64,000 nt of DNA from the NCBI RefSeq assembly GCF_006345805.1, contig NC_043007.1, positions 6,882,001 to 6,946,000 of the forward strand. Reading direction: 5' to 3'. The position numbers and the translations under genes are program-made. Numbering within the stretch: position 1 is the first letter of the stretch; each line of letters opens with the position of its first letter. This document shows, piece after piece, positions 1 through 64,000 of the stretch. The notes under the pieces were generated by a model. That model was given only the letters and a program-made list of their open reading frames with translations, was not told the origin of the DNA and searched no databases. The stretch comes from Octopus sinensis. Its lineage: Eukaryota.

Positions 1-231
1 CACCCATGTTTCCAGAGGTGAATTATTCAAACCCCAAAGAATCCCTCTCAACACATGGCTATGATGCTTCCCCACTACTTCTACTCGTGATCAGAGATGC
101 ACATATCGTCAGCCACTAAGGGACATGCTCAACTGGTTAAGGTCAAACAACTGACAAGCAAATCTGTGGTATTGAGCAGAATATTTGCTGTAGCCCATTT
201 TTTATACCAAGACAAAACAATGTACATGATA

Positions 232-237
232 ATTATA

Positions 238-296
<59 letters not shown>

Positions 297-330
297 CATC
301 ATCATCATCATCATTATTGTTATTATTATT
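232..330. repeat. (ATT)n/(ATC)n trinucleotide microsatellite
   Basis: Direct reading; explains the poly-Ile and poly-Met ORFs 97..588 and 129..314. Confidence 0.97.
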
Positions 331-420
331 TTGATTGCCTTTGCACACCTTCTAACGCTGGAGATGTACTACGGTGTCAGCTGTTTAATACCAGGTGTTC
401 GTATTTCATTTTGTTTACTG
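330..420 (-). mobile_element. Short CR1/L2-like LINE ORF2 C-terminal fragment
   Basis: Minus strand reads LEGVQRQSK, resembling the LESVQRRATK motif downstream of RT in CR1/L2 elements; only about 90 bp long. Confidence 0.35.
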
Positions 421-445
421 TTGGTGACGTCCTGTATGCATATAT

Positions 446-523
<78 letters not shown>

Positions 524-567
524 ATATATACGCATACATATACATATATATATGCACACACATAAAT

Positions 568-748
568 GTATGGCTGTGTAGCAAGTAACTTGCTTTCCAG
601 CCACATGATTCCGGGTTCAGTCCCACTGCGTGGCACCTTCGGCAAAGTGTCTTCTACCTTATCCTCAGGCCGACCAAAGCCTTGTGAGTGGATCTGGTAT
701 AGGGGAACTGAAAAACTGAAAGAAGCCGCCGTATATACATGTGTGTGT

Positions 749-784
<36 letters not shown>

Positions 785-1014
785 CTGTGTCTGTGTTTGT
801 TCCCGCGTCATCTCTCTCTCTCTCTCTCTCTCTCTTGACAACCGGTGCTGGTGTGTTTAGGTCTGCCTGACTTAGCCGCTCGCCAAAAAACTCATAGAAT
901 AGGTCTTAAAATTAAGCACTAGGGTCGATCTGTTCGGCTAAATACCCGTCAAGCCTGAGTTCCAGCGCAGCCGCAATCACATGACTGAAACCAATAAAAA
1001 AATAAATAAAAGAA
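568..1014 (+). mobile_element. tRNA-derived CORE-type SINE (family 1; resembles the octopus OR-type SINEs)
   Basis: tRNA-like head TGGCTGTGTAGCAAG...CCGGGTTCAGTCCC, CORE-like GGCACCTT..GCAAGTGTCTTCTA, internal (TG)n/(CT)n tract, tail ending GACTGAAAC..AATAAAA; at least 10 further copies in the window. Confidence 0.85.
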
Positions 1015-1060
1015 TATATATTATAAATAAACACAAGCAATCATTCGACCTTTCATTATC

Positions 1061-1296
1061 TATTTCTTTACTACCCACAAGGGGCTAAACACAGAGAGGA
1101 CAAACAAGGGCTGACAAAGGGGATTAAGTCAATTATGTCGACCCCAGTGGGTAACTGGTACTTATTTAATCGACCCCGAAAGGATGAAAGGCAAAGTCGA
1201 CCTCGGCGGAATTCGAACTCAGAACGTAATGGCAGACGAAATACCTCTAAGCTTTTCGCCCAGCGTGCTAACGCTTCTGCCAGCTCCTCGCCGCCT
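1061..1296 (-). mobile_element. tRNA-derived SINE family 2 (central domain GTCGACTTTGCCTTTCATCCTTTCGGGGTCGAT, Meta-domain-like) with tail A
   Basis: Reverse complement matches the copy at 43516-43742 through head, core and tail A; more than 20 copies or fragments in the window. Confidence 0.88.
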
Positions 1297-1527
1297 TCGA
1301 CGTTTCATTACCACGGGTTATTCCTTATCAGTGTGCACCTGCGTTTCTCACCTGCATGTTTTATGCACGTGATACTGAAGACATAAAATAACTCTTGAAT
1401 ATAGAAACGTTTTATGTGCACTGCGCATGACATTCGTATATTTGAATGTGTGACACGTGTTCTGCGCTTTTAAACTACAACCAATCGACTCTTTCTGTAC
1501 GATTGTCTAACGACAAAATGTTGTGTT

Positions 1528-3645
1528 AGTCAGTGTTTACATCAGTTCTACATTCAAGAGAACCTCTCTCATGGAAAGGCGTCTTTTTTTTTTGGCGGTG
1601 AGTCAAAAGTTTTGTTGCGCGTGGATACTTTTTTCTATTGGAATTTTTGTCTATTGTTGAACTTTGAAAATTTCTGTGCTTTTTCCCGGTGACGGGAGAA
1701 AGTAATTGTTGAAATATTGAAATTATTATTATTGAAATTATTAAAGCCGTTGTACTGTTATCCTCATTAAAAGGTGGGGAAATATTATAGGTTTCCCATT
1801 TTTGGGATAAGTAATATATTATTGCGTGGAAAATTAAATCTTAACCGTTGTAGTCTCTATTGTGGCACCGCCCCTAGCGTGGGTGAGATTTGAACTGTTG
1901 TCCTCGTTGCGAGAAAAAAAATATTATAGGTTTCCCATTTTTTGGGATTCTATATTTTATTATTGTGTGGAAAAAAATTAATTTCGAACGTTGTAAGCTT
2001 TGTTGCTACGTCTCGCCCGCCAGCTGGGGTGGGATTTGAACTCTTGTCCTCGTTAAGAGGAAGAAAAAAAGGAAAAAATTATAGGTTTCTTTTTTTCTGG
2101 GATTAAATTGTGTATCATTTATTTCGAACGAATATGTCGGTCGAAATAATCCCAGAAACGAACCAGCTGCATGAGCCAGCAAAAAAGTTCGCGGCAGTAG
2201 CCGCTGTATCTTCTAAGGGGATAGTTATAGAAACGGAGAAGCTCTCCGAGCTTTTTGAAAGGATGAAAGAGGAGGGTGGGAATATAAAGATCTCACCCTC
2301 CCCTAGTGTTGAAAATCTGAAGAGAAGGACAGTCGTTTACAAAACGTACTGTCTTCTTCATCGAAGAAATTCAAGCACTTGAAGAAATTCAAGTGCGAAA
2401 TAGAAAAATGCCTGGCTCCTATATGGAAATATATAAAACACATAGCGAGGGGCCAGGCATATGGAACAATAGAGGCCAGATTAGAGATGACCGAAAAAGC
2501 CCAAGGAGGCGGTGCTGCTCCCACTATACATGGGAAGGAGAACAACACGCGTCCGAATAAACGAAATTGAGGTAAGGGAGGTAATGGCCGCTCTGTTGTA
2601 TAACAGGACGGACAAAATCCCTTTCCTCCAAATTACATGCACTGCCCCACAAAATTGGGGACATTGGTAATTGGATCAAGCAGAGACCTAGGCTGGGGGA
2701 TATTGGTAATTGGAGTGCCGCCAGGTACTTCAGCTTCTCTCTTGGGCGGGCAATGCCGGGCACGAGAGTTCCACAGCGGATTTCTATAGCGGGTTAGAGG
2801 TGATTAAGTCCGAAGACGCCATGGGGGAGAACCTGGGCTACGATGAAATCGGTTAATCAACCTGTTCCGGAGAACTTTCGGGCCGGGTTATCTGGACAGT
2901 TACCAGAAATCCCTGGCTTGGCAGTGCTTCCGTGCGGCTTTACCTGTTAGGGATAATCTGTCAAGGCACGGAAGTGCCGTCTCGCTGACATGTCCGAGGT
3001 GCGAGCAGGATAGGGAAATAGTCTTGCACGCATTTGTGGAATGTCCGGAATTAACGGGACTGATAGTTTTCGCAGAGCAACTGTTGTCATCGATGGGAAG
3101 AGTACAGCTATCAGCTGAAACTATCATCGAGATTGTGCCGCCTCCTGCCCTTAACAGGGAAAGGAAGGCTTGATTTTTCTGCGTAGCAGCCATACTGAAA
3201 GAAACAGAATGGAAGATGCATGTGAGAGGCATAGTGTCGGGTACCTTTGCATCGGGCCAGGGGTTGGTTAACTTTTTTAGTTACCACCTCAGTAATAAGA
3301 CCAGTCTGTAGAAAAGGTACCTGTCACGAGACAGATTCATGAGAGGATGGAAGCCTGTGGCGGGGAAGCTGGGAGTGTTTGGCCCAGGTAAGTGGAAGCC
3401 AAAAACAGAAAGAAAAAGCAAGGGGTTACCCTGGTTGTCGGATGCCTATCCTTCAGAGAAGCCATTACAAATTTCATTTGTAATGAGCAACGCTTAAGTC
3501 AAAACTTATAAACATATTTATTAAATCATTGTATATATTAAATTGTAAATATTTCATCGCTATAGCTACTTCACCCATTTATGTTTGTCTGTTCTTGTTC
3601 GTCCCCTCTTTGTAATGCCTTCATGGCAAATATTTATGAAATGAA
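1528..3645 (+). mobile_element. Internally deleted Tx1/L1-clade non-LTR retrotransposon (5'UTR, ORF1 N-terminus, ORF2 C-terminus, 3'UTR)
   Basis: ORF1-like fragments from ATG 2134; ORF2 C-terminal zinc-knuckle region YQKSLAWQCFRAALPVRDNLSRHG..TCPRCEQDREIVLHAFVECP at about 2902-3050, clearly homologous to the independent copy at 35148-36020; no EN or RT core. The 5' boundary is approximate. Confidence 0.8.
2672..3420 (+). pseudogene. Tx1-type ORF2 C-terminal remnant (zf-RVT-like CCHC region)
   Basis: Manual translation LFRRTFGPGYLDSYQKSLAWQC...CPRC..E..LHAF.EC, with in-frame stops near 3171 and 3308 and frameshifts upstream. Confidence 0.8.
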
Positions 3646-3800
3646 GTAGCTTGCTTACCAACCACATGGTTCCGGGTTCATTCTCCCTGCGTGGCACCTT
3701 GGGCAAGTGTCTTCTGCTATAGCCTCGGACCGACCAAAGCCTTGTGAGTGGATTTTGTAGACGGAAACTGAAAGAAGCCCGTCGCATATATGTATATATA

Positions 3801-3855
<55 letters not shown>

Positions 3856-4080
3856 GTGTGTATGCTTGTGTGTCTGTGCCTGTCCCCCCAACATTGCTTG
3901 ACGACTGATGCTGGTGTGTTTACTTCCCCGTAACTTAGCGGTTCGGCAAAAGAGGCCAATAGAATAAGTACTAGGCTTACAAAGAATATGTCCTGGAGTC
4001 GATTTGCTCGACTAAAAGCGGTGCTCCAGCATGGCCGCAGTCAAATGACTGAAACAAGTAAATGAGAAGAAGAGAAAGAG
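3646..4080 (+). mobile_element. CORE-type SINE family 1, 5' end missing
   Basis: Matches 568-1014 from GTAGCTTGCTTACCAACC onward; internal (TA)n(TG)n tract. Confidence 0.88.
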
Positions 4081-4267
4081 AAATGTACAAAATGTTTACC
4101 TCCATATTCTTTCGCTGCGTAAAAGCTTTATTCATTTGAAGAATGGCTAACAGCAAACACGGACGATCGTTCCACGGAGGATCGCTGTTTCAATTTAACA
4201 TTACGCATTTCTTATACTGAGTCATTTTCCTCCTTATAAGCAGAAGGTTTCAATATATATTGACTAT

Positions 4268-4794
4268 ATTCTTTTATTCTTTTAACTGTTTCACTCATTT
4301 GACTGCGGCCGTGCAGGAGCACCACCTTCAGTCGAGCAAATCGAGCTCAGGATTTATTCTGTGTAAGCCTAATACTTATTCTATCGGATTCTTTTGCCGA
4401 ACCGCTAAATTACGAGGACGTAAACACACCAGCATAGCTTGTCAAATGATGCTGGGGAGGGGGGACAAACTCACACACATACATACATACATACATACAT
4501 ACATACATACATACATACATAGATGCATACATACATACATACATACATACATACATACATACATACATACATACATACATAGATGCATACATACATACAT
4601 ACATATGAGTATGTTCATATATATATATATAGGACGGGCTTTTTTCAGTTTCCGGTTACCAAATTCACTGACAAGGCTTTGGTCGAGCCGAAGCTATAGT
4701 AGAAGACATTTGCCCAAGGTGTCACGCAGTGAGACTGAACCCGGAACTATGTGGTTGGTAAGCAAGCTACTTACCTCACAGCCACTCCAGCGCC
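4268..4794 (-). mobile_element. CORE-type SINE family 1, full length
   Basis: Reverse complement of the family; head ends GCCACTCCAGCGCC; internal (TACA)n tract. Confidence 0.88.
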
Positions 4795-4853
4795 TATGTA
4801 TATATATGTGTGTGTGTGTGTACGCTTGAGTGCATGTGTGCCTTTTGTAAATG

Positions 4854-4891
<38 letters not shown>

Positions 4892-5024
4892 GGCCATTTT
4901 ATTTCTGTATAATTTCTCAATTAAGCCTAAGATTGTCTTTATTAGGACTTGGCATAAAGACAAACCTTAATTGATACATAGAGACGTAAAGGTTGTCCAT
5001 CTATCTATCTATCTATTATATATA

Positions 5025-5064
<40 letters not shown>

Positions 5065-5074
5065 ATCTTTTGTT

Positions 5075-5378
5075 TTTTCTTTTACTTGTTCAATCATATA
5101 GAGCGGCCATTCTGGAGTACCACCTTAAATAGTTTTTTTAGTAGAACAAATCGACCGCAAGATTTATTTCACTTAAGCCTAGTACATATTCTATCGCCCC
5201 CTTTTGCCGAACTGCTATTCTACGTGATGTAAACACATCAACAAGTTATATATATATATATATACGACAGGCTTCTTTCAGTTTCCGTCTACCAAATCCA
5301 CTCACAAGGCTTTGGTCGGCCCAAATCTAAAGTAGATGATGCCACCCAAAGTGTCACGAAGTGAGACTGAACCATGTC
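5075..5378 (-). mobile_element. CORE-type SINE family 1, truncated
   Basis: Tail and core match the family; head is cut at about 5378. Confidence 0.75.
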
Positions 5379-5896
5379 GTTGCTCCTCTTTTTCTCTCTC
5401 TTCTCACGTGACCGCTGGCCGACTAGCAGCCCTTTTGCATCGGACCACGGGCACGGTAACATATTTGTTTTTGTCTGCCGTAAGGCTTAATTCTCACTCA
5501 ATACGCCAGCTGAATTCCATTCGTCTCTAGTCGAAAGACGTCTATTGTTATATCCTGTTATTATTATTACTATTGTTTTTTTTTGCGTTTATATTCGTAT
5601 AATTTTTTGTCTTTTTTTGTATTTATATTCGTGTAACATCGTCCGTTTTTCTGTCCTTGTTTCGTATACATTCCATCCTTAGTTTTTCCTTGGGGCTGGC
5701 CAGATTGGAGCAATCTCAAGATTAATCAGTCTAAATTGCGAGGATGATCCGGTTCTTGACTGAAGATTAATGGCTTCGAACGACCTGTCCGTGTTTTATT
5801 GTATCGTCTATTTGGATGTTTTGCGTTCTTGTTGTGTATATATATTTATATATATATATGTGTGTGTGTGTGTGCGTGTATATATACATCTATGTA

Positions 5897-5929
<33 letters not shown>

Positions 5930-5932
5930 GAA

Positions 5933-5963
<31 letters not shown>

Positions 5964-6082
5964 ATATATATATATATACATACACTACTAATATAGGATG
6001 AAGTTTTTTTCTCTACAGAAAAAAATTCCATCAAGAAATGTGGCAGCATCTTAAAAAACCTTTACGGTTAAAATTATAAACA

Positions 6083-6441
6083 ACTTATAATTAAGGGCTA
6101 AAGAAAATTATTTCAAAGCCAATATGCTGATAACAGACTATTAAATCGTCAATTTCCACTTATAATTTACTCGCTACAGCAAAAACCGAAGAACTGAAGT
6201 CGGGCAAGCCGGCCGTTTTGTAAGCTCTACTGAGGAGGAATAAGTCTTTTATGAGATTAATTCCGGAATTGATTCAATATAGAGATAACGAATTTTTAAA
6301 AAATTCTAACGGCCGGCTTGCCCGACTTCAGTTCTTCGGTTTTGGCTGTAGCGAGTAAATTATATGAGGAAATTGACGATTTAATAGTCTGTAATCAGCA
6401 TATTGGCGTTGAAATAATTTTCTTTAGCCCTTACTTATAAG

Positions 6442-6442
<1 letters not shown>
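6083..6442. repeat. 135-bp inverted repeat pair (6083-6217 / 6308-6442) around a 90-bp spacer, Penelope-like inverted pseudo-LTR arrangement
   Basis: Arms are reverse complements with about six mismatches; (TA)n tracts lie nearby on both sides. Confidence 0.9.
6225..6284 (+). ncRNA. Type I hammerhead ribozyme motif, one core substitution (GGAA for GAAA)
   Basis: Stem I CTCTA/TAGAG, core CTGAGGA, stem II GGAATAA..TAATTCC, GGAA, palindromic stem III ATTGA-T-TCAAT, cleavage triplet ATA. Confidence 0.6.
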
Positions 6443-6479
<37 letters not shown>

Positions 6480-6480
6480 G

Positions 6481-6515
<35 letters not shown>

Positions 6516-7110
6516 GTTTCTATATATGTGTGTTTCTATATATGTATGTACATAAAGAAAAATACATTGCGGTATTTATTTACGTTCCTACGTTCCTGCA
6601 CAGAGTAAGTTCGAATTGCAGCCTGTCCGTTTTCCATTCCATATGTAGGAAGTAGAAGATCAGCCGCTTCGATGTGAATGAATATAAACCTTTCCATGAA
6701 GACCTGTTATAACCTCATACTTATGACGGAACTCCGAAAAGATTGCAAAGAAAGATATAGGTGGCCAGATACACTATGTGTGTGTCTGTGTGTGTGTCTG
6801 TGTGTGTGTGTGTGTGTGTGCGTGTTTGTGTGTGTGTGTGTGTGGCCCATTCGCAATTTAAAGCTACAGGCAAATTTATAAAGAAGGATAGAAAATAATA
6901 CGAGCAGTACTAGAAACCGGAGTTAAAAAACGACTCAATTAAACACAAAAAGCACTTATCTTAATATATATGTGTGTGGTGTGTGTGTGCATGGTTGAAA
7001 CGAATAAAAGAAAGAAAAAGATATATGATAGTGTGTGTGTGTGTGTTTAAACAGACCAACGTACGAACAGGAAGACAGGTGGACAGATATATCGATAGAT
7101 AGACAGACAA

Positions 7111-7159
<49 letters not shown>

Positions 7160-7170
7160 CAGATAGATAG

Positions 7171-7202
<32 letters not shown>

Positions 7203-7549
7203 GGATGGAAAGACAGAAAATGATAAAGTGCGATAAAGGGACTATTTCCCTAAAGGTATAATTATGAGTCCTCCCAACCACCTTCCTTTCCAGCCATTGC
7301 ATAATAGAGATGAATCTATACCTGGTAGGTGAATAGTAGTTCAACATATCATTATAATTAGATTTCCATTAAAGCCTGACAGTAAACATTACACTCTAAT
7401 TGATTCAATACATTTCAAAATGTATTTTTCATCAACACACTCCAACACAATTGCACCTACACAAAACTCTTTTGTGAATATAAACACGTATATATGTGTG
7501 TGTGTATGTGTGTGTGTGTGTATGTGGTGTATATACATATATATATATA

Positions 7550-7590
7550 TATTACGTTATATATTTCTATACTTGTGTATATTATAATTC

Positions 7591-7621
<31 letters not shown>

Positions 7622-7850
7622 TATATATATATATAAGGTTATATATTTCGATACATATGTATATACATGTGTATATATATTCATATATATATAAGGCTAT
7701 ATATTTCTATACTTATGTATATACATGTGTATATCTATTCATATGCATATATACATATGTATATATATATATATATGTATGTATGTATTAGGTTATATAT
7801 ATCTATACTTATGTATATACATGTGTATATATATTCATTCACATATATAG
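7550..7850. repeat. Degenerate minisatellite, about 50-nt unit AGGTTATATATTTCTATACTTATGTATATACATGTGTATATATATTCAT, separated by (TA)n
   Basis: Four recognisable copies near 7553, 7635, 7692 and 7788. Confidence 0.75.
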
Positions 7851-8341
7851 GTTTATGCGCGCACGCAGTGTGTGAGCGTATATTCTATGACATATCTGAA
7901 GAAGTTTACGACACTTTTATTCACGAAATGTGGCCTCGACAGTAACTCTGCAGCTGTTGGACTGTAGCTATATTCCTCGATATGCAAGGATATATAAAAT
8001 CGGTTTTAGCTAGGTAATTATCAACGTTTATTATTGTGCCAACACCAACACTGCCTATATTTACACCGCAACAATTTCTTTAAACTTCTCCAAATGATAA
8101 CACATATTTTTAGATCCAACTATATATGTATCTAGGAAGATACACCACATTTCCTTATGCCCAAGTGTATCTAGGCTACATGATGCTGCATACGACTTCA
8201 CCTACTTCTGTTTGCAGCACGTTACTTACATGCGAATTCTTATATCCAAATTATAATTCATATACGTATTCTATATATGTGTATATATGTTTGTGTGTGT
8301 GAATGTGGATGCATATATCTATATCTATATATATATTTATG

Positions 8342-8378
<37 letters not shown>

Positions 8379-8477
8379 ATACATATAAATATATTATATA
8401 TATATATATACACACTATATATATATATATATTACACATACATATATATATATATATATGTATATATACACGTATAT

Positions 8478-8707
8478 ATTCTTTTACGTATTTCAGTCAT
8501 TTGACTACGGCCATGGTGGAGCACGCCCTTTTGTCAAACAAATCGACCCCAAGACTTATTCTCTCTGAATCTAGTACTTATTCTATCGGTCTCTTTTCCC
8601 TAACCGCTAATCTACGAGGACGCAAACACACCAGCATCGGTTGTGAAGTGATGTTGTGGGGAAGACGGGCAAACACAGACACACAACATATACACACATA
8701 TGCATAC

Positions 8708-8774
<67 letters not shown>

Positions 8775-8935
8775 ACGGTCTTCTTTCAGTTTCCGTCTAC
8801 CAAATCCATTCACAAGTCTTTGGTCGGCCCGAAGCTATAGTAGAAGACACTTGCCCAAGGTGCCATGCAGTGGGTCAGAACCCGGAACCATGTGGTTTGT
8901 AAGCAAGCTACTTACCACACAGCCACTCCCACGCC
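8478..8935 (-). mobile_element. CORE-type SINE family 1, full length
   Basis: Reverse complement of the family head, core and tail; internal (CA)(TA)(TG) tract. Confidence 0.88.
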
Positions 8936-8980
<45 letters not shown>

Positions 8981-9097
8981 ATACATATACATGTATGTAA
9001 AGATATAGATGTACACATCTATCTATCTATATATATATATACATATATGTATATATATATGTATATATATATGTATATATATATATCTATATACATA

Positions 9098-9128
<31 letters not shown>

Positions 9129-9170
9129 GTATATATATATGTGTATATATATATATGTGTATTATATATG

Positions 9171-9201
<31 letters not shown>

Positions 9202-9333
9202 GTATATATATATAATATGTAATGTATATATAATTTGTATATATATATGTATATGTATATATATATAGTATATATATGTATATGTATATATATATTTGTA
9301 TATATATATATATGTATAATATATATATAGATA

Positions 9334-9379
<46 letters not shown>

Positions 9380-9420
9380 ATATATATGTATATGCAAACG
9401 CACACATACACCACTCATAT
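8936..9420. repeat. Degenerate (TA)n/(TG)n microsatellite
   Basis: Direct reading. Confidence 0.95.
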
Positions 9421-10314
9421 ATATGTGTGTAACTACAGAAATGATAAATAGGTGTACATATTTCCTCCTACCTGTAATTTATGTCACATTTTTGAAATTG
9501 TGTAGAAGCTACCTCTGCATAGTTGTGCTTCACGTGCTCTTGCATACATTAATGGTTTGATACAATGTATTTCAGTAGACTTCTCTTATACTAACCACCT
9601 GGGTACATATTTCTTCATATAGTAGTAGGCCATTTTTTAACTAATGTTATGCAATACTATTCAAATGCTTACATAAATTCCGATTAAAAGAGTTCATATG
9701 TGAAAACTTCAGAGTCGAAATGTGTGTTTTGTGGCATTTAATTCCTGCTCTTTAGTTCAGGGGTTCAAAACCACCGAGATTACAATTTCTCCATCTTTCC
9801 AAGTTCATAGAATTAAAGAGTAATCAAATGAGAGATTTGGTGTATGATACTGTTCGCTTTCGTATTATATTTCTGGCTTTGTGTCTATGTTATTTACCAA
9901 AATACTTTTTCTATTAGCAGTCATATACCTTATATCATATTATTCCTCATATTTCAAATTGTTAAAATATATATTTAAAAGCGGTGATATATATATATAT
10001 AACTGATCAATACAGTTGATGTGAGTCAGTGCAGTGGTAATATTACTCTCTGAGCAAATAGGTTATTGTCGGGGCTGCTAAACTCGGGGGCGCCACCCGA
10101 AAATAGAATAATTCTCATCCTTGATTTAAAAACACAAGTATTATGTAAAGAATAAAGATGAAAGTTTCTCGTAGAAGAAATGGACACTGGTCACTTGACG
10201 AGAGGCCCATCACTTGTTATATTCTCTCACGTTGTTTGGCGTGAAATATTTCAAATTTTACCAAATTACACATTTTTCCAGCAGAAAACGTAAATCGTAA
10301 TTCTGTGGAAATAT

Positions 10315-10446
10315 GTTTGCTTCTCAACCACCAAGGTTCCGAGTTCAGTTTCACTATGTGTCAACTTAGAAAGTGTCTTCTACTATAGTCTCTCACTCAC
10401 CAAAGCCTCTTGAGTCGGTTTTGGAAAAAGAAAGGAAATAATCTCA

Positions 10447-10496
<50 letters not shown>

Positions 10497-10920
10497 GAGA
10501 GTCGTTCGTTTCTTTCTACAAGGAAACAAAAGTAAAAGAATTTGGAGGAATTAGGAGGTGTATTAGTTTGACGCTAGGGAAGAATGGAAAACTGTTTGAC
10601 GTTTCGAAGCTATGCTCTTCGACAGAAAGTGACGAGAGGAAAAATTAAGAAAATAAAAATTTATATATATATATATATATGCACGTGTGTGTATGAGCGT
10701 TTGCGCGTGCGTATATCTTTATACTGTGCATGTCCCTACCACTGGTCGACAACCGATGTTGGTGTAACACCTCGTTACCTAACTGTTAAAACGAAGGGGT
10801 TAATATAAGTACCATGTTTAAAATAAGCACTGGAGTCGATTTGTTCGACTAAAATTCCTCAAGCTGTTGCTCCAGCATGGCCGCAGTCTAATGGCTGCAA
10901 CTAGTAAAAAGATGAAAGGT
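10315..10920 (+). mobile_element. Degenerate CORE-type SINE family 1 interrupted by a Penelope pseudo-LTR fragment
   Basis: Head and core at 10315-10425, tail at 10735-10920; a pseudo-LTR fragment lies between them. Confidence 0.65.
10495..10660 (-). mobile_element. Penelope pseudo-LTR fragment with hammerhead-like motif (10594-10629)
   Basis: Reverse complement matches 49640-49790; motif CTTT-CTGTCGA-A-GAGC-ATAG-CTTC-GAAACGTC. Confidence 0.75.
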
Positions 10921-12520
10921 AACGGAATACATTTGTTATTTGCGAGTTAGCTTTAGTTTTCTAACTATATTTTCCGCTGGTGTGAAGTGTATAATGAGTG
11001 GGGAATACTGTAAAATCAAATGCCGAGGGGGCCTCTTATTGTAAGGTTGAGAGATAAAGGCGCACATTGGAGGGTTGCCTTAGTGTGCTAAAAACTGGAG
11101 CTACCGTTGGTGGGCGCATTATCTAAGTCTTAGTTTTACTGTTTTTGCCTGTTTGTTTGTTATTCTTAATGTCATTGTCACAAAAGAAATATTGTGGGAA
11201 ATCGTTTTTACCAGGCGTCCAAAACCGCTGGAAGCAACGATGAAGTTATTAGAAGGTTAAGCACTTGACCAAGAAGCTTCTAAGGGAATGGACTACACAA
11301 ATAGGAGTCAAGAGGACACTCGGTTTAGTTGAGCATTTGCTACACTTATCACTCTACAGCTTCCGTATTATTTTGATCAATTGCAAACACATTTTACTCG
11401 TATTTGAATCTCCTTTTATTCCTCGTCCTGCAAAATCTGCTTCCATTTTCATACGTCTCTTCATATAATATGTGTACTCACTCTCTACATATAATTTAAT
11501 ATCCATCCCTTTATGTATGTATATGTGTAGGTTTGTATGTATGTATGTATGTATGTATGTATGTATGTATGTATGTATGTATGTATGTATGTATGTATAA
11601 AGAGAGGGAGGAGAGAGAGAGAGAGAGAGTAACACGCTCATTTAGATTCTCATCTTACCTAAATATCATAGAGGTGAGAATGAGACGATCAGCACCAGGG
11701 CGTATGGAGAGCTATTTATGTGTCTTTTTTCCCCGCCTTCCCCGAACTCCTAAAGAGCCTGAAGATTTGAGGCTACTTTGAGGATACTACTCTAACTATA
11801 TGTGATGAGAACTACTTCCGCTTGTTCACTTTCTCGTATTATACGCACATATACATACATACATGTGGATCATTGTATTTGCATGAACTTATATATAAAA
11901 ACAATTTAAGAGTAGATTAAAGGATCAGCAGAGTACATATTTTATCAATTTTTTTCAAGAAAACGTTGAGAGGGACTTCCAAGAAATGGCTAATTCCACT
12001 AACAAATGTACAACATTCCCAAAATTATTTAAAGTCACGAAGTTTAAAGTAACCCAGTTTGATGTCAGGCAGGAAGCAGAAACTTCGAAGTTACGAAGTC
12101 GCTATCAGTGTTTGTCTTCAAAATGAAAAAGAATATATATATTATTTTTTAGATATTTCAATTAACCTGAAGATTGACTGTAACCATAACTCAAATTATT
12201 AGTTGAATTAAAATTATTGTTATTCGAATTGTACAGCCATGAAACGATCGTAGTGTTTTACTCTTTATCTTTTATTAAACTTTTAATACTTTTGATATAT
12301 ATTAAATTAATATGATTAAATTAATTTTATGTATTGGCTTATGTTTTTCATTGTTTGATTTGCCTAATAGAGGTTTTATCTCTAATTTATTATATATAAT
12401 ATAATATATTTATACTATAAAATGGATTTAATCCTAAATCCGATTTTTCCATGTAAGTTGGATTTATTCCCTAATATTTTATTATTAATTTATATATAAA
12501 TATATATATATATATATATA

Positions 12521-12655
12521 GTTGAAATTTACAGAAAAACAAAAGGTGAAGGCAGGTGTATAAGACAAGTGTATTAGTTTAACGCTGGGGAAGGTTTGAA
12601 AATCATTTCGTTTCGAGCCTACAAACTTTAACAGAAATAAAACACGATGAAATAA
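12521..12655 (-). mobile_element. Penelope pseudo-LTR fragment (decayed hammerhead-like motif); a second fragment lies at 12860-12925
   Basis: Shares GGCAGGTGT..GTATTAGTTTAACGCT..CGTTTCGAGCCTAC with 49640-49790; both fragments abut (TA)n. Confidence 0.7.
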
Positions 12656-12927
12656 ATATAGGTTTGTAGAGTTAGAGGTTGGAATAACCGCCTAAGGGAT
12701 AAAAATATAAATTATACTACCGGTATAATTACCAGCCCTCGACATACATATGCAAGTACATTATTCTCATGGATTACAGGTAATGCCAAAGATAAACATG
12801 AATTCATCAGGAATCAAATATACAGCGAACAGAAAGTTTTCTGTTTACTTTGTATGTATATATGGAGACTTTACGAAAAAAACAAAAACAAAAGACGAAG
12901 ACAGGTGGTGTACAAAACAAATATATG

Positions 12928-13033
<106 letters not shown>

Positions 13034-13464
13034 ACGTGCAAGTACGACCTATACATATTTATCATTCAAATTTTCTGGAGACATTTAACATTAACTAAGG
13101 TTTGTTAAATTTCCGTCAAGCACAGTTGATATATTCATTTCTTATTTCAATGTTAGCATATATTTTTTCTGTAACCCTAACATAAATGAATTTACAATAT
13201 AGGATACAATAAGAAAGGTTCAGTATTCTGATCAGACCATCGAAAGTGGGTTAATGGGAATGGTAATATGAAGAATGAAGTGAGGTGATGAGGGGGTTAC
13301 TTTGTGATTGACTGAATGTGTAAGTCCGATTCCAACATTCCTGTGCACTAAGAAGGGAATCAATTTACCAATGTCTTTTATTACTCACTGCTATCCTGAA
13401 TCTTATTGCCTTCCAAGTATACAGTATAATTTCATTTTTTAGGTTTCCAAATGGTAAATATACT

Positions 13465-13660
13465 TCAAATTTTGGCAGTTTTAGAGGAGAATTAAGCCGA
13501 TTACATCGATCTCTGTATTCGATTGATACCCTTTTCATCAGCCCCAAACGGATGAAAAGCAAACTCGACCTCAGCGAGATTCGAAATCGGAACGTCAAAA
13601 TGGGCGAAAGGCGGTTAAGCATTTTTTGCTCGGCATGCCAACGATTCTGGCTTAGCTTTT
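13465..13660 (-). mobile_element. SINE family 2, degenerate
   Basis: Core GGATGAAAAGCAAACTCGACCTC and head TGCCAACGATTCTG match the family. Confidence 0.7.
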
Positions 13661-13771
13661 ATTGATTCGATGGCGGGGCAATGTAGATGAAATACGAAAT
13701 ATCAAAATAAAATAATGACGGTGTTCGATAAGATATACCCACACACACACACACGAAAAACACAAAAACAG

Positions 13772-13807
<36 letters not shown>

Positions 13808-16219
13808 ACACACAAACAAACAGACTTCATGAAAGTGTAATCTTGCAACGTGGTGACGCAGCCATTGATATCAGTGATTTATGGGTTTTAGCGAGGTTAA
13901 TAAAACAGGTGTTGTTCTACTGTTTCACTTCATTTTGTTTTATTTTTGTTTATTTTTCCCTATCAATACTGTTCAGCTAATTGTATATATTTTCGCTGCA
14001 AACATATTTTTCGTATTTCCATCACATATCATCGTCATAGCATTAAGAAAATGATTCCTCAAAGTGATCTTGTTTGAAGTTGTACTTTAGGATGTTATCT
14101 GTTATTTTTGGTATATCAAATAAGAAAAAGAAAACGATATGAATATCAGGCGTTAGTTAATAAAGTACTTTAAGTCTTTAGTCAGGTCACTGTTTTCTAA
14201 CTCATTATCGTTAATTTTTATTTTAGTTAATTAATTCATTCTCGATGACTTAGCAAAAGAGACGGTTGTTTTTATGAAGCAGATAATGAGCAAACTCAAA
14301 GTTTAAAAACTATTACTTAATGTGACTCTAACCTTTGTCAAACTGCGTAGTAATTCAGTTTATTCATTAATGTTTTGATGTGAAAGTGTGTGGAAAGAAA
14401 CATGTACTCGTATGTAACTGTGTGGAAATATGGACGCTGTTGCTTATATTTGTGGGAATATAAACGTGGGTTTAATAGTGTATTTCTAATATGTTTCCCC
14501 CACCCGCTCTTTTCGTTTTTACTCCTAATAATCTAATCTGCCATCGTAACTATCCACATGCATGCTTCGATCCATTTTCTTACCCATGCCCATCCACCCC
14601 AAAATATTTCATTATTCTTTATTGTTAGAACTGTGTGGATTATTTATTCTGTCCTTCCTACAACATCCATGAGCCCTATACATCCACTCAGTGGCATTAA
14701 TCTGCAACTTTACATGTTTGGCTACATGTGGTTATTTGAGCTGTCCAACTTTTTGAACCTTCTTATTCACCTCATCTCTTTTGGTTTCTTATTCTTCTTG
14801 CTTAGCCATCTCTTTATCAATTCCACCTTTCAGCTTTATTTTTCTCTCTTCTTTTCACTGACACCTGACCAACAAGGGAAATGGACTGTTATATTCTACT
14901 ATACAAACAGTAAATAAACTTACCCATTCTTTCCCAGACACAGGTGAGCATCATTTTCCGGAAAATTCCAAGAAGTTATTTAGAAATTAATTACCTACCA
15001 AATAATATACTTAAAAAGAACATTACGATTTCCCAAAATCTTTTTTTATTTTTATGTAATTTAGAATATAAGGGTAGAAGATTATAATTCATTCTTAATA
15101 GAGTTCAATTTACCGATAGTTTCCAGAATGCTGAAGTAGCCAAATTACGGACAAAATAATTTCATTATCAAATACATTCGTTCTTTCAATATTTGGATTA
15201 TAATCGAACACTTTCATTCTTTAAACATAAACATATGCAGCAATCAAAAATTAAACGGTATACAATATGAGTTATTTTGTTAACTCCTTGAAAAAGGAAA
15301 TGCAGTGGAATTGGTGCAGAGACACAGAATGAGAGTAGTTGGACATTTCTAAACGTTCTTGGTTCTATTAGGGAATAATTTTGCCTTCGTAATTAAAAGT
15401 TAATAGATTTCTTTTTACAATGAAAAACCTCTTTGTTTTAAAATTCATTGATTTACTGAATTCTCTGTAAATTATTTCAAAATTAATTGTAATGAGGTAA
15501 AAATAACAATCAACACACCCGTTTTTATATCTATGTACTTATAGGCAAAAAAAAACTATGGTTAGTAAGTAAACTATTTAAGTAAAGAAAGTGCTCCAGA
15601 ATGGTTTTCTTCTTCATTTTTTATTTTCTCATAACTAATTTGGTTTGCTAAATCACCAAACTTTAAGGAAAGATATAGATAGTAGCTCAGTCGGGAAGTT
15701 TTGTAGAGTATGGGTTGTTAAATTTGGCGAAGTGCAACACTGTGTATAGGTATTTAAATATCCTCATGATTATAGTTTGCGAATCCATAAAAACGAAATA
15801 ATTTCACTTGTGCATTATGTGGGGAAGTCTATTGCTTGGATCTTCGTCAAAGGGAAGGGAAGATGTAAATATTAGATTTGTATACTAACGTGATATCCAA
15901 AGACTTTTGAAGAACTTGTGTACGAATATGGATATTACAATATGTTGGGAGATTGAATGAAGCTATTTAAGGCTAAAGTAATACATCAAAAGATCTTCAA
16001 AAGGTCACATCGCACATTCCTAGTAAACTTCGTTCTGATCCTCCAGCATACATACTTGATGCACTCATAACGTATAGCTGTTTTCGTAAATCCATTGCAA
16101 GAACTTCATACACACACACACACACACTTGTATATAAGCAAATATATACGCACAAAATAATTCTAGACACACATATATATACATGTATGTATTCACATAT
16201 ATATACGTGCACAAAATAT

Positions 16220-16284
<65 letters not shown>

Positions 16285-16768
16285 ATACATATCCGCATAC
16301 ATTCATTCTTATTTGGTTGTATATCTGAACATATGTATATCGTATGGATATGCATTTACATTTATATGGGTGAATGCGCGTGCTTCTCTGTGTGTGTGTG
16401 TGTGTATAAAGTTAAGTTACCTTTTCTTTTTATGTTCAGTTATAAAAGAAACAATTTTACTTTAATCTGCTGAGTTACTCTTTGCTTTTGTTGTGTACAA
16501 ACATATTCTTAAACAAAGATGCTATTGATAGTGACTTCGAATTTTCGGCCATTTGAACCATATCAATTCGTAAATGTGGATGTGTGCTTTAATTTATAAT
16601 ATAATACGTTTTCCTTTTCTTTTTTTCTTTTTTTTTGTGCAGTATTATATACGTTTCAATACCTAACCGAAAAATTGTTCCTTTTCGGGTCGTCTAAACC
16701 TGTCAGAAGTGGTCACGGTACATTCCGCAATCCCAACACTTCCATTTCCAAAAGAAATAAATACGTTT

Positions 16769-16827
<59 letters not shown>

Positions 16828-17272
16828 TAATAAGAGATGGTCATGCTTGGAATGACTTTGATCATAGGTTTGTTAGATCAAGGTTGTCTGGGAATTAAAC
16901 AAAGACCAAGAACAATGAGTGGACGCCGAAATATCATAACAACAATTTGATGTGACCTTCTCTCTACATATAACTTCTATCCTTCTACATACGTAATAGT
17001 GTTTTCTATACTTGGTGGAGTGGAATATATTAAAGCAAGTGCTCTTATGTTGGGCTTCGTTCACCTGAATTGATTGTGTCGCTTGTTTCTCAATATAAAA
17101 ATAAAAACAACATTAATAAACAATTACAACAGCAACAACAACAATAGCAAAAACGACATTGGCAAATATACAAAACGTAAAGTAGAAATAGATTAAATTT
17201 TATACTGATATTATAACGGTAGGGTGTTGATCCATATACACAAAGTGAAAGGGATGGAAAGAGAGAGGAAGT

Positions 17273-17306
<34 letters not shown>

Positions 17307-17599
17307 AAAGAGAGTATACGTGATACTGTGTATGAGGCAGAGAACGATAGCCAGGCAAAAAGTCAGGCAAAGAAAGAAACAAAATGACATCTTTATTTCC
17401 AAAATCTCTCTTCTTTTTTTTTTATATACTTTTTTTTTATGCCTTCCAGATTCCATTCTGCATCAGTTGTCATTCCTAACAACCGTTTTTCAAAGTCTCC
17501 CTTCTTCCTTCTCGTATCTTCTACAAGCATGAAAGAGTAGCAATTAGTAGCAAATACCTTTCCTTTACTATAGCCATACTACAGTTCCGATCTCACTGA

Positions 17600-17917
17600 A
17601 TCGTAGAACCGACACCAACCTATACTATCTACAAGTAGAGCTGTTGCTGACACTGCTGCTGCTGCTGCGGCCGCTTCTACTCTTGTTGGTGCATGTAGTG
17701 TTGTTGCCTCTAATGCTGCTGATAATTTTCCTCTTGTTCTTACCTCTGCTGCTGCTGCTCGTGCTGCTGTTGTTGTTGTTGTTGCTGATGCCGCCTCTAA
17801 TAACTGCTGTTTGTTTGTCTTGTTGCTGTTGTGGCGCAAATCTTAATTATAGTTGCAGACTTATAATTTAAATTATTATTATTATTATTAATATCATTAT
17901 TATTATTATTATTATTA

Positions 17918-17948
<31 letters not shown>

Positions 17949-18960
17949 TAAGTTTTCCTATCATTGCTACGGTTGTGTTGCTGGTTGTTGTTGTCCCTTT
18001 TCCTCTTCGTCTTTGTTGTTTTAAAGTGTTCCGCTATCGACTTCTTTCTACAATAATTGCACCTACTTCGTTACTCTTCTCCGTGTCTTTTTATTTTTTT
18101 TTTGTCATTTTCCTATTATGTTTAAGGTATTTGTTATTGTAGCATATTAACTTCTTCACACACTTCCACCTTCTCTCTCTCTCTCTCTCTCTTTCATTCT
18201 CTCTCTTTCTTTTTCCTTATACAATATATATAATGCTTTATTAATATATTTGTTTCTTTCCTTTCAAATCAGTCCTCTCGTTCGTTGCTAGCATTACAAC
18301 TGTTATCACTTATATACTGTTGTTGCTGTTGTAGTTGGTGCTGCTGCTGCTGCTGTTGCCGCTGCTGCTGCTGTTGTTGTTATACTATTAGCCTTTGCTG
18401 CTGCTTTTGTTGCTGCTGTCGCACTTACAATAGTTGTTTCTAGTAGACTTTTTGTCCTTCTTGTAATTGTTATCAGTTGTTGCTGTTGTTTCGTTTGCTC
18501 GCTGCCATCACCATTATTATTATTAGTAGTATTAGTATTGTTATTATCGTTGTTGTTGTTGTTGCCGTTGCTCACCTTGTTAGTGTTGTTAGTGTTACTA
18601 CTGCTGCAAGTGCTGCCGCTGCTGCTGTTGCTGCTGCCTCAGACGCCGCATCTCCTATCTTACAAGCGCCGCTTCCGTAAAGAAAGATCACCAAAGAACG
18701 GATGGCAAAGGAGATAGTGATTGCATGTGAGTGGAAGGTGGAGAGCCGACACAAGGGGAAGAGAAGATAAAGGAAAGAGGGGAGAGAAAAAAAAGTTCAC
18801 AGTGGTGGTTTTGATGGTTTCCTAAATGCTGTGGATTCCTGGGCAACAGGTTCTCCACTTGACGTTCTTTCTATTATCGTCATCGTCATCGTCATCGTCA
18901 TCGTCGTGGTCGTGGTCGTGGTCGTCGTCATCGTCGTGGTAGTTCTGTTTTGTTGTTTTA
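17600..18960. repeat. Cryptic trinucleotide low-complexity DNA ((CTG), (GTT), (ATT), (GTC) mixtures)
   Basis: Direct reading; gives poly-Ala/Thr/Val/Leu ORFs on both strands. Confidence 0.85.
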
Positions 18961-19109
18961 TTACTTTTGTAGTGTGTGTGGATTTAGGCGCCGAAAACAA
19001 GATCCTTTACCTACCGGATAAAACAAGCAGGCAGGTAAGCAAAACGATAAAATATACAACTATGTATATGTGCATGTATGCATGTATGTATCCATGTAGC
19101 AGTGCGTGC

Positions 19110-19171
<62 letters not shown>

Positions 19172-19303
19172 GTATAAACGTGTGTGCCTCTGTATGTGTA
19201 TATGTACACATACATATATATATATATTTTTCCGTGTTAATTGTTAACAAGGTAAAAATACACTTATCTATATATATATATATTATATATATATATATTA
19301 TAT

Positions 19304-19338
<35 letters not shown>

Positions 19339-19471
19339 AATATATATATATATATGTATAAACGTGTGTGCCTCTGTATGTGTATATGTACACATACATA
19401 TATATATATATTTTTCCGTGTTAATTGTTAACAAGGTAAAAATACACTTATCTATATATATATATATAATA

Positions 19472-19511
<40 letters not shown>

Positions 19512-19565
19512 ATATATATATATATAAATATATATATATATATTATATATATATATATATAATAT

Positions 19566-19610
<45 letters not shown>

Positions 19611-19896
19611 TATATATATATATATATATGACTATATATATATATAAGACTTTATATGTTAAGATGTTTAAATGTTCGAAGTCACTGCCAACAACATAAT
19701 AATAGATTTGTACTCAATAAAAGTACAGAATAACCATTCAGATTAATGTGAAAAATGATTTTATTATAACTGAACATAAAAATAAACACTCACACACACA
19801 CATACATAACCATGAATATTATATATGTACAAATATATAAAGGCACACAAACTCACATACACACATACACACACATATATATATATATACACAGAC

Positions 19897-19927
<31 letters not shown>

Positions 19928-21402
19928 CATACATACAGACATGCATGAGTGGAGGTGTGTATATATATATATATATATAGTCCCTTTTTTAGTGTATAGG
20001 ATGGGAGCGTTCTCCATGTTTATTTTAACTTCACACGCATATCAAATAATTATTGTTGTTGCAGTGGTTGATTCTAAAAATAATTGTGTTGATATTCTTG
20101 AGTAAGAATTTACACGGAATCTGATATTACAGTTTATGTGCCGAGTTTGTTGCGACGAAGTTAATAGAATTGTTGATTTCCAGCGCTGTGAGAAGAGGGG
20201 GGGTGTCGGTGACGGAATTAAAGGTGCAATAAAACAGATATTGTGGAACTTACATTATAGACAAATCATGTATATATATATATATCCACACACACACACA
20301 CACACATATATATATACATGTGTATGTGTGAGTATGCTCGTGAATGTGTGCCTACGTGTGTGTGTACTTGTGTATGTAAATATATATATATATATATGTG
20401 TGTGTGTGTATGTATGTATGTACATGCATACACATATATGATTATATAAATAAAAGCATCTGTATCAATCCGTACATGCATAACGATATATTTATATACG
20501 CATGCATGTGTATATGCATATATGAATATATAATGATTGAAAGAGAGAGTGATAAACTTCTATACATATATACTTTAACACATGTATGTGTATGTAAATA
20601 CACACACACACACACACACATATAATATATTATATATATATAATATATTATATATATATATATATATATAAACATATACATATACACACACACACACATG
20701 TTAAGGTATATATGCATAGAAGTTTATCCCTCTCTCTCTCTCTCTCACTCATTCTCCTCTTGTATAATTATGAAACACATATATGCACCCACGCAATAAG
20801 CATATGTGTATGTGCGTTTGTGTGTATGTGTGTATGTGCATGTGTGCGTGTGTGTGTGTGTGTATTTAAATGCATACTTTTATATGAGCCTGTTTTTGTT
20901 TTTTTCATAACTCTACATCTCAAGTGTGTTTAGTAAAAAGATTAACTTCTGTTCGTTTGTGTCTGATTCTATTCTTTGCCTTAGAATAATGAGCACCACT
21001 GATTAACGCGACTCCCAAAGCACATGTCGCTCATCGACGTATCACATCAAAACAAGTCTCTTAATAACAGATTCCACTGGACTTTTAATATCATATTTTG
21101 TTATTATGCTACGCATGCATGCAATCGACACCTTTATATATGTATGTGTGAGTATGAGGAGCTATGTATGTATGTGTGTGTATGGGTGAGTGGACAAAAG
21201 AAAGGAAAGGGCACTCAACATATTTAATTGGAGGAGCATGTATTGTCTAATTTGATTCGGTTCCGTGTTACTTCAAGTTTCGCTGACCCCTAATGGGAGC
21301 CTGATTCCTTCAGTCTTCTGGGAGGGTCGAATATACATGTACACGTACATACATACATTTAATCAGGTATTGAGGATCAACTATATAGGTATATGTATAT
21401 AG

Positions 21403-21465
<63 letters not shown>

Positions 21466-22364
21466 CATACATACATACATACATACATACATACATACAT
21501 ACATACATACATACATACATACATACATACATGCAAAGACACATACTTGCGAGTATATATATATATATACATATATGTGTGTGTGTGTGTGAGAGAGAGA
21601 GAGAGTATTTATACATGTATGTGTACAGTAGGGTTCGATACTTGTGCACTTGTGTCTCAAATTAAACTGAATATCATTAATTACTTCAAATGAAATACTT
21701 ATAGAGGAGTTCAGGGTTCACGACATTTTACTCACAGTTTCGTTACACGATGTGAGAACTGCTATCTGCCAAGTTAGGTCAAGCACAAATTTCCTTGCAA
21801 TTATTCACACAAACATAAACTTTTATGTAACAATATTACATATATATATATGTGTGTGTTTGTGCGTATCTATAATATATATATATATTATAGATATATA
21901 ATTGTGTAAATATGTATATATGCATATACATGTATATATATATACTTAGTTGTGTGTTCGTAAAACGCATTCAGATTTATTGTAATTATACTATATAGAT
22001 ACACGAATGAATACATACACACGCACACACACACACACACATACAAACACACACACACATATATATGCAGCCGCACACATATGTATTGTTATTGTGGCTC
22101 TAAATCATAGGATCATATATATTTCCATTGTTCTTTTCCTTTCTCTCTCTTCTTTCGATGCCTGGATATCTTTCTTCCAATGTTGCACTTTATGTTGTAT
22201 ATTCCGTCAATTCATAAAGGTTATTCACCTTCATATATAACTATAAATGTGCGTGTGTGTTTTTGAGTGTGTGTGTGTTTGTGTGTGTTTGTGTATCCAT
22301 TCTTCCAATGTAGCCTTTATATACCAGTTATACACACTGCTACACCCACGCAAGTGCTATATAT

Positions 22365-22395
<31 letters not shown>

Positions 22396-22438
22396 TATAT
22401 ATGCATATATATATATATATATATTGCATATATATTGC

Positions 22439-22484
<46 letters not shown>

Positions 22485-22602
22485 CATATATATATATATA
22501 TGCACACACATACACACATACACACACGTATATGTATATGTATCTATATACATATATGTCTATATAGATATACATATATATATATAATAAACATATATAT
22601 GC

Positions 22603-22648
<46 letters not shown>

Positions 22649-22994
22649 AATCCAAACGGGAAACAAAAAAACAACAACAATGGAACAATTACAGTATTAT
22701 TATTAATAGGCGCTCAGGAAAAGGAAGCAATACATACATATATATATGCTATTTTATTTCTATCTCTCTGTATCTATCAATATATATATATTTGTTGAAT
22801 TATATTGCAGCCAAATATCCACACATGCACACATGCACCAGTATACAGGAATGTATGTGTATCAATCTAGCGATCTATCTATATAATTCTAAATATATAT
22901 ATATATTTATGTATACTCACATACATTCATGTGTGTACGAGTATGTGTATATCGATGAAGAGTGGGTCGGTCATTCTTATATTTCATACAAACT

Positions 22995-23198
22995 GTTGCT
23001 GAGTTCTTGACTTTAAGGGTATCGTCAAAGACCTGGTTGGTGTCCCGACTTGCCAAGTTCTTTTATAGGGCTTAGAAAAACAAACTGACGGACCACTGCC
23101 ACAAGTTTCTTAATTGGAGAGGGTAATTCGTTGAATATCATAAGTAACTGATCCTCTGCTATTCTTTTACCGAAAGCCAGGAACTTTTCAGCACACGA
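22995..23198. mobile_element. About 205-bp Tc1/mariner-like MITE
   Basis: Imperfect terminal inverted repeats: left GTTGCTGA---GTTCTTGACTTT versus the reverse complement of the right end, GTGCTGAAAAGTTCCTGGCTTT; no coding capacity. Superfamily assignment is by resemblance. Confidence 0.6.
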
Positions 23199-23278
23199 CA
23201 GTGTGAATGCATCTACACATATATATATATATATTTCGTTTTGGGATTTGGTTTGCAAGATTCTGACTCTCCCCAGAC

Positions 23279-23394
<116 letters not shown>

Positions 23395-25509
23395 AATACA
23401 TATATTGAAAGATTAATACGGAAGACTGAGTGTAACTATATGCATTTATCTCTCAGACAGACAGACAGATCCATACACACATACATACACGTATCTGTTG
23501 TTTGTGCGTGTATCTGTTGTCTATTTCTCTATGATTTTTGGTGTTCCTCCCTTTAGCATGGAATCCACGAAGACCCTGTTCTTGCTCTGGTGATTTTGTC
23601 GTTTTGCCACAAATAATCTTTAATGTGCAGATTCTTGCTGTGGAGTCATGCCCAAAATGTCCTCATCACAAGCATTGTCTATCTAGAAGTTTCTTATTTA
23701 TTGTGCCCTTTATTCAATTGAAATATATGGCGAAATTAGATCCTATATTGCGACAACTAAAACGCTATTTCAATTTCTATTGATATTAATTTCAAGTTTA
23801 ACTTTATGCCACGGCTTCTCCTAATTAAGCATTTTTCAACGAAAGTCATTTGTCATTTCTGTTCGGACAAACAAAATCACTTTTCATTTTTTCGTAGTTT
23901 TATCGTCGTCGTCGTCGTCGTCATCATTATCATTAGCATCATCAACATAATGAATGTAATCCTAATATATTCCTGGTCATCATCACTATCATTATCTTCT
24001 CCGTACTCATAATTTTGTCATCATCATAACCATCATTTTCCGTATGTTAGCAGTATCATCATCATCAGCAGCAGCATCATCGTCACCACCATCGTCGTTA
24101 GCATTCTAATCTTTTTCTTCTTCCTCCACCTCTTCCTTTTCTTAATCCTTTTCATCTTTTCTGCTTTTTGTTCTTTTTCGTTCCCTTCTCTTTCTTCGTC
24201 CACTTTTTTCTTCATCCCTTTTTGTCTCCTTCCCCTTTTTTTCTTTTCATCCTTATTGTCCCCTTCTGTTCTCCTTCTTACATATTTATTGTATTCTATG
24301 GACGCCAAATTTTGTAAGAAATTTTCCGCCTTTGATGCGTTACTATAACGAGATCACCTCATTTCCAGACTTGAAAGCCTTCTTCTATATTTCATTCTCT
24401 CACCATTCCATATTTCTTATCTTAGGAAAAAAATTTCTACTTCCAATTAGAAGAAAAAGAATAAAATAACGCTAAAACAAATACAAACAATATACTTCGA
24501 AGCTTTAGAATTTGAACAATGTAGAACATTATCAATAACTCGTGGACATCAGCTCTTTTCGAAGCGCTAGGCCAATCAGTTGCGATATACTTTCACTTTA
24601 TATTTCCCAAGAAAACTTTGACCATATAAGAAATTAATAAGAGAAAGGAGGTCTTTTTTTTTTGTTCTCTTAATATTCATGGCGTTCTGCAATGCCATAT
24701 GTGTATCAATAAAATGGCTGACGTCAACAGGCTTCGAAACCCTGCCTCCATATCAAAACCTCAGCTGTTAAAACTTGCTTTATTCCTGTCAGAAAATTAT
24801 TTTTCAAACTGGGCACAATAAACTGGGGAAAAAATGTTTTACAAGAGGAGAAATGCATGATGTTATGCTAATGTTTTTCCATAGTTTATTAAAAGTGAAA
24901 GTAAATAATTTTACCTCATTATTCACTTCGATTATAAAATTAATGCATAATGAATTTATATTAGGTTACAATGTTTATGAGAGGATACAATCAATTAATT
25001 CCTGGATCAAAAATTTGTTTAGAATTTTGTTCGATACTCTATCATTTCGACCACTCCAGGTTCTACTCCATCACGTCCCCTAAGATATTAAATTCCTGGC
25101 GCAGAGCTCGAAAACTTAAATTCGGCAGATGAGTGTAATCGATTGTTTTGTCTCCTGTGATTAAATGGTTCCATATTTCATCGATCTCATTACAAAGAAA
25201 GTTCAATGTAATTTTGACAGAATTTGAACTCAGCACTTAAAGATCTGGAAGAAATTCTATAAATCCCACCCTTTAACCTCCACTTAGATATTGCATTATA
25301 TTTTAGACGTGAATCTTAAGCAAAAGCTCCGTCTTATTAATATCATGCGACCTATCGTCCAGGGATTTCTTCACGAGTTGATTGAAATAGATTGTAATTA
25401 AATTTGGTAACACGGGGGGGGGCAATCTTTGGCAAAGCTATTAGTTAACGTGTCACATTTATGGTGTGAAGACGAGTCGATGCACAACGTGTAACATATT
25501 GCTTCTTCT

Positions 25510-25760
25510 AAGGCCGATCAAGATGGAGGAAACCTATGAAGAAGAACATTGTTTCTGATGAGACCGCCTTGTTTTCTATCAGACGACAAATGGAAGACAA
25601 CAATCTCTAATGTTTCATTCGCGCAACATTCGTTACTTTAAAGACAAGAGCAAAAGAAGATGTTTTAGAGAGATTTCACTGATTTTTCGAGTAGATGGCC
25701 CTGGTAGACATGTTGATGTATGAATGCCAGTGTGTGTGAGAAAAGAAGAGGAAAATCCTT
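25510..25760 (+). pseudogene. Possible fossil pogo/Tigger-like DDE_1 transposase fragment
   Basis: Ordered motifs across frames: NIVSDETALF, KSKRRCFRE, MNASVCEK, resembling N.DETALF, GKSK.PRCF and WMT..F.EW; heavily frameshifted. Confidence 0.33.
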
Positions 25761-26069
25761 TCTTCGTTGAATAGAAGGGGTGTATCATTGATACATACGT
25801 TACACCCAAAACATGCATTATAAGTGAACAGATTTCATCTGTCAACAAATTTGAATCCAAACAAAAGCAAAATAAATTTTATGTATTTACTTGTTATTTA
25901 GGCTGTTTGCTTACAGGTCACACGTCCTTCTAATAAATGTTTCATTTCTTGTCGAGTTTATCACATACATTTAGGCATATATTTTGTGCGTAGTTAAGCA
26001 CACACAGGCATAGAAACACGTGTGTGTGTATATATATATGTGTGTGTGTGTGTGTGCATGTGTGTGCAT

Positions 26070-26328
26070 GTGTGTGTCCGTATCTCTTTTTATTATCGTT
26101 TACTTGTCTCAGTCATTACACTGTAGTCATCCTGGGGCACTGCCTTGAAAGATAATTTTTTTGTCGATTAAGTCGACCCGAGTGCATATTAAGTTTAGCT
26201 TGGTACTTTTTCTACTTGTGAAACCGTGGTGGCCAACACACAAAGACGCAAAGTCATCATACATATACATATATTCATACAAAATATATACGTGCATAAA
26301 TATACATGGGTATGTGTGTGTCTATGTG

Positions 26329-26360
<32 letters not shown>

Positions 26361-26460
26361 AAGATGGATAGATAGATAGATAGATAGATAGATATAGATA
26401 GATACATAGGTAGGTAGGTAGGTAGATAGATAGATAGATTGATAGATAGATAGATAGATT

Positions 26461-26527
<67 letters not shown>

Positions 26528-26584
26528 TGATAGATAGATAGATAGATTGATAGATAGATAGATTGATAGATAGATAGATAGATT

Positions 26585-26651
<67 letters not shown>

Positions 26652-26982
26652 GGATTGATGGATGGATGGATGGATGGATGGATAGATGGATAGATAGATA
26701 GATGGATAGATGGATAGATAGATAGATAGGTAGGTAGATTGCTAGAGAGGAGGAGAGAGAGAGATCGATAGCTTGCTAGAGAGAGAGAAAGTGAGGTAGA
26801 GAGAGAACGAGTAAGGTCTTCGCAATGCGATGGTACGTATGAAGATATTGATTTTGCACCTGAGTATTAGTAAACCGAAGTAATAGCAGAAGAAACTTGC
26901 TCGAGGTGCCACGCAGTGGGACTGAACACAGAACCATGTGGTTGGACAGCAATCGTCTTACCACATAGCTACACCTGCGCCT
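26070..26982 (-). mobile_element. CORE-type SINE family 1 split by a greatly expanded internal (GATA)n tract
   Basis: Tail remnants at 26070-26250 and head GAGGTGCCACGCAGTGGGACTGAAC...CACCTGCGCC at 26890-26982, in the same orientation. Confidence 0.6.
26330..26750. repeat. (GATA)n/(GATG)n tetranucleotide array
   Basis: Direct reading. Confidence 0.97.
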
Positions 26983-27199
26983 ACGCATCTCTGTATAGAT
27001 GAAGATGTGTATCTGTTTTGTATCCAACTATGTATGCTATAGTACACACGCAAAAACATTATCGATCAAGCTCAACAGAGAGTCCCCCTTCACTAAAGAG
27101 TTGGATACGATAGAAGTTGTAGAATTCCCTAACAGTTACTCCAAGTTTCACGGATTCGATTTTCACGCGGTATTATATGAGAATGTGTGTGTGTATGGA

Positions 27200-27225
<26 letters not shown>

Positions 27226-27231
<6 letters not shown>

Positions 27232-27624
27232 TGTTTACTTGCATTTGAGGGAGTGAATATATGGGCGTTTACTGTTTCTCGCACCTTCTGACACATGTAC
27301 ACATATAGTTGGACACATACACATTCACACACAGAAAAACACATACGCACAGAATAAAAAGATATGCACACATACACACACAGACACACACACACAAAAC
27401 TTCTGGCTGCTTATGTGAACCTACATTATGCATGTGTATGCATGCGTGAAATGCGTGAGTATATACGTATATATATATATATATATATATCCATACATAT
27501 ATATTTTTATGTGCATGCGAGTAAGCATACGATAGATAGACAGACAGGTGATAGTTAAATAGATAGATAGACAAACACAGTCAGACAGAGACAGACACAC
27601 AGACTGACAAATAGACAGACAGAC

Positions 27625-27700
<76 letters not shown>

Positions 27701-27709
27701 TGCTAGACT

Positions 27710-27746
<37 letters not shown>

Positions 27747-28324
27747 GTCTTCGCAATGCGATGGTACGTATGCAGGTATTGATTTTGCACCTGAGTGAAA
27801 AATGTAAAGAGAGAAAGTGAAAGAATAAGATATTGATGCGTATGTATACCGCTAATTAACACTTGTGGTGCCCGTGCATGAGCGTGTGCGCCTGCGCGTG
27901 TGTGTGTGTGTGTGTTGTGTGTGTGTGTGGGTGTGTTTACTTGCATTTGAGGGAGTGAATATATGGGCGTTTACTGTTTCTCGCACCTTCTGACACATGT
28001 ACACGTATAGTTGGACACATACACATTCACACACAGAAAAACACATACGCACAGAATAAAAAGATATGCACACATACACACACAGACACACACACACAAA
28101 ACTTCTGGCTGCTTATGTGAACCTACATTATGCATGTGTATGCATGCGTGAAATGCGTGAGTATATACGTATATATATATATATATATATATCCATACAT
28201 ATATTTTTATGTGCATGCGAGTAAGCATACGATAGATAGACAGACAGGTGATAGTTAAATAGATAGATAGACAAACACAGTCAGACAGAGACAGACACAC
28301 AGACTGACAAATAGACAGACAGAC

Positions 28325-28408
<84 letters not shown>

Positions 28409-28417
28409 TGCTAGACT

Positions 28418-28454
<37 letters not shown>

Positions 28455-28603
28455 GTCTTCGCAATGCGATGGTACGTATGCAGGTATTGATTTTGCACCT
28501 GAGTGAAAAATGTAAAGAGAGAAAGTGAAAGAATAAGATATTGATGCGTATGTATACCGCTAATTAACACTTGTGGTGCCCGTGCATGAGCGTGTGCGCC
28601 TGC

Positions 28604-28645
<42 letters not shown>
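27226..28645. repeat. Near-identical tandem duplication, period about 702-708 bp
   Basis: GCATTTGAGG at 27241 and 27943; ACTTGTGGTG at 27861 and 28569; differences are mainly microsatellite length. Confidence 0.95.
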
Positions 28646-29044
28646 TTGTTAATGTGTGCGATCGTGTTTGATATATAATATGTTTATGGAATTGTTTGTG
28701 CTGTTGAAGATGACATTTCTGCATATTATCTCTTTAGCTGTCGTTTATTTATAACCTTAAATGTTAATCTTGCTCTTCAAGAAACCATGCACATTCCCAG
28801 GTGTTGCTACTTCAACTCCTAAAAACCGACAACAACAACAACTGGGAGATGAAATGCAAATCCCAGCAGAAGCGAGAACCTCATTTCTCCTATGTTACAC
28901 TTCATTTTTCTTGTGATTGTTGTTGTTTTTATTGTTATTATTATTGTTGTCTTTGTTATTTTTGTTGTTTTCGCTGACATTACGTTGTGTTTTTTTTTTA
29001 CTTTTTTTCTCGTTACTCCTATCTTCCACCTTTAATCTTTTCTA

Positions 29045-31830
29045 CTCTAGGCACAATTTTTGGGGAGGGGGCGACAGTCGATTAGATCGACCCCAGAATG
29101 CAACTGGTACTTAATCTATCGACCCCGAAAGGATGAAAGGCAAAGTCGACCCAGCAGACTCTTACTCCTTTAATACATCGTTGATGTTGATGGAAATTTA
29201 TTAATAGTAGTATTGTTAGTATTCGTGTTATTGTTATTGATGCTGTTGTTGTTGTTGCTGATGATGTTTCAGATTTTTCTGGCTGTTGATGTCAGCTGGC
29301 AAAATCGTTAGTATGTCAGATTTCGCGACATTTCGTCCGTCTTTTCTGAGTTCAAATTCCGTCGAGGTCGACTTTGTCTTTTATCCCTTCAGGGTCGATG
29401 AAATAAGTACCAGTTAAAGAATGGGGTCGATGTTATTGATTTCTCTCCTCCACATTGCTGGCTTTGTGCCAAAATTTGAAATTATTATTAGTATTACTAT
29501 TATTGTTGTTGTTTTTTATGTATTTTGCTGTTGTTGTCGTTGTTGTGAGCTGGCAGAATCGTTAGCACGTCGGACAAAATACTTAAAATTTCTTCTGACT
29601 TTATTCCGGAGTTCAAATTCTGCTGAGGTCGTCTCCGCCTTTTATCATTTCTTGGTCGATGAAATAGCTACCAATGAAACAGGAGCGACGATGTAGTCAA
29701 CCGACCTTTTCCCAAATATTTCAGACATGATGACCGTTTATTGTAGAAATGGTTATTAATATTCTAATCGCGTAGGAAAACAGGGATGTGACACCGTTGT
29801 CAGAACATTCGACAAAAATACTTAGCAACTTTGTTTTTTGCGGAGTTCAAATCCCTCTACGATTGAATTTGCCATTAATCCGTTCGGGGTCTCAAGTACT
29901 GAATTAAATGCAAACAACTAAATCCATTGCCCTAAAATTGTTATTCTTTTACTAAGATTTGCAACCGTTATTATTAGATTTGATATCGCGAGATATCACA
30001 CAATCATCAGCGTGTGTATTCGGGGTCTTTAAATTGAGTTCAAATCCCACCGATGTTGATTTTCCCTAAAATAATTTCGGGATCGATATAATAAGTGTCA
30101 GTTGAGCTCTGAGAACCGATGTAAAAAATTAATCTCTTCCTTTAAAGTTGCTGGCTGTGTACCAAAACCTGACACCATTAAAAATAAGGCCACAAGTTGG
30201 AGAATCGTCATTGCAATAAACAAAATAACTGGTGGTATTTCTTCCACCTCTTTACGTTTTGAGTTCAAATTGCGTTAAGGTTGACGTTGCCTAGAATCGA
30301 AGTAATTTACTAACTTAAATATTTATTAAATATTTATTTCTTTATTGCCCACAGGGGGCTAAACATAGAGGGGACAAACAAAGACAGACAAGGGGATTAA
30401 GTCGATTACAATGATTAAATGGTATTTATTTAATCGTCCCCGAAAGGATGAAAGGAAAAGTCGACCTCGGCGGAATTTGAACTCAGAACGTAGAGACAGG
30501 CGAAATACCTATTTCTTTACTACCTACAAGGGGCTAAACGCAGAGAGGAAAAACAAGGACAGACAAACGGATTAAGTTGATTACATCGACCCCAGTACAC
30601 AACTGGTACTTATTTAATCGACCCCGAAAGGATGAAAGACAAAGTCGAACTCGGCGGAATTTGGACTCAGAACGTAACGGCGTTTCGCCTGGCGTGCTAA
30701 CGTTTCTGCCAGCTCGCCACCTTCTCCCCTTAAAATATTGTTAGCCTTGAGAAAAAAAACTGGAATAATTATTATCATCCTGAAGGGGACGAGCTGAAAA
30801 AGGTACGGAGCGGTGTTTCTTCCGGCTGCTTCCGTTTTGAGTACAAATATCACCGAGGTCAACTTTGCCTTCCATCTTCGCGGAATCGATGTAATAAAAA
30901 ACACTGAAGCACTGGGTTCAATGGAATTCCCTCGGTCCGTGCCATCAAATTTGCTGGCGTAGGGCCAAAATTTGAATCTTATTAATTGCAGAATCGTCGA
31001 GGGTTTGGGGAAAATGTTTTAAAGTATTTAGTTACGGTTGACTTCCAATCCCTCGAAGGTGGATTTTGCTTTTCATTTTTCGAGATCGATAATATGAAGT
31101 ACGAGTGATGTTCCGGGGTCGATGACATCGACAACCCTTCTTCATAAATATTCTGGACTTGTATCTAAATAAGAAGCATTGAAAGATGGGCTGGCAGAAT
31201 ACTTAAAGCTACGAAAAGCAATGCTTTGCAGTGTTAGATCTGGTATTTCAATTCAAGTCCTCTCGAAGCCAACTTTGAGGTTTACTTTTTCGGGGTCGAT
31301 AAAATAAGTGATATTTAAGTAGGGATGTCAAGACTCCCCACTTCTGTCTTTATACTAAAACTAGAAACTGTTATTTCAGGGAGAGGAGCTGAGATAATCC
31401 TATAAGTGTTGAAAAAAATGGCTTGCGGTTGCTACTCCGGCTAATTACGCCATGAGGTCAAATCTAGTTGAGGCCAAATTTACCGTTTGTGCTTATCCTT
31501 TTGATAAAATAAAGAAATGCACCGAGTTATTTAATCAGCAAACTTTATCTCAACAAAATTCTTGCATTGGGTCTCGATTAGAAACTATTGTTATTATGGA
31601 ATTGGTCAGGCGTCAAGCTGGCAGAATTGTTAGCATGCCAGACAAGTTCTGTAATGGTATTTCGTCCGTTTTTAAATCCTAGGTTCAAATTCCGCAAAAA
31701 TCGACTTGACTTTTCGTCATCCTTTAAAAGTCGATAAAATAAATACCAGTCAAGCTGTGGGATCGAGGTAATCGACCAGACCTCCCCCCCCCGCCTTAAA
31801 ATTGCAGGCCTTGTGCCAAAATTAGAAAGA
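29045..31830. mobile_element. Dense cluster of at least 10 diverged SINE family 2 units (mostly +; a younger - strand dimer at about 30335-30722)
   Basis: Repeated GAGTTCAAATTCC..GAGGTCGACTTTG..TCATCC..GGGGTCGAT and tail TGCTGGC.TTGTGCCAAAATTTGAA motifs at roughly 200-280 bp spacing. Confidence 0.8.
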
Positions 31831-31979
31831 AATATTATGGAGTTGATTGTATGATGTTGGTTAGTAGTGGTACCCGTAAAAGGTGGGGGCGGTTATTGTT
31901 TAGCTTTATGGGTATGATGGAATTGAAAACGCTTACGAAGCAGCTGAAGATGGTGACGTCGTGGATGCTGAATCCATTG

Positions 31980-32151
31980 GTGGTGGTGGTGGTAGTGGTG
32001 GTGGTGGTAGGAGCAGTAATACGAAGACAACACCAATGTAGACGATGATGATGATAGTGATGATGATGATGAATATGACTACGTAATGATGGCGAGTTCG
32101 ATGAGATCGATAGCGTTTATGATGACGATGGTTATTGTTAAACTCATAAAA

Positions 32152-32184
<33 letters not shown>

Positions 32185-32880
32185 TAAACTGTCGGTTTAG
32201 TAATGTTAATGACGTTGCTATTTCTTCGTGGTTTGGTTATTTCTCTTGTCTGTAGCCGACGGATCAGTGAGTATTGTAGCAGTGGATGATGATGATGATG
32301 GTGGTGGTGGTGGTGGTGGACGGGGGGCAGGGTGGAGGAGAATTGGTGACGATGACAACGATGACAGCGACGGATGTAGTTTTATGTTAAATGTAGTTGC
32401 TGTGATGTTTACGATGTTGATGGCTATGACGATGATGATGATGACGATGATGACGATGATGATTACGATGATGATGACAATAATAATGATGGTGGTGGTG
32501 GTGGTTTGTGGTGATATTTCGCGTGGAAACTTAAGACCTGATGATGAAGATGAGAAGAAGCCTGAGGATGAGGGGTGTAGGGGAGGAGGTTGATGAGGAG
32601 GAGGAGGGGATAAAGATGATGAGTTTGATGAGGATGATGATGGTTTCAGTGGCGGTGGCAGTGGTGGTAGTGGTGGTGGATGTTGTGTCATAGTGGAATA
32701 GAAGTGGGGGAGGAGGAGAATGACGATGAGGATGGTGAAGAGGGTGAAATTATATGATGTAGCAGTGAAGGTGACGATGACTAAGTTGACGGTCTGGTAG
32801 TGGTAGCAGTGATGCGGTGATGACGATGAGGAGGAGGAGGAGGAGGATAGTAGTCGTGGTGCTATTGTTGATAACACACT
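31980..32880. repeat. Cryptic (GAT)/(GGT)/(GAG) low-complexity tract
   Basis: Direct reading; ORFs 32218..32877 and 32228..32593 are homopolymer-rich translations. Confidence 0.85.
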
Positions 32881-32958
32881 ATGATAATAATGACGATTTC
32901 ATAATGAGAGTGGAGGCATTGGTAATTGCAGTTTAATAGTTGTAATAGTTTCAAAGCT

Positions 32959-32960
<2 letters not shown>

Positions 32961-33012
<52 letters not shown>
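32961..33012. repeat. Pure (CAG)n tract, about 17 units
   Basis: Direct reading. Confidence 0.97.
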
Positions 33013-33014
<2 letters not shown>

Positions 33015-33134
33015 TATTGAACTGATCAATTCAAGTAGAATTAGTAGTTGCGGTATTACTTATTAGAAGAGGTCATTCATTCGAGGTAATGGAGTCATTC
33101 TGGATCTGTCTGGTTTATTGGATCTTTTCTGCTC

Positions 33135-33480
33135 CACGAAATTTTGGGGGCGGAGGCCAGTCGATAGGATCGACCCCAGTTCGCAACTAGTACTTATTTT
33201 ATCGACCCCGAAAAGATGAAAAGCAAAGTCGATCTCAACGGAATTTGAACTCAGAACGTAGCGGTAGACGTAATACTTATTTCTTTACTGACGACAAGGG
33301 GTTAAACACAGAGGGGACAAACAAGGACAGACAGACAGATTAAGTCGATTATATCGGCATCAGTGCGTAACTGAAGGCGAAGTCGACCTCAGAGGAATTT
33401 GAACTCAGAACGTAGCAGTAGACGAAATACTGCTAAGCATTTCGCCCGGCGTGCTAACGTTTCTACCAGCTCGCAGCCTT
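33135..33480 (-). mobile_element. SINE family 2 dimer (head, core, tail A, core, tail B)
   Basis: Internal junction AATAC(T)TATTTCTTTAC at about 33275; head GAGCTGGTAGAAACGTTAGCAC at the 3' coordinate end. Confidence 0.8.
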
Positions 33481-33639
33481 GTCTAGTTTATTGGGCCGAT
33501 CCGAGTTGAGCCCATTCCACTTAGGGCTTTAATTTTTATGTATACACCCATATACATACCATATATATACATACATACATATTTATTTATTTATATACTT
33601 TCTGTACTGTGTATAACATAATTTTATTTGCCTTTTCAT

Positions 33640-34320
<681 letters not shown>

Positions 34321-34404
34321 CTTTCTGTACTGTGTATAGCATAATTTTATTTGCCTTTTCATCTCCATGCACTTTGAATCTGATTTCAACGTAAGACTTA
34401 CCTT

Positions 34405-34790
34405 AAAACTGGCAGAAGCGTTACCGCGTCGGACCAAATACTTACCGACATTTCTTTTAGCCTCTACGTTCTGAGTTCAAAGGCCACCAGAATCGACTTT
34501 GCCTTTCAACCATTTGGAGTTGATAAAATAAGTACCAGCTGAGGGTTGGGGGTCAAAGTAATCGACTTGCTCTTATCCACGAAATTGCTGGCTTAGTGCC
34601 AACATTTGAAACCAGTGTACAACTTCCCATGAGACGCTGACCTAGCAAAATTGTTAGTGCAGTGCATCGAACAAAATATTTACAGGCGTTTTTTCGAGTT
34701 CTTTGCGTTCATAATGTTCAGATATCTCCAATATCTGTTTTCCCTTTTCATCCTGGAAGGGCGATAAATTCACCAAACAAGCATTCATAT
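34405..34790 (+). mobile_element. SINE family 2 copies with tail B (one fairly intact, one degenerate)
   Basis: CTGGCAGAAGCGTTA...GAGTTCAAA...CGACTTTGCCTTTCA...GCTGGCTTAGTGCCAACATTTGAAACC. Confidence 0.75.
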
Positions 34791-35058
34791 GGATACCATC
34801 GACTCAGCTCCTACTACAAATGTTCTGCTCTTGCACCTCTATTCGAAACTGATAGCATCATCATTATTATTATTATTACGGCTGCTGTGTTAGGTGTAGG
34901 ACAATGTGGTGCCTAGTTTGGCTTCATCTTTCCTGGGTCAATAGAATAACTATCTGGTTGCGTTTGAATCTAGTTCACATCTCTTCCTCGGTGTCATTTT
35001 CCGTTTTTTCTTTATCTTTCCTTCATTTTTCTTCTCTTCGTCACTGCTGCTGCTGCTG

Positions 35059-35147
<89 letters not shown>

Positions 35148-36020
35148 TTATTCTTTTATTAGCCACAAGGGCTCACATACAATAACTTTAAAGGACATGC
35201 AACAACATAAAGACAAAACCGGGACTATACGATGGGTTTTCTGCGTGTAAACAAGATAAATAACCATTAAAATTGAACAAATTAAAACTGCTAATAGGGG
35301 AGGCGCTTTAAGGGCCTTGTGGAAAACCCCACAAAAGCCACGGGTGCTTGAACAACAAGGCAAAAACACTTCTTTTGTTTACAGGTGCAAGCTCAGAATT
35401 GGTCCTTTCACACTGGTCATTTTTCCAACATTTACCCACCTTTCAACAAACTTGCTACAAGGCAACACTTCTCTCTCCATCCTCAACTTCCTTTTCAAAT
35501 GAAACTTGAAAAAGTTGATGAGGGCTTGGCTAAAAAGTGTCTGTCTTTAGCCCTTTCAAACGGGTCCACCATACTACCTCTTTCGCTACAGCCACTGGAC
35601 AAATAAAAATTGCCTGCCCCTCCCGTCCAAAAGAGGGCGGCGGAGTATTCTTCACAATGGATTCAGCTGATAGCCGGATCTGCCCCACACGCGGCAGCAG
35701 GTATTCTACATTAACCTACAGGGCAGCAATACTCGGGCACTGGACCAGGGCTTCCAGAACGGTTTCATCGTTCTGGGCGCACCTCGGGCAGGCTCAGCTG
35801 ACGGCACTTCAGTGGCTGTAAAGTTTATCTCGAACAGGCAGCACCCCTCGGTGGCACTGCCAGGCAAGGGATTTCTGGAAGTTATCCATAGGCCCGGATC
35901 CGAAAGTTCTCCGAAACAAACCGGCTGGTTGATCTTCATCGACGCCCGGAGTTTCCCGGAGAATGTCGTCACATTTTCCTCGGAGCCGATGCGAATGTCA
36001 TGAGAACAACCTCTGTCACC
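35148..36020 (-). mobile_element. 5'-truncated Tx1/L1-clade non-LTR retrotransposon (ORF2 C-terminus plus 3'UTR)
   Basis: Minus-strand translation GLFRRTFGSGPMDNFQKSLAWQCHRGVLPVRDKLYSH..CPRCAQNDETVLEALVQCP...; ends GAGCCCTTGTGGCTAATAAAAGAATAAA and runs into (ATT)n. Confidence 0.85.
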
Positions 36021-36076
36021 AAACCAAAATACTTTTTAATGTTGCACCAACAAACGCAGCAGCAGCCGCATTGGCG

Positions 36077-36165
<89 letters not shown>

Positions 36166-37289
36166 TGTTGTTGTTGTTGTAATATTGGTGTGATAATGGT
36201 TCATTTGGAGGTGGCTATGAACATACTGAAGTTAAAAATGTGGCGCTTATAATGATATTCATGATGACGATCTGATTGTTTCGATGGTGTCGATAAAGAT
36301 TCAGTGGCTTATGAATAAATTGGTGATGAAGATCTGGCGGTGATGATGATGGCGACGATGATGTGAATGATGAGCGTGCGCTGGTAAGAGGCTGACGATG
36401 ATTCCCGTAATCTGATAGTAGGGAAAATATTTCATAAAAATGATTCGTTGATGATTAGGTTAAAAATATCTTGTCTTCATGATTTTTGTGCTTGTATGGA
36501 AGAAAAGTTAATCAAAATTTACCTGTACGAATTTTATGAATTTCACATGGATACAAAAAAATTATAGAATAGGGTTTGCCTGGAGTTGAATCTGTGCTGT
36601 AGAATTAGAAGTATATATTCGTGCTGTTCGTTTTTGAAATGAACCGTCACTCCGCTGGAACCTATTTTTTCGAGACATTCAAGACAAAGATCACGTTGCT
36701 CGGATTAAAACTGTCGATAGGATAGATCAAAATTTATTATTGTCAACCATTTTACTCCTGAATTTTATTGATGCTACAAACGAATTTCAGTCGCAAATTG
36801 TGAGGTACGAAGTGGGTGCAGTCTAAAAAGAGCAGCCACTTTATGTGTATGTATTCGTTGTCGTTGAAGGTTTGTTACATTTGAGACAAGCAGGGCGGCC
36901 AGTTTGATTACCAGTATAGGGCGGTTCAAAACGCGCGCCACGTCACTCCCTAATGCACTTCAATAACTGGGACCAACGTATGAATAAGGGTAATTTCCAT
37001 ATCCAAAGATTGACGGTTCAAATTTAGTGTACGCCATTCTCAGAGTATATTTTTAAAAAATTTATGGTTTTGCTTTTATTATTGAGGCTATTAGATTGCG
37101 ACTAGAACTTATTATAACGGTATCGATTCATAAATCACCTTATTACGAGGACGTAAACAAACTGACACTGGCCGACATGTATCGAGACACAAAGAAAAGT
37201 GAAAGTAAAAACAGAAAACAATTTCAGACGTGAGAATTGCTCGTGCGTACACTTACATCGAACCCGTTATCAATCACACACCTGAATGC

Positions 37290-37615
37290 GTGGCTCAGAG
37301 GCTCACATTACATTTAAATGGGTTTTAGCTCAATCCCAGCCCAATGCGCGGTGTCTCAGGCAAATGCCTTCAACAAACTCCCAGATCAAACAATGACTCC
37401 TGACTGAATTTGTTAGATCGATCTCCTCGAACACAACTGACAACCGGTATCGGTTTGTTTATGTCTCCATAACTTAACTGCTCGGCAAAAAAAAAAACGC
37501 TGAAATAAGTACCAGACTTGAAGAAAAACTGTACTGGCGTTCAACCATTCGACCAAACCGTGGTGCTCCAGCATGACTGCATCCAATAACGGATATATGC
37601 AAAAGATAAAAGATA
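37290..37615 (+). mobile_element. Degenerate CORE-type SINE family 1
   Basis: Tail motifs GACAACCGGT..GTTTGTTTATGTC..AATAAGTACCAG..GGTGCTCCAGCATG..AAAAGATAAAAGA. Confidence 0.6.
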
Positions 37616-37629
37616 CATTGTATGTTATT

Positions 37630-37690
37630 TGTAGCTATTTTCTCTTCCCAGGTAAGTCTTGGGCAACGAGATCTAGGATTAAGTAAGTTT
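37630..37690 (+). promoter_or_regulatory. Candidate recursive splice site (3'ss fused to 5'ss) with a 31-nt cryptic exon
   Basis: TTTTCTCTTCCCAG (37638-37651) is immediately followed by GTAAGT (37652-37657); a second GTAAGT lies at 37683-37688. Confidence 0.5.
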
Positions 37691-38200
37691 CTAACCAAAG
37701 GCATCCACTGTTTTGGGGTTTTTTTTTGTATATTTACGTACAGTCTATCTAAGACTACATTGTACAATGTAACCTTCATTGTTTTAGATAGTAGTACGTC
37801 TGCTGGATCGGAATACGGCAATATAAACAATACAATCGTAGACAGAAAAAATAAGCTATGGCTGCAGATGCATCTTTCATCAGTTGCGTTTCTAGCTTTA
37901 ATCGTTTTGTTTACTTGGACTTATTCGTGTACGCAACGCCATCAGTTTCGGTGCTGGCTCTAAATCCGCTGGAAATTCCACAGAGATAAAAAGTGAATGA
38001 GTCGCACTTCTGACACGAAATGTAGAACGCGGTATTGATTTATAAATCTTAGATATGATTATATAATTGGTAATATATTATGGCTGCAAAACAAAATGTA
38101 GTTTCCCTACCAGCAATTTACGTGTGCATATGTGTGTGTGCATATGTGTGTGTGTGTGTATATGTGTGCATTATATATATGTATATATATATATATATAT

Positions 38201-38238
<38 letters not shown>

Positions 38239-38385
38239 TTACATACATACATACATATCATATGTATATGTATATATGTATATATATATTATATGTGTAT
38301 ATGATTATATCTATACTATATATATATCATATATATATATATATGCGTGTATGTATGTATGCACTTGTGTTTATGCGTGAGTGTA

Positions 38386-38416
<31 letters not shown>

Positions 38417-38419
38417 AAA

Positions 38420-41400
38420 CAGCTACCATGGCCACTAATCAGTACTAATACAATTAATGAACTCTTGACGCTCCACAATCCAGAGCCCTTAACAGTTCCA
38501 ATATCCGCTTCATTTCCTCGGAATACCCCAAGTGACCCATCACCATCATCGTCATCATGTTCTACTGCTGCTACCATTATCACAACTAAACAATAGCAAC
38601 AACAACAAGATAAGCATCGGAAATCACTCCTCAGTACTAGAACAATCGATGACCCATTAACCAGCACAGTCCCTAACTCTTCTCCTCAATCAGGCCACTC
38701 ACATTCTTCCAAGAATGGCACAAGAGATCCATCATCGCCATTGTCATCGTATTCTGCTGCTACTACTACTGCTACAACTCTATTCTACTATTACCACCAC
38801 TACTACTACTCCAATTAATGAAGAATCACTCCCTTTCCCCACCGTCTGCCTCAATCTGAATGCGTACCTGAAATCTTCCAACTGTCAATAAAACAAAATT
38901 AGGAACACAGGACTCCCCAAATTATTCTGCCATTCTCACCGCAGAAGCCTATGCATACGCAGTGACTGTAACTTCACCCATTTACCTGGGACAAGACATA
39001 CAATTTGTAAACCACAGCAAAACTTTTTAAAATAAAAGAAAAATTCCAAAAGAAAAAGAAATTCAGAAATTTAAAAATCCAACAAGGTGAACCTGCTCTT
39101 CCTCCTATTGTTCCCAAAGACTGGAATATCTACAATTCCCTGTAAATATTTTAAATCTCACTCAAAATAAAATAAGTTAGGAAACTTACATACCTACAGC
39201 TATCGTACACAGAAACGGTCAGCTTAAAATACAAAAAAAAAGAAATCTTTAATATCTACGACTAATGTGCGACAACTTATCCTTTCCTCTCCCCCTGAGT
39301 ATTCGAAAGCATAAATGTCATCGTCCTTTTTATTCTAAGAACACTACTATTTCTCTCTGTGCAGTCATACAAAAGACCATATTAAGTAAATCACAGATCT
39401 CAACCACCTGTACTATGCATCCGCGAAAATCTCAACGATTCTATGTGGTGAAAAGATTAGAAAACGGCAACATTCCCATAAAAAACCTTCTTGGCAAGAG
39501 CGTATCCAACAACAAATTAAACTACTTAGGTCTGACACTGAATATTTGAAAAACCTTAAGGTTGACAAGACTACCTAACCTACAAAAACCCCAAAATTAA
39601 TGAAAAAATATAATATGAAAACTATACTTGATATTGATGCCACCATAGAAACCATCAAGCAAAAGGTATCTGCTAAAGCTGCCCGCATAGCGAGGTATGA
39701 AAAGCGTGTTAGATTCTTCAAGGACAACAACATGTTCAAAAATAACCCCAAAAGTTTTTACAGGAAGATAGGAAAAACACCAATTACTGGAAAGTCTGTA
39801 CCATCAAAAGAAGAAGCGCTGGGATTTTGGAATAAAATTTGGGCAGAAGAAAAAACGCACAACAAAAAGGCCCCCTGGATTGATAGAATATCTACAGAAA
39901 TGGACTCCTTAGAAGAGCAAAAGTGAGAGGGTGTCAAGGTAGAAGATATAAGATCTGCTCTCAGGAGGTCAAGCAAATGGAAATCTCCAGGAAAGGATAA
40001 AATTCCTAACTTCTGGTTGAATGCCTTCCCAGAGAGCCATGAACTGCTAACATAACTTTACAATGATGTTTTGCAATACCCTAGTAGGATGCCTCCTTGG
40101 CTAGTTAATGGGTTAAGATTCCTGCTTCCAAAAAGTGAAGAAACAAATGAACCAAAAAACTATAGACCCATAACCTGCTTAACAACTATGTATAAAGCGC
40201 TAACATCTGTCCTGACGGAATATACCTATAGTTTTTTTAACAGACAGCAGCATATTCCCTAATGAACAGAAAGGATGTAAACGTGGATCCTATGGTTGTA
40301 AAGATCAACTACTCATCAATAAGATGATCTTAGAAGATTGTCAAAAACGACACAAAAAACTTGACAAAAGCCTGGATAGGCTATAAAAAGGCTTTTGATA
40401 GCCTACCACATAGCTGGATTAAGAAATGCCTGGAAATGTATAAAATAGCACCTACTCTGCGAAACTTTTTGTCTGTAAGTATGAGATCATGGAGAACCAC
40501 ACTAACTTCGAACAGTGACAATGAATCTCTAAATGCTGGTGATGTAAACATTTCATGTGACATTTTCCAGGGTGACTCACTATCACCACTCCTCTTTTGT
40601 TTAGCCTTAATACCTCTCTCAAAATTGCTCAATGACGCGCAGTACGGATATAAAATGTTTGATAAAAATATAAATTATCTCATTTACATGGATGATTTAA
40701 AGCTCTTTGCAAAAAATGACCAACAACTCAAGGGCTTACTAGCGATTGTTAAACAATTCAGTGATGACATCAGAATGCAATTTGGCCTCGATAAATGTGC
40801 AAAAGCTACCTTTATCAAAGGAAAAATGACAGAAACATCTAACGTTAACCTTAATCAGCAGCATGTCATAAAAGAATTAGACCCAGCGGAGAGCTACAAG
40901 TACCTAGGGGTATTTGAAGGGGATGGAATAAGGCATTCTGTGATGAAGGAAAGGATAAGAAGAGAATGTTATCGCAGAGTAAGAGCAATACTCAAGACAG
41001 AGCTGAATGCGAGAAACAGGATCGAAGCGATCAATGTTTTAGCCATACCAGTCGTGACTTACAGTTTCAATATTGTTAACTGGTCAATTACTGAAATATG
41101 TAATCTTGACAGAAAAATGCGAAAACTGTTGACAATGCATAAAATGCACCACCCTAAGGCAGATATAGAACGACTTTATCTGCCAAGAAAAGAGGGAGGC
41201 CGTGGAATTTTACAACTGGCAATAACAATGAAGATTGCTACAATTAGCCTAGACACCTACCTGAAAAACTCTGAGGACTGGATGTTAAAACTTGTCTCAA
41301 AACATGAAAACAAGAAAGCATCATACTCAGTCACAAAACAGGCAAAGGAATATCTAAGTGAATTCCGAATTCAACAAATTTCGGAATTAGACATACAAGA

Positions 41401-42426
41401 AACAAGCACAGAAAAAGCTAAGCGCATGAAAACCCGTGCTAAAACTGCTGCCTTAGATATTCTGAATGATAAATGGCAAGAAAAACCTTTCTATGGCAAA
41501 TACCCAAAGAGAGCGAATAATGCAGATGTTGACAAAGCCCTGACCCATCAATGGCTAATGGCCTCTGGCTTAAAATCTGAAACAGAAGGGTTTATCATAG
41601 CAGTTCAAGATCAATGCCTACCTACAAGGAACTACCAGGCCAACATATTAAAGAACGGCAGTAGCCCAACATGTCGTGTACGTCAACAACAAAATGAAAC
41701 CATTGATCATGTAGTCTCGAAGTGCAGTCTTCTTGCGCCTACAGAGTATCTCAACAGGCATGATAGAGCTGCACAATATATTCACTGGGTAATTTGCAAA
41801 AACCTGGATTTGCCCCATGAAAAACTGGTGGGAACACAAACCACCTCCATTGCTTGAAAATGACCACATCTCACTCCTCTGGAACTTCACCATTCAAACT
41901 GACAGAAAGATAGATGCAAACAGGCCAGACATCATATTGAAAGACTTCAGACAAAGAACATGCCTTCTCATTGATATGACTGTCCCAATCGATATAAACG
42001 TATCTGTCAAGACCTACCAAAAACTGAGCAAATATATAGATCTTGAAATAGAAATCAGCAAAATGTGGAACCTGAAGACTAAAACAATACCTGTTGTCAT
42101 AGGTGCCCTGGGAATGATAGCAAAAGGGGCTGATTGCTACCTAACTGAGATACCAGGAAACCCCAAAATGGCAGAAATTCAAAAGATAGTGCTCATGGGA
42201 ACTGCTCATATCCTACGCAAAATACTTTTTATGTAATCTCAATTTTTAAAACAAACATAATTTTCGTATGTTTTTTTTTAGACATTCACTAGTACAACAC
42301 TAAATACAAAACCAAATATATGACACACTAGGCATAACAACAACATGAACTTCCAACCTGTTGTCTCTTGAGGTCTCTGGGTGAGATTTGGAGCCAACTT
42401 GTACAAATGTAAAGCAAAAGTCAAAC

Positions 42427-42486
<60 letters not shown>
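38420..42486 (+). mobile_element. R4/Dong-type non-LTR retrotransposon with restriction-like endonuclease, decayed, near full length
   Basis: Collinear RT motifs (KSPGKDKI, NYRPITCL, KKAFDSLPH, FQGDSLSPLLF, YMDDLKLF), CCHC region (CRV..ETIDHVVSKC), RHD, and REL motif RPDIIL..LIDMTVP..QKLSKY; ends in (TAA)n at 42430-42486. The 5' boundary upstream of about 39390 is inferred. Confidence 0.9.
39390..42236 (+). pseudogene. RT-CCHC-RLE polyprotein of the R4/Dong-type element, disrupted
   Basis: ORF pieces 39600..39926, 40071..40262, 40361..41857 and 41817..42236 join into one protein; stops at about 39924 and 40053, frameshifts at about 40260 and 41820. Confidence 0.92.
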
Positions 42487-42488
<2 letters not shown>

Positions 42489-42695
42489 CCAGGACTTTCA
42501 AACACATAACATACAGAAAATTGCACTACTGGGCACTGCCCACATCCTACGTAAAACACTTTCAATACAGTAAAAATAAGAGCATCACAACAAACCACAG
42601 CACATACCCAAGGCACACAGAGCTGCGTTCGGTAGTGAAGTGAAAGCACGTTATATAAGAAAAACAAAAAAAAACACTGAATAATAATAATGATA
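42486..42695 (+). mobile_element. 3' terminal fragment of a second R4/Dong-type subfamily
   Basis: Encodes ...IQKIALLGTAHILRKTLSIQ* (stop 42571-42573), paralogous to IQKIVLMGTAHILRKILFM* of the upstream element; different 3'UTR ending in (TAA). Confidence 0.85.
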
Positions 42696-43515
42696 AATAT
42701 TATCATACTTGTGTTTGTTTTGATATTAAGATATTTAAAAAATCGGCCATGTTTTCGGCCCCTAAGCAAATTTCGTTCCGAGGCTAAATGTAGATGTAAC
42801 CCAAACAGCGAACTGGTTTGGGCTGAGTGCTCCTTTGTCTCAGTGAGATGCCTTTTTTTTTCTGTAGATTTTGAGCAAAATCTTTTCAGAGAAAGCATGA
42901 ACCTCAACAGTCTAATTAAATATGGAAAGACCGGAGAAGTTCAAGACCACTGTCCCGTATCCATTGTGAGAATTAGAAAACACTATATTTAGTTTTCTGT
43001 TTCAAATGAGGAAATTTTCTTGCGAAATACAGATTCATTAAAAAAAAACCTCTGTAATGTAATGCAACAGCACTTTTCCTTTTCATTCATTGACATCAAC
43101 TCATGTATTTTGACTGCGCAGCACTTCCAACCAATCATAATACTCTTACAACATACAAGAATATATGTGAGTATGTAAGTCTGTGTGAGAGATAGAGAGA
43201 GAGAGAGAAGGGAAAGAGAGAGTGAAAGAGGGGTTGTCTGCTTTTACTTCTGTTCTGCCTCATTTACGCCCTCCAGAGTACATTATGTAAATTATACTCT
43301 GCATTTTTGCCTAACTTTGCAGAATTAAGGCGCCAATTTGAGACATAGCTATTGTAAATACATGCAACAGGTTGTAGCCTGAAAAAAGTTACATAAACAA
43401 ACAGTTTATTACCAACACACACGCGTATCTAAAACTGCTATTCTTACTGAGTGAATCACAAGAAGATACTTTACCATTTACCAGAGGAGATGCTATAATA
43501 TTATCCTTATTAAAA

Positions 43516-44090
43516 GGCGGTGAGCTAGCAGAAACGTTAGCACGCCGGGCGAAATGCGTAGCCGTATTTCGTCTGCCGCTACGTTCTGAGTTTCCGCCGA
43601 GGTCGACTTTGTCTTTCATCCTTTCGTGTTCGATTAAATAAGTACCAGTTACGCATTTGGGATCGATATAATCGACTTAATCCGTTTGTCTGTCCTTGTT
43701 TGTCCTCTCTGTGTGTAGCCTCTTGTGGGTAGTAAAGAAATAGGTATTTCGTCTGTCTTTATGTTCTGATTTCAAATTCTACCGAGGTGACTTTGCCCTT
43801 TCATCCTTTCGGGGTCGATTAAATAAGTATCAGTTGCGCACTGGGGTCGATATGATCGATTTAATCCGTTTGTCTCTCCTTTCCATGTTTAGCCCCTTGT
43901 GGGTAGTAAAGAAATAGGTATTTCGTCTGTCTTTACGTTCTGAGTTCAAATTCTGCTGAGGTCGACTTTGCCATTCATCCTTTCGGGGTGGATAAATTAA
44001 GTACCAGTTGCGTACTGAAGTCGATCTAATCGACTGGCCCCCTCCAACCAAAAAATCTCGGGCCGTGTGTCCAGAGTAGTAAATGATATT
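43516..44090 (+). mobile_element. SINE family 2 trimer: head-[core-tail A]-[core-tail A]-[core-tail B]
   Basis: Units restart at (G/C)GTATTTCGTCTG at 43563, 43743 and 43917. Confidence 0.9.
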
Positions 44091-44769
44091 ATCCGTATTG
44101 AAATTACAGAGGAAAAAGCTGTATGTAGTGCACTACAAATAGATCAATCCACGCGTTCAGCGGATGCATTGTTATGCAAATTAGACCCACCAGTTCAGCT
44201 GAGTCCAAGTTTTCATACAGTATACGTCACTATAATGTTTCTATGAACAGATAAAAGCCAAACCGTTAGCTTGTTTAGAACCTATCTCTCTTTCCCGCTT
44301 GTTGGAAAGAGCGAACCCGCATATCGGAAAGAGCGATTGATCACACCTTTTCGCACATGGCCAGAGAAAATTTGCTCTTTGCCAGTTATTTCTTATTTCT
44401 AAGAAAATAGGCTAAAAACATATCTGTGAAAGTGGCATACTTTAAATTTTGAATCATCTAAAAAGTAACGCTCTGCAGTGCACTATGAATAAATTAAGGT
44501 ATTAATTTGCTAATTAGTACATTAATATAAAATACACATAGAAATATATGCACAGTGATGTGTGTTTCGCGTGTGTGTGTCTTTGTATTTGTATGTGTAT
44601 ACGTGTGTTTGTCTTTTTATTTTTCTGTCTCCGCCCACACGTTCATCGGTAGATAAACGAGTACTGTACAACCTCATAGAGTTTGTTTGCAAGTCGTATC
44701 GTTCTTGCTTTTAATTACGTTTATAACAGCACAAATCCCCCTTAATTAATGCAACCACTTTTGCTGTGT

Positions 44770-45500
44770 CCAGTTCTATTATCACCATCACTACAACAAG
44801 TATAGTCACGGTCCCCACGTTTTATATCACATGTACACTCACCAATACTACAACCAATATTCCTAACAATAATGACCATTGCTATCACTAGTACCATCAT
44901 CATCATCATCATCATCATTGCCCTCTACCAATGCAGCTTTGCTCACCGCCGCTTACGCCACCCTTTAGGTTATTGCTACTTCTATCACCACCATAGAAGC
45001 AACACAAGTATACTACCAAAATCACCATCAATAATACCACCATCACCATCGCCATCACGAGCATCATCAATATCATCACCATTGCCATCGCTACCAACAG
45101 CAATATCAGCAGTCTGCTATCACAGATATATATACACAACCGTCATCATCATCACCGTCATCAGCACAGCCAATACCTCCACCACCATCGCTACCACGGA
45201 TAAAAATAGCATCATCATCACCAGTACTATCATCATCAACATTATACCCAGCAATAAATCACAAACACCACCACCACCAGTGCCATCTCTCGGCCATCTC
45301 CGCCACCAATGCTACCAACGTTACTACTACTACTACTATTCCTATACCATCGCAATTACGTATACTAGCGCCAATACACGTCTACTAATACCAATTTCAC
45401 CAGTACTACAATACCACAACTACCACTGCCTGTACTAACACCAAGGCCATCGCCATCCATTCCTGCTACTAACCGCCCTTCATTATGCGACAAGTATAAA
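44770..45500. repeat. Cryptic (CAT)/(CAC)/(TAC) low-complexity tract
   Basis: Direct reading; ORF 44872..45438 is Ile/Thr/Ser/Tyr-run rich with no domain. Confidence 0.8.
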
Positions 45501-45988
45501 TATTAGTAATAACAACCGCCACCTTTATACACTCTCTCTCTCACACAACCTGCCTCTTAATCTCTCTCTCTCTCTCTCTCGCTCTCATTCTCTTCCCCCT
45601 CACACACAGCCTATACCTTCTTCTCACCTCCTACCGCTCCCGCTACTGCAGTCCTCCATCGTAATTCACTGTTTCTCCCCCTCCACTCCCCCACTTCATT
45701 CTTTTTTTCTGTTTTCTTTTTCACTCCCGTACCATCCTTCTCCTGCTACCCTCGTCTTTCTCTATGCCTTCTCTTCCCCGAACACTCAACTTCCTCCTCC
45801 TACTTATTCCGCCTCCTTCTCAGCAATCGATGTGAAAGAAGAATACAGACAACCTATCCTCTCCGCCTCCCGCTCGGCCGTTCGCCCGCCACCTTCGCTT
45901 CTCAATAAACTCCTGCCACCATCTTAAATTCTCGTCTATTGACTACAACTACTACTGTCACTGCCTCAACACTTCTCTCCTGTTGCTG

Positions 45989-46028
<40 letters not shown>

Positions 46029-46121
46029 TCACGCACACATACACAAACGCACACAAACACAGAATCAGAGAAGCATGCATATATGTATGATTGTGTATAC
46101 ATATATATATATATATATATA

Positions 46122-46625
<504 letters not shown>

Positions 46626-47081
46626 ATATCGCGTAGCAATGAAATGTATGTTGTAAGGCAAAGGTAGAGAGGCAGACGACCAAAGGAAAGAAAGTCTGAG
46701 TAAAAAGAGAAAAATGCTTTTTTGTTAAGTTAAACCCAAATTCTGTTCGAGCGTCGTTTGACTTACCTTTATCCCTTATTTGTGTGTTTAATTTTGCTGT
46801 TCGGGAGATGCGGAATAAGAGAAAGAAGAAAGAGAACGAATAAAGAGAAGATTGAATCAGCGAACGATGATAAGACTCGGAGAAACACAAATTATAAAAG
46901 AAAGGTCACTTTTTAATATATCCAAAATTGGGAAGTCGAAGGAATGTAAGGCAGGAAGACTTTCACGCGCGCATATACACTCGTGCCCGCATATACATAC
47001 ATGCGCGAGTGTGTGTGTGAGTGAATGTGTGCATATATATGTGTGTGCGTGCACGTGTATGTCTGTGTGCATTTGCATTTG

Positions 47082-47117
<36 letters not shown>

Positions 47118-47606
47118 GGCGTAGTTGTGTGGTAAGCAGTTTGCTTCCCAACCACATAGTTCTGGGTTCAGTCTCAGTGCATGGCTCCTTGAGCAAGTGT
47201 GCTCTGCTTATAGCCCTGGGCAAACCAAACTGTGTTGATAGACTAAACTGAAGGAGACCTTATATATATGTATATATTTCTCTATTCGTTTATTTATTTA
47301 TTTATACAAGATGGATTTATATTTAAAAATTTGATTTGTATACATCTTTAATCTGTTTTCAGCTATATATGTATATGTATGTATGTATATATGTATATAT
47401 ATACGTGTGTCTGTGTATGCATTCGTGTCTTTGTGAGTTGGGTTTGTACCCCTAGACTGTTTGACAACCAGTGTTGGTTTGTTTACATCCTCCTTAAACT
47501 ATCGATTCGACAAAACTTCTCGACATAATAGGTACCAAACTCTTCAGGTCGGTACCCACAGCATGGCCACAGTCCAATGACTGAAACAAGCAAAAGATAA
47601 AAGATT
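47118..47606 (+). mobile_element. CORE-type SINE family 1
   Basis: Head GTTGTGTGGTAAGCAGTTTGCTTCCCAACCAC, core CCTTGAGCAAGTG, tail GCATGGCCACAGTCCAATGACTGAAAC. Confidence 0.8.
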
Positions 47607-48304
47607 TATATGAAACGGGAAAGAGTGAATGTAAAAAAGAATCGCATCTTTTATATTTTATTTCATGTATTTTCTCGTGGTCCCTACAAAACTGAAGAAC
47701 CACTTCACTATAAGATTTTTTCGTTTTACTTATTTGTGATGGTGGTTTGAAAAAGTGGAATTCATCCAAAGATTTCCTTCTCTCGTTGAATTGTTTGCGA
47801 CAATGTGCAACATATTAGAGTCATCGAAGGACCGGGTGATATTTAACAAGTTAGTAGATTATTTCTTCAGACCAAGAAAGACTAATGTAAATCCGGCAGG
47901 CCCCGGACAGATTTCATACTGGAAATTTCAACAAAACATATTTGTGACTTTTTCAGTTACCAGAAAATACACATGGCGACGTTAGTGCGCAGTGGTTTCA
48001 ACGGGGATAGTTACAAAGCAAAGGTTTACTCAGACGATTGCGCCTGTGTTTGGTACTGTTCTTCACAGTGTCTTCAGTACTGTAAGATAGAGAGGGAGTT
48101 TGTAGGAAAAATTGGCTGCGGATGACAATGGAATTTCTGTAGCTGTTTCTTCTGAGTGTTCGGTGGCAACAAAGCAACGAGAAAAGAAGAAAGACAAAAT
48201 TATGAGAGGGTGGGAATATGAAGATGGCTGAAATAGAGAAAGGAATGCAAACAGAGAAATGAAGGAGAGACAAGAATTTATGAATCAGATATCAGATATC
48301 GCCA

Positions 48305-49010
48305 CTTCATCTTACATGGATATCGCCTCACCACTATCCAACCGCCCTTGCCAGAGCACTTCCGTGGACCGTGCATTTGCTTTCTCCCCTGCTCCGCCCT
48401 GCCGTCTCCTGTTTTCCCTCACCTACCACTCCACCACCCTACATCACCAACGCAGTTTTCCGAGCCTTCCGGCGACTCCAGTCCGACCCCTCCACTTCGA
48501 ACATCTTCCCTAACCGACCCCTCTCCTTCTTCAAACGAATCCACAACCTACGAGACCTCTTGTTCCACAGCTTCTTCCCTAAACCAACCTCCCAACCCGG
48601 CTCGTTCCCCTGTTCCCGCCCACGCTGCCGCAAATGCCCTTACCTCTCCAACACCACCCTCCTCACCAGCACCCATTATCAACCCTATCATATCCCCGAC
48701 TCCTTCATCTTCACTTCTAGCAATATCATCTACTGCATCTCCTGCTCTCTCTCCCCTTCTTTATACATCGGGCAAACGGGACGCCGCTCTAGCTGACCGG
48801 TTGGTGGAACCCCTGCGAGACATCCGACATGGCAATGACACACCGGTCTGGAGCCATTTCCGTCTTCCGGTCACTCTTTGCAACACCTGTTCGTGTTCGA
48901 ATTGTCCTTCTACAGGGGTCATCCAGACTCCCGTTTGCGCCCTGAACAGTGAGATTAATCTTCTCTCTTGGCTCATTTGCCCCACATGGGCTCACCTCTC
49001 CTCCCCTCTT
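48305..49010 (+). pseudogene. Penelope RT thumb/linker and GIY-YIG endonuclease remnant
   Basis: IYCISC..YIGQTGR motif in ORF 48371..48796; several frameshifts. Confidence 0.88.
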
Positions 49011-49666
49011 CATGTAACTCTTCTACCCTCTCCTCTCTTCCTTTCACATCTACTTACTCCCACCCACCTCTCCTCTCTTGCTCCGTCCCCTACTTCTTCT
49101 CGTCACTTCTACCCTCCTTTTCTCTACTCTTCGCTCCTGCCTCCCTTCTCTCTTCCCCTCCCTTCATCGTCACCTCTCCCTCGTAACCCATCCCTACATT
49201 ATCCAACCCCACCTTCACTATCCATCCCATCCCTTACACCTACTCCCACATACCTCACCTTTAACCCCCTCAGCCTAACCCATACCCCACCCTTACTTTC
49301 CTCACTCTCGCCTCCCTCACATCCCAACACCACAACACCTCACCACACACCACCATACCACATAACACCACATCACCTCACCCCAGCGCGCACACACTAG
49401 CCTTGACCACTTCCCAGCACCCATATCATCATCCACACACCTACACATCCACATAATCACACGTCAAAGTCACCAGCCCTATTCCACACGCACATGCATG
49501 CTCTCTTATACACATGTACGCGCACATTCGTTTTGGGATCACCACTACTTTATTATCTTCCCTTCTTCCTAGCACTCCTGTGTGACCCCTCTGTCCGACA
49601 TTTGCCATGATAGATCGCTAGCCACTACACATTCTTTATTTTCTCTCCTTGTTTCTTTCTGTGTTC

Positions 49667-49702
49667 CTTTCTGTACAAGAGCGTAGGCTCGAAACGTTAA
49701 AG
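49667..49702 (+). ncRNA. Minimal type I hammerhead-like motif in the Penelope pseudo-LTR (non-canonical core)
   Basis: Stem I CTTT/AAAG, core CTGTACA, extra A, stem II GAGC-GTAG-GCTC, GAAAC-GT-T. Confidence 0.6.
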
Positions 49703-49834
49703 ACTTTTTCACTTCCCGAGCGTTAAACTAATACATCTGTTTGTTGTCTATAACACCTGTCTTCATCTTTTGTGTTTTTGTGAATTCTACCCCACCCACC
49801 ATATATATATATATATATATATAATATATATATA

Positions 49835-49916
<82 letters not shown>

Positions 49917-50439
49917 TATCAGTAATATCATCACCGAGTTACGTTGCAAATGTTCCCGCCGTCGATATAGCAAATGACAAAACTATTCCGTCGCCTTAGT
50001 TACATGCAACTCATCTCCCACCAATAAAACCCAGCAACTCATCTACCTGTGAGGGACCTTATTTTAACTTGTGCTGAGATCCTAAAGAAATGCAGATTTC
50101 CCTGTCGTAAGTAGCGGCTTCTGCATCAACACAGCAAGACAGAATGAAAAGCGTGATTCTCCTGAACAATGGGTAAGGCTATTCATAAAGCATTCAACAT
50201 ATGTATTTGTTTATATGAATATCCACACTCACTTGCAACGGAATAAAACAGAGAACACAACTTGTGTCTTAATGCATACAGATGTGGATCGATATTATGG
50301 ATGGATGGACGACTATTTATCGGGATGATTATTGTCTTCCTCACTGTAATCCCTGTGATGCGGATGATAATAATAAGAATGGTTCCACATGTTGGCACAA
50401 GATCAGCAAATTGGGTGAGAAAGAGCAAGTCTGTTCCAT

Positions 50440-50594
50440 CGATTCCTCTGATCAGGTCGTACTTCTTTTGATGACCCCGAAAGGCCAAAAGGCGCAGTCG
50501 ACCTCACTGGCACTTGCTCTCAGAACATAATAACGGACTAAATGCTACTAAGCGTTTTATCCGGCATGCTAACGGATGTGCTTGCTCACTTCAA

Positions 50595-50625
<31 letters not shown>

Positions 50626-50870
50626 TATTATTATTATTATTATTATTACTATTATTATTATGGTTTCAAATTTTGACACAGACCCAGCAATTTTGGAGGG
50701 GACGGGGATATCGATTATATCAACCCCAGTGCTCAACTAGTATTACTTTATCGACCCCGAAAAGATGAAAGAAAATTCGACCCCCGGTGCCATTTGAACT
50801 CAAACAAAATGCCCTTAAACATTTTGTATCCGTCGTGCTAACGATTCAGCCAGCTCGCCGTTTTAATATT
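50440..50870 (-). mobile_element. Two degenerate SINE family 2 copies separated by (AAT)n(ATT)n
   Basis: GACCCCGAA..GATGAAAG core and head motifs in both copies. Confidence 0.7.
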
Positions 50871-50876
50871 AACAAA

Positions 50877-50926
<50 letters not shown>

Positions 50927-51789
50927 GACTGGACATCATGAACATTATATTTCATCGACTAAATTCATCCTCAGATTTTTTTTTTGTTATCATTTGCATC
51001 CACATCCACATCATCATAAACGTCATCATCATCGTTATCATCATCATCGTCGTCGTCATAGTCGTCGATATGTTGATAGTCGTCGTAGCCATCATCATCA
51101 TCATCATCATCATCAATAGTATCATATTTATATTCATCATATTCATTAGATTCATCAGCCAGAATCTATTCTTTCTACGGCCTTGTGCCAAATTAGAAAT
51201 CGATATTCTATTCAGCTGTGTGCATTTGTGATGTGAAGAAAGTCGAAGTGAAAGGGATCCGGATCGGACAGCGCTTCGTTACAATAGAAGATTGTTGTGT
51301 TGTAGACTTCTCTCTGGATACATGAGAAATAATTCATCAATACATCATCATCATCATCATCATTATCATCATGAAATCGTTATCGACGAAGTCAATAAGG
51401 TAACAGGACCCGTTTATCAACCACACGATCGACATCTGCTTTGTGGTCATCATTACCTCAATTTGTCAATGGAAAAGACAGAAAAATGGATAAATTTAAC
51501 TGTAATATACCTCTGTACAACCATTTCTAAATAGATAATATTCAATTCTGTAATTGAGAAATGGTTCGGTAACTGGCAGTGAAAGCTATGAATACTTCCA
51601 AGACAAAAAAATGCTCTTAAAACGATGATTATCCTTATACACACTGGATGTATATATATATATATATATATACTTTATTTTAAGCAGCAGAAAATTCAAC
51701 AAAATCTGTTACTCTGAGTTTCTCGTTGCCGTTCATCAGACAGTTTTTGCTAGACAGTGTTTACTCCGGTATATATATATATATATACA

Positions 51790-52445
51790 CGCAGGAATGG
51801 CTGTGTGGTAAGTAGCTTGCTTACCAACCACATGGTTCCAGGTTCAGCACCTTGGGCAAATGTCTTTTACTATATAGCCACGGGCCGACCAAAGTCTTGT
51901 GAGTGGATTTGATAGACGGAAACTGAAAGAAGCCTGTCGTATATATATGTGTGTATATGTGTGTGTGTCTGTGTATTCCCCTCCCACAACATCGTTTGAC
52001 AACCGATGCTGGTGTGTTTACGTCCCCGTCACTTAGCGGCTCGGCAAGAGAGACCGATAGAATAAGTACTAGGCTTACAAAGAATAAGTCCTGGGGTCGA
52101 TTTGCTTGAGTGTGTAATAAGATATATGCTTCCAGTCATGTAGTCTCGGGTTCAGTCCCACTGCACTGCATTTTGTGCAAGTGACTTCTAGAATAGACCC
52201 GGGATGACCAAAACGTTGTGAGCGGGTCGGAAAAAAAAGGCTGTTGTATATATATTTGTTTATATGTGTGCATGTACTTTTTTTTTTGTCGCCCACCGAT
52301 CGGTGCTGATTTGTTTATTCCACTAAACCTAACGGTTGGGGAAAGAAGAGAAAAACAATAGAACAAGCACCACACTTAAGAACTAGTGGGGTCGATTTGT
52401 TCAACTGAATCCATAGCCATGTTCCAAAGACTGAAACAAACAACG
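51790..52445 (+). mobile_element. Two consecutive CORE-type SINE family 1 copies (young, 51790-52110; old, 52120-52445)
   Basis: Head GCAGGAATGGCTGTGTGGTAAGTAGC; second degenerate head CGGGTTCAGTCCCACTGC at about 52147. Confidence 0.8.
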
Positions 52446-53999
52446 ACTAAAACCAGACTCATATGAAGAAGCTTTCCAGAAATTGGTTCCATATTCACTT
52501 GTTTAATCTTTCAAGTAACTTCATATTGTTTACAGCTCGAGAAACAAATGGATTAAGCTTTCGGTGGTTAATAATAGGAATGCCAGTGATATAGTCGAAT
52601 GTGTATATTCTATAATTCCATCATTCTATAATAAACTGTAGTTCGGGGAAGATGAACTTCGCTTATTTCCACTTAATTCTGATTCAGTCACGAATGTACA
52701 ATTTACATATCTTTCCCCAAAAGTAAATGTACTTTATATTGTCTGGAAATCAGAAATTCGGAAGGAAAAGAAGTCAATGTGTCTGAACAATTAAATTAAT
52801 ACTTCAATTTACAAAAGCCAGACTGAACGAATGTACGGTGATGTTTTTTTTCCTTCAAAAATTATTTTCTTGCCTGATGAGATTTCGAAAATTCAATTAA
52901 AGGCAATTTGTGCGTTTTCTTTTTTGTTATAGTCATGCAACGTGTGTAACATCAGAGTAAAATCTCGAAAAATAAAAAGAAGGAAAAAACCAAAATGGAT
53001 GAATGTCACTTGTTCCCATTGGCGCTTTGCATACATAATTTGTATGCTTAACAAAAACCATCACTGAGATTAATCTACCGACGAAGAGAGTTCTATACAA
53101 GGTTCACTACATTCTTTTTTATTAGTCTTGTATTCAGGACCCATTGCAGGATTCTTTATAGGGCCTCTAAAATAGGGCAAGAGAAGGGGAAAGGTTGCCT
53201 CAAACCAGAAACTCTGTTTGCAACACAGTGGCCTCCATTAAAGTCGCTCAAGGTGCCAGGTGATGTAGTTTAGACTAGAAGACGGGTTAAGTCTATTAAA
53301 CATTGGTTAATTCTGCCACAAAATGTCTTAACTTTCTTTATGCATTTTGAAATCGATTCAAGATCATATATTTTCATTTATATTCGATGTTAACGCTTCT
53401 GCAATACCTGCATTCGTAAACACAAAGAAAATACTCATCGAAAGCAATGTGGAACCCCATTCTCGATGGCCCTTGGCCAGTGAATCACCTTTTGAGGATT
53501 CACTATAAAGTTTCATGGGTAATATGGAGATTCAGCTCATACATCGTATACCTATTTCTTTACTACCCACAAGTCAAAGCAAACCACGGCGAGATTTGAA
53601 CTCGTGCCATTAAAAGTTGTTATCACATGTAAGGGATTTTGGACTCTAATAATTCTGTCAGTACAACACCCCGTTGTTTTTCTAAGTGCAATAAAACTGT
53701 ATAGACAAACGAATTACGTGACGTTGACAGAGTAGACTCAAGACAGGTTAATATTCCTTCCAGTGTTTCAATGACGTGAGTTCAAATCTTACTGGAGCCT
53801 GTTGATTCGTGTTGCCAGTGAACAATAAGTACCAGTCATACACGGCGAGTGCATTAAAACATTCCATTTCTCATTGCTCTTAATACTTTGTATGGCTTCT
53901 TGCCGATGTAAGAAATCAATATTATGATGACACTAATAAAAAATAAAGATATCAAAATCGATATTGTTTTTATACTAACTGTATTGAGATAATGGCCAA

Positions 54000-54845
54000 C
54001 TCATGTATTTCTATGGAGTAGCTCGACATGCTAAAAATAGACACCACATCTCTCAAACTGTTTCTAGTTTCTTACAACTGGGAGGAGAAATTAGAGTAAA
54101 TTATGTCTGGAAAACAAGCATGGGAAGGTCATAGTTGGAACGCCATTGTTCATAATTTTTCATTCCCAGTTGTCAATGAAACAAGAAGCAGAACACAAAG
54201 CACAATCCCGACAATATATCCATGCCATCCCCTCACTATCATCAACCTAAGTCTTGCCAGGGAAATTAGAGAAACTAGGACTGCAGAGGATCTCGTTATG
54301 ATGGTCGTGGTAACGATGATGATAATGATGGTAGTGGTGGTGGTGGTGGTGGTGGTGGTGGTGGTCGTGGTGGTGGTGATGATAAAAGTAGTTGTGCTGG
54401 TGATGAGGGTGGTTGCGGCTGAAATGCTGTTTCTCTAACATCAGCGCCAGGGGTTCGATACAAAGGAATATTTCACAGTAATTCACATGTGCAGTCTTGT
54501 CCCCGAGTCACGCTGATACCACCTAAGAACTAGGTGAATAGCAAAACGTGTATGCGGAATACTCGGCTACTTATGCATTAATTCAGCAGATCAAACTATT
54601 GAATACTCAGTTTTGAATCATTTGTTTACTGTTCTCTACACGAGTCAACGAGGAGAGAGCCTCTATTGACCTGCTAGAAATAATAACCAAATTTTATCAC
54701 GAAAAAAAAGTGCTGTTATAAAAAAGAGAAGACAGGTGTTAGATCGGACAATGTGATATGCAAATAGACAGGAAGGTTACGGTTGGATGCTTCTGTTGAT
54801 CATGTCTATTGTGTCACAGCAGACCTAGGGCTGAAAAAGATTACA
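54000..54845 (+). mobile_element. Degenerate copies of a third interspersed repeat family (a tail fragment also lies at 16835-16900)
   Basis: Shared motifs GACCTGCTAGAAATA / GACATGCTAAAAATA and GGTCA..GTTGGA..C..TGATCAT at about 54025-54150, 54665-54830 and 16835-16890. Confidence 0.5.
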
Positions 54846-55189
54846 TGAAGGAAAACAGTATTTATCGATTGTCAGCGTGTATATAAATAGACTGTTAACC
54901 CTTTTCTGTCAACATTGTATTCAGAGACCAGTGATCACCTGACTCTACCGATGCATATAGCTACACACACATTCACCTCCTCCCTACAAACACACACAGA
55001 AACAAACAGTATACATACATACATATATATATATGTATACCTCAGTTCACATAAATGTATATATCTGTCGCTACCTTTCATAAAAGGCTTTTTCTTTCTT
55101 CTATTTCCAATGTGCATTTTAGTTGATTTTTCTTACTTTCCCCTTACATTTCCACGTGTAGTTTCTATTTTCTTTTTGTAACATATTTC

Positions 55190-55249
<60 letters not shown>

Positions 55250-55639
55250 ATGTATATGTATATAATATATATACAGACAAGCAAACAGTATACATATATA
55301 TACACACATACGCACACACGCACACTTGCTCTATTCCATCAGAGTTACATAAATATCTGTATTCAAGATTGCAAGACGTAAAGTTCAAGTGAAGCTTAAT
55401 ACCGCGCTGTGATATTAAAAATATTGCTTCTGTTTACTAATGCTATCGTAGCAGTGATTGTTGTTGCTGTTGCTGTTAGGATTGTTGTTGCTGTTGTTGT
55501 TGTCGATGTTGTGGAGATGCTGTCAGAGATAATAGGCGCATTGCTAATGTTTGTGGTAACTGAAGCAGTGTTGGTGCTGGTGGTATATACGGGTGGTTTA
55601 AGCGCTGGCTGTGGTGGTTTTGATTCCTGAGGTGATGGG

Positions 55640-56040
55640 GGATGACGGGTAACTCTGTGTGTGTGTGCGTGTGTGCGTGTGTGTATGCGTGTGTGTGTAA
55701 GAAATAAAGAGAGAGAGTAAAACAAAATTAGGTAAAATATTAAGAGAAGAGAGAGTGTGTGTGTGTGAGGAAGAGAGAGATTGTGAGTGTGTGTGTGTGT
55801 GTAGGAGTGTGTGTGAGAGAGAGAATGTGTATGTGCATGTGTATGTGCATGCGCGTATCTGTGTGTGAGCGTGTGTATGTGTGTGAGAGACTGTTTGAGT
55901 GAGTGTGTTTATGAACGTGTGTGTGTGAGAGGGTGTGTTTGTGTGTGTATCTGTGAACCTGTGTGTGTGCGTGTATTGTTTTTCCGTGTGTACAACGTGT
56001 GTGTGTGTGTGTGTGTGTGAACGTACACACACACGTATAA
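55640..56040. repeat. Degenerate (GT)/(GA) microsatellite
   Basis: Direct reading. Confidence 0.9.
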
Positions 56041-56774
56041 CTGTGTGTCAGCGGGAACGGCGAGTCCGCGCACGCGCGAGATGAGGCCGTGCTGCGTTTG
56101 TTTTATTCCAAGATCTTTGTAAAAAAGAATGTGGGTGTTGCTGTTGCAAGGGTTCGGATGGAGGGAAGTGCCACGTGTGTAGAAATGGATATAAAAAACG
56201 GTGAAGATGAAGTGGTACCTCGTTGTTGCCATTCCCGCCGCTGCCGTCTGCTGCTCTGGTAATAGTGCTTAAGCAGATGGTATGTTGCTGCTGGTGTCAT
56301 CGAGCTGCTACTGAAGAAGAAGAAGAAGAAGAAGAAGAAGAAGAAGAAGAAGAAGAAGATTATGATGGCGACGATGATGAATGTGATGATGATGGTGATG
56401 GTTGTAGTTGTGGTGGTAGTGGTGGTAATGATACTATTAGAATTATAATAGTAGTTGTGATGGTGTTGATGATAGGGATGACTATGTTGGTGGTGGTGGT
56501 GGTGGTGGTCTATAAATATTGTCATGAGATTGGTGATTTGAGGCAGTAGGATGGTTGATTGAGACCAACCCCGGTTGTTGACTCTTGTAGTATTTTATTG
56601 ATCGCAGAAGAATAAAATACCAAGTCGATCTGAATGAGTTTGGACTTAGAACTTAAATACGTCAAATCATTTAATCATTCCTCGATCTATCGTATCTGAC
56701 AATCACCCGTGACACAGAGCATTCGCACACTGGGAATTATGCCAAACATACGAAACACCGTTAGAGGATAAATG

Positions 56775-56842
<68 letters not shown>

Positions 56843-57649
56843 ACAAATGGTCTCAGGGGACCACTAATCTACCGGACTGTGTGACATGCTAAAGTAAAAC
56901 AAGGTTTGAGATAATCAGCCGATATTGCTGTCGAAGTTTTGTAAGGGATGAGGTTTCTGCTATTAGAAATATTAGTTCCGATGGACATTAGTCAAATTTC
57001 CAGTATAATGGGTGAATTTTCCAAATGTTATGGTCTGGACATAAAGATATCCAAAGCTAAAGCTTGACCAAAAAAGACATAGCGCCTAAAATAACAGGTA
57101 CCCTGAGAGTGATTTAAAACATATCGATAATGCATAGCCAAAACCATAGTAAAAGTTGTTCCTTTCCAGCCCCAAAATCTAGGTGTTGTCTGTAATTGAA
57201 GAAGCACAAGCACACAGAAACGTCGGCGTCTAATAGTCGACTGCTATAAATATGAGCGAATGTGATGTTTACATACATAGTCTAGGGGAACGATGGGTCT
57301 ATGTGATGAAATCCACTCGCGAAGACCGACGTTCAAAAGATCACCGTTTTGATTCCTACTGCTTTAGGTGTCAATGTTTTAATATAATTTACAAATATAT
57401 GGAGGATATAGAAAATAGAAGCAGTAATCACTGCAAAGCCCACAGTGAGAAATGTGTATAGTGACAGGAGACGTTTAAAAACGAGACAAATGAGAGACAC
57501 CAACTGTATAAACAAGGGGTAGGATAACCAGGCAGTTGATGTTGCTGATGATTGTGATCATAATGATGATTATGATGATGATGATGATTATATTTTAACG
57601 TCTACCTCTTCAGCCTATAACCTACATTTCCGAATAAACGTTTGCTTGC

Positions 57650-57715
57650 TTATGTATGTATGTGTGTATGTATGTATGCATCTATCTATCTATCTCTACC
57701 TATCTATCTATCTAC

Positions 57716-57791
<76 letters not shown>

Positions 57792-57797
57792 GTCTAC

Positions 57798-57828
<31 letters not shown>

Positions 57829-57830
57829 CG
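57650..57830. repeat. (TATG)n(TATC)n array
   Basis: Direct reading. Confidence 0.97.
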
Positions 57831-58474
57831 CGTATCAGTGTGCGTGTGTTCCAGAAATTCCTCATGCCCTGTGAAATCATCTGGCCATATAAACTTTTAC
57901 TTTTAGGCTAGATTAAGTGTCAATTTATTTATGATTTTATTTAAGCATTCATTCACTTTCTAGAAAGACCATTCGGGAATCCATATCACCATCAAAATTC
58001 TTTTCCTTTCTCTACCTTTCTCTCCCCCATTATATAACTGATAACATTATTAATCATATAAACAATAACATTAGTGGCCGCAAGTGTAAAATTGATAAAT
58101 ATATATAAAATATATTTATATATCAGAGGGTGCTAAGAAGCACCTGCTTTGCAAAAGATAGATAGATAATGATTCACAGATGCATATAGTATATATATAT
58201 GTGTGAGTTTGTGTGTGTATGTATGTGTGTGTGTGTGTGTGTATGTGTGTGTGTGTGTCTGTGTCTGTGTGTCTGTGCCTGTCTAACATATCGTATAATT
58301 AAAAACGGGGAAACATTTTAGCCAATTTTCCGCAGACTGAAAAAATTGATGGAACACCCTTAATCCATTTTCCAACCTTATTGGGTTCTCATCAGAGGCG
58401 TCAACATCATTCTGTCAGTCTCCAGAGAAACAAGCAGCCAAACTGTTTATATACTCAACAAATGCAGCAGTTAT

Positions 58475-58654
58475 ATATAGATCGTTAGCCACTACACACA
58501 TTTTTTTCTATCCTTGTTTTTTGTGTGTCCCTTTCTGTAAACGCTCGAAACGTAAAATACTTTTTCTATTCCTGAGCGTTATACTAATACATATGCTGGT
58601 TTTGTACACCACCTGTCTTCGTCTTTTGTCTTTTTCGTAAACTCTCCCTATACT

Positions 58655-58655
<1 letters not shown>
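58475..58655 (+). mobile_element. Solo Penelope pseudo-LTR (hammerhead stem II deleted)
   Basis: Matches 49610-49795: ATAGATCGTTAGCCACTACAC...CTTTCTGT..GCTCGAAACGTAAAA...CACCTGTCTTCGTC; followed by (TA)n. Confidence 0.85.
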
Positions 58656-58697
<42 letters not shown>

Positions 58698-60172
58698 CAT
58701 ACATACATACATACATACATACATACATACATACATACATACATACATACATCTGTGAATGTTTATCTATTTATATCGCAGATGTACCTGCAGCTGTGAG
58801 AGGAAACCGTCGAATCGCAATTAAGAAATCACTTTAATAACCAGTAACATGTATTTCAGGAGTTAAGATTCAATTACATCCATTAAATAATTGAATGTAC
58901 ACACTCTAATTTATGCCTTGAATACTCCAACTCCTCGTTTCATCGTCAGCGATCCATCCATATATCTATACGAACATTTTTCTGAATCTGTGTACGTTTG
59001 TATTCGAGCGTATGCTTATTCATGTGCATATATGATGTTCCCTTTTCGTTACTCTTACTCATACCTTCTTCCATGAAACAGTACCACATTCCCCGAGTCT
59101 GCTTTTCCTGTTTCTTTCTTTTTTCATTTCCTTACCTTTCGTTCTCAGTATTCCTAAATCGAGCTTCTAGAAGCAGCTGCATACATCAATGCACCAACGT
59201 CAACGTGTTATTTTGGTTTTATTTCTTCTCAGAGCTATTTCACCAATACGATGCAAGCAAGCTTGCATGCATGCATGCTTACATTGACGTGTGCGCGCGT
59301 AGTTTCGCCGTTGTTTCTCAAGGTGCTCCATACACCTAGACTTGTAATATATTCACAAATGCATGTCTGTATCTGTGTGTATCTGTGTGCGTGTGAGTGA
59401 GTGTGTATTTACGTATATTATGTTATATGCCACTTATTTATTGTATTTACTGAATTCTGAATCGATAAATGAGATATAGATTTTGACTATGACAATAGCT
59501 ACCATAGCAGCCATACACAAGCAGGGGAGACAGCACCAACAGCAAAATACTCGACTTCATCTTAACATAATATCACCATCATTACCATCTTCATCATCAT
59601 CATGATCGACATTACCATGACCGTTATCATCATCCTCATCATTATTACCACGGCCATCAGCAGCAGCGGTAGGATCGACAACAGCACCTTGTTTTTTCCT
59701 CTTCGTTATCATTATCGGTATTGCTGTTGTTGTCAACGGTAACACAGCACAAACACAACGCCAGTATTATCCTATATAATAAAGGTATCATCAGCATCAT
59801 CATCAGCATCGTCATCATCGTCATCATTCCACTCTTCATCACTATCATAATCCTATCCATCGACGTCCGTCGTCGCCGCCATGATTATCATCAACACTCT
59901 TGTTATTCACAACAGCAACAAAAGCCACAAAACAACTGTGTCAACGACAACACAGTGTGTTCATAGATGTTCATAAAAGGCTTCTTTATTGTTTATGAGA
60001 CGATTTGATCTCGGCACCGCAATTTTCCCACGTACTAATTAATCCATTCCATTTGCATCCATATACAGATCTGAAATTCTTTTAGGATTAGCGTCATATT
60101 CCTGAGAAAGATCAAACACCAATGTATGATTATTCTTCCAGTTGGTTACTATGTAAACAGAGTTGTATAGAA

Positions 60173-60207
<35 letters not shown>

Positions 60208-60649
60208 AAAGAATGAAAGGAAGGAAGGAACGAACGAAAAGAAATGTCGAGTTATGAATGAAACAAAGCTAAGGGCAAACCCTCTTTACCAAAAGCATAG
60301 TTCCACGTTTGACAAACCGCCATCTTCTGTTTAATATTCAGGAATACTAATTATTTGCTTCCGAGACATACACGCTCAGCATTTCAGAGTCTTTCGAAAT
60401 ATTATTCTGCAGCATCGCTTCACGTTCGACACGCAATGCTGAATTACTCTCTCCCTGTACACGTAAAGTTTTCAACAGCATTCAACGAATTTAAATCGCT
60501 TCTAACACCCAACGAGTGAAATAGTAAATTGCATTTCTAAATAATCATTTGAAGAGAGGCAACATCTTCCGTGTATACTTCACTCGCCCTATGCCGTTTT
60601 TCTCTTGCTAATGTATACGCTGTCTCTTTTCCTATACTACTCCATAGAA

Positions 60650-60865
60650 TATTGGTTTCAAATTTTAGCACAAAGTCAGCAATTTAGGGGGAAGGATTAA
60701 GTCGGTTACATCGATCCCAGTATTCAGCTGGTACTCATTTTAACCACCCACGAAAGAACGAAAGGGCAAAGTTGACCTCGGTGGAATTTGAACTTAGAAC
60801 GACGGACAAAATGCCGCTAAGCATTTTGACCGATGTGCAAACGATTCCGCCAGATCGCCACCTTA
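60650..60865 (-). mobile_element. SINE family 2 monomer with tail B
   Basis: Reverse complement of head, core and tail B. Confidence 0.8.
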
Positions 60866-61289
60866 ACACCCCATTAAACACGAACACTATTTTTGCACAC
60901 ATAGGAACATCCGATCTTTCTAAAACAATTTTCAAAACTTAATATTTAAGAAACGTGACGAGTATATAGACGTGCGTTTTACACATTTGAATGCTACCAA
61001 AAAAAAACATCCACTATTTGCAATTCACCAGTCAACTCAAACGTATTTGTCCTTTTCCCTCTTCACAACAGATCGAGAAGATATTTTCTCCTTTCAATAA
61101 ATACATCATCTCAGCTCTGCTACATATCTATATTACATATACAACACTGTTGCATGTTCTTCAATATAATCTGAAAAATATATGGATGCAGCAATAGTAA
61201 TTATAATCCTGTATCTAACCAGCGTCATACATCCATATATTCTAGGTCTGATCAATAAGTGTCCGGACTGTTGCCATAGTAATCTTTTC

Positions 61290-61625
61290 TACCCTAGGCA
61301 CAAGGCCCGAAATTTTGGGGAGATGGCCAGTCGATCAGATCGACCCTAGTATGTAACTGGTACTTAAGTTATCGCCCCCGAAAGGATGAAAGGCAAAGTC
61401 GACCTCGGCGCAATTTGAACTCAGAACGTAGCGGCAGACGAAATACCTATTTCTTTACTACCCACAAGGGGCTAAACACAGAGAGGACAAACAAGGACAG
61501 ACAAACGGATTAAGTCGATTATATCAACCCCAGTGCGTAACTGGTACTTAATTTAGCGACCCCGAAAGCATGAAAGGCAAAATCGACCTCGGCGGAATTT
61601 TAACTCAGAACGTAAAGACAGACGA
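61290..61625 (-). mobile_element. SINE family 2 dimer (head missing)
   Basis: Core-tail A-core-tail B with junction AAATACC|TATTTCTTT at 61447/61448. Confidence 0.85.
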
Positions 61626-61760
61626 AGACGAGTTTGTAAACGACAAACAAATGTATTAGTTTAAAGCTCGGGAAGTGAGAAAGTCTTTTACGTTTCGAGC
61701 TTATGCTCTTCAACAGAAAGTAACACAGAAATTAAGAGGGAGAGAAAATAGAAAAGGTTT
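61625..61760 (-). mobile_element. Penelope pseudo-LTR fragment with the best-preserved hammerhead-like motif (61685-61720)
   Basis: Minus strand CTTT-CTGTTGA-A-GAGC-ATAA-GCTC-GAAAC-GT-A-AAAG. Confidence 0.8.
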
Positions 61761-61869
61761 ATTGCCTAGCAATCTATCATGGCGAATACCGGACAGAGGG
61801 GTTACACACACAGAGCACACACACACACACATACACACACACACACAACACACACACACACCACACACA

Positions 61870-61948
<79 letters not shown>

Positions 61949-62214
61949 TATGCATATATACATGTATATAAACGTACATCTATCAGATTAAGCAACATGA
62001 CATCGAAAAGTGATGCAGTACGACTGTTTCAAACGGATCCATTTAATTGAACAATGCAATCATTACATCAATTCAAATGCAGGGCTATCCTCAGCTGCAC
62101 AAATAAATAGAATTTTAATCAGTTGGACGCATTAAATAATTTTACTCAAATACTATTACAGAGCAAGAAGATGGAAGAAAGCCATGTTGTTGCTATTATA
62201 GCTAAGAATATAAA

Positions 62215-62415
62215 TATAGTGTACCGTTGGCGATTTTCTTTCTCCGTCTCCCCTTCCTCGGACCTTTCCTTTTTCTATGTTTCTGACGAAGAGCTCCGCT
62301 CGAAACGTTAAATCCTCCTTCTTTCCTTTCCTGAGCGTCCAATAACACTATACTTGTTCCACGTCCTCGCGTTGTTGTGTTTTCTCTTTGTTCATGTTTG
62401 GTTTAACTATATGTA
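62215..62415 (+). mobile_element. Pseudo-LTR of a second Penelope-like family, with a canonical hammerhead core (62279-62313)
   Basis: GTTT-CTGACGA-A-GAGC-TCC-GCTC-GAAAC-GT-T-AAAT, followed by CCTGAGCGT..AATA as in the first family; ends at a TA-rich tract. Confidence 0.7.
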
Positions 62416-63598
62416 TATATATAGTTATACATACATATATGTACATATATATGCATATATATATGTATTAATAATAATATACATATACCCATATTGTGAA
62501 TACTACTTTTCTTTTTTGCAGCAACATACCTATATTCCTGCTTGCAAGACATTATAATAATCGGTAGTTCTTAGAACGGTTTCGTTCCAATGTGATTTCC
62601 ATTAATATATTCGAAAGTGTCGCTTCAGGATCTATCGAATACCAATTAACAATAAGAACATAGATTGCCAATTAGTAATTTGGAAAATATTAGAAAATTA
62701 GGGACAGAAAATATGGAATTAACAGTTAGTATTCACTAGATATTGTTCGTATATACTATAGAGGAAATTCAAATGGCTAGTTTAGTTACACAGCGCGTCT
62801 CCCAGATTCTGCCCGAAGTGTCCATTTATGAGTGAGTGCGAAGGGAATGGTTTGATCTGTTCATCAAAGAACTAGAACACTCATTGCCGAAAGTGATATG
62901 AAGATCCATCAGAAATACTTGATAAATTGTCTATTTAATTATATCAATTGTCTGCGGTCATTACATACATACATATATGGGTCAGATATAGTATTCGAGA
63001 ATATGCAAGTGGTCGTTTGTGTAAAGATATGTCTGTGAGTGCGCGCGCGCGTGTGTTTAATGTATGTATATTTTGGGAATGTATTGACGTGTGTTTTATA
63101 TTTCATGATTGATCACTTTATACACTAGTGTATATATGGTCCACTGACGCACATTCAAACATACACGGAGGGAATAGAAATAAATGCGTTGTAAACACAA
63201 GAAATATATATCTATCTTTTAGGCAAAGAACTTCCGATCAAGCGTTCACTTAGTCGTGAATACAATTAAGGATTGAGCTGAAGAATATTATGTGTAACTG
63301 GCCGAAGGGAAAATAAATCACACGCTGATCTTTAAACCCAACTTTCCACCGTTACGCTACACACACACACACACACACAAACAAACAAACACACACACAC
63401 AAACAAACACGCATACATGTACAGACAAATACAAGCATACACACACAACCATACATACATATGTAGATAAATAGATAATATTTTATACATATATATATAT
63501 AAACAGAGAGAGAGAGAGAAGAGAGAGAAGAGAGAGAGAGAGAGAGAGATTCCTCAACCTGTGCTGCCAACAATGCTGACAGTACATTAGTTATATTA

Positions 63599-63884
63599 TT
63601 TACATTTGACGGATATTTGTCCTCATCTTGTTTGTTAACACGTTTCGGTTGATATACCCTCCTTTATCAAATGTCCTGGGGGAATTTCGAACTTGAGCTC
63701 TCATTCGTAGGGTATTTTTCCGATGTTGCTATTAATGTTATTGTTCAGGTCACTGCCTGTAATCGAATTCAGAATCTTGGGGTCAGTAGCCCGCGCTGAT
63801 AACCACTACGCCATATACCCACGGGCATATGGCGTAATAGTTAAGAGCAGAAAAATACCTTAGGAATGAGAACTGGTTTTGAAA
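63599..63884. mobile_element. Head-to-head inverted pair of a tRNA-headed short element (- unit 63599-63820; internally deleted + unit 63823-63884)
   Basis: A box TGGCGTAGTGG and B-box-like GAATTCGATTAC on the minus unit; the plus unit repeats the head, then jumps to GAAAAATACCTTAGGAATGAGA, homologous to the interior of the minus unit. Confidence 0.75.
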
Positions 63885-63938
63885 GAAAATACATTTATTT
63901 ATAAGAGAAGGTTGATTTTCCTAATAATATGGGATGTA

Positions 63939-63975
<37 letters not shown>

Positions 63976-64000
63976 CATACACACGTGTAAGGATGCACAA

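What the first reader, a model, noticed from the sequence alone, without database searches (positions are those of the whole stretch)
37620..37700. Recursive-splicing (ratchet point) architecture with a cryptic 31-nt exon
Seen: a strong 3' splice site TATTTTCTCTTCCCAG directly fused to a perfect 5' consensus GTAAGT (37651/37652), with a second perfect GTAAGT 31 nt downstream (37683), in unique DNA just past a SINE tail. Known: recursive sites in long Drosophila and vertebrate introns have this AG|GT fusion and are defined through a short downstream cryptic exon with its own 5'ss; such exons are often frame-disrupting, and 31 is not a multiple of 3. Inference: the window lies within a very long + strand intron that is spliced stepwise. 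I know of no description of recursive splicing in cephalopods, but I cannot check the literature.
Basis: partly seen in the sequence, partly recalled or inferred. Interest (0 to 1): 0.75.

Follow-up and report, generated by a model that had tools for sequence, protein, structure and literature searches.

The report
Splice-site-like motif, recursive splicing unproven
The fused acceptor/donor motif is really there and is rare for one 64-kb window, but an octopus-sized genome should hold hundreds of such motifs by chance, and no host gene, strand, conservation or RNA evidence could be obtained, so recursive splicing remains a hypothesis.

Summary
TATTTTCTCTTCCCAG|GTAAGT has its junction at 37651/37652, and a second GTAAGT starts at 37683, 31 nt downstream. 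The motif lies about 24 nt beyond the end of a SINE copy, in DNA with no other copy in the window. It is the best of 365 AG|GT sites on both strands. About 0.01 sites this good are expected per 64 kb, which scales to about 350 per 2.5 Gb by chance.

The interpretation could not be tested. Three protein searches with unique ORFs of both strands found no exon. No ORF of the window is on record, so neither host gene nor strand is known. No orthologous DNA or RNA data was reachable.

The taxon claim holds: the adjacent LINE reverse transcriptase is closest to an Octopus vulgaris protein. No paper in the searched library describes recursive splicing in cephalopods.

The architecture matches fly and vertebrate ratchet points: a strong acceptor|donor, a weaker downstream donor and an out-of-frame 31-nt exon. 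In mouse, however, only about 20 of 4.8 million gene-sense AGGT sites are recursive.

My estimates are about 0.65 for a chance motif, about 0.2 for a genuine recursive site and about 0.1 for the edge of an ordinary unannotated exon.

The parts
37636..37651 (+). 3' splice-site-like element TATTTTCTCTTCCCAG, with 12 consecutive pyrimidines at 37638-37649 followed by AG
   Evidence: Scores 12.4 bits on my approximate acceptor matrix and is the best acceptor in 37200-37700.
37652..37657 (+). 5' splice-site consensus GTAAGT fused directly to the AG (putative ratchet-point donor)
   Evidence: CAG|GTAAGT scores 12.9 bits in its genomic context.
37652..37682 (+). 31-nt interval between the two donors, the putative cryptic recursive exon. 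It is not a multiple of 3 and has a TAA stop in one phase.
   Evidence: Read directly. No RNA evidence is available.
37683..37688 (+). Second GTAAGT, in the context TAA|GTAAGT. It is weaker than the first donor.
   Evidence: 6.3 bits, and the only donor above 4 bits within 380 nt downstream.
37624..37628 (+). Only branch-point-like sequence upstream (gTTAT, A at -25). It is a relaxed match; no strict yUnAy occurs within 60 nt. An AG lies at 37633-37634 (-19/-18).
   Evidence: (regex scan found no strict match) and reading. Inference only.
37438..37613 (+). SINE copy immediately upstream. The motif lies outside it.
   Evidence: ten copies in the window, 6 on + and 4 on -.

Best explanation
The motif is most likely a fortuitous juxtaposition of a pyrimidine tract plus CAG with GTAAGT. 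It sits in non-coding, repeat-rich, AT-rich octopod DNA, with a second moderate donor nearby by chance, and has no demonstrated role in RNA processing.

If the + strand is transcribed here, the sequence would be competent to act as a cryptic or recursive splice site. Nothing obtainable here shows that it is transcribed, used or conserved.
For: - The chance expectation is about 7e-8 per position. That is only 0.009-0.01 per window, but about 350 per 2.5-Gb genome.
- The extra donor has about a 15% chance of occurring at 20-100 nt.
- No exon was detected on either strand. The splice-site/ORF scan gave only repeat or low-complexity candidates. Three searches of 5.8 billion proteins with the unique ORFs gave 0 hits.
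- No window ORF is on record.
- The neighbourhood is SINE, LINE and microsatellite DNA.
- There is no strict branch-point consensus within 60 nt upstream.
- In mouse, only about 20 recursive sites exist among 4.77 million gene-sense AGGT sites (PMC8797253).
- The O. vulgaris genome is gene-poor with short median introns (PMC10700109), so an exon-free 64-kb stretch is more often intergenic than intronic. This last point is inference.
Against: - The site is near-perfect and is the top AG|GT site in the window.
- A downstream donor at 31 nt that is weaker than the fused donor is exactly the arrangement described for skipped recursive exons (PMC8605326).
- The second-best fused motif in the window, at 14944, is also on the + strand. 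The probability of two sites scoring at least 22.3 bits is about 0.01.
- A 64-kb window without exons is what a giant intron would look like.
- If octopods have as many recursive sites as flies or humans, a motif this strong could have a predictive value of tens of percent.
Confidence: 0.65

Rival explanations
1. It is a genuine recursive splice site (ratchet point) in a very long + strand intron. The upstream exon is first joined to 37652 after exon definition across the 31-nt cryptic exon, using the donor at 37683. The regenerated, stronger donor at 37652 then removes the rest of the intron, so the 31-nt exon never reaches the mRNA.
For: - All sequence-level features are met: strong acceptor|donor fusion, a weaker downstream donor at 31 nt and an out-of-frame interval.
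- The motif is rare per window.
- A second fused motif lies on the same strand at 14944.
- The window is free of detectable exons.
- The architecture is as published for flies and mammals (PMC8605326, PMC8797253).
- Long neuronal genes exist in octopus (PMC7222433).
Against: - There is no evidence for any host gene or for + strand transcription.
- Conservation and RNA evidence were not testable.
- A 31-nt exon is short for exon definition; the fly value is about 50 nt (PMC8605326).
- The branch point is weak.
- A young, sense-oriented LINE with an open 498-codon ORF lies 1.6 kb downstream on the + strand. Such elements are usually disfavoured in sense orientation within introns; this is general knowledge from vertebrates and untested in octopods.
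- The site at 14944 has a competing AG 6 nt upstream and no good downstream donor.
Confidence: 0.2
2. It is one edge of an ordinary but unannotated exon. Candidates are a 31-nt micro- or poison exon (37652-37682) that is sometimes included, or an exon of a non-coding RNA or UTR that ends at 37651 and uses GTAAGT as its normal donor. In either case the fusion of the two sites would be incidental.
For: - Both sites are individually strong.
- Mouse data show 'RS-like cryptic exons' that share the AGGT start but behave as exons (PMC8797253).
- Weak acceptors at 37360 and 37385 could open a SINE-derived exon that ends at 37651.
Against: - There is no protein homology for any frame across the site.
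- In RS-like cryptic exons the downstream donor is the stronger one (PMC8797253); here it is the weaker.
- The upstream acceptors are poor, at 5-6 bits.
- There is no transcript evidence.
Confidence: 0.1
3. The motif belongs to a low-copy repeat or transposon family that happens not to have another copy in this window. Its sequence would then reflect the element and not the host's splicing.
For: - About 34% of the window is covered by within-window repeats.
- The site lies 24 nt from a SINE end.
Against: - No other copy of 37634-38031 was found, even at word size 9.
- There are no convincing terminal repeats; only a 22-nt inverted pair with 77% complementarity at 37601/37763.
- The six aligned SINE copies diverge completely beyond about 37612.
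Confidence: 0.05

Closest known systems
Drosophila intronic ratchet points (e.g. Ubx, kuz, Bx; Duff et al. 2015; Joseph et al. 2018/2021, PMC8605326)
   Same: A pyrimidine tract plus CAG is fused to GTAAGT. A short cryptic exon follows, with its own weaker donor, and its length is out of frame.
   Different: Fly sites lie in known introns among the longest 3% (PMC6110457). They are ultraconserved at the motif and are supported by junction, saw-tooth and lariat reads. None of that is known here. The fly cryptic exon is about 50 nt, against 31 nt here.
Vertebrate recursive splice sites in long neuronal genes (Sibley et al. 2015; mouse brain set in PMC8797253)
   Same: The AGGTAAGT core and an enriched upstream pyrimidine tract. 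The site is defined through a downstream recursive exon.
   Different: Vertebrate sites lie in introns over 51 kb of genes over 294 kb, mostly in the first two introns (PMC8797253). No host gene has been identified here. In mouse the motif alone predicts function very poorly, at about 20 sites.
RS-like cryptic exons, pseudoexons and poison exons in long introns (PMC8797253, PMC7175933)
   Same: An intronic AG|GT start followed by a nearby donor, able to give a short frame-breaking exon.
   Different: In those cases the downstream donor is the stronger of the two, and the exon appears in some transcripts. Here the downstream donor is weaker and no transcript is known.

Membership tests
Recursive splice site (ratchet point) | Juxtaposed strong 3' splice site (pyrimidine tract-YAG) and 5' splice site (GTRAGT) around AG|GT | tested here: met
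   TTTTCTCTTCCCAG|GTAAGT. It is the top-scoring of 365 AGGT sites.
Recursive splice site (ratchet point) | Downstream 5' splice site that delimits a short cryptic recursive exon, usually out of frame | tested here: met
   GTAAGT at +31, scoring 6.3 bits. 31 is not a multiple of 3. This feature alone arises by chance about 15% of the time.
Recursive splice site (ratchet point) | The ratchet-point donor is stronger than the recursive-exon donor, so the cryptic exon is skipped | tested here: inconclusive
   One search gives 12.9 against 6.3 bits in the genomic context. The real regenerated donor depends on the last 3 nt of an unknown upstream exon.
Recursive splice site (ratchet point) | Location inside a long intron, on the sense strand of a transcribed gene | tested here: inconclusive
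   No exon was found on either strand and no gene record could be anchored. The window may be a giant intron or intergenic. Repeat-masked parts and ORFs shorter than 40-45 aa were not searched.
Recursive splice site (ratchet point) | Evolutionary conservation focused on the acceptor|donor motif | not testable with these tools
   No cephalopod DNA collection is available. The metagenome scan for the 24-mer gave 0 matches, and ORF handles across the site gave 0 homologues.
Recursive splice site (ratchet point) | RNA evidence: ratchet junction reads, saw-tooth coverage in nascent or total RNA, recursive lariats | not testable with these tools
   No RNA-seq access.
Recursive splice site (ratchet point) | Usable branch point upstream of the pyrimidine tract | tested here: inconclusive
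   One search found no strict yUnAy in 60 nt. There is a relaxed gTTAT with its A at -25, and an AG at -19/-18 that is probably too close to that branch point to compete. The last point is inference.

The most novel reading that the evidence does not exclude
Position 37652 is a functional ratchet point in a giant + strand intron of an octopod gene. This would be the first recursive splice site described in a mollusc or lophotrochozoan. It would imply that exon-definition-based recursive splicing predates the split between protostome and deuterostome lineages, or recurs wherever introns become very long.
Probability: 0.2. Interest if true: 0.6.

Novelty: not a real feature. Interest (0 to 1): 0.3.

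Why it matters
Recursive splicing has been documented only in insects and vertebrates. The paper library searched here holds no report for cephalopods. Octopods independently evolved large brains and long neuronal genes (PMC7222433). A verified site would extend the phylogenetic range of the mechanism and give a concrete locus for testing it.

As it stands the finding is a motif match. Its value is as a cheap, well-defined candidate to look up in existing octopus annotation and total RNA-seq. If RNA data confirmed it, it would be a new member of a known kind, not a new mechanism.

Tried and rejected
It was split into three searches: local ORFs 36100-39260 on both strands, + strand ORFs of at least 45 aa, and - strand ORFs of at least 40 aa. 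All three gave 0 hits.
2. I tried to anchor the window to an annotated genome through ORFs. The reverse transcriptase ORF is not on record, and ten ATG ORFs are not in the collection.
3. I tried to reach orthologous DNA. A 24-mer scan of metagenome contigs gave 0 matches. The other DNA collections hold no cephalopods, so they were not scanned.
4. Rfam found nothing at gathering scores. At E<=1 in 36000-39500 there were only microsatellite-type sub-threshold miRNA hits at 38.1-38.4 kb, and nothing at the site. ARAGORN found no tRNA.
5. Transposon orientation bias was examined as a proxy for the transcribed strand. SINE_A is 6+/4-. SINE_B is 2/9 relative to an arbitrary reference whose sense is unknown. 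LINE pieces are mostly +. This is too weak to use.
6. Global GC and AT skews are near zero and dominated locally by microsatellites. They give no strand inference.
7. Pfam on the ORFs spanning the site on both strands gave no family.
8. A search for terminal or inverted repeats that would make the site part of a mobile element found only chance-level pairs.
9. I had assumed a Penelope-like GIY-YIG reading for 48.2-49.4 kb. Pfam did not confirm it, so it is kept only as a remark.

Full report
**1. What is in the sequence**

Positions 37636-37657 on the + strand read TATTTTCTCTTCCCAG|GTAAGT. The AG ends at 37651 and the GT starts at 37652. A second GTAAGT occupies 37683-37688, so the interval 37652-37682 is 31 nt. 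Twelve consecutive pyrimidines precede the AG.

**2. Surroundings**

The window is about 36% G+C. It is packed with microsatellites (168 or more TRF rows) and interspersed repeats, and 34% of it has another copy inside the window.

A SINE copy occupies 37438-37613. An alignment of six copies shows that they share sequence up to about 37612 and diverge completely after that. Positions 37634-38031 have no other copy, even at word size 9.

A LINE with an open RVT_1 reverse-transcriptase ORF lies at about 39250-42240 on the + strand. Its closest named relative is a predicted Octopus vulgaris protein, 86% identical over 159 residues.

**3. Is the motif more than chance?**

- AGGTAAGT occurs five times on the two strands.
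- The degenerate pattern YYYYYYYYNYAGGTRAGT with up to one mismatch matches only here, against 0.18 expected from dinucleotide shuffles.
- I scored every AG|GT site with approximate metazoan acceptor and donor weight matrices. These are my own, from general knowledge, and are not trained on octopus. The site ranks first of 365 AGGT sites, at 12.4 + 12.9 = 25.3 bits.
- An exact convolution under the window's base composition gives 7e-8 per position. That is 0.009 expected per 64 kb on both strands, and about 350 in a 2.5-Gb genome.
- A null that keeps local composition in 500-nt blocks gives 0.01 per window.

The second donor, TAA|GTAAGT, scores 6.3 bits. Donors at least that good occur at 0.002 per nt, so one falls 20-100 nt downstream by chance about 15% of the time. 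It is the only donor above 4 bits within 380 nt downstream.

The motif is unusual for one window (p about 0.01). Across a genome of this size it is expected hundreds of times with no function.

**4. Fine anatomy**

No strict yUnAy branch-point consensus lies within 60 nt upstream. The best candidate is gTTAT, with its A at 37627 (-25). An AG at 37633-37634 lies only 6-7 nt from that A, so it would probably be bypassed (and reading; inference).

The 31-nt interval has a TAA stop in one phase and shifts the frame in all phases. In its genomic context the fused donor is much stronger than the downstream donor. That is the arrangement reported for fly cryptic recursive exons, which are always skipped (PMC8605326). 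The real regenerated donor would depend on an unknown upstream exon.

**5. Is there a host gene, and on which strand?**

This is the crux, and it could not be settled.

- A scan for acceptor-ORF-donor exon candidates returned only repeat or low-complexity pieces.
- The ORFs spanning the site on both strands have no Pfam family.
- I translated all stop-to-stop ORFs in non-repeat, non-low-complexity DNA and searched them as composites against 5.8 billion proteins, a set that includes octopus predicted proteins. The three queries were the ORFs in 36100-39260 on both strands, the + strand ORFs of at least 45 aa, and the - strand ORFs of at least 40 aa. All three returned no hit at E<=0.001.
- The reverse transcriptase ORF and ten ATG ORFs are not on record, so no annotated locus could be fetched.

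The window therefore has no detectable protein-coding exon on either strand. Three limits apply: exons inside ORFs shorter than 40-45 aa were not searched, repeat-masked parts were not searched, and no positive control was run.

An exon-free 64 kb fits a giant intron. With 8.36 genes per Mb, a median gene of 20 kb and a median intron of 2.5 kb in O. vulgaris (PMC10700109), it fits intergenic DNA at least as well (inference).

Transposon orientation and compositional skews gave no usable strand signal.

**6. Conservation and RNA evidence**

Neither could be tested. No cephalopod nucleotide collection is available. A scan of metagenome contigs for the 24-mer across the junction found nothing. 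Using the ORFs across the site as handles for orthologous contigs also failed.

**7. Comparison with what is known**

Fly ratchet points are a fused acceptor|donor followed by a short (about 50 nt), poorly conserved, out-of-frame cryptic exon with its own donor. The motif itself is ultraconserved, and the ratchet donor outcompetes the exon donor (PMC8605326). They occur in the longest 3% of introns and show twice the conservation of control AGGT sites (PMC6110457).

In mouse brain, about 20 sites are recursive out of 20.4 million AGGT sites, of which 4.77 million are gene-sense. Those 20 lie in introns over 51 kb of genes over 294 kb and are enriched for AGGTAAGT and an upstream pyrimidine tract (PMC8797253).

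The candidate meets every sequence-level criterion. None of the contextual criteria could be assessed.

The library holds no paper linking recursive splicing with octopus. Its only co-occurrence with 'cephalopod' is two unrelated entries in one reference list.

**8. Weighing the explanations**

About 350 chance motifs of this strength are expected genome-wide. If octopods had a mouse-like number of recursive sites, a few percent of such motifs would be real. With a fly-like or human-like number it would be tens of percent. Octopods may also have none.

The downstream donor multiplies the odds roughly five-fold (about 0.8 against 0.15; my estimate).

A second fused motif on the same strand, CCCAGACACAG|GTGAGC at 14944 scoring 22.3 bits, adds a little. 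Given the first site, another site that good on the same strand has a probability of about 0.05. However, it has a competing AG 6 nt upstream and no good downstream donor.

Integrating these points, my estimates are:
- about 0.65 for a chance, non-functional motif;
- about 0.2 for a real recursive site;
- about 0.1 for the edge of an ordinary unannotated or cryptic exon;
- about 0.05 for part of a low-copy repeat.

**9. Verdict**

If true it would be a new member of a known kind, the first mollusc example, and not a new mechanism.

The decisive checks are simple lookups in existing octopus annotation, whole-genome alignments and nuclear or total RNA-seq. They lie outside the tools available here.

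Noticed in passing
window 14923-14949 (+): This is the second-best fused acceptor|donor motif in the window, and it is also on the + strand: CCCATTCTTTCCCAGACACAG|GTGAGC, scoring 22.3 bits against 0.11-0.12 expected per window. It has a competing AG 6 nt upstream and no good donor within about 100 nt downstream.
   Followed up: partly
window 39250-42240 (+): A LINE-type retrotransposon with an open 498-codon ORF (40361-41857) carrying RVT_1. Upstream pieces are in other frames (39253-40259), so the element is frameshifted. The closest named relative is an Octopus vulgaris predicted protein (86% identity over 159 aa), and there are more than 15,000 homologues in the representative library.
   Followed up: partly
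window 48232-49400 (+): A C-rich segment (GC 0.47, GC skew -0.43) holds a 387-codon Pro/Ser/Thr-rich ORF. An overlapping frame reads CRKCPYL...IIYCISC...LYIGQTGRR, continued after a frameshift by LADRLVEPLRDIRHGN. From memory this resembles the GIY-YIG nuclease of Penelope-like elements, but Pfam gives no hit. The segment was masked as a presumed transposon and so was not included in the protein-database searches.
   Followed up: partly
window 2847-3170 (+) and 35533-35957 (-): Two copies of a LINE 3' end in opposite orientations. The first carries a zf-RVT domain (E 1.3e-08).
   Followed up: partly
window 27269-27946 and 27971-28650: An apparent tandem duplication of about 700 bp. Identical sets of TRF arrays recur with an offset of 702 bp, for example 27330-27370 and 28032-28072, or 27577-27699 and 28277-28407.
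   Followed up: no
window 26329-26739; 33694-34309; 8936-9393; 19111-19646: Very long microsatellites: (TAGA)x103, (AT)x316, (TA)x232 and (TA)x271. In total more than 168 tandem-repeat rows were reported in 64 kb.
   Followed up: no
window 38126-38421: Sub-threshold Rfam hits to mir-297, mir-466, mir-1277 and mir-3149 (best 46 bits against a gathering score of 90). All lie on a (TG)n/(TA)n microsatellite and are almost certainly composition artefacts.
   Followed up: yes
window 37601-37622 / 37763-37784: A 22-nt inverted repeat with 77% complementarity brackets the motif, with 140 nt between the arms. It is at chance level and was not pursued as an RNA structure.
   Followed up: no
window 43564-44033, 30380-30677 and nine other places: A second SINE-like family of about 175 bp is sometimes found in tandem pairs. 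It shows a skewed orientation, 2 against 9 relative to the reference copy, whose sense is unknown.
   Followed up: partly
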